A stretch of DNA of 32,000 bases from Candidatus Nanoarchaeia archaeon (GTDB lineage: Archaea > Nanobdellota > Nanobdellia > Woesearchaeales > JANQNC01): contig JANQNC010000001.1 of NCBI GenBank assembly GCA_028279745.1, forward strand, positions 1,200,001 through 1,232,000, read 5' to 3'. The position numbers and the translations under genes are program-made. The notes beneath the pieces are model-generated. The model saw only the letters and a program-made list of their open reading frames with translations, did not search any database and was not told the DNA's origin. Of this stretch, positions 1 through 32,000 are shown one piece after another; the first letter of the stretch is position 1; the number at the start of each line of letters is the position of its first letter.

Positions 1-36
1 CGTTCGCTTAGCCACCTACAAAAGAGGTAAACAAAA

Positions 37-663
37 ATGGTGTATATATTCGGGCTTGACATTCCGTTAATAGAGGTATTCTTCATACTGTTGATAATAG
101 GAATAATACTGGCGGCAGTAATAGTCTACATTATCGTGAAAATAATGCAGATGAACAAAAAGATGGACTATGTTTTGAGTCAGGAGAAAAAGAAACTAGT
201 GCAGTTCTCAGACATAACTGAAAAGGAGAAAAAAGAGTTAGCTGATTTAAGGAAATTAGAAAGAGAGCTAGATGATCTGCTTGATCAAGAAGAAGATGCA
301 GTCAAAGCATTAGAAAAGTTAAAGACTGTAAGAAAGACAAAACCCAAGAAGAAAGCAGTTCGCCATGAGCCAACCAGTTCACCAGTAGAGAAAGGAAAAG
401 ACTTCGTAAAAGCTTTACTTGGAGCAACAATGAGACACGAAGAAAAACCAGTCTGGAGGACAGAGAAGTGGAGAAAAGAAGGTTTGGTCTTGGTGTTAAG
501 AAATGATAATGGTTCCATAAAAGAATGGAGAAAACATCCGCTATCAGGCATACCAGAATCACAAGTTCCATGGAAAAAAGAACACTGGTACTCTGAAGGA
601 GATGTTGCAGTGTTAAGAAGACCAGATGGAACCTTAATCGACTGGGAAAAACTAAAGAAATGA
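37..663 (+). CDS. Membrane-anchored hypothetical protein (N-terminal TM helix, charged coiled-coil, duplicated Trp-rich C-terminal module)
   Basis: 208-aa ORF with an AGAGGT Shine-Dalgarno-like motif about 9 nt upstream of the ATG. N-terminal hydrophobic helix (IPLIEVFFILLIIGIILAAVIVYIIV), then a Lys/Glu-rich segment, then two ~35-aa copies of one motif (WRTEKWRKEGLVLVLRNDNGSIKEW and WKKEHWYSEGDVAVLRRPDGTLIDW). No family recognised. Confidence 0.6.
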   Translation: MVYIFGLDIPLIEVFFILLIIGIILAAVIVYIIVKIMQMNKKMDYVLSQEKKKLVQFSDITEKEKKELADLRKLERELDDLLDQEEDAVKALEKLKTVRKTKPKKKAVRHEPTSSPVEKGKDFVKALLGATMRHEEKPVWRTEKWRKEGLVLVLRNDNGSIKEWRKHPLSGIPESQVPWKKEHWYSEGDVAVLRRPDGTLIDWEKLKK

Positions 664-703
664 AAATTCTTTAAGAATTTTCAATCTTTATGGATAAATC
701 CAT
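662..703. terminator. Two palindromes between convergent genes (possible bidirectional terminator region)
   Basis: GAAAATTCTT-T-AAGAATTTTC (662-682) is a perfect 10+10 inverted repeat. ATGGAT-AA-ATCCAT (690-703) is a perfect 6+6 inverted repeat. Both lie between the stop of 37..663 (+) and the stop of 733..1824 (-), with T-rich flanks. Confidence 0.3.
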
Positions 704-732
704 AAAGAAGTAATTCTTTATTATTATTTTTT

Positions 733-1824
733 TTATCTACTTCTACTCTTACTTAACATATAACCAATGAAAAGAACAGCGACCACAACAATGATCAGGA
801 TAAACATCAGGAAATCATTTTTGTTCAATTCTTCATCCTCATTGAAAGGAATCATACCTTCACTATCTTCACCATTTGCAGATCCATCTGTGCTATCTGT
901 CGGTTGAGTATTATCTGGGTTTGTGGTTGATGAATCTCTAGGAGTGGGAGTTATGCCAGATCCTTCGCTGCCTGGACCTCCTGCACCACCGCTGCCTTCA
1001 CCTTCACCAGAAGCACCACCTTCGCCAGTGTTGTTTGTAGGGACTGGAGGAGGTAAACCAGGATCAGGTATCCAATCTTTCTTCAAAGGAAGATTATCCG
1101 TATTGGAACCAATTGCAACAGTGTCATCACAGAAACTGTCGTAGTTATCATCCAAGCAACCTTGACCTTCTAAGCCGAAATCACCCCAATAGTTTCCGCC
1201 TGTGTTTGGACCATCAACAACATTCCTCTTAGTCTTTTGAGGAACATTCCAGTTATTATTGCTATTATCAAAAGCGTTAACCGCATTAGCTAGATAGTTA
1301 TCATAAAAGTAGTTATTGTTGGAGTTGTCAACGTAAATACCAGAACCTTGAGCACCAGTAATAGTATTAGAGTAAAACTGGTTATTATTTGAGTTAACTA
1401 CATGTACGCCATGAACAGCAGAATCAGTTATTTCGTTTTCAATTATTACATTAGTAGATGATTGAACAACCTTGATACCTGTGTCACAGCTATCTATAGT
1501 ATTGTATGCTACGCTGCTGCCATCACTGCCTATAGAAACACCTTGTTGTATGCCTATTTGGAAGTTCTCAACAGTACAATGACTTACGCTTAACTCAGAG
1601 AAGTCCTGCATCAGAATGCCTGTGCCAGAACCATCGCCTCTAATAACGTGGTCGTTACAGTTAAGGATTACATCATTGGCACCAATTGTCAAACCATCGT
1701 CTGAACAGTTAAGATCTTCAAGTAGGTCTACACTTTCAGTAAGAACATCGCCGCAGCTTACAGCAAATGCTGTGCTGATTGATAATAAAATTGCAAATAA
1801 AAACGTATAGTATTTCATATTCAT
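733..1824 (-). CDS. Secreted right-handed parallel beta-helix (PbH1/NosD-like) surface protein with C-terminal TM anchor
   Basis: 363 aa. N-terminal signal peptide (MNMKYYTFLFAILLSISTAFA). Repeated ~22-aa units rich in N/G/I/V (IENEITDSAVHGVHVVNSNNNQFYSNTITGAQGSGIYVDNSNNNYFYDNYL) typical of parallel beta-helix repeats. Pro/Gly/Ser/Thr linker, a single C-terminal TM helix (FLMFILIIVVVAVLFIGYML) and a basic tail (SKSRSR). AAAGAGGTT directly precedes the ATG. Confidence 0.7.
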   Translation of the reverse strand: MNMKYYTFLFAILLSISTAFAVSCGDVLTESVDLLEDLNCSDDGLTIGANDVILNCNDHVIRGDGSGTGILMQDFSELSVSHCTVENFQIGIQQGVSIGSDGSSVAYNTIDSCDTGIKVVQSSTNVIIENEITDSAVHGVHVVNSNNNQFYSNTITGAQGSGIYVDNSNNNYFYDNYLANAVNAFDNSNNNWNVPQKTKRNVVDGPNTGGNYWGDFGLEGQGCLDDNYDSFCDDTVAIGSNTDNLPLKKDWIPDPGLPPPVPTNNTGEGGASGEGEGSGGAGGPGSEGSGITPTPRDSSTTNPDNTQPTDSTDGSANGEDSEGMIPFNEDEELNKNDFLMFILIIVVVAVLFIGYMLSKSRSR

Positions 1825-1870
1825 AACCTCTTTTGTTTTATACTAAATTATTTAATTTATAAATGTTTGT

Positions 1871-2683
1871 CTAATTTACTGTGGCGCTAACAAAATCATA
1901 ATCAAGAGCTTCAGTTGCCACCATAATCCACTCATCAGACTCTAACCTTGTATTAAGTACAAGATTTAATCTCATCCAAACCTCCTCTTCAGCACATTTT
2001 GCAGAAGCAAAAGTGTTATCATTTGTTTTTATTGCAATTATGCTTGTATGATGACATTTTGTATAAACTTGAATCACATCTTTATCACTTAGGCTTTTAT
2101 TGAATTTCAAGATTAAGATTTCATTACCCTCAACATGTAAGAAGTTTTGATCGATGACTGAAAGTTTACTTGTTACATCTGAGTTGTACTTTTCAGCAGC
2201 GACAAGTTCAGACTCAGAAGCTATGGTGATGTTGTCGGTAGCATCAGGGACTGATACAATCAAAGCTCCCTGGTTAGACAATCCTGATAACCCATTTGGT
2301 TCATTGTATCTTATTATTAAGTCACTCTTCAACCTTTTTGAATTTGATAAATCACAACTTATGTTAAATTGTGTTTCTTCATTATTCTTTATGCTGATGT
2401 TAATGCTTGGGTTACAGTTAGGTATGTTTTCAAGGTCAACCTCAGTGATAGTTATGTCTTTACCATATGAGTTTTGGATTATAAACTCAACACCTTCAGT
2501 TGTTGCTTTGTAACTTTTGCAGTACAGACCTTCACCTAACCTGCATTGGTCTGGGATTAACTTGTCTGGGTTAAGAACGCCTGCAAAAGCAAGAATGCCC
2601 AGCATTATTATGACTATAAGAATGCCCCATGAAATGGTCGTCAAAAATTCAGTCGCTGCTTGTCCTCTACTGCGGTAATTCAT
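1871..2683 (-). CDS. Archaeal type IV pilin-like protein (class III signal peptide, DUF361-like N-terminus)
   Basis: 270 aa. The N-terminus MNYRSRG|QAATEFLTTISWGILIVIIMLGILAFAG matches the archaeal prepilin peptidase motif ([KR]G followed by Q, then E at +5 and a hydrophobic helix). Confidence 0.65.
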   Translation of the reverse strand: MNYRSRGQAATEFLTTISWGILIVIIMLGILAFAGVLNPDKLIPDQCRLGEGLYCKSYKATTEGVEFIIQNSYGKDITITEVDLENIPNCNPSINISIKNNEETQFNISCDLSNSKRLKSDLIIRYNEPNGLSGLSNQGALIVSVPDATDNITIASESELVAAEKYNSDVTSKLSVIDQNFLHVEGNEILILKFNKSLSDKDVIQVYTKCHHTSIIAIKTNDNTFASAKCAEEEVWMRLNLVLNTRLESDEWIMVATEALDYDFVSATVN

Positions 2684-2831
2684 GTATATCTTTGCAGTAA
2701 AACCAAAGTAAGTGGGTATTTAAAAAAGTGTATTCATTTAGAAGTGAATTTAATAAAAAAAGAAAAAAAATACACTCAAAAAAGCTCTGCTTTTTTGGTG
2801 CCCAAGAAAATCTTGAGGATTTTCTTTGGGT

Positions 2832-5800
2832 TTACCAGCCGAAAAGATTTTTCAGCCAGCTTCCATCTTTAGTTTCAGAGCCTTCCTTAACTCTAATAGC
2901 TATCTTTATTGTGTCATCCTCCTCAGGAGCGATCTCCTGGAATGTAGGAGGTTGGTTGACATCAATAACTGTAACTACAAAGCCTTCGGAGTCTTCAGCT
3001 AACCCGTCACTAACAGTAACAGTAACTAGGTGAGATCCAGCATCACTGTAACCTGCTTTCTTAGTGTCAGAAGACATGTAACCGTCAAACTTAATGGTTA
3101 ACTCATCACCATCTATATCTTCCACAACAGGTGTTACTGTGAACTCATCACCCTCATTAACTATAACTTCATCAATCTGCTCAATTGAAGGAGCATGATT
3201 AACGTTGTTAACAGTTATTGTTAGTTTTTGTTCAACTGTGTCGGTGCCATCATCTGCAGTTAGTGTTATAACGAATTCTTCAGAGTCAGAAGAACTGATA
3301 ATTCCAGTTTCTCTCTTGACTGCATCAAATCCAGGAGTCCATTCAAACTTAGAGTCTTCAAACTCTGCACCTTCAGGAATTCCTTCAACAGTCAATGTTA
3401 CTTCATCTTCATCTTCATCGCTAAGCACAACTTCAAACTCTACAGTTTGGCCCTCGTCCATTATTACATCGTCAATAGGTGCGATTATTGGTGCGTTATT
3501 AACATCCAATACAGTAAGTACGAAACTTCCTGTAACATTAAACTCATCATCTAATGCGCTAACAGTGATGTCATAAACACCTGCATCGTCTAAGGTGGTT
3601 TGCCATACTCCCTGATCGCTTAACGGTTCAGATATGTAATAGATAATCCTGTCACCATCTAAGTCTGCTTTTGGCAGATCAAGAGTAATGAACTCGCCCT
3701 CTTTAACAACTATATCAGATAGAGACAGTTCTGGAGCTCTGTTAGGTATTTCAACGTTCAATTGCCAACCTAGTGAAGCAGTTTCCTCACCATCTGATAC
3801 AATCACTTCAACTTGGTAAGTTCCTTCTTCATCTTCTTCAGAGTTGAAGATGTATGAATCATTTTCACCTACTTTTTCACCATTAAAAGCCCAGCTGTAA
3901 GATAGCGGGTCATCATCATTATCTGAAGCTTCTATGATGAATTCAACACTTTCACCTGCTAAGATGTTCAATGTTGATTCTTCTGGGGAGAAAGTTTCGA
4001 TAACTGGTGCGTTTAGGTTAACATTAGTAACTTCAATGTTAAAAGTGTCTGTAACTGTATCAACACCATCAGTAACTTCTACACTGATCTCATAAGTTCC
4101 TGCATCATCGTAGGAAGTTTTCCAAGTTCCATCATTACCAACTGGCTCAGAGATAGTGTATGATAACTCATCGTTGTCTTCGTCTGTTGCATCTAGTATT
4201 ATAGATACGACCTCTCCTTCACTAACTGAGATATCTTCCAGCTCGGTTAATGTTGGAGGTAGGTTGACATTTTCAACATTTAACTGCCAAACAACACTTG
4301 CAGTATTATTCTTAGTGTCTGAAACATCAACAGTAACAAAGTATTCACCTTCGCTGTCAGATGAAGTCAATACTGTCAAGTAATCTTTTGTACTTCCAAT
4401 CTGATCATTTAACTTCCATATGTAGCTCAATTCATCAAAGTCAGCATCAGAAGCGGTTATGTTGAAAGTTATGTTGGTGCCTTCTTTTACTGTGATGAAC
4501 TCTTCTTCTGGAAGGTATAAATCAATTACAGGCTTAGATTCAACTGAAACAACATTTATTGTGAAGTATTCTTCAATCATAACTTTGCTGTCCCTTGCAG
4601 AAACAGTCACAGGGAATTCTCCCACATTACCTTCTCCAGGAAGCCACTGACCCTTTTCATCTAAAGGTTCAGAGAACTTAATCTTCAGCTTATCTCCATC
4701 TGCATCACTGATTTCAGGAGTAAGATTGAATAACTCGTTTTCGCCGATCGTAATGTTGTTTATTGGAGTAATGTAAGGCGGTGCGTTCTGGTCAATTATC
4801 TTAACCATGAAATCTTGTGTAATCTCATTCTCACCATCGGATACCTTGAAAGTTATAGGGACTTGAGCTGAACAAGACCATAGCCACCAGTGCCAACAGC
4901 TCTTCTTAGGAACTGCATAGAACGAAGGGATCCAGTGGAAATCATTACCTTCAAAATAGTAATTGTCTAATCCTTCAACCTCAAAAGTCAAAGTGTCATT
5001 ATCTGGATCGAAAACACCCAAAGTAAGAACTAACTCTTCACCTTCCTTGATAACTGCTGCTTTAGCTGTTGTAGGCGTTTTAGGCTCTTCTTCTTCAATA
5101 GTTTCGATTATATCGTCTAATTCGTCAGATAGTTCGTCTTCAGACATTTCTAACTCTTCATCTTCTACAAGTGCAATATCTGTCACTTCTTCTTCTATTA
5201 TCTCTACTTCTTCATCACCTAAGATGTCTTCAACATCTAAGTCTTCGTCTACTATGATGATATCTTCCTCAACAACTGCTTCATCAGCTACTTCTTCAAC
5301 AGGAACATCATCTACGATCTCGTATTCTATCAGTTCCTCATCCTCTTCAGGGATAAAGTCTTCAATAGATTCAGTTTCGTTTACTTCTTCTACAATGGGT
5401 TCTTCATCCAGTAAACTTACTGTATCTTGTTTAGTATCAAATAATTTAAGTTTCAAAGTTTCAGAATCTTCTGAGATTCCATCGCTTACTGTGAAATCTA
5501 TCTTGAAAGTTTGTCTGCATCTCATAAGCCATCCATACCAACATCCATCAATTGTTTCGTAAGATGGAGCCCATCTGAATACGTTGTTTTCTATAGTTGC
5601 ACCTTCGGGTAGGTTAGTTGAAGAAAATTCTAACGGATCGTTATCTGCATCATAAGAGAATAACTCAATAGCTATCTCTTCTCCTTCATTGCTTTCAACA
5701 GGATCAATGGTGTAAAAAACTGGAGCTGTGTTTTCAACATCTTCTACTGGTTGAACAAGACTCATACCTCCATCTTCTAGTTCCTCAAGGTTGGCATCTT

Positions 5801-6017
5801 CAGTTGGTTCTTCTTCTGGAAGGTCAACAGGCTCTTCTGCTGTGTCTACAACCTCTTCCATAATAGGTTCTTCAATTGGAACTTCTTCAACCTCATCTGT
5901 TGTATTCTCTTCAACTGAAGGTTCAATCCAATTAATCTTAACAGACTGAGCTAAAGCTAAAGGTGCCATAAAGACACAAAGAATCAATAATATGCTAATT
6001 AGTTTATTTTTTACCAT
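2832..6017 (-). CDS. Giant acidic secreted adhesin-like protein with ~9 Ig/cadherin-like (He_PIG/cadherin-type) domains
   Basis: 1061 aa with a strong GAGGAGGGAG SD upstream. Signal peptide (ILLILCVFMAPLALAQS) and two long Asp/Glu-rich linkers. Nine ~85-100-aa modules each end in V-x-N-x-N-x-A-P and contain D-x-D-x-D-x-L and T/S-V-S/T-D-G motifs. No TM anchor at the C-terminus. Confidence 0.8.
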   Translation of the reverse strand: MVKNKLISILLILCVFMAPLALAQSVKINWIEPSVEENTTDEVEEVPIEEPIMEEVVDTAEEPVDLPEEEPTEDANLEELEDGGMSLVQPVEDVENTAPVFYTIDPVESNEGEEIAIELFSYDADNDPLEFSSTNLPEGATIENNVFRWAPSYETIDGCWYGWLMRCRQTFKIDFTVSDGISEDSETLKLKLFDTKQDTVSLLDEEPIVEEVNETESIEDFIPEEDEELIEYEIVDDVPVEEVADEAVVEEDIIIVDEDLDVEDILGDEEVEIIEEEVTDIALVEDEELEMSEDELSDELDDIIETIEEEEPKTPTTAKAAVIKEGEELVLTLGVFDPDNDTLTFEVEGLDNYYFEGNDFHWIPSFYAVPKKSCWHWWLWSCSAQVPITFKVSDGENEITQDFMVKIIDQNAPPYITPINNITIGENELFNLTPEISDADGDKLKIKFSEPLDEKGQWLPGEGNVGEFPVTVSARDSKVMIEEYFTINVVSVESKPVIDLYLPEEEFITVKEGTNITFNITASDADFDELSYIWKLNDQIGSTKDYLTVLTSSDSEGEYFVTVDVSDTKNNTASVVWQLNVENVNLPPTLTELEDISVSEGEVVSIILDATDEDNDELSYTISEPVGNDGTWKTSYDDAGTYEISVEVTDGVDTVTDTFNIEVTNVNLNAPVIETFSPEESTLNILAGESVEFIIEASDNDDDPLSYSWAFNGEKVGENDSYIFNSEEDEEGTYQVEVIVSDGEETASLGWQLNVEIPNRAPELSLSDIVVKEGEFITLDLPKADLDGDRIIYYISEPLSDQGVWQTTLDDAGVYDITVSALDDEFNVTGSFVLTVLDVNNAPIIAPIDDVIMDEGQTVEFEVVLSDEDEDEVTLTVEGIPEGAEFEDSKFEWTPGFDAVKRETGIISSSDSEEFVITLTADDGTDTVEQKLTITVNNVNHAPSIEQIDEVIVNEGDEFTVTPVVEDIDGDELTIKFDGYMSSDTKKAGYSDAGSHLVTVTVSDGLAEDSEGFVVTVIDVNQPPTFQEIAPEEDDTIKIAIRVKEGSETKDGSWLKNLFGW

Positions 6018-6153
6018 CTAAATCTCCCTCCTCACGTTTTGTGTTAGTATAATATAGTTATTTTATGGCTTTCCATATAAAAATATTTCTATTTTAGAAG
6101 AGTAATATGCTGTTGCTATTGTGGAATGACAATCTTGTTGAGGAAAAGTAAAA

Positions 6154-6262
6154 TGAGCCCGCCGTGACTTTCATGACTTTCGTCAATTTGAACACGGGAC
6201 CACTCGATCTCTGAACTTAGAGTTTATCAGTCGAGCACTCCACCAGACTAAGCTACGGGCTC
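6154..6262 (-). tRNA. tRNA-Ile (anticodon GAU) with two BHB introns (37/38 and 59/60)
   Basis: Minus-strand read: GAGCCCG TA GCTT AGTCTGGTG GAGT G CTCGA CTGATA [AACTCTAAGTTCAGAG] A TCGAG TGGTC CCGTG TTCAAA [TTGACGAAAGTCATGAAAG] T CACGG CGGGCTC A. Perfect 7-bp acceptor stem, TTCAAAT T-loop and A73 discriminator. Both introns (6209-6224 and 6168-6186) form helix-bulge-helix-bulge-helix motifs with 4-bp central helices. TATA-like CTTTATAAAATAA lies ~25-30 nt upstream and an oligo-T follows the 3' end. Confidence 0.85.
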
Positions 6263-6307
6263 AATTGATATATGAAAGTCAAGAATTATTTTATAAAGTT
6301 AATGTTT

Positions 6308-6634
6308 TTAGTCATGATTAAACTCAAAATCCCAAGAAGCATACCTAATTAAAAGGTCTGTCTCTTTAAGGTAAAGCATAAAATCACCTGAGCCAGGCAG
6401 AGTAAATTCTGTAGAAAATTCAGAACCATCTGGGAAAATTCTAATGCCTTGAATGCCATCGAACTCAGCCTCAGAAGGATTAGTAATTGAGTTAGTTATG
6501 TCTGTGTTAGTTGCCAAGTCAATCTCTGCAAATCTTTCAGCAGCAGTCTTTGCGCTAGAGTAAAGATTAAGCCTTTTGAAATGATCTTTTCCTTTGCTTA
6601 GCTGGTAGCTGTTGAATATTTTTACTGGGTCCAT
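6308..6634 (-). CDS. Hypothetical protein, paralog of the upstream overlapping gene
   Basis: 108 aa. The C-terminal half (GIRIFPDGSEFSTEF...FMLYLKETDLLIRY) aligns with GFRVLPDGVEYFFGF...YILYVKEKNLAVRF of ORF 6622..6969. Its ATG overlaps the upstream stop within ATGGACCCAGTAA. Confidence 0.6.
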   Translation of the reverse strand: MDPVKIFNSYQLSKGKDHFKRLNLYSSAKTAAERFAEIDLATNTDITNSITNPSEAEFDGIQGIRIFPDGSEFSTEFTLPGSGDFMLYLKETDLLIRYASWDFEFNHD

Positions 6635-6969
6635 TCTCTCACCGAGTGCTCTATGAATCTTACGGCAAGATTTTTCTCTTTGACATAAAGAATATAGTTG
6701 CCATATCTATTATCTCTCTTAGTGGTGATGCTTCCATGAAAGCCAAAAAAGTATTCAACGCCATCCGGAAGAACTCTAAAACCTATGTGATTTTTGAATA
6801 GTCCCGGTTCTGGATCAAGAACGCTGTCAGTTATCTCAACATTTGCTGAATTTTGTATCTCAATGCCTCTATCTTGTACTGTTTTAGTCTTGGAAGGATG
6901 TTGGTATTTTTTGAATTCTTCCTGCCATTTGTCTATCTGTTCAGGTGTTAAAGTCTCTGTAATATCCAT
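6622..6969 (-). CDS. Hypothetical protein, paralog of 6308..6634
   Basis: The ORF extends to 7008. The ATG at 6969 (MDITETL) sits ~25-30 nt downstream of a TATA-like TATTTTTATATTAG, so the shorter 115-aa form is preferred. Confidence 0.55.
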   Translation of the reverse strand: MDITETLTPEQIDKWQEEFKKYQHPSKTKTVQDRGIEIQNSANVEITDSVLDPEPGLFKNHIGFRVLPDGVEYFFGFHGSITTKRDNRYGNYILYVKEKNLAVRFIEHSVREWTQ

Positions 6970-7126
6970 TTTAGCCTTATTTTTACTAACTAATATAAAA
7001 ATATACACAGAAAGTTTTATAAAAAGATTTTATTAGGTGTTTTTTTGGGAATTCTATGAGAAAACCATTGGGCACTGGACATGCTGCCAGTTAGGTTATT
7101 TAAACAAAAAATAGTATAATAGTATT

Positions 7127-7906
7127 ATGTACTTTAAGTTTGCAGAAGGAAAACAGAAAGAGTTTATGAAGAAAGCAATAGCTAAAGCAGGATCTGAAAG
7201 AAAACTTTCAGATATTTCAGGCATCCCTAAAGGGTCAATTAATTCTCTGAAAAATGAAGCGAGAAATCTTTCAGATACTTATGCCTTGAAACTAACTTTA
7301 TTTCTTGGTATGAATCTTAACGAGTTAGATTTTATGGATAGACTTCAGACCAACTGGGGACAAATTAAAGGTGGAAATGAATTGATAAGGAGAAAAAAGG
7401 CGTCAGATTCATTTAATGAGACGATAGAACGATTAAAAAAGGTTAGTTCTCGCCGTATGAGAGATTGGCACAGAACTATGAAAAAAGAAAATCCGGAAGA
7501 GTATCATATTTTGCAATATGAAAGATTTAAAAAAATAGGTGGGGGTTACAAGTTTAGTCTTAGCACGGGTGTAAAAGTAAGGAACACTTTAGAGAGGGAT
7601 GTTGGGAACTTTTTAGTAAAAAATTTCTTAGATGTTAAATATGAACCTTATCTTAATATCTTAAATAAAGTTTACTTTCCAGATTTTGTTATTGGAAATG
7701 TTATTGTTGAAGTTACGGGGTGGAAACATCCAAGCGATGAAAAGATCAATAAGTTAAATGAGAAGATTAAAGCTTATGTTGAACGAGGTTACAAAATTTG
7801 TTTTTTTGTTCCTATAAAATACAGAAAGTTTTATAAACGACTTATTTGTTCTGTAATCTCAACTCGTGGAAAACTACGGGAATTCATAGACGCCTCCATA
7901 GCTTAG
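7127..7906 (+). CDS. HTH domain + PD-(D/E)XK nuclease-fold protein
   Basis: 259 aa. N-terminal helix-turn-helix-like segment (RKLSDISGIPKGSINSLKNE). C-terminal VRNTLERDVGNFL...YEPYL...VYFPDFVIGNVIVEVTGWKH resembles the restriction-endonuclease-like core (PD ... E-V-x). TATA-like box ~27 nt upstream of the ATG. The last 15 nt overlap the 5' end of tRNA-Asn. Confidence 0.55.
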   Translation: MYFKFAEGKQKEFMKKAIAKAGSERKLSDISGIPKGSINSLKNEARNLSDTYALKLTLFLGMNLNELDFMDRLQTNWGQIKGGNELIRRKKASDSFNETIERLKKVSSRRMRDWHRTMKKENPEEYHILQYERFKKIGGGYKFSLSTGVKVRNTLERDVGNFLVKNFLDVKYEPYLNILNKVYFPDFVIGNVIVEVTGWKHPSDEKINKLNEKIKAYVERGYKICFFVPIKYRKFYKRLICSVISTRGKLREFIDASIA

Positions 7907-8038
7907 ACATGTTTTAGGCAATGCTTAAGTATGGAGCAATAGGTAGAGCGTGCGAGTCTCTACCAGAGACCACGAAGCTGTTAACCTACAATAGAAGCAG
8001 GAACCGCAAGGTCGGCAGTTCAAGTCTGCCTGGAGGCG
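7892..8038 (+). tRNA. tRNA-Asn (anticodon GUU) with three BHB introns (15/16, 30/31, 37/38)
   Basis: Exons are 7892-7906, 7940-7954, 7977-7983 and 8003-8038. They splice to a canonical 73-nt tRNA: GCCTCCA TA GCTT AGTAGGTA GAGC G TGCGG CTGTTAA CCGCA AGGTC GGCAG TTCAAGT CTGCC TGGAGGC G. G73 discriminator as expected for tRNA-Asn. Each predicted intron (7907-7939, 7955-7976, 7984-8002) places both splice sites in 3-nt bulges separated by a 4-bp helix. Oligo-T follows the 3' end. Confidence 0.85.
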
Positions 8039-8092
8039 TTTTTATACTCCTAGAAAAAACTTATATATCACTATTTGATTTCTGTGACTAAA

Positions 8093-8503
8093 ATGAATAA
8101 GATGGATGGGTTAGTACTGATTGTCAGAGAGATGATTGAGAGCGATGCAGTAGATTTTACAGTGCTTGCTAAAAAAAGCAAAGGTTTTGAAAAGTATTTT
8201 ACTAACACAAAACCAGGAAAAGTTAACTATTATGATAATGGAGTTATGAGTGTTGCAATAGAAGGGATGGGCCTTGATAAACCTTCCACACTAGGTTATT
8301 TACCTATGGGTGGATTTAGTTTTAACACAGGAGCAAACCAAGAAACAATGCACTTTGTAAAGGGAGACTTGTTATGGGCTGTTGGTGGAGATGACTTAAT
8401 AGCACCTAAGGAACATGACACTTTAGTAATACCTCCAAGAAAAGATCTAATTCTAGAAGTAAAAGAACAGAGTATCTATATTTGTGATTATCAGAGGAAG
8501 TGA
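8093..8503 (+). CDS. PpnP/DUF1255-like cupin (putative pyrimidine/purine nucleoside phosphorylase)
   Basis: The ORF opens at 8075 (TTG). The ATG at 8093 lies ~25 nt after the TATA-like CTTATATATCAC. KYFTNTKPGKV...GGFSFNTGANQETMHFVKGDLL...IPPRKDLILEVKEQSIYICDY parallels E. coli PpnP (EYFSGKV...[20 protein letters not shown]...[21 protein letters not shown]). Confidence 0.5.
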   Translation: MNKMDGLVLIVREMIESDAVDFTVLAKKSKGFEKYFTNTKPGKVNYYDNGVMSVAIEGMGLDKPSTLGYLPMGGFSFNTGANQETMHFVKGDLLWAVGGDDLIAPKEHDTLVIPPRKDLILEVKEQSIYICDYQRK

Positions 8504-8544
8504 TTTGAGATAATTTTATATAATTGGATAGAACTAGTTTTATT

Positions 8545-8961
8545 ATGATCAATTGGATAATAATACTGTTTGCTATATTGGTAGTTGTTACAGGAGTTCT
8601 CACTACGGTTTTTGCAAGAAAAAATCCTAAAAAGTTTAATGGAAAATATCCAGAAGGACACTACTTGGGGTTGGGTATTGCAATTGGGATGGGGCCTGGA
8701 ATGGCATTTGGCCTTTTGATGGGAAACATTGCTTTTGGTCCTGCAATTGGTGTTGCAATAGGTTTAGCAATCGGTTCTTTAATAGAAGCAAAAGCAAAAA
8801 AGGAAGGTAAGATTAGACCTTTAACTAAAGAAGAAATGAAAAAGAAGAGAGCTGTTTTGAGGTTTACTTTGATATTTGGATTAATATTGTTGGTGTTGAT
8901 GGTAGTTATGCTAGTTACTATGAAAGGCGTAGATGTTATATATTTTTTTAATCCCTTCTGA
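8545..8961 (+). CDS. Small membrane protein with glycine-zipper segment
   Basis: The ATG at 8545 lies ~25 nt after TTTTATATAA. Three hydrophobic segments and a Gly-rich zipper (GLGIAIGMGPGMAFGLLMGNIAFGPAIGVAIGLAIG). The 3' end overlaps the convergent UDG-like gene by 51 nt. Confidence 0.5.
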   Translation: MINWIIILFAILVVVTGVLTTVFARKNPKKFNGKYPEGHYLGLGIAIGMGPGMAFGLLMGNIAFGPAIGVAIGLAIGSLIEAKAKKEGKIRPLTKEEMKKKRAVLRFTLIFGLILLVLMVVMLVTMKGVDVIYFFNPF

Positions 8962-9561
8962 GAATTCTTTTTGGCCTCCCTGAGCAGGATGCCTTACATA
9001 AATGCAGTTTATGTTCATCTCTTTTAATGCCGTTTCTGCTTTTCTTCCAATTGCTATGATTTGTTTGGGTTTAAACCAGTCGATTAGAACTTTCATGTAA
9101 TGTATATTATTGTTTATCTCTTTTTTAGTGGGGGTTCTATTGGAGAGAGGGATGTTGTTCTTGAAAGGATGAAAAGGCATGATGTCAAATGTTAATGGGA
9201 ATTCGTTTAGTTCTTTCATCATGTTAAATATTGCTTTTGCAGTAATAGAATCTTTAGCTTCTGTAGTTGTAGCTTTATTGAAAGGTTTAGAATTTAATAT
9301 TTTGGATGTTTCTTCAAACTGCTTTTCTGAGACTAGGTAAACTCCACTTCTTCTGCTCCCGTTATAACCGGGAGCTTCAGCAACCCACAAATGTCTAGGT
9401 TTGTTTCTTTCTTGAGCTTCTAAGTATATTTTTAGATTATTGATCCTTATCTTATCTGCATTTTTTAGATCGTGAAGTTTACATATATCTTTGAAAGGGT
9501 TGAATAAGAGTTTTTGATCTTTTTGGGTAGATAGTTGGGATGTGAATTCTTCAGCGTTCAT
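8911..9561 (-). CDS. Uracil-DNA glycosylase superfamily protein
   Basis: 216 aa. LWVAEAPGYNGSRRSGV resembles UDG motif A (G-E-A-P-G ... G). C-terminal VRHPAQGG resembles motif B (HPS/HPA). Confidence 0.65.
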   Translation of the reverse strand: MNAEEFTSQLSTQKDQKLLFNPFKDICKLHDLKNADKIRINNLKIYLEAQERNKPRHLWVAEAPGYNGSRRSGVYLVSEKQFEETSKILNSKPFNKATTTEAKDSITAKAIFNMMKELNEFPLTFDIMPFHPFKNNIPLSNRTPTKKEINNNIHYMKVLIDWFKPKQIIAIGRKAETALKEMNINCIYVRHPAQGGQKEFSEGIKKIYNIYAFHSN

Positions 9562-9644
9562 ATTTTTCTTTTGAGTAATAGAGATATATAAAACATAAGT
9601 TTTTTATATTTGGTTTTTAGTATGTTGATTAGGGGTGGTCAGTC

Positions 9645-10004
9645 ATGTTAGAAATTCAAACTAAAGTCAAAGATTTTAATGATGTTCGGGGTTGGAAAAG
9701 ACCTGATAAATTGAAAGATTTACTTCTTAATATGAATGAGGAGATAGGTGAATTCTGGAATCTGTTTAAGTTTACAGATTTTGAAGACCAGCAGAAGCTT
9801 ATTGAAGAGAATAAGGCAGAAGCAGAAGATTTTATTGGAGACTTAGGATATCTGATGTTGAAAATTGCTTACTTGTATGACATAGATGCAGAGAAAGCTG
9901 TGAATGCTACACTTGCAGAGTATGAAGAAAGATTCCCCGTTGATAAGGTTAAAGGTAAACAGACAAATGTTAGAATTGGAGGGATTGATTTGAAGCGGGG
10001 CTAA
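9645..10004 (+). CDS. MazG-like nucleoside triphosphate pyrophosphohydrolase
   Basis: 119 aa. Has the E-E-x-x-E (NEEIGEFW) and E-x-x-D (AEDFIGDLGYLMLKIA) metal-binding helices typical of all-alpha MazG/dCTPase-type NTP-PPases. Confidence 0.7.
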   Translation: MLEIQTKVKDFNDVRGWKRPDKLKDLLLNMNEEIGEFWNLFKFTDFEDQQKLIEENKAEAEDFIGDLGYLMLKIAYLYDIDAEKAVNATLAEYEERFPVDKVKGKQTNVRIGGIDLKRG

Positions 10005-10119
10005 TGCTTGAATTCGAGGGTTTGAGATGGTTGAATTCTGAGGTTTTAGAGTGTGTGTTGTCCCTGTATAGTGGTTAAAAATAGAAAGGTTTATATACTC
10101 CTGCAATACCCTTCTAATA

Positions 10120-10899
10120 ATGACAATCGCAGGCATATTGAATAATCTTGTAGAAGGATTAGGTAGGCTATTTTTAGGTGAGACTTATCAAGCAGAAGAA
10201 TGGCAAAAAATACCTGAAGATAACTATCTAGATAATGCATCAGAAAAAATTAAAACATTTAAACGCGATTGGCAGCTAAGTAAAGAAGCTAAAATACTCA
10301 ACTCTCATGCAAAATATCAAAAAAAGAAAGACCTTGACTTACAGCTTTACACTATCGAAGTTACAGGTGATTTTTACAGGTTAAAATATACTGATCCAGG
10401 AAATGCCGTCTTCCTTATGTATGGTATCAAACCAGATGAACATACCTACAGAACGATGGATGGAAAACCAACAACACTTGAGGGAGCCTTAGAAGTTGGT
10501 CGGAGTGTAGATGGAGAACAAGCAATTCAAGAACTAATGAATAGTCTAATGGAAACCACATTTGATCATAGAGCAAATGTTGGAGAATCAAGTGCAAGAC
10601 TAGAATTCAAAAAAAGTCCTCGTAAAAAAGAAATTTGTTATAGGCTTTTACGACCATTTCAATATCTTCCCAAAGAAGATTCAGGATATTCAGAAATGCT
10701 AAAACAAGTATTTAATGGAGATAATAATTTTTCTATCTACAAAGCAGTGCATCTTGCAGATCAAGTAACTGATTATTTCAAAGGAGGTCCTAACGGAAGC
10801 AATGAATTGTCTGTGTTAGACCTAAATTCTGTGATGGATCTATTTTTCCATAGCAATTCTATGGAAGAAAACAATAATTTTGATGAGAACATACTTTAA
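10120..10899 (+). CDS. Hypothetical protein
   Basis: 259-aa ORF with TATA-like GTTTATATAC ~27 nt upstream. No recognisable motifs. Confidence 0.5.
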   Translation: MTIAGILNNLVEGLGRLFLGETYQAEEWQKIPEDNYLDNASEKIKTFKRDWQLSKEAKILNSHAKYQKKKDLDLQLYTIEVTGDFYRLKYTDPGNAVFLMYGIKPDEHTYRTMDGKPTTLEGALEVGRSVDGEQAIQELMNSLMETTFDHRANVGESSARLEFKKSPRKKEICYRLLRPFQYLPKEDSGYSEMLKQVFNGDNNFSIYKAVHLADQVTDYFKGGPNGSNELSVLDLNSVMDLFFHSNSMEENNNFDENIL

Positions 10900-11011
10900 T
10901 TTAGAAATCTTTTTGTTTGTTTGGATGATATTGTTGTTATTGCAGAAGATGTTCGAGAGATTTCTAGGGAATGGTTTGATGGTTGAGAGCTTACTAAATA
11001 AGAATAATTGA

Positions 11012-11899
11012 TTAGGATGTCGTTTTTTCTTTTTTGATTCTCTTATTAGCAAGTTCACAATATTCCTTAGAGATATCATACCCTACAAATTTTCTGTTTA
11101 ATTTCATTGCGGCTATTGCGGTGGTTCCAACTCCCATAAAAGGATCTAAAACTAATTCATTTTTAAAAGTATATAATTGAATTAATCTTCTGGGTAATTC
11201 AATTGGGAATGGTGCAGGATGTTTAACTCTTTTTGCAGATTCAGTATTAAATTTCCATATACTTTTTGTAAGTTCTAAAAATTCATCTCTTGTAATTGTG
11301 TTAATTCTTTTGTTAGGATTATATCTTTTCATTGTATCTTTTGAAAAAATCATGATGTATTCGTGAGTGTCTCTCAGAGTAGGATTTGAAGCTGATTGCC
11401 AGCTTCCCCACGCACACGATCCCCCTGCACTTGCCCCCTTTTCCCATATGACTTCTCCTCTCATGATGAATCCTAAATCATGCATAATCCTAATAATTTC
11501 TGAATTGAGTGAGATATAAGGTTTTCTTCCAATATTGGCAATGTTTATTGCAACTCTCCCTCCAGGCACTAAAACTCTATGTGTTTCTTTAAATACACCT
11601 CTTAACATATTGAAATATTCTTCAAGGGAAAGATTGTTATCATAGTCTTTGCCAACATTATAAGGGGGAGAGGTAACTATCAGATGAACAGAACTGTCAG
11701 GCAGCTCGTTCATTTTTTCACTGGATTTACAAAATATTTTATTTAAGTTTTTTTGTGGAATCTTGTTTTCAATGTAATCAACTTTTTCTTTAGGTATGTT
11801 AATCTTTGAATATATTTTTTTATTATAAAATTCAGAAGAATCATGACTAAATCTCCCCGAACTTCCAAAACTTCTTGTCTTTGTCTTTTTTTTAATCAT
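11012..11899 (-). CDS. Beta-class DNA methyltransferase (N4-cytosine or N6-adenine), type II R-M modification subunit
   Basis: 295 aa. Catalytic motif IV TSPPY (HLIVTSPPYNVGKDYD) precedes the AdoMet motif I (VLDPFMGVGTTAIAA), which is the beta-class order. SPPY favours N4-cytosine specificity. Confidence 0.9.
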   Translation of the reverse strand: MIKKKTKTRSFGSSGRFSHDSSEFYNKKIYSKINIPKEKVDYIENKIPQKNLNKIFCKSSEKMNELPDSSVHLIVTSPPYNVGKDYDNNLSLEEYFNMLRGVFKETHRVLVPGGRVAINIANIGRKPYISLNSEIIRIMHDLGFIMRGEVIWEKGASAGGSCAWGSWQSASNPTLRDTHEYIMIFSKDTMKRYNPNKRINTITRDEFLELTKSIWKFNTESAKRVKHPAPFPIELPRRLIQLYTFKNELVLDPFMGVGTTAIAAMKLNRKFVGYDISKEYCELANKRIKKEKTTS

Positions 11900-12797
11900 C
11901 TTTTCTAATCAGCTCCAAGAATTTTTCTGCCTTCTTTTCAAGAGAGTCCTCTTTGTTTGCTGTAACTATGATTTCGCCAAGTTGCTTTATGGATCTCATG
12001 GATGAAAAGAATACTAATTCTTGATTTAATAGTTCATTTAATTTGCCAATTAGTTCATTGTAAGAGTCAATTCTTAAAAATCCCTGTTCTTTTGTTTCTT
12101 TAATTGTATCAATTTTGTCTCTTGGTTTGGAATTAACTGACCAGAACCCTTGTATAATTCCATTTTTCTTAAGGTGATCAACTTTTTCATAATAACTTTT
12201 AGTTATGGGGGTGTTTCCTAAAATAACAATTGGTATTTTGTTTGCACCAGATCCAGATACCCTAATATTAATGCTCTTACCAATTGCTTTTAACATACTA
12301 TCTGATCTTAACAAACCAGGATTTCCTTGATGGGTATTGAAATCTCCAAGTTCTTTATACTTTTTATTATCATACTCCCAATTCCAAACAACGGACATCT
12401 TGACTTCAAAAATAACTATAATATCCTTAGCATTCTGTACAATTGAGTCTTTTTTACATAATACCACATCCCCGGGAGATTGTTTGGTTAATCCAATCTC
12501 TTCACAAATAACTCCTTGAATTGCAAAAAGACCGTTGGTTTGTGCATAATCTTTTAGAAGATCAACAGTCCATTTTTCTGTAAAATTTCCAATTAGTGAG
12601 TTTCTACTTTGTAAAGTTGATTTTGGTCCATCATAACCTTTTGGCCAATATGCAACAAATTTTCCATCCTTTGTTTTATAGAACAGTTGTTCTTTGGTAG
12701 TTAAATTAAGAGCAGTTGTGAAGAATTTTTTCTCTGTTTGTTGATCCCACAGCTTAACCATTTTATTTACTTTTCTCTTTATATAACTTTTTTTCAT
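11892..12797 (-). CDS. Putative type II restriction endonuclease (PD-(D/E)XK)
   Basis: 301 aa, lying immediately upstream of the methyltransferase and overlapping it by 8 nt (ATGATTAA). Candidate catalytic core PGDVVL ... IVIFEVKMS (D ... E-x-K). Confidence 0.6.
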   Translation of the reverse strand: MKKSYIKRKVNKMVKLWDQQTEKKFFTTALNLTTKEQLFYKTKDGKFVAYWPKGYDGPKSTLQSRNSLIGNFTEKWTVDLLKDYAQTNGLFAIQGVICEEIGLTKQSPGDVVLCKKDSIVQNAKDIIVIFEVKMSVVWNWEYDNKKYKELGDFNTHQGNPGLLRSDSMLKAIGKSINIRVSGSGANKIPIVILGNTPITKSYYEKVDHLKKNGIIQGFWSVNSKPRDKIDTIKETKEQGFLRIDSYNELIGKLNELLNQELVFFSSMRSIKQLGEIIVTANKEDSLEKKAEKFLELIRKDD

Positions 12798-12892
12798 TTT
12801 GAATGTTCTTGAGTATTTTAAGATTTAAAAACTTATCTAAAACCTATTTATAAAACGAAACATCTAAATATCTAGATCTGTTTTTGTGTCTT

Positions 12893-14329
12893 ATGTCGCT
12901 ACTAACAAAATCAAAGTATATGAATGGATTACAATGTCTTAGGTTATTGTGGTTTGCGAATAAGAAGCTTCTTCCTGAGATTGATTTGGCAACTGAACAT
13001 AAATTCTCACAAGGTCATGATTTTGAAGAATATGTAAAAAAACTGTTTCCTGAAGGTGTTGACCTAAAAGATCAAGAGTTCAAAGAAAACATAGACAACA
13101 CTAAAGAACAAATAGAAAATAAAAAAACAATCTTTGAAGCAGGTATTATTGTAGAAAACTATTTCATTAGAGCAGATATTCTAAAACCAAACGATGACGG
13201 TTGGGATTTATACGAAATAAAATCAACAACTCAAGTAAAACCTCAACATTTTCCGGATTTAGCTTTTCAAAAGTTTGTTTGTGAAAAAGCAGGCCTTAAG
13301 ATAAATAGGTGTTATCTCATACACTTAGATAATGAGTATGTTAAGAATGGAGAAATTGATCCAGAAAAACTTACTAAACAGGAAGATGTAACAAATGATG
13401 TGAATCAAGTTACTGATGTTGAGAAAAATGCGATTAAGTTCTTAGAAATCATGGATCAAGAACATCCTCCAGATCACTGCATATCAAAACAATGCAATAA
13501 ACCTTATGACTGTCCTTTAAAGAATGAGTGTTATATGGATCTTCCAAAATATAATGTATTACAGTTAACTAATTGGAGAGTTTATTGGAAACTATTAGAT
13601 GAAGGAATAGAAGATATCAAAGATATTCCGAAAGGCACTAAATTAACAGATAAAGATCAAATAATAATAGAATCTATTGAGAAAAATAAACCTATAATAT
13701 CCAAAGAACACATAAAACACTTTCTTAAGTCATTACACTACCCTTTATATCATTTTGATTTTGAAACTTTTGACACAGCAGTACCAATATTTGACAAATC
13801 AAGACCATATCAAAAAATACCTTTCCAATATTCTTTACATATAGAACAAGAAGATGGAACAGTAGAACATAAAGAATTTTTATCAGAAGGTGGAGATCCA
13901 AGACCTAAACTTCTTGAACAGATGAAAACTGATTTAGAAGGAACAGGAGATATTATTGTATTCAACAAATCATTTGAGATTTCAGTTATGAAAAAACTAG
14001 CAGAAGATTTTCCGGAACACTCAGACTGGTTATTGAAAGCAATAGATAGAATAGTTGATCTAGCAGATCCATTCAGAGCGTTTTATTATTATAACAAATC
14101 ACAAAAAGGATCTTATTCAATAAAGAAAGTACTACCTGCAATAACTGGTAAAAGCTATTCTGAGTTGGAGATTGATAACGGTGCAGAAGCAAGCATGCTT
14201 TATTTCTATAGCCATATAGTGCCTAAACTAGAGAATAAGGAAGAAATTCGGAGAAACCTTTTGAAATATTGTAATTTAGACACTGAAGGCATGGTTTGGA
14301 TTGTTGATGGGTTGAAGAAGTTGGTTTAG
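12893..14329 (+). CDS. DUF2779 protein (Cas4/RecB-like PD-(D/E)XK nuclease N-domain + DEDD-like exonuclease-fold C-domain)
   Basis: The ORF opens at 12884 (TTG) and the first ATG is at 12893. N-terminal SKYMNGLQCLRLLWF, the nuclease core ADILKP...WDLYEIKSTT and a Cys cluster (HCISKQCNKPYDCPLKNEC) fit a Cas4-like Fe-S nuclease. The later YHFDFETF...IPFQYSLH segment is the DUF2779 hallmark. Confidence 0.7.
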   Translation: MSLLTKSKYMNGLQCLRLLWFANKKLLPEIDLATEHKFSQGHDFEEYVKKLFPEGVDLKDQEFKENIDNTKEQIENKKTIFEAGIIVENYFIRADILKPNDDGWDLYEIKSTTQVKPQHFPDLAFQKFVCEKAGLKINRCYLIHLDNEYVKNGEIDPEKLTKQEDVTNDVNQVTDVEKNAIKFLEIMDQEHPPDHCISKQCNKPYDCPLKNECYMDLPKYNVLQLTNWRVYWKLLDEGIEDIKDIPKGTKLTDKDQIIIESIEKNKPIISKEHIKHFLKSLHYPLYHFDFETFDTAVPIFDKSRPYQKIPFQYSLHIEQEDGTVEHKEFLSEGGDPRPKLLEQMKTDLEGTGDIIVFNKSFEISVMKKLAEDFPEHSDWLLKAIDRIVDLADPFRAFYYYNKSQKGSYSIKKVLPAITGKSYSELEIDNGAEASMLYFYSHIVPKLENKEEIRRNLLKYCNLDTEGMVWIVDGLKKLV

Positions 14330-14342
14330 AACTCTTTGAAAA

Positions 14343-14642
14343 CTATTCTTTTTTAGATGAAGAATTATATTGATTTATTGAATAATAGAATAAGCTCATT
14401 AATGCGATAGACCCTCCCCAAAATACATACATTCTTTGATCATAAATCCCAGTCATAAAATTTATGGCATGCGTGAATACTGCCACAATTGTTCCCCCAA
14501 TTAAAGATAAGAAGAGACTTTTAGAATCTTTGGGATAGCGTATTACCATAATAACCATAAACTGAAAACCATTATATAAACCTATCCAAAACCTTTTTTT
14601 GATTCTTAGATTTAAAAACCTATCTGTAAAAGGGAAGGGCAT
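14343..14642 (-). CDS. Small membrane protein
   Basis: 99 aa with three hydrophobic segments and a TATA-like box ~27 nt upstream. Confidence 0.4.
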   Translation of the reverse strand: MPFPFTDRFLNLRIKKRFWIGLYNGFQFMVIMVIRYPKDSKSLFLSLIGGTIVAVFTHAINFMTGIYDQRMYVFWGGSIALMSLFYYSINQYNSSSKKE

Positions 14643-14698
14643 TCTGCTAAATGAGGAAAATAATAGGATTTAAATATTGTGTATAAATAAACAAGTTT

Positions 14699-15781
14699 AT
14701 GACTGATGTCCACTTAGATCCTGCAATTTTTAAGGTAGCTAACAGCACAATCTCAAATGTGCTGCCTGATATAACGCCTTTTATTCCAGACGTGTCTGCT
14801 TTAATTCCAAAAGATACACTTTCACAGTTTGAGAAAATTACGAAAATGAATGATTTAATCATGGAACAAATTTCCAAACCCAGTCTTTTCTTAAAAGAAT
14901 TTGATAAAATCTCAGAATTAAATAAATTACTTATTCCAAAATTTCATGTACCTGAATCAATAATTACACAAATCCGACACGCTGCCGACGTAAGCATGGT
15001 GGCAGCAGCAAGTTTTCAGATTCCCAGCGGCACATTAAAAGCAATGGAGAACATTCAAAAAATAAATTTAGATTGTCTTTATCAGGGGAGTAAAGCTTTA
15101 GAAATTCTGTCTTCAATAAATCCGACGTTCTTATCATCAATAAATCCGATATTTAACATAGGTTTTGATTGGGGGGGTATAACTGAGTCTATTTCAAAAT
15201 CTTTTGATTTTACTAAAGAAAAAGAATTTAGCAAATTTGAATATAACTGGGCGGGGTTCTTAACCCTCAAAGAATTAGAAAAGTTATATGAACTGTGGAA
15301 AAAGGGCGAGACAGAAAAAGTTAAAGGTTTTTTTTATGAATGGTTTTCTGATAAAGGGAAACTAGATGCCTTAATACATGATCTTGGGAAAAACAAATTA
15401 TTTACCCCAAGAATGCATATTTTAGAAAAAGCATTAAGTGCACACCTAGACTCTAAATATGAGTTATCGATACCGATCTTATTATCGCAAATAGACGGAA
15501 TATTCATTGAACGACACAAAGATTTAGATGAAAAAATTCATGCACACCCTAAATGTAAAAGTTGCGGGAAAAAAATAACCATTAATCTACCGCTTACTGC
15601 AAGTAATATAAGTAAGCATATTCTAGGAAAACAGAACAATTATTTACCCTACTTCTTAGAACACATTATAGACACATTTGAAAATCTTAGAAATGACATC
15701 TTACATGGTAAAAAATTAGATTATGCTGATAAAGATTTATCCACTAAGTTAATAATAACTTTGTTAGAACTTAATATTTAA
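14699..15781 (+). CDS. Hypothetical protein with C-terminal HEPN-like R-x4-H motif
   Basis: 360 aa. The C-terminal helical region ends with ENLRNDILHGKKL (R331-x4-H336, nt ~15689-15706), preceded by ILEKALSAHLDSKYELSIPILLSQIDGIFIE. This fits the two-helix HEPN arrangement. The N-terminal 230 aa are unrecognised. Confidence 0.5.
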   Translation: MTDVHLDPAIFKVANSTISNVLPDITPFIPDVSALIPKDTLSQFEKITKMNDLIMEQISKPSLFLKEFDKISELNKLLIPKFHVPESIITQIRHAADVSMVAAASFQIPSGTLKAMENIQKINLDCLYQGSKALEILSSINPTFLSSINPIFNIGFDWGGITESISKSFDFTKEKEFSKFEYNWAGFLTLKELEKLYELWKKGETEKVKGFFYEWFSDKGKLDALIHDLGKNKLFTPRMHILEKALSAHLDSKYELSIPILLSQIDGIFIERHKDLDEKIHAHPKCKSCGKKITINLPLTASNISKHILGKQNNYLPYFLEHIIDTFENLRNDILHGKKLDYADKDLSTKLIITLLELNI

Positions 15782-15798
15782 AGATTAATTATCTAACC

Positions 15799-16536
15799 TC
15801 ACTCAACCTCAACGCCAATAGGACAATGATCTGATCCTAGAACATCTTTTAGAATAAAACCATTCTTTAACTTAACACCTTTAGTTAAGAAGTAATCAAT
15901 ACGCCAACCAATATTCCGAGAACGAGCGTTATGCATGTAAGGCCACCAAGTGTACTGATCGGAAGAAGAATCAAACTCTCGGAAACTATCAACAAAACCT
16001 TTCTTAAGAAAATTATCGAACCAGTTTCTTTCCTGTTCTGTGAAACCTGCGTTTTTTACGTTTTGTTTACTATTCTTAAGATCAATCTCTTTATGAGCAA
16101 CATTAAAATCAGCCGCAATTATTATTGGCTTAGAGAATTGTTCACAAAACTTCTCAAACTTCTTATTAAAGTCAAGTTTGTAATCAAGTCTAATAAGTTC
16201 TCTATGTGAATGAGGGAAGTAAGCATTAATAAGAACAAATTTATTGAACTCTAATGTTAAGACTCTACCTTCTGTATCTTTATCATCAATTCCATAAATA
16301 ACATTAAGAGGTTTAAGTCTAGTTATAGTCATAACACCACTATAACCTTTTCTTTCAGCAGAAGACAAAAATATTCCGTATCTCTCTAAATTCTTTAATT
16401 CAGAAGGAAGTTGTTCTTTAGTAGCTTTAATCTCTTGTAAACAAAGAATATCTGGTTTTGTATTATTAAACCAATCCATAAAACCTTTTTTGCAGACAGC
16501 TCTAACACCAGCAACATTCCATGAGTATAGTTTCAT
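15799..16536 (-). CDS. xth: Exodeoxyribonuclease III / AP endonuclease
   Basis: 245 aa. MKLYSWNVAGVRA, DILCLQEIK, C-terminal WRIDYFL and GSDHCPIGVEV are canonical ExoIII/APE1-family motifs. Confidence 0.9.
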   Translation of the reverse strand: MKLYSWNVAGVRAVCKKGFMDWFNNTKPDILCLQEIKATKEQLPSELKNLERYGIFLSSAERKGYSGVMTITRLKPLNVIYGIDDKDTEGRVLTLEFNKFVLINAYFPHSHRELIRLDYKLDFNKKFEKFCEQFSKPIIIAADFNVAHKEIDLKNSKQNVKNAGFTEQERNWFDNFLKKGFVDSFREFDSSSDQYTWWPYMHNARSRNIGWRIDYFLTKGVKLKNGFILKDVLGSDHCPIGVEVE

Positions 16537-16581
16537 GTTGGATAGAATTGGAGTGTTGTATAAAAATCTTTGTTTAGAAAT

Positions 16582-16607
16582 TTAAGTGTTCAAATAAACG
16601 TCGGGTT
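16582..16607. repeat. Conserved intergenic motif, copy 1
   Basis: TTAAGTGTTCAAATAAACGTCGGGTT matches 17949-17974 at 25 of 26 positions, with 21 consecutive identities. It lies a few nt beyond the stop of the minus-strand gene 16614..17126 and is followed by T7 on the plus strand. Confidence 0.6.
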
Positions 16608-16613
16608 TTTTTA

Positions 16614-17126
16614 TCATTTTGATTCTTCTTGAATGATAGAATCTAAAGAATTTTGCTTAATTAATTTTTGCTTGGCTTTATTATATTTAACTCTTGAATA
16701 CTCAAAAACACCTGAAGCAATATTTGTTGCTAATGGAAGGAGCATAATTTTATTATTTCTATAATGGTCTGAGGCTATTAAATATATGGTGGTGTTAAGT
16801 ATATTTGATGAAAATCCAATGAATCCAAAGGTTCCGAATAGCAGTTCTTTCCAATTTACATCCTCTGCTGGATGTTTATTTGAATGTTTTTGAGCTTTAG
16901 TCTCTCCATAAAGATATCTAATTGTTGTTGGGGCGATATATGATGAAATAAAGCCTGCAATTAAACCTGCAGAAGTTAAAGCTGCACCTAAAGCAATATT
17001 ATAAGTGACTTTTCCGATGCAACGTAATGGTTTCAAATAAGTATCTTTATTCTTTAAATAATCAGCACTATTTCTAACTAATTCAGCAAGTACTTCTTTT
17101 CTTTTCGGTTCATATTTTGTGTTCAT
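16614..17126 (-). CDS. Hypothetical membrane protein
   Basis: 170 aa with 3-4 hydrophobic helices. Transcribed divergently from the TrmB-like gene at 17218. Confidence 0.5.
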   Translation of the reverse strand: MNTKYEPKRKEVLAELVRNSADYLKNKDTYLKPLRCIGKVTYNIALGAALTSAGLIAGFISSYIAPTTIRYLYGETKAQKHSNKHPAEDVNWKELLFGTFGFIGFSSNILNTTIYLIASDHYRNNKIMLLPLATNIASGVFEYSRVKYNKAKQKLIKQNSLDSIIQEESK

Positions 17127-17217
17127 CTACTTCTTAGTAATAACCCCTGCATATATTAATGTTTGTCGTCATTTTTTGACGAAATATTTAAATAGTTGTT
17201 ATGTTATTTAATAAAAT

Positions 17218-17931
17218 ATGGAAGCAGAACTAAAACAATATGGATTATCAGAAAAAGAGATTGAAATCTATCTCGCAGGACTTAAAGCCGGTTCTTGTAC
17301 TGCAAACAGGCTTTCAGAACTAACAGGAATTAGAAGATCAACAGTATATGAAGTAACAGAAACCCTAAAGAAAAAAGGATTAATGAGCAGCATTAAACAA
17401 GAAAAAAAATACTACTTTGTTGCTTCAAAACCTGAAAGTTTAATAGAATTACTGAAAGAAAAAGAAGACATAATTAAAAGAGTCCTACCTGATTTAAATA
17501 AACTATCGACAGTACAAATAGAAAAACCTGCAATTACAATATACAAAGGAAGTGTAGGTATACGTGCTGCCGCAGAAGATATGCTCTCAGCAAAAGAGAT
17601 ATTAGTTTATGGAGCAAGTAAAAATGCTGATGCAGTAATGGGTTCTTATACTTCCAATTTTGCAAAAAAAAGAGTTGAAAAAAAAGTTAAGCTAAAAGCT
17701 GTTATTGAGGACATTCCAAAACACATGCTTGAAAAAGATGTCAAAAAATATACACAAATTCAGAAACTAAACTTTTTAAGAAATCACAACACAGTATACT
17801 TTATTTATAATAATAAAGTATTAATATGTACGCTTAAAGAAGAACTGATGGTTGTTCAGATAGAAAGCCCATTACTCGTGGAATCTCAAAAACTAATTTT
17901 CCAGTTTCTTTGGAACCAGTCAGATAATTGA
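17218..17931 (+). CDS. TrmB-family transcriptional regulator
   Basis: 237 aa. The N-terminal winged HTH (YGLSEKEIEIYLAGLKAGSCTANRLSELTGIRRSTVYEVTETLKKKGL) is the typical TrmB signature, followed by a coiled-coil and a C-terminal domain. Confidence 0.85.
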   Translation: MEAELKQYGLSEKEIEIYLAGLKAGSCTANRLSELTGIRRSTVYEVTETLKKKGLMSSIKQEKKYYFVASKPESLIELLKEKEDIIKRVLPDLNKLSTVQIEKPAITIYKGSVGIRAAAEDMLSAKEILVYGASKNADAVMGSYTSNFAKKRVEKKVKLKAVIEDIPKHMLEKDVKKYTQIQKLNFLRNHNTVYFIYNNKVLICTLKEELMVVQIESPLLVESQKLIFQFLWNQSDN

Positions 17932-17948
17932 CCAATTATTTAACAAAG

Positions 17949-17974
17949 TTAAGTGTTCAAATAAACGTCAGGTT
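17949..17974. repeat. Conserved intergenic motif, copy 2
   Basis: TTAAGTGTTCAAATAAACGTCAGGTT lies in the convergent gap between TrmB (stop 17931) and the repeat-protein gene (stop 17990). A degenerate third copy (TTAAGTGCTGCAAACGGGTTATT, ~18867-18890) overlaps the stop of the second TrmB gene. Confidence 0.6.
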
Positions 17975-17989
17975 ATTTGCTTCTGAGTT

Positions 17990-18727
17990 TCAAGATGAGT
18001 TCTGTGACAAATAGGCGTCATGGAGTAACTCAAAACCATTTGAATATTTGATTGCTTTTATGGCAAGTATTGTTGATGGTAGTGAGTCGATGTTTTGGTT
18101 TCTAAATTTTTGGTAGACTTCTTTTATTATTTGACGTTCTTGTTTGCCATATTGTATTGCTTGGGTGCTAAGTAAGGCAGCGCTTGTTTGGTCAATTCCA
18201 TCTTCAATGAAAGAGTTATAAGTTGAGTTAAGGTCTTCGCTTTCTCCGTATTTGATTGCTGTTATAGCAAGTATTGTTGATGGTAATGAATCAATATCCT
18301 GATTTCTATAGGTTTGGTAAGATTCTTTTATTATTTGGCGTTCTTTTTTGCCGTATTGTATTGTTTGAGTGCTAAGTAAGGCAGCGCTTGTTTGATCGAT
18401 TCCATCATCGATAAAAGAGTTGTAGGTTGAGTTGAGATCTTCTCTTTCTTTTTCTCCATATTCAATCGCTTTTATGGCAAGTATTGTTGAGGGTAGGGAG
18501 TCGATGTTTTGGTTTCTAAATTTTTGGTAGACTTCTTTTATTATTTGACGTTCTTGTTTGCCATATTGTATTGCTTGGGTGCTAAGTAAAGCAGCGCTTA
18601 GTTGGTCAATTCCTTCGTTTGTAAAATTGGTATAAATAGAGTTAAGATCTTCTCTTTCTTTTTTTCCATATTCGATTGCTGTTACGGCAAGTATGGCATT
18701 TTCCAATCCAGATATTTCTTCTAACAT
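17990..18727 (-). CDS. Helical-repeat protein (seven ~35-aa repeats arranged as 3.5 x 70-aa units)
   Basis: 245 aa. Repeats run ILAxxAIxYGxxEREDLNSxYxxFxxxGIDQxSAA / LLSTQxIQYGKxERQIIKExYQxxRNQxIDSLPST. TATA-like CATATATAAATG lies ~27 nt upstream (leaderless). No family recognised. Confidence 0.7.
   Translation of the reverse strand: MLEEISGLENAILAVTAIEYGKKEREDLNSIYTNFTNEGIDQLSAALLSTQAIQYGKQERQIIKEVYQKFRNQNIDSLPSTILAIKAIEYGEKEREDLNSTYNSFIDDGIDQTSAALLSTQTIQYGKKERQIIKESYQTYRNQDIDSLPSTILAITAIKYGESEDLNSTYNSFIEDGIDQTSAALLSTQAIQYGKQERQIIKEVYQKFRNQNIDSLPSTILAIKAIKYSNGFELLHDAYLSQNSS
18056..18700. repeat. Intragenic tandem repeat (~210-bp units) including a 92-nt perfect direct repeat 414 bp apart
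   Basis: 18084-18175 and 18498-18589 are identical (GAGTCGATGTTTTGGTTTCTAAATTTTTGGTAGACTT...GGGTGCTAAGTAA). Flanks are near-identical. The middle unit is more diverged. Confidence 0.85.
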
Positions 18728-18885
18728 ATCATATAATGAAAAGGTTACTCATATATAAATGTTTCTATTTTATTGTCCCTGCATAGTGACAACATAAGGG
18801 TTGAAATGGTCAAATTCAAGCAGATGAAACCCCTAAATTCAGACATTAGACAAGCTTAGAAAGAAGGTTAAGTGCTGCAAACGGG

Positions 18886-19581
18886 TTATTCACTTAAATT
18901 ATCCCAGAGTAAATCAAACATCATCTTTTGAGTGTTGTAGAAGTTCTTTTCATTGATTAATATGCCAATAGGTTCTTTTTCTTCTAATGAAATCATAGCA
19001 ATTTTTCTGTTATACAGCCAAGTGGCCGTTTTTATCTTTTGTTTAATCAGTTTGTAAGCTGCTTTTTTATCAAAAGGCTGCACTTCACTAATTATCTTTA
19101 CCTTAATCCCTTTCTTTTTTCTTCTTTCAACAAAATGAGGGAAGTAATATTTGAATAATTTGAACAAATGATTCTTTGATGCAATGCATAAGAAAGAATC
19201 ACAGTCATTAAGTATATCTTCAAAGATTGTCTTTAGACCTTCTTTTCCAGTATAAACTTCAACGTTCGGTCTTTTTCCAACACTTTCAGATAAAGAATTT
19301 AGTTCAGGAAGAATTTTTTTAACCAATTCTTCTCTTTCTTTAAGCATATGAATTATCTTATTGGGTTGAGTTGCCTGATAAGATCTTTTCCCTGATCTTA
19401 TCGTATAACTTACGAAACCTTTCTGTTCAAGTGATTTCAATAGGTCATAAGCAGAAGTTCGGTTCATTCCTGCAAAGTTGGCGATCTTTTGAACTAAACT
19501 ACTTCCTAACTGAAGATTAGCTAAGTATATTTTAGTCTCTTTGTCGCTTAATCCTAATGATTTCAGTATCTCTTCTTTCAT
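18886..19581 (-). CDS. TrmB-family transcriptional regulator (paralog of 17218..17931)
   Basis: The ORF extends to 19683. The ATG at 19581 (MKEEILKSLGLSDKETKIYLANLQLGSSLVQKIANFAGMNRTSAYDLLKSLEQKGFV) begins the TrmB wHTH and lies ~27 nt after the TATA-like CATATTTATAAAATAC. The central region aligns with the other TrmB (KILPELNSL vs RVLPDLNKL). Confidence 0.85.
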   Translation of the reverse strand: MKEEILKSLGLSDKETKIYLANLQLGSSLVQKIANFAGMNRTSAYDLLKSLEQKGFVSYTIRSGKRSYQATQPNKIIHMLKEREELVKKILPELNSLSESVGKRPNVEVYTGKEGLKTIFEDILNDCDSFLCIASKNHLFKLFKYYFPHFVERRKKKGIKVKIISEVQPFDKKAAYKLIKQKIKTATWLYNRKIAMISLEEKEPIGILINEKNFYNTQKMMFDLLWDNLSE

Positions 19582-19668
19582 GAGTATAGTGAATGTAGTG
19601 TATTTTATAAATATGTCGTTTATTTTCCACAACATAATGTTAAATATAGAACAGTATACTACTATAAG

Positions 19669-20289
19669 ATGGACAAATTGCAAGAAAAATTAAAAGAGAT
19701 GGAAGAAGAAGAGTCTTCCATAAACAAACATCCTGTTGGGTTATGCAAACGTCTTAGAGACAAAATGGAATTATTTGTTAGAGAAGTAGAACTTATTCCA
19801 CCTAAGTATGAATCACGATCTGAATATGTTGAATCATCCGTTTCATTAGAAGAAATCAAAAAAATAACAAATAATTTTGACAAAAATATCACAGAGCCTG
19901 TTGGGGGTCTTCTTGGAATGTATTATTTTTTTAAGCATAAAGAAAGAAAATTTGGTCATCCTACAATGTTTAATGGTCACCATCCTTTAGATAATTTGGA
20001 AGTTGTAAAATTTCATTATAAACCAGATAGCAGCTGGGTTGATGGGTCGAAACTGAAATCCGGGCCTCATGAAGACCCTCTTGATGACATCTCAAGTATT
20101 GTATGGATGTCTGATACTTCTCAAATAGAAATTAATCATGCCAATAGTGAATTGTTTTATGGACATCTTGCGTTTGTTTCATCAAGAGATCTAAAAGATT
20201 TTATGGAAATTAAAGATATTCTGAAACAAACAGGATATGAAGATATCAGCAAAAGACCTAACCAACCAAGAGGTCTTAATTTGAGGTGA
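19669..20289 (+). CDS. Hypothetical protein (divergent from TrmB paralog)
   Basis: 206 aa with TATA-like GTTAAATATAG ~27 nt upstream. No recognisable motifs. Confidence 0.55.
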   Translation: MDKLQEKLKEMEEEESSINKHPVGLCKRLRDKMELFVREVELIPPKYESRSEYVESSVSLEEIKKITNNFDKNITEPVGGLLGMYYFFKHKERKFGHPTMFNGHHPLDNLEVVKFHYKPDSSWVDGSKLKSGPHEDPLDDISSIVWMSDTSQIEINHANSELFYGHLAFVSSRDLKDFMEIKDILKQTGYEDISKRPNQPRGLNLR

Positions 20290-20350
20290 GCGTATAAAAC
20301 ATGGTGGTTGTTTAGAAAGATTTATATAATTGTTATCCTATTTTTTTAGC

Positions 20351-20590
20351 ATGGGTTTATATGAAAAATATTTGGTAATCAGCAAAAAGTGGGTAGATTG
20401 GCTTCTTAAGAGAAAATATCTTTTTATCATCATAGGGATAGCGATATTTTTTATTATGTGGTCTATTCTTAAATTTGAGCAGGACAAAATACCTGCATCA
20501 ATTGCAATTGCCTTGATAATTACGCTGGGTCTTTTATTCCGACAGAAGCTTGATTCAATAATACTCAAACGAAGTATAGAACGAGATTAA
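20351..20590 (+). CDS. Small membrane protein
   Basis: The ORF opens at 20330 with a non-ATG codon. The ATG at 20351 lies ~27 nt after TTTATATAA. Two hydrophobic helices. Confidence 0.4.
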   Translation: MGLYEKYLVISKKWVDWLLKRKYLFIIIGIAIFFIMWSILKFEQDKIPASIAIALIITLGLLFRQKLDSIILKRSIERD

Positions 20591-20646
20591 TTTACTTTTG
20601 GAATGAATTAGAAACACTTATAAAAATAATCACTCTTTTTAATCTT

Positions 20647-21180
20647 ATGATAGAAAAAGTAAAACAATACTTTTATGATCTGTGTAAAGATAAACATTTC
20701 AGATGGGAGATCCATGTAGAGTCTGTTGTGAAACTTTCTAAAAAGTTAGCAAAACAGCTAGGTGCAGATGAAGAAGTGGTTGAGGTAGCAGCATGGTTGC
20801 ATGATATAAAGAAGATCCAAGGGGAACGTGAAAAACATCATGTTTATGGATCTGAACAAGCAGGAGAAATACTCAAACAAATAGGCTATGATGATGCTAA
20901 AATTGAAAAAGTAAAAAGATGCATATTAACCCATTCATCAGACAAAGCATATCCTACAGAATCAATAGAAGAAAAAGTTCTTGCAAGCGCAGATGCACTC
21001 TCGCATTTCTATACATTCACACTACTAGTTCAAGCAGCATACCTGCATGTAAAACCTGAAGAAGTTAAGGATTGGTTGTTAAACAAGTACACCAGATCGT
21101 TTGGAAAAATGATGCCAGAAGCAAAAAAACTTGCAGAAAAAAGGTATGAAGCTATCAAACTTCTTTTGGAAGAAAGTTAG
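20647..21180 (+). CDS. HD-domain metal-dependent phosphohydrolase
   Basis: 177 aa. H ... HD ... H/D pattern: WEIHVESV, AAWLHDIKK, HHVYGSE, ILTHSSD, SADALSH. Confidence 0.8.
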   Translation: MIEKVKQYFYDLCKDKHFRWEIHVESVVKLSKKLAKQLGADEEVVEVAAWLHDIKKIQGEREKHHVYGSEQAGEILKQIGYDDAKIEKVKRCILTHSSDKAYPTESIEEKVLASADALSHFYTFTLLVQAAYLHVKPEEVKDWLLNKYTRSFGKMMPEAKKLAEKRYEAIKLLLEES

Positions 21181-21186
21181 TATGAT

Positions 21187-21870
21187 CTATCTCTTTGGTG
21201 TAAGTCTTGAATTGTACACAAAGTCATAGAGTCCTGGTGCCTTTCTGTTTAAGTCTCTTAAGATGTCTTTAAAGTTTTGATTTGCGAAAGCAAACATTTC
21301 TTTAGCTCTTGGGGTGTTAGTATCTTGATAGTAAACTTTGTCGTCTGCATGAATCATCCAAATTTTTTTGTCATCGCCAAAATCATAATTGATCTTTGTA
21401 TTTTGGGGGGTTTCTAGCCACACCTCTAGTGATCTTGTGTGGTTAAAATGAAGTGTTTTTCTTGTTTCAGGATAGTATATGCTTGTGTTCATCCTATCAA
21501 TATCTAGACTGTATTTTATTCCATTACTTAACGTTCCGTTAATGTATGTGAGGATCCAATACTTGTCTTTTTTTTCTGATCCGTGTTCGAAAATCATCAT
21601 GGACACTCCTCTGTTAAGATAATTATCTTGGAGGCCTTCTAGTTTATATAAAAAATAATTAGAAGGTAGGACTTGTGCTCCTAAACCTTGTGTTTTTCTT
21701 TTCTTTTTTTGTTTAGGTGCTTTTTTCTTTACTTCTGGAACTTTTTTAACTTGTTCTTCAAGAGGAGGTTGTTTTGGTGCAATCTCTTTAGTTGGATTAT
21801 CACAATGTTTAACTCCAAACGATGCTGCGGCAGCAAGCCATACTGCAATTAGAATGGATTTTTTAATCAT
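21187..21870 (-). CDS. Secreted hypothetical protein
   Basis: The ORF extends to 21903. The ATG at 21870 gives a signal peptide (MIKKSILIAVWLAAAASFG) followed by a Lys/Pro-rich linker. It overlaps the upstream stop within ATGATTAA. Confidence 0.55.
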   Translation of the reverse strand: MIKKSILIAVWLAAAASFGVKHCDNPTKEIAPKQPPLEEQVKKVPEVKKKAPKQKKKRKTQGLGAQVLPSNYFLYKLEGLQDNYLNRGVSMMIFEHGSEKKDKYWILTYINGTLSNGIKYSLDIDRMNTSIYYPETRKTLHFNHTRSLEVWLETPQNTKINYDFGDDKKIWMIHADDKVYYQDTNTPRAKEMFAFANQNFKDILRDLNRKAPGLYDFVYNSRLTPKR

Positions 21871-22240
21871 TTTTTGGTTTTGGGTTGTTTGAAAAAAGTA
21901 CATTGCTTTCAGATGGAGTTATCATCATCTCTGAATATAATTTTTGGTATTGTTCTTGAGCGCTTGTTAATGTGCTATGTGCTTCTTCTTTAGAAATTTC
22001 TCCATTAACATATTGTGTTGCAACATTGTATACAGTTTCAGGAAGCAGTTCTTTTGCTTCAGGATTATCTAGGTATAACATTTTGATTATTCCTGTGGAA
22101 TCTAATCGGTTTTGTAATACTTGTACTGTTTGTAAAACTAGCTGTGCAGCTCTATCCTGTTCTGATCCAGCACCAAGAGTTTTAAACTGGCCAAGACATT
22201 TTTCCAGGTCTTTTTTTGCAGCGTCATATGTTACTTCCAT
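21863..22240 (-). CDS. Hypothetical protein
   Basis: The ORF extends to 22297. The TATA-like AAACATTTATATAC box (22262-22275, minus strand) lies ~27 nt upstream of the internal ATG at 22240 (MEVTYDAAKKD), which favours the shorter 125-aa form. Confidence 0.45.
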   Translation of the reverse strand: MEVTYDAAKKDLEKCLGQFKTLGAGSEQDRAAQLVLQTVQVLQNRLDSTGIIKMLYLDNPEAKELLPETVYNVATQYVNGEISKEEAHSTLTSAQEQYQKLYSEMMITPSESNVLFSNNPKPKND

Positions 22241-22289
22241 AAGTAAGGAGTACTGTATAGTAGTATATAAATGTTTCTGGAGAAAAGGC

Positions 22290-22739
22290 TTATTCAACCA
22301 ACTCTATCTGTTCTTCACAATACTTACCATAAGGTCTTAGATTCAGGTAGTTTCTAGAAAACTTAAGTCTTGGGTTTATTAGTTCTATCAGTTTCTGGTT
22401 TGATTCTTCCCAGCCTTTGCTGCAAACTTCTCTTGTATCTGCACCAAGTCTTTTAGCTGCTTCCAAAACAGGACACCAATTGTATGATCTCCACACTATC
22501 TTATTATCATCTTCATGCATAACTTTAATGTCTTTAGGATTTATCTTCATGTATCTGAAAAGAAGAATCTCATATGCTTTCCTTACATCAGTTCCTTTAA
22601 CATTAAGAGAATTTTTATTTTGTTCATACCAAGCAATCTTTTTTTGGGTCAGATGTTGATTAATTTTATCATAGTTGCCTGAACATTTTGCAATTGTAAT
22701 CCTTTCAATGTTTCTTACAACATTTGCTACATCTGACAT
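22290..22739 (-). CDS. Hypothetical Cys-containing protein, possibly ATC-hydrolase-like (PF14196-type)
   Basis: 149 aa. The pattern WRSYNWCPVLEAAKRLGADTREVCSKGWEES...RLKFSRNYLNLRPYGKYCEEQIEL resembles the conserved Cys spacing of L-2-amino-thiazoline-4-carboxylic acid hydrolase-like proteins. This is a weak recognition by eye. Confidence 0.4.
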   Translation of the reverse strand: MSDVANVVRNIERITIAKCSGNYDKINQHLTQKKIAWYEQNKNSLNVKGTDVRKAYEILLFRYMKINPKDIKVMHEDDNKIVWRSYNWCPVLEAAKRLGADTREVCSKGWEESNQKLIELINPRLKFSRNYLNLRPYGKYCEEQIELVE

Positions 22740-22740
22740 T

Positions 22741-23100
22741 TTAGAATTGGTATTCTTTTCCTTTTTCTAACAGTTCTATCTTTTCTATCTTACTGACAGG
22801 AATCAGATTACAGCTGCAACCAAGATACATTTCTATAGATACGTACATTTCATCAGTAAGAAGTCTTCCAGGACCGCTGCTTGTGTAGGTTCCAATAAGT
22901 GTTCTTGTTTCTAATATAGGTTTTAGTTCATCATTCTTTTCAGTTAGTTCATCACTGCTAATGATACGAAACTTTCCTTTAGAATCCAGATATGCCCAAT
23001 GTTCATCTTTTAGTGTAAGACTGACCATCACCTTATTGTCTTCAGTGCTACTTGGAATAGAACTCAAAATGTCGTTTAGTCGTTTTATCTTTTTGTCCAT
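22741..23100 (-). CDS. Hypothetical protein
   Basis: 119-aa ORF, 1 nt from the downstream gene and 2 nt from the upstream gene. No recognisable motifs. Confidence 0.55.
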   Translation of the reverse strand: MDKKIKRLNDILSSIPSSTEDNKVMVSLTLKDEHWAYLDSKGKFRIISSDELTEKNDELKPILETRTLIGTYTSSGPGRLLTDEMYVSIEMYLGCSCNLIPVSKIEKIELLEKGKEYQF

Positions 23101-23102
23101 TT

Positions 23103-23468
23103 TTAGTCTTTTATAATACTACTTTTTTCTTGAATATCAACTAAGATCGCAGTGTAGTGATCCCTAAGTTGTTTTGCATATTCCATCTGTTTCTGAAAAT
23201 CAAAAGTACCTGGGTCTCCCCTTGCAGTTATTGTTGCCTCTGCGATAATGTTGGGGTCAATAGCATGCCAAAACTTTTTGTCCTCTAATGAGTCCATATA
23301 GCTAAAGTCTAGTGGGATGAGAGATTTCCCTTCCTGATAAAAACGATATAACCAGCTGTTAAGTCCGCTATCAGTACAACTTCTCTCGAATTTAAATCCC
23401 ATCTTAGCTAGAATACTGTCTAAATCTTTCGGTATTTCCCTGAATCCTAAACTTAAATCGTATGACAT
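23103..23468 (-). CDS. Hypothetical protein (first gene of a tightly packed minus-strand block)
   Basis: 121-aa ORF preceded by a promoter and 5' UTR module that is near-identical to the one upstream of ilvD. Confidence 0.55.
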   Translation of the reverse strand: MSYDLSLGFREIPKDLDSILAKMGFKFERSCTDSGLNSWLYRFYQEGKSLIPLDFSYMDSLEDKKFWHAIDPNIIAEATITARGDPGTFDFQKQMEYAKQLRDHYTAILVDIQEKSSIIKD

Positions 23469-23518
23469 TTTATTACCTGCTCTAAGAACCTCTTTTTAAC
23501 ACTAGAATTGTTTATTTA

Positions 23519-23548
23519 GTATATAAAACTTGAGAGTTTGTTTTTAAA
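23519..23548 (-). promoter_or_regulatory. Promoter module (TATA box plus conserved upstream element), copy 1
   Basis: GTATATAAAACTTGAGAGTTTGTTTTTAAA matches 26833-26862 at 28 of 30 positions. On the minus strand it reads TTTAAAAACAAACTCTCAAGTTTTATATAC. It sits 50 nt upstream of the ATG at 23468. A second shared block, AAAAAGAGGTT, lies ~19-29 nt upstream of the ATG. Confidence 0.6.
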
Positions 23549-23789
23549 CTAGCACTTGTTTAGAAAGTACTTTGTATCTACGTCCTGCATAAAGACCGTA
23601 TTGAGAAAGTGTTTCAAAAAGGTTAGATGCAACACCATAACCCCAGAACATAATCTTGTCGCCAACATTAACTTTCTTTGCTTCTTGAAGATCGAATCTT
23701 TTTTTATCACCAAACCAACAAAATCCATACTTTTTAGTCTTGCCTTTAGGTAATTCTATTTTGAATATTATATTTGATATGTCTGGCAT
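23544..23789 (-). CDS. Small hypothetical protein
   Basis: 81 aa with TATA-like GTATATAAAG ~27 nt upstream. Its last codons overlap a sequence block repeated at 25120-25135. Confidence 0.4.
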   Translation of the reverse strand: MPDISNIIFKIELPKGKTKKYGFCWFGDKKRFDLQEAKKVNVGDKIMFWGYGVASNLFETLSQYGLYAGRRYKVLSKQVLV

Positions 23790-23822
23790 GGTCTGAAGAA
23801 TCAGTAAGATGTATATAAAGAT

Positions 23823-24404
23823 TTACTTCTTCTTAAACAATGACTTTGCGCCTCTGTACAGTCCAAGAAATGTTGTTAATACACCCATAGTTTGGCTAAC
23901 GACCTGTGAGACTAATGGAGTTCCTATGAGGTAGCTTCCTTTAACTACTCCATAAGTTATTCTTTCTGCACGGTTATCATTTCCGCCGTATTTTAGAGGT
24001 GTAGAAAAGTCTTTATTTTTGTAGTCTCTGTAGATTCTTACAGAATCAACTACTGCACCTTTGGCAGTAAATATTATGGGGATCGCATAAGAGATCATTC
24101 CTGCTTTAGCAAAATACCACATGCTTAGAAGTTCTAAAGAACGGTCTGCAAATATGTCTGCATAAGCGCCATATTTATTCTCTTTTTTTGTTAACCTTGC
24201 AACTAACCCATCAATAGCATCTGTAGCAAATGCGACCCCAAGAGTTAAAGAAAGCTTTATTGGATCGTCTATATAATTTTCTAAACCATACAAAGCAATT
24301 AGTGGTCTTGATGCAGATACAGCATTAGAAGGTGTTGCGAATTCTTTTATCTTCTTTAAGAGACTCATATTATCATCGGTAAATATCTGCATGACATCTT
24401 TCAT
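23823..24404 (-). CDS. CDP-alcohol phosphatidyltransferase (PgsA-like; archaetidylglycerophosphate or archaetidylinositol-phosphate synthase type)
   Basis: 193 aa. Carries the full family signature D-x2-D-G-x2-A-R-x8-G-x3-D-x3-D (DAIDGLVARLTKKENKYGAYADIFAD) and multiple TM helices. An alternative start at 24368 (MSLLKK) would remove the 32-nt overlap with the upstream gene. Confidence 0.85.
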   Translation of the reverse strand: MKDVMQIFTDDNMSLLKKIKEFATPSNAVSASRPLIALYGLENYIDDPIKLSLTLGVAFATDAIDGLVARLTKKENKYGAYADIFADRSLELLSMWYFAKAGMISYAIPIIFTAKGAVVDSVRIYRDYKNKDFSTPLKYGGNDNRAERITYGVVKGSYLIGTPLVSQVVSQTMGVLTTFLGLYRGAKSLFKKK

Positions 24405-24996
24405 GAGGTGGAGCCATGATACCTTTACCCCTCCACTTTTGTATTAATGGAATTTCATACTCTCTAACTCTTGCAGCTGCTTTATTATCTCCTTGTTCAG
24501 TCAGTAAGGTTGTATGTACAGTAAGCATACCATATCTGTTTCCAAAAACAACATCAGTAAAGATTCTGTCCCCAAACATAACTAATTCATTTGGTTCACA
24601 TCCGAAATATTCTAGAACTTCTTTAATTCCTGCAGGTTTTTTTCTATTATGTCTTAGAACTTTTATGCCTAGCTCAAATTCTATCTTTCTTGCATCTGTA
24701 TGGTGTTTATCATCTTTTGTTCCTGCACCATTTGACATTATCGCTATGTTATCTTTGTATACCTCTTGGAATTCAGAGAACGCATCTTCTATTGTCGGAT
24801 AGATCTCATTTACATAAGGTGCAGTTATTGTATTGTCTTTATCAAAAACTAATCCCTTAAATCCATACTCTTTGAGCTTATTAGGATTAATATTTCTTAT
24901 ATCACAAACAGAAAAATGAGGCATTGCTAAAGATTTATTGAAGAATCTTGGGATAGGAAAGTATAGGATTGCGTCTAGGTTAATACTTTGTGCCAT
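24373..24996 (-). CDS. HAD-IIIA phosphatase of the YqeG/Gep4 (phosphatidylglycerophosphatase) type
   Basis: 207 aa. Motif I is LVFDKDNTITAP (DxDxT). Also IAIMSNGAGTKDD, RKKPAG and FGDRIFTDVVFGNRYGMLTV, matching the DKDN ... SN ... KP ... GDRxxTD layout of TIGR01668/Gep4. Leaderless spacing from the TATA-like ACTATTTATACC. Confidence 0.75.
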   Translation of the reverse strand: MAQSINLDAILYFPIPRFFNKSLAMPHFSVCDIRNINPNKLKEYGFKGLVFDKDNTITAPYVNEIYPTIEDAFSEFQEVYKDNIAIMSNGAGTKDDKHHTDARKIEFELGIKVLRHNRKKPAGIKEVLEYFGCEPNELVMFGDRIFTDVVFGNRYGMLTVHTTLLTEQGDNKAAARVREYEIPLIQKWRGKGIMAPPHERCHADIYR

Positions 24997-25155
24997 TTTA
25001 CATCTGACTTGATGAGAGAGGTATAAATAGTTTTCTTATAGTGAACCTTATACTAATGTTTTCATAAATTATTTTATGGGTTGTTGGAAGAATTGATTTT
25101 TAAACTATCTTACCTGCATCACTTGTTTAGAAAGTTAAAATAAAAAAATTAAGGA

Positions 25156-26781
25156 TTATTTTGCAAATCCTTTTCTATAGTTTGATAAGATTTTAGTTGG
25201 TGTCGGTTTCTCAACTCGTTCCCAATTTTCAGCTCTGCTTTGCAGATCTACATCAACTAGGTTTATCTCTTTCTTGTCCATGTCAATAACTATCTTATCT
25301 CCATCTTCAACAAGAGCAATAGGTCCTTTGTTGTATGCTTCTGGTTCGATATGTCCTATACATATTCCAGCAGTTCCGCCTGAAAATCTTCCATCAGTCA
25401 ATAAAGCAACTTCTTTGTCCATCTCCAGTCCTTTTATTGCAGATGTTGGGTAGAGCATCTCTCTCATTCCTGGACCGCCTGCTGGGCCTTCGTATCTTAT
25501 AATTACAACATCGCCTTTGACTACCTTTCCTGCTTTTATATATTCGGTTGCGTCAAGCTCATCTTCAAACACTCTTGCAGTGCCTTCAAATCTTGAAGAA
25601 ACTGCGGGATCAACTCCGCTTTCTTTGATAACCGAACCTTCAGGAGCTAAATTTCCTCTATAGACTGCAATGCCTCCTGAAGAAGAATGGGGTTTTTCAA
25701 CAGATTTGATAACATCTGTGTTTCCATTATCTTCAACATCGTTAATTCTTGATTCTAAAGATCCTGCAACAAGTTTAACATTAGGATTTAAGAGATCTCT
25801 TAACCTACTCATCACAACAGGAATTCCTCCAGCTCTATCAAAATCATTCATTCTGTATTCGCCTGCAGGAGAAAGCCTAAGAAGATTAGGTGTATTTTCA
25901 CTTATCTCATTTATCTTTTCCAAATCAAAGTCATATCCTGCTTCTTTTGCTATTGCTGGGACGTGTAGTACTGTGTTGGTTGATGCACCAATCGCCATAT
26001 CAACAACCAAAGCATTGTAAAATGCTTCTTCAGTAAGAATATCACTCACAGTAACGTTTGATCTAAGAAGTTCCATGATCCTTCTTCCTGTTTGTGTTGC
26101 TAATCTGTATTTTTTATTGTCAACAGCATGTGCTGTTGCCATACCTGGCAAGGTTAAACCTAAAGCTTCAGTTACACAAGCCATTGAGTTTGCAGTAAAT
26201 AATCCTGCACAACTTCCAACTGTGGGACAGCTTTCTTCCATAATCTTATCATATTTATTTTGATCAATTTTATCTAGTGCATATTGTGCGTCAGCCGCAA
26301 AAGCAGTGACAACATCGGCACCTTCTCCATCTACATTTCCTGGCAGCATAGGCCCTGCTGTTACAAAAATTCCAGGCATATCTTTTAGTGCAGCTGCAGC
26401 CATCAAATAACCAGGTATATTTTTATCACAAGCACCAATGTAAACAACTCCTTCAAAAAGACCGTGAGCTTTTATCATATCAACAACACTATCTCTGTTT
26501 AATTCTCTTGAAGGCAAACTGTATTTCATTCCATCATGCCCCATTGCAATACCATCACATACGCCTAAGCCAAGATTCATCTTAAATCCTGCACCTCCTG
26601 CTTCTGCAACGCCTCTTTGAACTGCACTTGCCAAATGATCAAGATGTACATGCCCTGGACATATTTCATTTTGAGAATAAACAATTGCCACTGAAGGTTT
26701 GTCTATTTGAGACTTATCTATTCCTGTACCATACAAGCAAGCTCTTGCTGCGGGTAATTTTTTAACTTGTTTTGCATCCAT
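25156..26781 (-). CDS. ilvD: Dihydroxy-acid dehydratase
   Basis: 541 aa. Motifs: CDGIAMGHDGMKYSL, GACDKNIPG, SCAGLFTANSM, LLTDGRFSGGT. A GAGGAGG SD lies ~8 nt upstream of the ATG. Confidence 0.95.
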   Translation of the reverse strand: MDAKQVKKLPAARACLYGTGIDKSQIDKPSVAIVYSQNEICPGHVHLDHLASAVQRGVAEAGGAGFKMNLGLGVCDGIAMGHDGMKYSLPSRELNRDSVVDMIKAHGLFEGVVYIGACDKNIPGYLMAAAALKDMPGIFVTAGPMLPGNVDGEGADVVTAFAADAQYALDKIDQNKYDKIMEESCPTVGSCAGLFTANSMACVTEALGLTLPGMATAHAVDNKKYRLATQTGRRIMELLRSNVTVSDILTEEAFYNALVVDMAIGASTNTVLHVPAIAKEAGYDFDLEKINEISENTPNLLRLSPAGEYRMNDFDRAGGIPVVMSRLRDLLNPNVKLVAGSLESRINDVEDNGNTDVIKSVEKPHSSSGGIAVYRGNLAPEGSVIKESGVDPAVSSRFEGTARVFEDELDATEYIKAGKVVKGDVVIIRYEGPAGGPGMREMLYPTSAIKGLEMDKEVALLTDGRFSGGTAGICIGHIEPEAYNKGPIALVEDGDKIVIDMDKKEINLVDVDLQSRAENWERVEKPTPTKILSNYRKGFAK

Positions 26782-26832
26782 TTTTTATTGTCCTCCTCGT
26801 TAAACCTCTTTTTGTTAGAAAATGCTTAAGTG

Positions 26833-26862
26833 GTATATAAAACTTAAGAGTTGGTTTTTAAA
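26833..26862 (-). promoter_or_regulatory. Promoter module (TATA box plus conserved upstream element), copy 2, upstream of ilvD
   Basis: GTATATAAAACTTAAGAGTTGGTTTTTAAA matches 23519-23548 at 28 of 30 positions. It lies 51 nt upstream of the ilvD ATG, the same geometry as copy 1. Confidence 0.6.
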
Positions 26863-26908
26863 TAAATAGCTGAAGACTTATAAAGAATGCCAGTATTCTA
26901 ATTAAAAT

Positions 26909-27001
26909 ATGGCGAAAAAAGATACCGAATGGAATAAGAAAACAGATAAAAACACCACTTTTAACGCAGATGGAACGTCTGATAATTTTGAACCTTATTG
27001 A
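26909..27001 (+). CDS. Candidate 30-aa small ORF
   Basis: MAKKDTEWNKKTDKNTTFNADGTSDNFEPY. TATA-like CTTATAAAG lies ~28 nt upstream (leaderless geometry as elsewhere in the window). The stop is followed by TGTTTTTCTTTTTATTC. There is no homology evidence. Confidence 0.25.
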   Translation: MAKKDTEWNKKTDKNTTFNADGTSDNFEPY

Positions 27002-27055
27002 TGTTTTTCTTTTTATTCAGAAACACTTATAATCTGATCCTATCTATAATCCCTT

Positions 27056-27613
27056 ATGAATGTAATAGTAATACATGGATGTCCATCTAATGTAGAAAAA
27101 GCGATGGATGAGAAAACAAGAACATATGACAAACATTGGATCCCTTGGTTGAAGAAAGAATTAGTTGCTAAGGGAATTAAAGTTGACACTCCACTAATGC
27201 CAGAACCTTGGTATCCTGATTATAACAAATTCAAAGAAGAGTTTGAAAAATATGAAGTGAATGAAGATACTATCTTAATTGGACATAGTTGTGGCACGGC
27301 ATTCTTAGTCAAATGGTTAGGAGAAACAAAACAGAACATAAGTAAGTTGATATTAGTTGCACCCTGGAGAATACCAACAAAAGAAGATAGAAAAGAATTC
27401 TATGATTATCCAATAGATGAGACTATTGGTTCAAGAGTAAAAGAGGTTATAATTTTTACAGCAGATGATGAAGAAGAACCTGGAAAGAAAAGTGCAGAAA
27501 TCTTTCAAAAAGAGTTAGGTGGGAAGTTGATAGAACTTAAAGGACACGGACACTTTACGATGGGAGATATGGGCACAGAAGAGTTTCCTGAGTTGTTGGA
27601 AGAGATTTCTTGA
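27056..27613 (+). CDS. Serine hydrolase of the YdeN/RBBP9 family (alpha/beta fold)
   Basis: 185 aa. N-terminal VIVIHGCPSN, nucleophile elbow LIGHSCG, late GHGHF. Size and layout match PF06821-type hydrolases. Confidence 0.7.
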   Translation: MNVIVIHGCPSNVEKAMDEKTRTYDKHWIPWLKKELVAKGIKVDTPLMPEPWYPDYNKFKEEFEKYEVNEDTILIGHSCGTAFLVKWLGETKQNISKLILVAPWRIPTKEDRKEFYDYPIDETIGSRVKEVIIFTADDEEEPGKKSAEIFQKELGGKLIELKGHGHFTMGDMGTEEFPELLEEIS

Positions 27614-27660
27614 TTTATCCTTATAATTTATAGTGAACACTATGTAAAAAACTTAAATAG

Positions 27661-27680
27661 TTTGCACCTTCTTTTGCACC
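27661..27680 (+). promoter_or_regulatory. Direct repeat TTTGCACC-N4-TTTGCACC abutting the ilvC TATA box
   Basis: Two identical 8-mers (27661-27668 and 27673-27680) lie immediately upstream of AATATAAATTAAAT. A GGGGGA SD-like motif and the ATG at 27712 follow. The repeat alone is not statistically compelling in AT-rich DNA. Confidence 0.25.
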
Positions 27681-27711
27681 AATATAAATTAAATATTGGG
27701 GGAATGAAAAA

Positions 27712-29124
27712 ATGAAAGTGAATTTTGGCGGAGTAGAAGAAACAGTAGTCACAAGGGATGAATTTCCTTTAGACAAAGCGGTAGATGTTCTAAAAGATGA
27801 TGTTATTGCAGTATTGGGATATGGTTCACAAGGACCAGGACAATCTCAAAACTTAAGAGACAATGGATTTAATGTTATAGTTGGACAGAGAGAAGATTCA
27901 CCAACATGGCAAAAAGCAGTAGATGATGGATGGAAACCAGGAGAAACATTATTTCCGATCGTGGAAGCTGCAGAGAAAGGAACAATAGTTTCATATTTGT
28001 TATCAGATGCAGCACAACCAGTAGTGTGGCCAAGCATCAAAGAACATGTTAACGGAAAAACACTATACATATCACATGGATTTCCAGTACACTTCAAAGA
28101 TATCACAGGAGTTGTTCCATCTGAAGATACAGATGTAATAATGGTTGCACCAAAAGGTGCAGGACTTAGTGTAAGAAAAAATTTCTTGAACGGAAGCGGA
28201 ATAAATTCAAGTTTTGCAGTACACAAAGATGCATCAGGCAATGCTTTAGAAAATGTATTGGCAATGGGGATTGGGATAGGATCAGGTTATTTATTCGAAA
28301 CAACATGCGAAAGAGAAGTTGTTAGTGATCATGTAGGTGAAAGAGCAGTATTGCTAGGAGGAATATGGGCATTAGCGGAAGCAGCTTATGACAACTTAAG
28401 ATCCAAAGGTGTAACTCCAAACTCTTCTTTTATACTTTCTTCAGAACAAGCAACACAAGTAATCTTACCTTTGATAGGATTGGGCGGAACAAATGCAATC
28501 TACTCTCAAGCTGAGAAAGAGGGACACTTGGGAACTGTTTTGGCTTATCAGAATGCAGTTAGAGAAGCGACAACGCCAGTTATGCAAAAATTATACGCTG
28601 CATGTAAATTAGGAGAAGAAGCTAGGATAGCTCTAGAAGCTAATATCAAACCAGACTATAGAACAACACTTGATGCAGAGTTAGGTGCAATAGATGGTTC
28701 TGAGATGTGGACAACAGGGGTTAAAGTAAGAGAATCAGGTGAAGACCGAGCATATGACTCAGACATAACAAACTTTCCGTTAGCTGGAGCAATTTTAGGT
28801 GCAATGGAGGCACAATATCAAACTTTACTTGATAATGGACACAGCCCAAGCGAAGGAGGAAATGAAACTGTAGAAGAACTAACACAAAGTTTGAATCAGT
28901 TCTACCAATCAAATGGTGCAGCACACTTACTTAGAGTTTGCAGTACAACAGCTCAACGAGGAGCATTAGATTGGGGGCCTGAATTCAAGGACGCAATTTC
29001 TCCTGTATTTTATGGGGCACCAAAGTACAGTGGAGAAGCAAAAGTTGAATCAAACCAAACTGTAACAAAACCAAATATGTGGGATGTTATGGAAACTGTA
29101 AGAAAACTTAGACCTGGATTCTAA
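27712..29124 (+). CDS. ilvC: Ketol-acid reductoisomerase, long (class II-like) form
   Basis: 470 aa. Rossmann motif VLGYGSQGPGQSQNLRDNGFNV, then ISHGF, VMVAPKGAG, VSDHVGERAVLLGG and a second helical region with GNETVEELTQSL. The length and the GSQGPxQxQNLRD motif resemble plant and enterobacterial class II enzymes rather than the ~330-aa class I form. Confidence 0.9.
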   Translation: MKVNFGGVEETVVTRDEFPLDKAVDVLKDDVIAVLGYGSQGPGQSQNLRDNGFNVIVGQREDSPTWQKAVDDGWKPGETLFPIVEAAEKGTIVSYLLSDAAQPVVWPSIKEHVNGKTLYISHGFPVHFKDITGVVPSEDTDVIMVAPKGAGLSVRKNFLNGSGINSSFAVHKDASGNALENVLAMGIGIGSGYLFETTCEREVVSDHVGERAVLLGGIWALAEAAYDNLRSKGVTPNSSFILSSEQATQVILPLIGLGGTNAIYSQAEKEGHLGTVLAYQNAVREATTPVMQKLYAACKLGEEARIALEANIKPDYRTTLDAELGAIDGSEMWTTGVKVRESGEDRAYDSDITNFPLAGAILGAMEAQYQTLLDNGHSPSEGGNETVEELTQSLNQFYQSNGAAHLLRVCSTTAQRGALDWGPEFKDAISPVFYGAPKYSGEAKVESNQTVTKPNMWDVMETVRKLRPGF

Positions 29125-29145
29125 GTATTTTTTCTTTTTTTTAAA

Positions 29146-29511
29146 ATGGAGTCAATAAGAGAAGTAGTTAAAAACATACCTTATGAGAAAACTAACATAG
29201 GTAACGGCCAAGAGATTGGATTATTTCAAGTTGATTTTCCAAAAGGATGTCTTTCTTTAGCAAAACTTTATTCGGGAGAAACTTATGGTCCACACAAACA
29301 TACAATAGATGAACGAGTTACTATCTTAAGTGGTTCTGGAAGAATTATAATAGGGGATAGAGTGAGAGAATATTCTCCAGATAGTATATTCTACATACCA
29401 AAAGGAACACTGCATGTTTTTAAGACTAGAGAAACAACTTACATACAATCTATCCAAGAAGGGGCAGTAGTTGATACAGAGAGTGGTGAGTTGGATATTA
29501 AGAGTGATTGA
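29146..29511 (+). CDS. Cupin-domain protein (metal-binding cupin_2 type)
   Basis: 121 aa. Motif 1 is GPHKHTIDERVTILSG (H-x-H ... E). Motif 2 is IFYIPKGTLHVF (P-x-G-x2-H). Starts 21 nt after ilvC on the same strand. Confidence 0.7.
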   Translation: MESIREVVKNIPYEKTNIGNGQEIGLFQVDFPKGCLSLAKLYSGETYGPHKHTIDERVTILSGSGRIIIGDRVREYSPDSIFYIPKGTLHVFKTRETTYIQSIQEGAVVDTESGELDIKSD

Positions 29512-29514
29512 ATC

Positions 29515-30195
29515 TTAATTTAAGATTGCCAATGCCATTTTTTCTTTTGGTAATTTTTGATTTAGTTCTGGAAATATTTCAGCTTTTTGAATTTTGTCTA
29601 TCAAACGAACTGTGGAATCTACAAACGGGTAGATATACAAATCATAATGGACTCCATTGTAAACTGTGCCTGAATAGGCTAACGAAAACTCATCTAAAAT
29701 GTAATTACAAAGTGTAAGATAATCATCTTCACTAAATTTTCTATCTGTGACTGAAGTTTTTACAGTGTTTAAGACTTCATTTCTAAATTTAGTGTTATTC
29801 TTGAACTCATTATAAAGTAGATTTGTTGTACTATCGCAGAAAGGATCCTTTTGTTCATAGTCTTCCCATTGGATTATTGGAACGTTGCCCACAAAGTTTT
29901 CTAACTTGTTTTTTACTTTAATGCCATCCCTTAATACTTTTTTTCGATTGTACTTTTTTGAATTGTGGGTTCTAACATCATAATTTGTTACCTGAATCTT
30001 ATCCGCTATCAAAAGTAAAACTTTGTCTTTTGTATTCTCTAGTGCAAAAGTTAAATATTGTGATATGTTTTCTTCATTTATTGAGAAGTCCCGTTCCATG
30101 AAGAATCTATTTCCTAAACAAAGGGGGATAATAATGTTGTGTTTCTTTGCTTTGACGTTTTCTTTTGTAGTGTTAAAGTAGTTTTTTAGTTCCAT
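29515..30195 (-). CDS. Cyclodipeptide synthase (CDPS)-like protein with Cys at the catalytic Ser position
   Basis: 226 aa, the typical CDPS size. IIIPLCLGNRFF (aa 21-32) aligns with the CDPS pocket motif G-I-S-x-G-N-x-x-F and puts C26 where AlbC has S37. NYILDEF carries Y165-x3-E169 (AlbC Y178/E182). Y189-P190 lies exactly 20 residues after the Glu (AlbC Y202-H/P203). Leaderless spacing from the TATA-like TTCTTATAAATTTA. Confidence 0.55.
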   Translation of the reverse strand: MELKNYFNTTKENVKAKKHNIIIPLCLGNRFFMERDFSINEENISQYLTFALENTKDKVLLLIADKIQVTNYDVRTHNSKKYNRKKVLRDGIKVKNKLENFVGNVPIIQWEDYEQKDPFCDSTTNLLYNEFKNNTKFRNEVLNTVKTSVTDRKFSEDDYLTLCNYILDEFSLAYSGTVYNGVHYDLYIYPFVDSTVRLIDKIQKAEIFPELNQKLPKEKMALAILN

Positions 30196-30292
30196 CTCGT
30201 AATGATAACATCTAAATTTATAAGAATCTTTTTCCTATATTTTGCCACAGAATAAAAAGATTTATATATTATATTTTATAATAGATTAAATT

Positions 30293-31237
30293 ATGTATGA
30301 TTTAAAAGATAAAAAGATACTGGTGGAGCTGGATACGAACTGTAGACAGTCAAATACAAGCATTGCAAAAAAAGTATTGCTCTCAAAAGACGCGGTAGGA
30401 TATAGGATAAAACAGTTTGAGAAAAAGAAGGTGGTTGAGGGGTATAGAACACTAATCGATGTAAAAAGACTTGGATACACTCAGTACCGAGTCCTTTTCC
30501 AGCTAGTAAATGTTAACAAAGAAAAATTAGACAAACTAATACAAAGCCTAAAAGAAGAAAACATTGTCTGGGGAATAGCAATTAATGAAGGAGAATGGGA
30601 TTTGGCATTCACTTGTTTAACAAAAACAGATATAGAATTCAATGATTTCTACGAAAATTTAATGTCTTCTCACAGAACTATAATAAAAAATAGAGTAATT
30701 TCTCATATTCTAAAATATCATGAAGTAGGAAGGGGATATTTGGCTAATAAAAGGCAACAGGTGTTAAAACCTGCTATAAATTCTGAAACGGTTGAGATTG
30801 ATCGGATAGATCATCAGATTTTACAACTATTATCTGAAAATGCTAGAATGAAACTTGTAGATATGTCAAAAAGATTTGGTTTAAGCAGTATGTTAATCCA
30901 TCAAAGAATAAAAAAATTAGAGAAACAGAAGATTATAATTGGTTACAAAGCAAACATAAACGTTCTTAGGCTGGGAAGAGACTATTACGGAATAAAAATG
31001 AACTTAAACGATTACTCCGAGAAAGAACAAATACTAAACGAATTATACTCGCTAAAAGAAATGACTGCGGTTATTTACGCTCTTGGGGGTTATGATTTGG
31101 AGTTTGACCTAGAAGTGAAAGACACAAAAGAATTTCATGAAATAATTAACAACTTAAGAAATAAATTCTCCTCAATCAGAGAGATCAAATACATGCGAGC
31201 AATGGAATATTATAAACTGGCACACTTTCCTAAGTAA
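30293..31237 (+). CDS. Tandem (duplicated) Lrp/AsnC-fold protein
   Basis: 314 aa with two complete HTH+RAM units. Unit 1: DLKDKKILVELDTNCRQSNTSIAKKVLLSKDAVGYRIKQFEKKKVVEGYRTLIDVKRLGY. Unit 2: IDRIDHQILQLLSENARMKLVDMSKRFGLSSMLIHQRIKKLEKQKIIIGYKANINVLRLG. Transcribed divergently from the CDPS-like gene across a 97-nt intergenic region. Confidence 0.8.
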   Translation: MYDLKDKKILVELDTNCRQSNTSIAKKVLLSKDAVGYRIKQFEKKKVVEGYRTLIDVKRLGYTQYRVLFQLVNVNKEKLDKLIQSLKEENIVWGIAINEGEWDLAFTCLTKTDIEFNDFYENLMSSHRTIIKNRVISHILKYHEVGRGYLANKRQQVLKPAINSETVEIDRIDHQILQLLSENARMKLVDMSKRFGLSSMLIHQRIKKLEKQKIIIGYKANINVLRLGRDYYGIKMNLNDYSEKEQILNELYSLKEMTAVIYALGGYDLEFDLEVKDTKEFHEIINNLRNKFSSIREIKYMRAMEYYKLAHFPK

Positions 31238-31281
31238 CTAATTCCCAAATATTTTTAAATCATGATTGACTTATTCTAATT

Positions 31282-32000
31282 ATGTATGCTGATCAGATAA
31301 ACATATCATCAAAGTATCTAAATCATATAATGATGGGGCTATCCTTAACATCAGAGAAGTCTGCTACTTTAGTAGGTAATAAGATCCCAGACTTTATTGC
31401 GGGTATGGGTAAAAGAGGAGAGTTCAGGCAAAAACATGGGTTTGTTCCTACACTGATCATGTTTTCTCCAACAAATTGGTGTAATCTAAACTGTATTAAG
31501 TGTTATCCTGAAAGTTCAAAAGAAGAAAGCAAGATACTTCAATATTCAACAATAGACCAAGCGATACAAGAAGGAAAAGAAAAATGGGCAATGCCTTACT
31601 TCTCAATAAGTGGAGGCGAGCCAATAGATCATGCAATCGATATTGCAGAAAGACATCCTCAGGAACTCTTTCAAGTTTACACAAATGGGACATTAATAAC
31701 TAACGAAAAAGCAGAAAAAATTGCACAACTTGGAAACTTATTTCCGTTAATAAGCACTGAAGGAACAAAAGAAGAAACAGATAGAATAAGAGGAAGAGGA
31801 GTTTATGATAAAATAACAAGTGCAATGGATACCTTAACTGAACACAGTGTTGTTTGGGGAGTATCATTTACACTAACTTCAAGAAATGCAGATGTTTACG
31901 AAACAAACTTCTTATACGATATTATAGATAGGGGTGCAATGTTAGGAAGATTCCTAACATATATGCCAACGGGAAGAAACTCTGACTTTAGTAAAGTGCC
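31282..32000 (+). CDS. Radical SAM enzyme (5' partial, continues beyond window)
   Basis: Translated manually in the frame of nt 31282, with no stop codon before the window end, so it is absent from the ORF track. MYADQINISS...LIMFSPTNWCNLNCIKCY carries C67-x3-C71-x2-C74 (nt 31480-31503). Then FSISGGEP (SAM-binding GGE motif) and YTNGTLI. TATA-like AAATATTTTTAAAT lies ~27 nt upstream. Confidence 0.8.
   Translation, partial: MYADQINISSKYLNHIMMGLSLTSEKSATLVGNKIPDFIAGMGKRGEFRQKHGFVPTLIMFSPTNWCNLNCIKCYPESSKEESKILQYSTIDQAIQEGKEKWAMPYFSISGGEPIDHAIDIAERHPQELFQVYTNGTLITNEKAEKIAQLGNLFPLISTEGTKEETDRIRGRGVYDKITSAMDTLTEHSVVWGVSFTLTSRNADVYETNFLYDIIDRGAMLGRFLTYMPTGRNSDFSKV

Follow-up and report, generated by a model that had tools for sequence, protein, structure and literature searches.

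A cyclodipeptide synthase homologue with a natural cysteine in place of the nucleophilic serine, from a branch shared by DPANN archaea and CPR bacteria

In a 32,000-nt stretch of DNA from a Woesearchaeales archaeon (hereafter the window), the open reading frame at 29515..30195 on the minus strand encodes a genuine relative of the tRNA-dependent cyclodipeptide synthases (CDPSs) in which the nucleophilic serine is naturally replaced by cysteine. By analogy with characterised enzymes, we consider it probable that this gene is a functional member of an unannotated, monophyletic Ser-to-Cys branch of the family, with members among both DPANN archaea and CPR bacteria, and that it stands alone with a divergent tandem Lrp gene. 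In the literature, a Ser-bound acyl-enzyme is the defining feature of CDPSs, and that serine has served as a filter in surveys of the family. The gene and its neighbours are arranged as follows.

29146..29511, plus strand: Cupin_2 protein of 121 aa (Cupin_2 E = 2e-8; H-x-H...E...H metal motif)
29515..30195, minus strand: Cys-nucleophile CDPS homologue of 226 aa (key residues C26, D65, Y165, E169, Y189-P190)
30196..30292, no strand assigned: divergent intergenic region of 97 nt (two mirror-image TATA-like elements, inverted repeat)
30293..31237, plus strand: tandem (duplicated) Lrp/AsnC-family regulator of 314 aa (two HTH_AsnC-type stretches and AsnC_trans_reg)
31282..32000, plus strand, running past the window end: 5′ part of a radical SAM gene (Radical_SAM E = 7e-15; C-N-L-N-C-I-K-C)

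A phmmer search of PDB sequences with the 226-aa protein returned ParcuCDPS as the best match (E = 4.9e-17 for 7QAT and 4.4e-16 for 7QB8, residues 2-214), a likeness to CDPSs far beyond chance. When its AlphaFold (AF2) model, which has a pLDDT of 95.5, was submitted to Foldseek, PDB ranks 1-42 were all occupied by CDPSs, followed by TyrRS, with a best TM of 0.76. The modelled chain adopts the class-Ic aaRS-like Rossmann fold without the ATP motifs HIGH and KMSKS, and direct reading of the translation found neither string. The first-pass annotation had proposed a PF16715 search and a structural comparison as checks; the profile gave no match at E ≤ 1, but the fold search placed CDPSs first. The TIGR04539 score of the protein, 28.3 bits, also lies below the cutoff of 45, and its Cys-type relatives either reach 24-25.5 bits against PF16715 (threshold 27) or do not match it. 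Sequence, fold and catalytic residues together uphold the assignment to the CDPS family.

The landmarks P24-L-C26-L-G-N29, Y165-x3-E169 and Y189-P190 were all found where the first-pass annotation had placed them, with the spacings that it had given (165-26=139; 189-169=20). Cys26 aligns with the catalytic Ser of AlbC (S37), while Y165, E169 and Y189 are the aligned counterparts of AlbC Tyr178, Glu182 and Tyr202. The superposition as a whole (TM 0.76) and the register of the alignment suggest that these residues may line a single pocket. Both in the family alignment and among 150 library representatives, no variation was seen at D65, Y165, E169 or Y189 and hardly any at P190. As had been read earlier, codon 26 is the Cys codon TGT (ACA on the plus strand at 30118-30120). 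The codon is not a read error, since the window DNA agrees at 100% identity over 10,668 nt with L043 (Logan SRR20820740), which was assembled independently. The protein follows the XYP subfamily pattern (Y202-P203, position 40 being free to vary), with Y189-P190 and N29 at position 40. The combination of N40 with Y-P, previously taken for a mixture of subfamily hallmarks, is no anomaly: ParcuCDPS, itself of the XYP type, and nearly all of the CPR/DPANN branch carry N there.

In a neighbour-joining tree, the Cys-type CDPS homologues of about 25 lineages, distributed among DPANN archaea and CPR bacteria, grouped into a single monophyletic clade. Position 26 is Cys in 35 of the 36 clade members, which answers the question, raised in the first-pass annotation, of its conservation among relatives, and this Cys and the other catalytic residues are kept down to ~40% identity across two domains of life. 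Twelve clade-specific substitutions, located around the active site, go with the Cys, among them P24 in the P1 wall, F170 beside E169, Y174 and a second Cys at position 163; the chemistry or the product could therefore depart from those of canonical CDPSs. The closest CDPS relative of the 226-aa protein is P0002, with 60% identity. Members of the clade are annotated as 'hypothetical' because a published CDPS census discarded sequences without the catalytic Ser (PMC5816076) and because their scores fall below the Pfam and TIGRFAM thresholds. A literature search of limited coverage returned nothing relevant on a natural Cys CDPS or on any CDPS in DPANN archaea. Because CPR bacteria share the clade, it is not specifically archaeal, a point that the earlier annotation had not made, and its occurrence in both groups suggests that genes have passed between them.

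The conserved partner of the clade is a class I SAM methyltransferase, which is adjacent to, near or fused to the CDPS in 15 of 21 informative Cys lineages versus 0 of 45 Ser lineages. In most members it lies directly downstream of the Cys-CDPS gene or is fused to the C-terminus of its product. This partnership had been overlooked in the first-pass annotation. An apparent second CDPS paralogue located 3′ of the CDPS gene in relatives was rejected as a single-linkage artefact arising through CDPS-methyltransferase fusions, the genes in question being methyltransferases. The methyltransferase of the clade was not found in the window and the 10 kb past its end (42 kb in all), and the solo 226-aa enzyme may therefore give an incomplete product. 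A methyltransferase 7 kb off in the L043 extension was considered as the partner orthologue and rejected, as its similarity covers the SAM-binding motif alone. Pairs of CDPS and methyltransferase, and even fusions of the two, produce methylated diketopiperazines in actinomycetes (PMC2922099, PMC5767969), as in the Amir_4627/4628 and nocazine (Ndas_1145/1149) pathways and the Streptomyces CDPS-MTase fusions. The Cys clade resembles these pathways in having a class I SAM methyltransferase downstream or fused in most members, but it differs from them in its methyltransferase subfamilies and its DPANN/CPR hosts, and the window gene differs further in being without the partner.

The closest solved relative is ParcuCDPS from Parcubacteria bacterium RAAC4_OD1_1 (PDB 7QB8 and mutants; XYP; ~25% identity, TM 0.76), which produces cyclo(His-Pro) and cyclo(His-Glu). 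The two proteins are alike in length, fold, the L-G-N that follows the nucleophile and the CPR/DPANN type of their hosts, and ParcuCDPS D58, Y167, E171 and Y191-P192 correspond to D65, Y165, E169 and Y189-P190. In contrast, ParcuCDPS has Ser26 and G24 where the 226-aa protein has Cys26 and P24, and it scores above the family-model thresholds that the latter fails to reach. D58 is essential in ParcuCDPS and Y55, E174 and Y189 determine its His specificity (PMC7613923). L62, L172 and Y187 are the predicted P1 positions of the 226-aa protein. Because the His-selecting Y55 and E174 are replaced by Leu (L62 and L172), its first pocket probably accepts a hydrophobic residue.

The idea of a thioester-forming CDPS, put forward in the first-pass annotation, gains from the conservation of the Cys in relatives and from experimental precedent in Ser-to-Cys mutants. 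AlbC S37C retained partial activity, and MS/MS sequencing showed its C37 to carry Phe as a thioester (PMC3105412), so that the aminoacyl thioester has been shown directly for an AlbC variant, and S26C was the most active among the active-site mutants of ParcuCDPS (PMC7613923). Both share the Cys nucleophile of the 226-aa protein and still form cyclodipeptides; they are, however, laboratory point mutants of reduced activity, whereas the Cys clade is natural and carries about a dozen co-varying substitutions. By analogy with AlbC and ParcuCDPS, we infer thioester catalysis, a cyclodipeptide product and the substrate class of the 226-aa enzyme. A first aminoacyl-tRNA would give its aminoacyl group to Cys26 to form an aminoacyl thioester, with D65 positioned like D58 of ParcuCDPS and with Y165 and E169 assisting. 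A second aminoacyl-tRNA would then yield a dipeptidyl-enzyme, from which cyclisation aided by Y189 would release a 2,5-diketopiperazine.

The CDPS homologue is divergent from the duplicated Lrp/AsnC gene at a distance of 97 nt, as had been read from the sequence. In the 314-aa product, the HTH_AsnC-type domain was matched in two stretches (E = 1.4e-21) and AsnC_trans_reg at E = 5.5e-7. The NCBIfam AsnC/Lrp models likewise matched in two stretches, and the order characteristic of Lrp/AsnC regulators, an AsnC-type HTH followed by RAM/AsnC_trans_reg, is found here twice per chain. Prompted by weak NCBIfam matches, we considered whether the tandem Lrp and the radical SAM protein could be an AhbA/B siroheme decarboxylase and AhbC/D of the alternative haem pathway. 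This assignment was rejected, with AhbA at 24.7 bits versus a cutoff of 140 and the radical SAM protein at 42-60 bits versus cutoffs of 500-650 for AhbC, AhbD and NirJ; AsnC/Lrp regulator models far outscore siroheme decarboxylase models on the 314-aa protein.

The spacer between the two genes contains an inverted repeat with arms at 30219-30233 and 30254-30268 that are 87% complementary, with the conserved centre TTCTGTGGCAAAATA between them. About 20 nt 5′ of the CDPS homologue ATG, the AT-rich region carries the TATA-like element TTATAAAT, making the leaderless promoter proposed for this gene a plausible candidate. A sigma-70 promoter scan, the model of which is uninformative for an archaeon, gave nothing above shuffle expectation, and no match was returned when the window was scanned for Rfam families and tRNAs. 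A 61%-identical Lrp orthologue is divergent from and adjoins a Cys-CDPS gene in L005/L053, and the spacer is 82% identical to its L005 equivalent (75 of 92 aligned nt), compared with 67-70% for the flanking coding sequences. The proposed linkage to the Lrp gene is thus partly borne out: the divergent pair and the conserved spacer recur in one other Woesearchaeota lineage, but the arrangement is seen in two lineages in all. Judged from sequence, the spacer is a candidate bidirectional promoter and candidate Lrp operator, and the tandem Lrp probably regulates both the CDPS homologue gene and itself. The regulator's control of the CDPS gene would run through this conserved promoter region, which both genes share, and would plausibly follow the supply of amino acids.

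The remaining neighbours lie as the first-pass annotation had described them, the CDPS homologue being convergent with the Cupin_2 gene, with ends 3 nt apart, and the tandem Lrp gene being followed by a radical SAM gene, a truncated ORF from 31282 with the Radical_SAM domain (E = 7e-15) and CxxxCxxC. The full radical SAM gene and the genes downstream were read from L043, which was reached via the radical SAM protein; exact-sequence look-ups with the CDPS and Lrp proteins of the window matched no contig. The full-length protein has 352 aa with a start at 31333 and a weak SPASM/twitch-like C-terminus (SPASM 17.6 bits, threshold 21.5), and no NCBIfam equivalog reached its cutoff. Its gene overlaps by 10 nt a downstream gene of the squalene/phytoene-synthase family (SQS_PSY), located just outside the window and ~1.9 kb from the CDPS homologue.

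Taking the cupin and the radical SAM enzyme as tailoring partners and adding SQS_PSY, the CDPS, Lrp, radical SAM, cupin and SQS_PSY genes, contiguous within ~4 kb, could be regarded as one locus for a radical-SAM-modified and/or prenylated diketopiperazine. Prenylation of CDPS products has a precedent in DmtC1 and NozPT, phytoene-synthase-like prenyltransferases that tailor them in actinomycetes (PMC6173783, PMC10156859), both DxxxD motifs are present in the SQS_PSY protein, which at 46.6 bits passes the Pfam threshold, and in L002, another Cys-CDPS locus, a radical SAM gene directly follows a CDPS-CDPS-MTase block. We nonetheless find a single locus improbable. No cupin homologue occurs in 120+ related CDPS loci, and the cupin gene lies 21 nt downstream of ilvC (27712..29124), with which it shares a strand opposite to that of the CDPS homologue, so that it is more probably co-transcribed with ilvC than part of a CDPS unit. 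The L002 protein, the only radical SAM relative near any CDPS, is just 28% identical, whereas true orthologues (52-56% identity) occupy five unrelated contexts (DapB-like/peptidase M24, MTase/HigB, TsaD, ABC transporter and sugar-epimerase), none of them with a CDPS, Lrp or SQS_PSY gene nearby; we judge that the radical SAM enzyme is not a CDPS partner. The first-pass annotation had named orthologues without linkage as grounds against its proposal, and for both the cupin and the radical SAM gene such a lack of linkage is what was observed. No CDPS locus contains a homologue of SQS_PSY, and the family is widespread in Woesearchaeota, where an orthologue sits between SET and MutS genes. The likeness to the drimentine and nocardioazine clusters, which combine a CDPS with a phytoene-synthase-like prenyltransferase, lies in the nearby SQS_PSY gene; unlike in those clusters, its association with the CDPS is unconserved and it is coupled to the radical SAM gene. 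P0002 has none of these neighbours, and the co-localisation of tailoring genes across related genomes that marks a CDPS gene cluster was not found at the window locus. We therefore regard the cupin, radical SAM and SQS_PSY-like genes as neighbours of the CDPS homologue by position only.

Two further readings concern the enzyme itself. The clade-specific residues around its active site, the family-model scores under threshold and the methyltransferase coupling or fusion peculiar to Cys lineages would suit a protein that keeps the CDPS fold with altered chemistry and is not a strict CDPS, for example passing the aminoacyl group to another acceptor, releasing a linear dipeptide or making a product that needs methylation. 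This is unlikely in our view, since Y165, E169 and Y189-P190, which serve the second half-reaction and cyclisation, are all kept, engineered S-to-C enzymes still yield cyclodipeptides, and methyltransferases are known partners of actinomycete CDPSs. Nor does the gene look like a decaying relic from which both nucleophile and partner methyltransferase have gone in this lineage, although it stands solo in contrast to most of the clade, which retains the methyltransferase, and although P0013/L058 versus L004, a near-identical pair, differ by Cys versus Tyr at the nucleophile position, so that loss-of-function alleles may exist. With an intact reading frame, catalytic residues including the Cys conserved in two domains of life, a conserved upstream regulatory spacer and a high-confidence structure model, we consider such decay very improbable. 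A functional Cys-type CDPS standing alone beside its divergent tandem Lrp gene is the reading that we favour.

Beyond this reading, we advance a broader proposal tentatively and hold it to be doubtful as a whole, namely that the Ser-to-Cys switch marks a distinct enzyme class shared horizontally among ultra-small DPANN/CPR episymbionts, with a thioester intermediate, a reshaped first pocket and a methyltransferase that is either dedicated or fused. Its products might go beyond those of canonical CDPSs (for example diketopiperazines that are methylated or otherwise non-standard, or an aminoacyl group passed on to a new acceptor) and may serve host interaction; in the present genome it would be under an amino-acid-sensing tandem Lrp, possibly feeding the radical SAM/prenyl-synthase pair. 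To our knowledge, DPANN archaea and CPR bacteria are thought to possess almost no secondary metabolism, and the clade would extend CDPS-type secondary metabolism to both. A natural, conserved Cys clade would further mean that evolution has explored a thioester route so far known just from mutants, and it would provide ready-made enzymes in which to compare ester and thioester chemistry in aminoacyl-tRNA-dependent peptide synthesis.

The region from position 27712 to the window end contains five genes, listed below with the gene pair that continues beyond it in L043, an independent assembly of the same genome (Logan SRR20820740). In the 226-aa ORF, TGT stands at codon 26, and the residue positions and spacings given for this ORF in the first-pass annotation all proved correct.

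Genes of the region
27712..29124, + strand: ilvC
29146..29511, + strand: Cupin_2 protein of 121 aa (Pfam domain)
29515..30195, - strand: 226-aa ORF, the cyclodipeptide synthase (CDPS) homologue that is the subject of this analysis
30293..31237, + strand: 314-aa protein with an AsnC_trans_reg domain and two AsnC-type HTH stretches (Pfam domains)
31282.., + strand: radical SAM ORF with the motif C-N-L-N-C-I-K-C, running past the window end (Pfam domain and reading frame)
L043:10001-11841, ~0-1.2 kb past the window end: radical SAM and SQS_PSY-family gene pair, same genome

Other genes of the window code for a NosD/beta-helix protein (733-1824, -), a 1061-aa PKD/Big_9/cadherin-like surface protein (2832-6017, -), an N6/N4 DNA methylase (11012-11899, -) and a DUF2779 protein (12884-14329, +). 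Amino-acid biosynthesis is usually scant in DPANN-type genomes. The present genome, apparently a 1.3-Mb genome of this type, carries ilvD (window 25156-26781, -), a long form of ilvC (470 aa, two KARI_C stretches) and trpF (L043:13230-13880, -).

A Pfam search with the 226-aa protein alone returned no match to PF16715, the model proposed for checking it, and its TIGR04539 score was 28.3 bits against a cutoff of 45. The proposed assignment as a CDPS enzyme is nonetheless supported by two other comparisons. A phmmer search of PDB sequences matched seven entries of ParcuCDPS, the crystallized CDPS from Parcubacteria, over residues 2-214 (E = 4.9e-17 to 1e-15). An AlphaFold2 model built with 21 homologues (mean pLDDT 95.5, pTM 0.90) retrieved only CDPSs at ranks 1-42 of a Foldseek search against the PDB, in the order ParcuCDPS (TM 0.76), P. 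gingivalis, F. dumoffii, YvmC, BtCDPS, Nbra, Rv2275 and AlbC, followed by TyrRS structures. Pairwise alignment with ParcuCDPS places C26 at the nucleophile S26, D65 at the essential D58, Y165 and E169 at the catalytic Y167 and E171, and Y189-P190 at Y191-P192, which comprises the catalytic Tyr and the XYP hallmark. The combination of an Asn at the AlbC N40 position with Y-P, previously read as a mixture of subfamily hallmarks, is no anomaly, as ParcuCDPS, classed as XYP, and nearly the whole branch carry Asn there. Because the His-selecting residues of ParcuCDPS differ in the 226-aa protein (Y55, E174 and Y189 correspond to L62, L172 and Y187), its first substrate is predicted to be hydrophobic rather than His.

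The Ser-to-Cys replacement was likewise borne out, and with it the original observation on this ORF as a whole. L043 is 100% identical to the window across 10,668 nt. Among 20 homologues from a search of 5.8 billion proteins, the nucleophile position is Cys in 17, Ser in two and Tyr in one. Across 36 genome loci, close relatives (about 40-54% identity) carry P-I-C-L-G-N and all more distant ones G-I-S-L-G-N. Searching 1.84 billion representatives with a profile yielded 459 family members at E≤1e-3; the best 150 of these have Ser (126), Cys (10) or Asn (1) at this position or are truncated (13), with Cys proteins ranking highest. By neighbour-joining, the Cys sequences group into a single clade, sister to a small Ser group (L007, L010, P0018 and P0040), and share further clade-specific residues (P24, F31, T70, Y113, T124, S148, C163, F170, Y174, D193 and P216). 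Judging from these sequences, the Cys characterizes a clade and is no accident. D65, Y165, E169, Y189 and P190 remain conserved throughout the family (best 150 of 459), which argues for Cys-clade proteins being functional. Archaeal MAGs (Woesearchaeota, Nanoarchaeota) are mixed with bacterial MAGs (Paceibacterota, Saccharibacteria, Peribacteria) inside the clade, and this pattern implies that the gene has passed across the DPANN/CPR divide. Woesearchaeota MAGs supply the nearest relatives of the window's CDPS, Lrp and SQS_PSY genes, which makes the genome most probably that of a Woesearchaeota-type DPANN archaeon.

The second clade-specific Cys, C163 (codon at window 29707-29709), lies two residues ahead of the catalytic Y165 and is present in 33 of 36 Cys-clade sequences versus 6 of 54 Ser relatives. 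Two near-identical Cys-clade genes, L058:2086-2781 (P0013, representing 5 member sequences) and L004:1984-2685, differ at the nucleophile by a single TGT/TAT change (PIYVGN versus PICVGN); the Tyr version could be either a non-functional allele or an error that recurs.

The real partner of the Cys clade is a class I SAM methyltransferase, encoded within ~20 nt after the CDPS gene in L001, L003-L006, L009 and other loci. In L002 (2-2100) and L062 (3781-5982), two tandem Cys-CDPS genes precede one methyltransferase gene, and the two proteins are fused in L008, L012, P0035, P0037, P0038 and P0042. After near-identical loci were collapsed and at least 600 nt downstream required, the methyltransferase was adjacent or fused in 13 Cys lineages, within 1.5 kb in 2 and missing from 6, compared with 0 of 45 Ser lineages. 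The window's CDPS stands alone, with no homologue of this methyltransferase within the 32 kb and no orthologue in the 10 kb past the window end; its closest relatives (P0002, 60% identity; P0009; L048) are also solo. CDPS-methyltransferase pairs and fusions are known from actinomycetes (PMC2922099, PMC5767969), so the pairing repeats a known theme in a new lineage. In L060:3026-4357 the methyltransferase gene lies upstream of the CDPS gene, and in L065:6709-8437 a ~1.1 kb insertion interrupts the methyltransferase of the cassette.

Six library representatives of Ser-type CPR/DPANN CDPSs are also fusions (P0044, P0052, P0128, P0166, P0109 and P0126), three with a C-terminal SET (lysine-methyltransferase-fold) domain, one with an N-terminal phosphoribosyltransferase domain and two with unannotated N-terminal extensions of 200-470 residues. 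A class I Trp/Tyr-tRNA-synthetase-family gene lies ~1-9 kb from the CDPS gene in five loci (L005:11427-12536, L026:12581-13690, L035:9955-11079, L025:12963-13916 and L031:668-1879), more often than expected for one gene in about 1000; this could reflect substrate supply or synteny.

The first-pass annotation had also proposed a candidate cluster of the CDPS with the cupin, the tandem Lrp protein and the radical SAM enzyme, in which the radical SAM enzyme and/or the cupin could tailor the product. Comparison of gene neighbourhoods (36 loci from genomes, 80 from metagenomes and six additional contigs) points to the tandem Lrp as the sole supported link, seen in one further lineage: in the Woesearchaeota loci L005/L053, a tandem-Lrp gene (61% identity) once more lies next to the Cys-CDPS gene and is transcribed away from it. 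The CDPS/Lrp spacer, which contains mirror-image TATA-like arms, is 82% identical to that of L005 across 92 aligned nt, with a nearly identical core, compared with only 67-70% for the flanking coding sequences (49% and 61% for the encoded proteins).

Tailoring by the cupin and radical SAM enzyme found no such support. No cupin homologue occurs in any related CDPS locus compared; the cupin gene starts 21 nt past ilvC on the same strand and more probably belongs to the ilvC transcription unit than with the CDPS. The full radical SAM protein (352 aa, from L043) has a weakly SPASM-like C-terminus and scores below every NCBIfam equivalog cutoff. Its orthologues (52-56% identity) adjoin DapB-like/peptidase M24, methyltransferase/HigB, TsaD, ABC-transporter or sugar-epimerase genes, with no CDPS, tandem Lrp or SQS_PSY gene nearby, and among the loci compared, a radical SAM gene (28% identity) follows the CDPS block in L002 only. 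The 3' end of the radical SAM gene extends 10 nt into the SQS_PSY-family (squalene/phytoene-synthase) gene, whose 263-aa product has both DxxxD motifs. Since the CDPS products of actinomycetes can be tailored by phytoene-synthase-like prenyltransferases (PMC6173783, PMC10156859), this gene was a lead that merited a check. No SQS_PSY homologue was found in any CDPS locus compared, the family is widespread in Woesearchaeota, and in other Woesearchaeota the orthologues of the radical SAM and SQS_PSY genes were not seen coupled. One SQS_PSY orthologue is flanked by SET and MutS genes. In L134 (Woesearchaeota CG10; 5307-5642 and 6001-6810), a small SET-domain gene precedes the SQS_PSY orthologue, a detail mentioned here only for the occurrence of SET domains in Ser-type CDPS fusions.

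The literature searched yielded neither a natural catalytic Cys in CDPSs nor CDPSs in DPANN, and reports outside that search may exist; of Cys variants, recent reviews mention only the engineered S37C. AlbC S37C partly keeps its activity, and a phenylalanyl thioester on C37 was shown by MS/MS (PMC3105412). In ParcuCDPS, D58 is essential and S26C was the most active of the active-site mutants (PMC7613923). The finding is best described as a variant clade within the CDPS superfamily in which the nucleophile is naturally Cys; the clade is unannotated, appears undescribed in the literature searched, and has direct mutational precedent for its mechanism.
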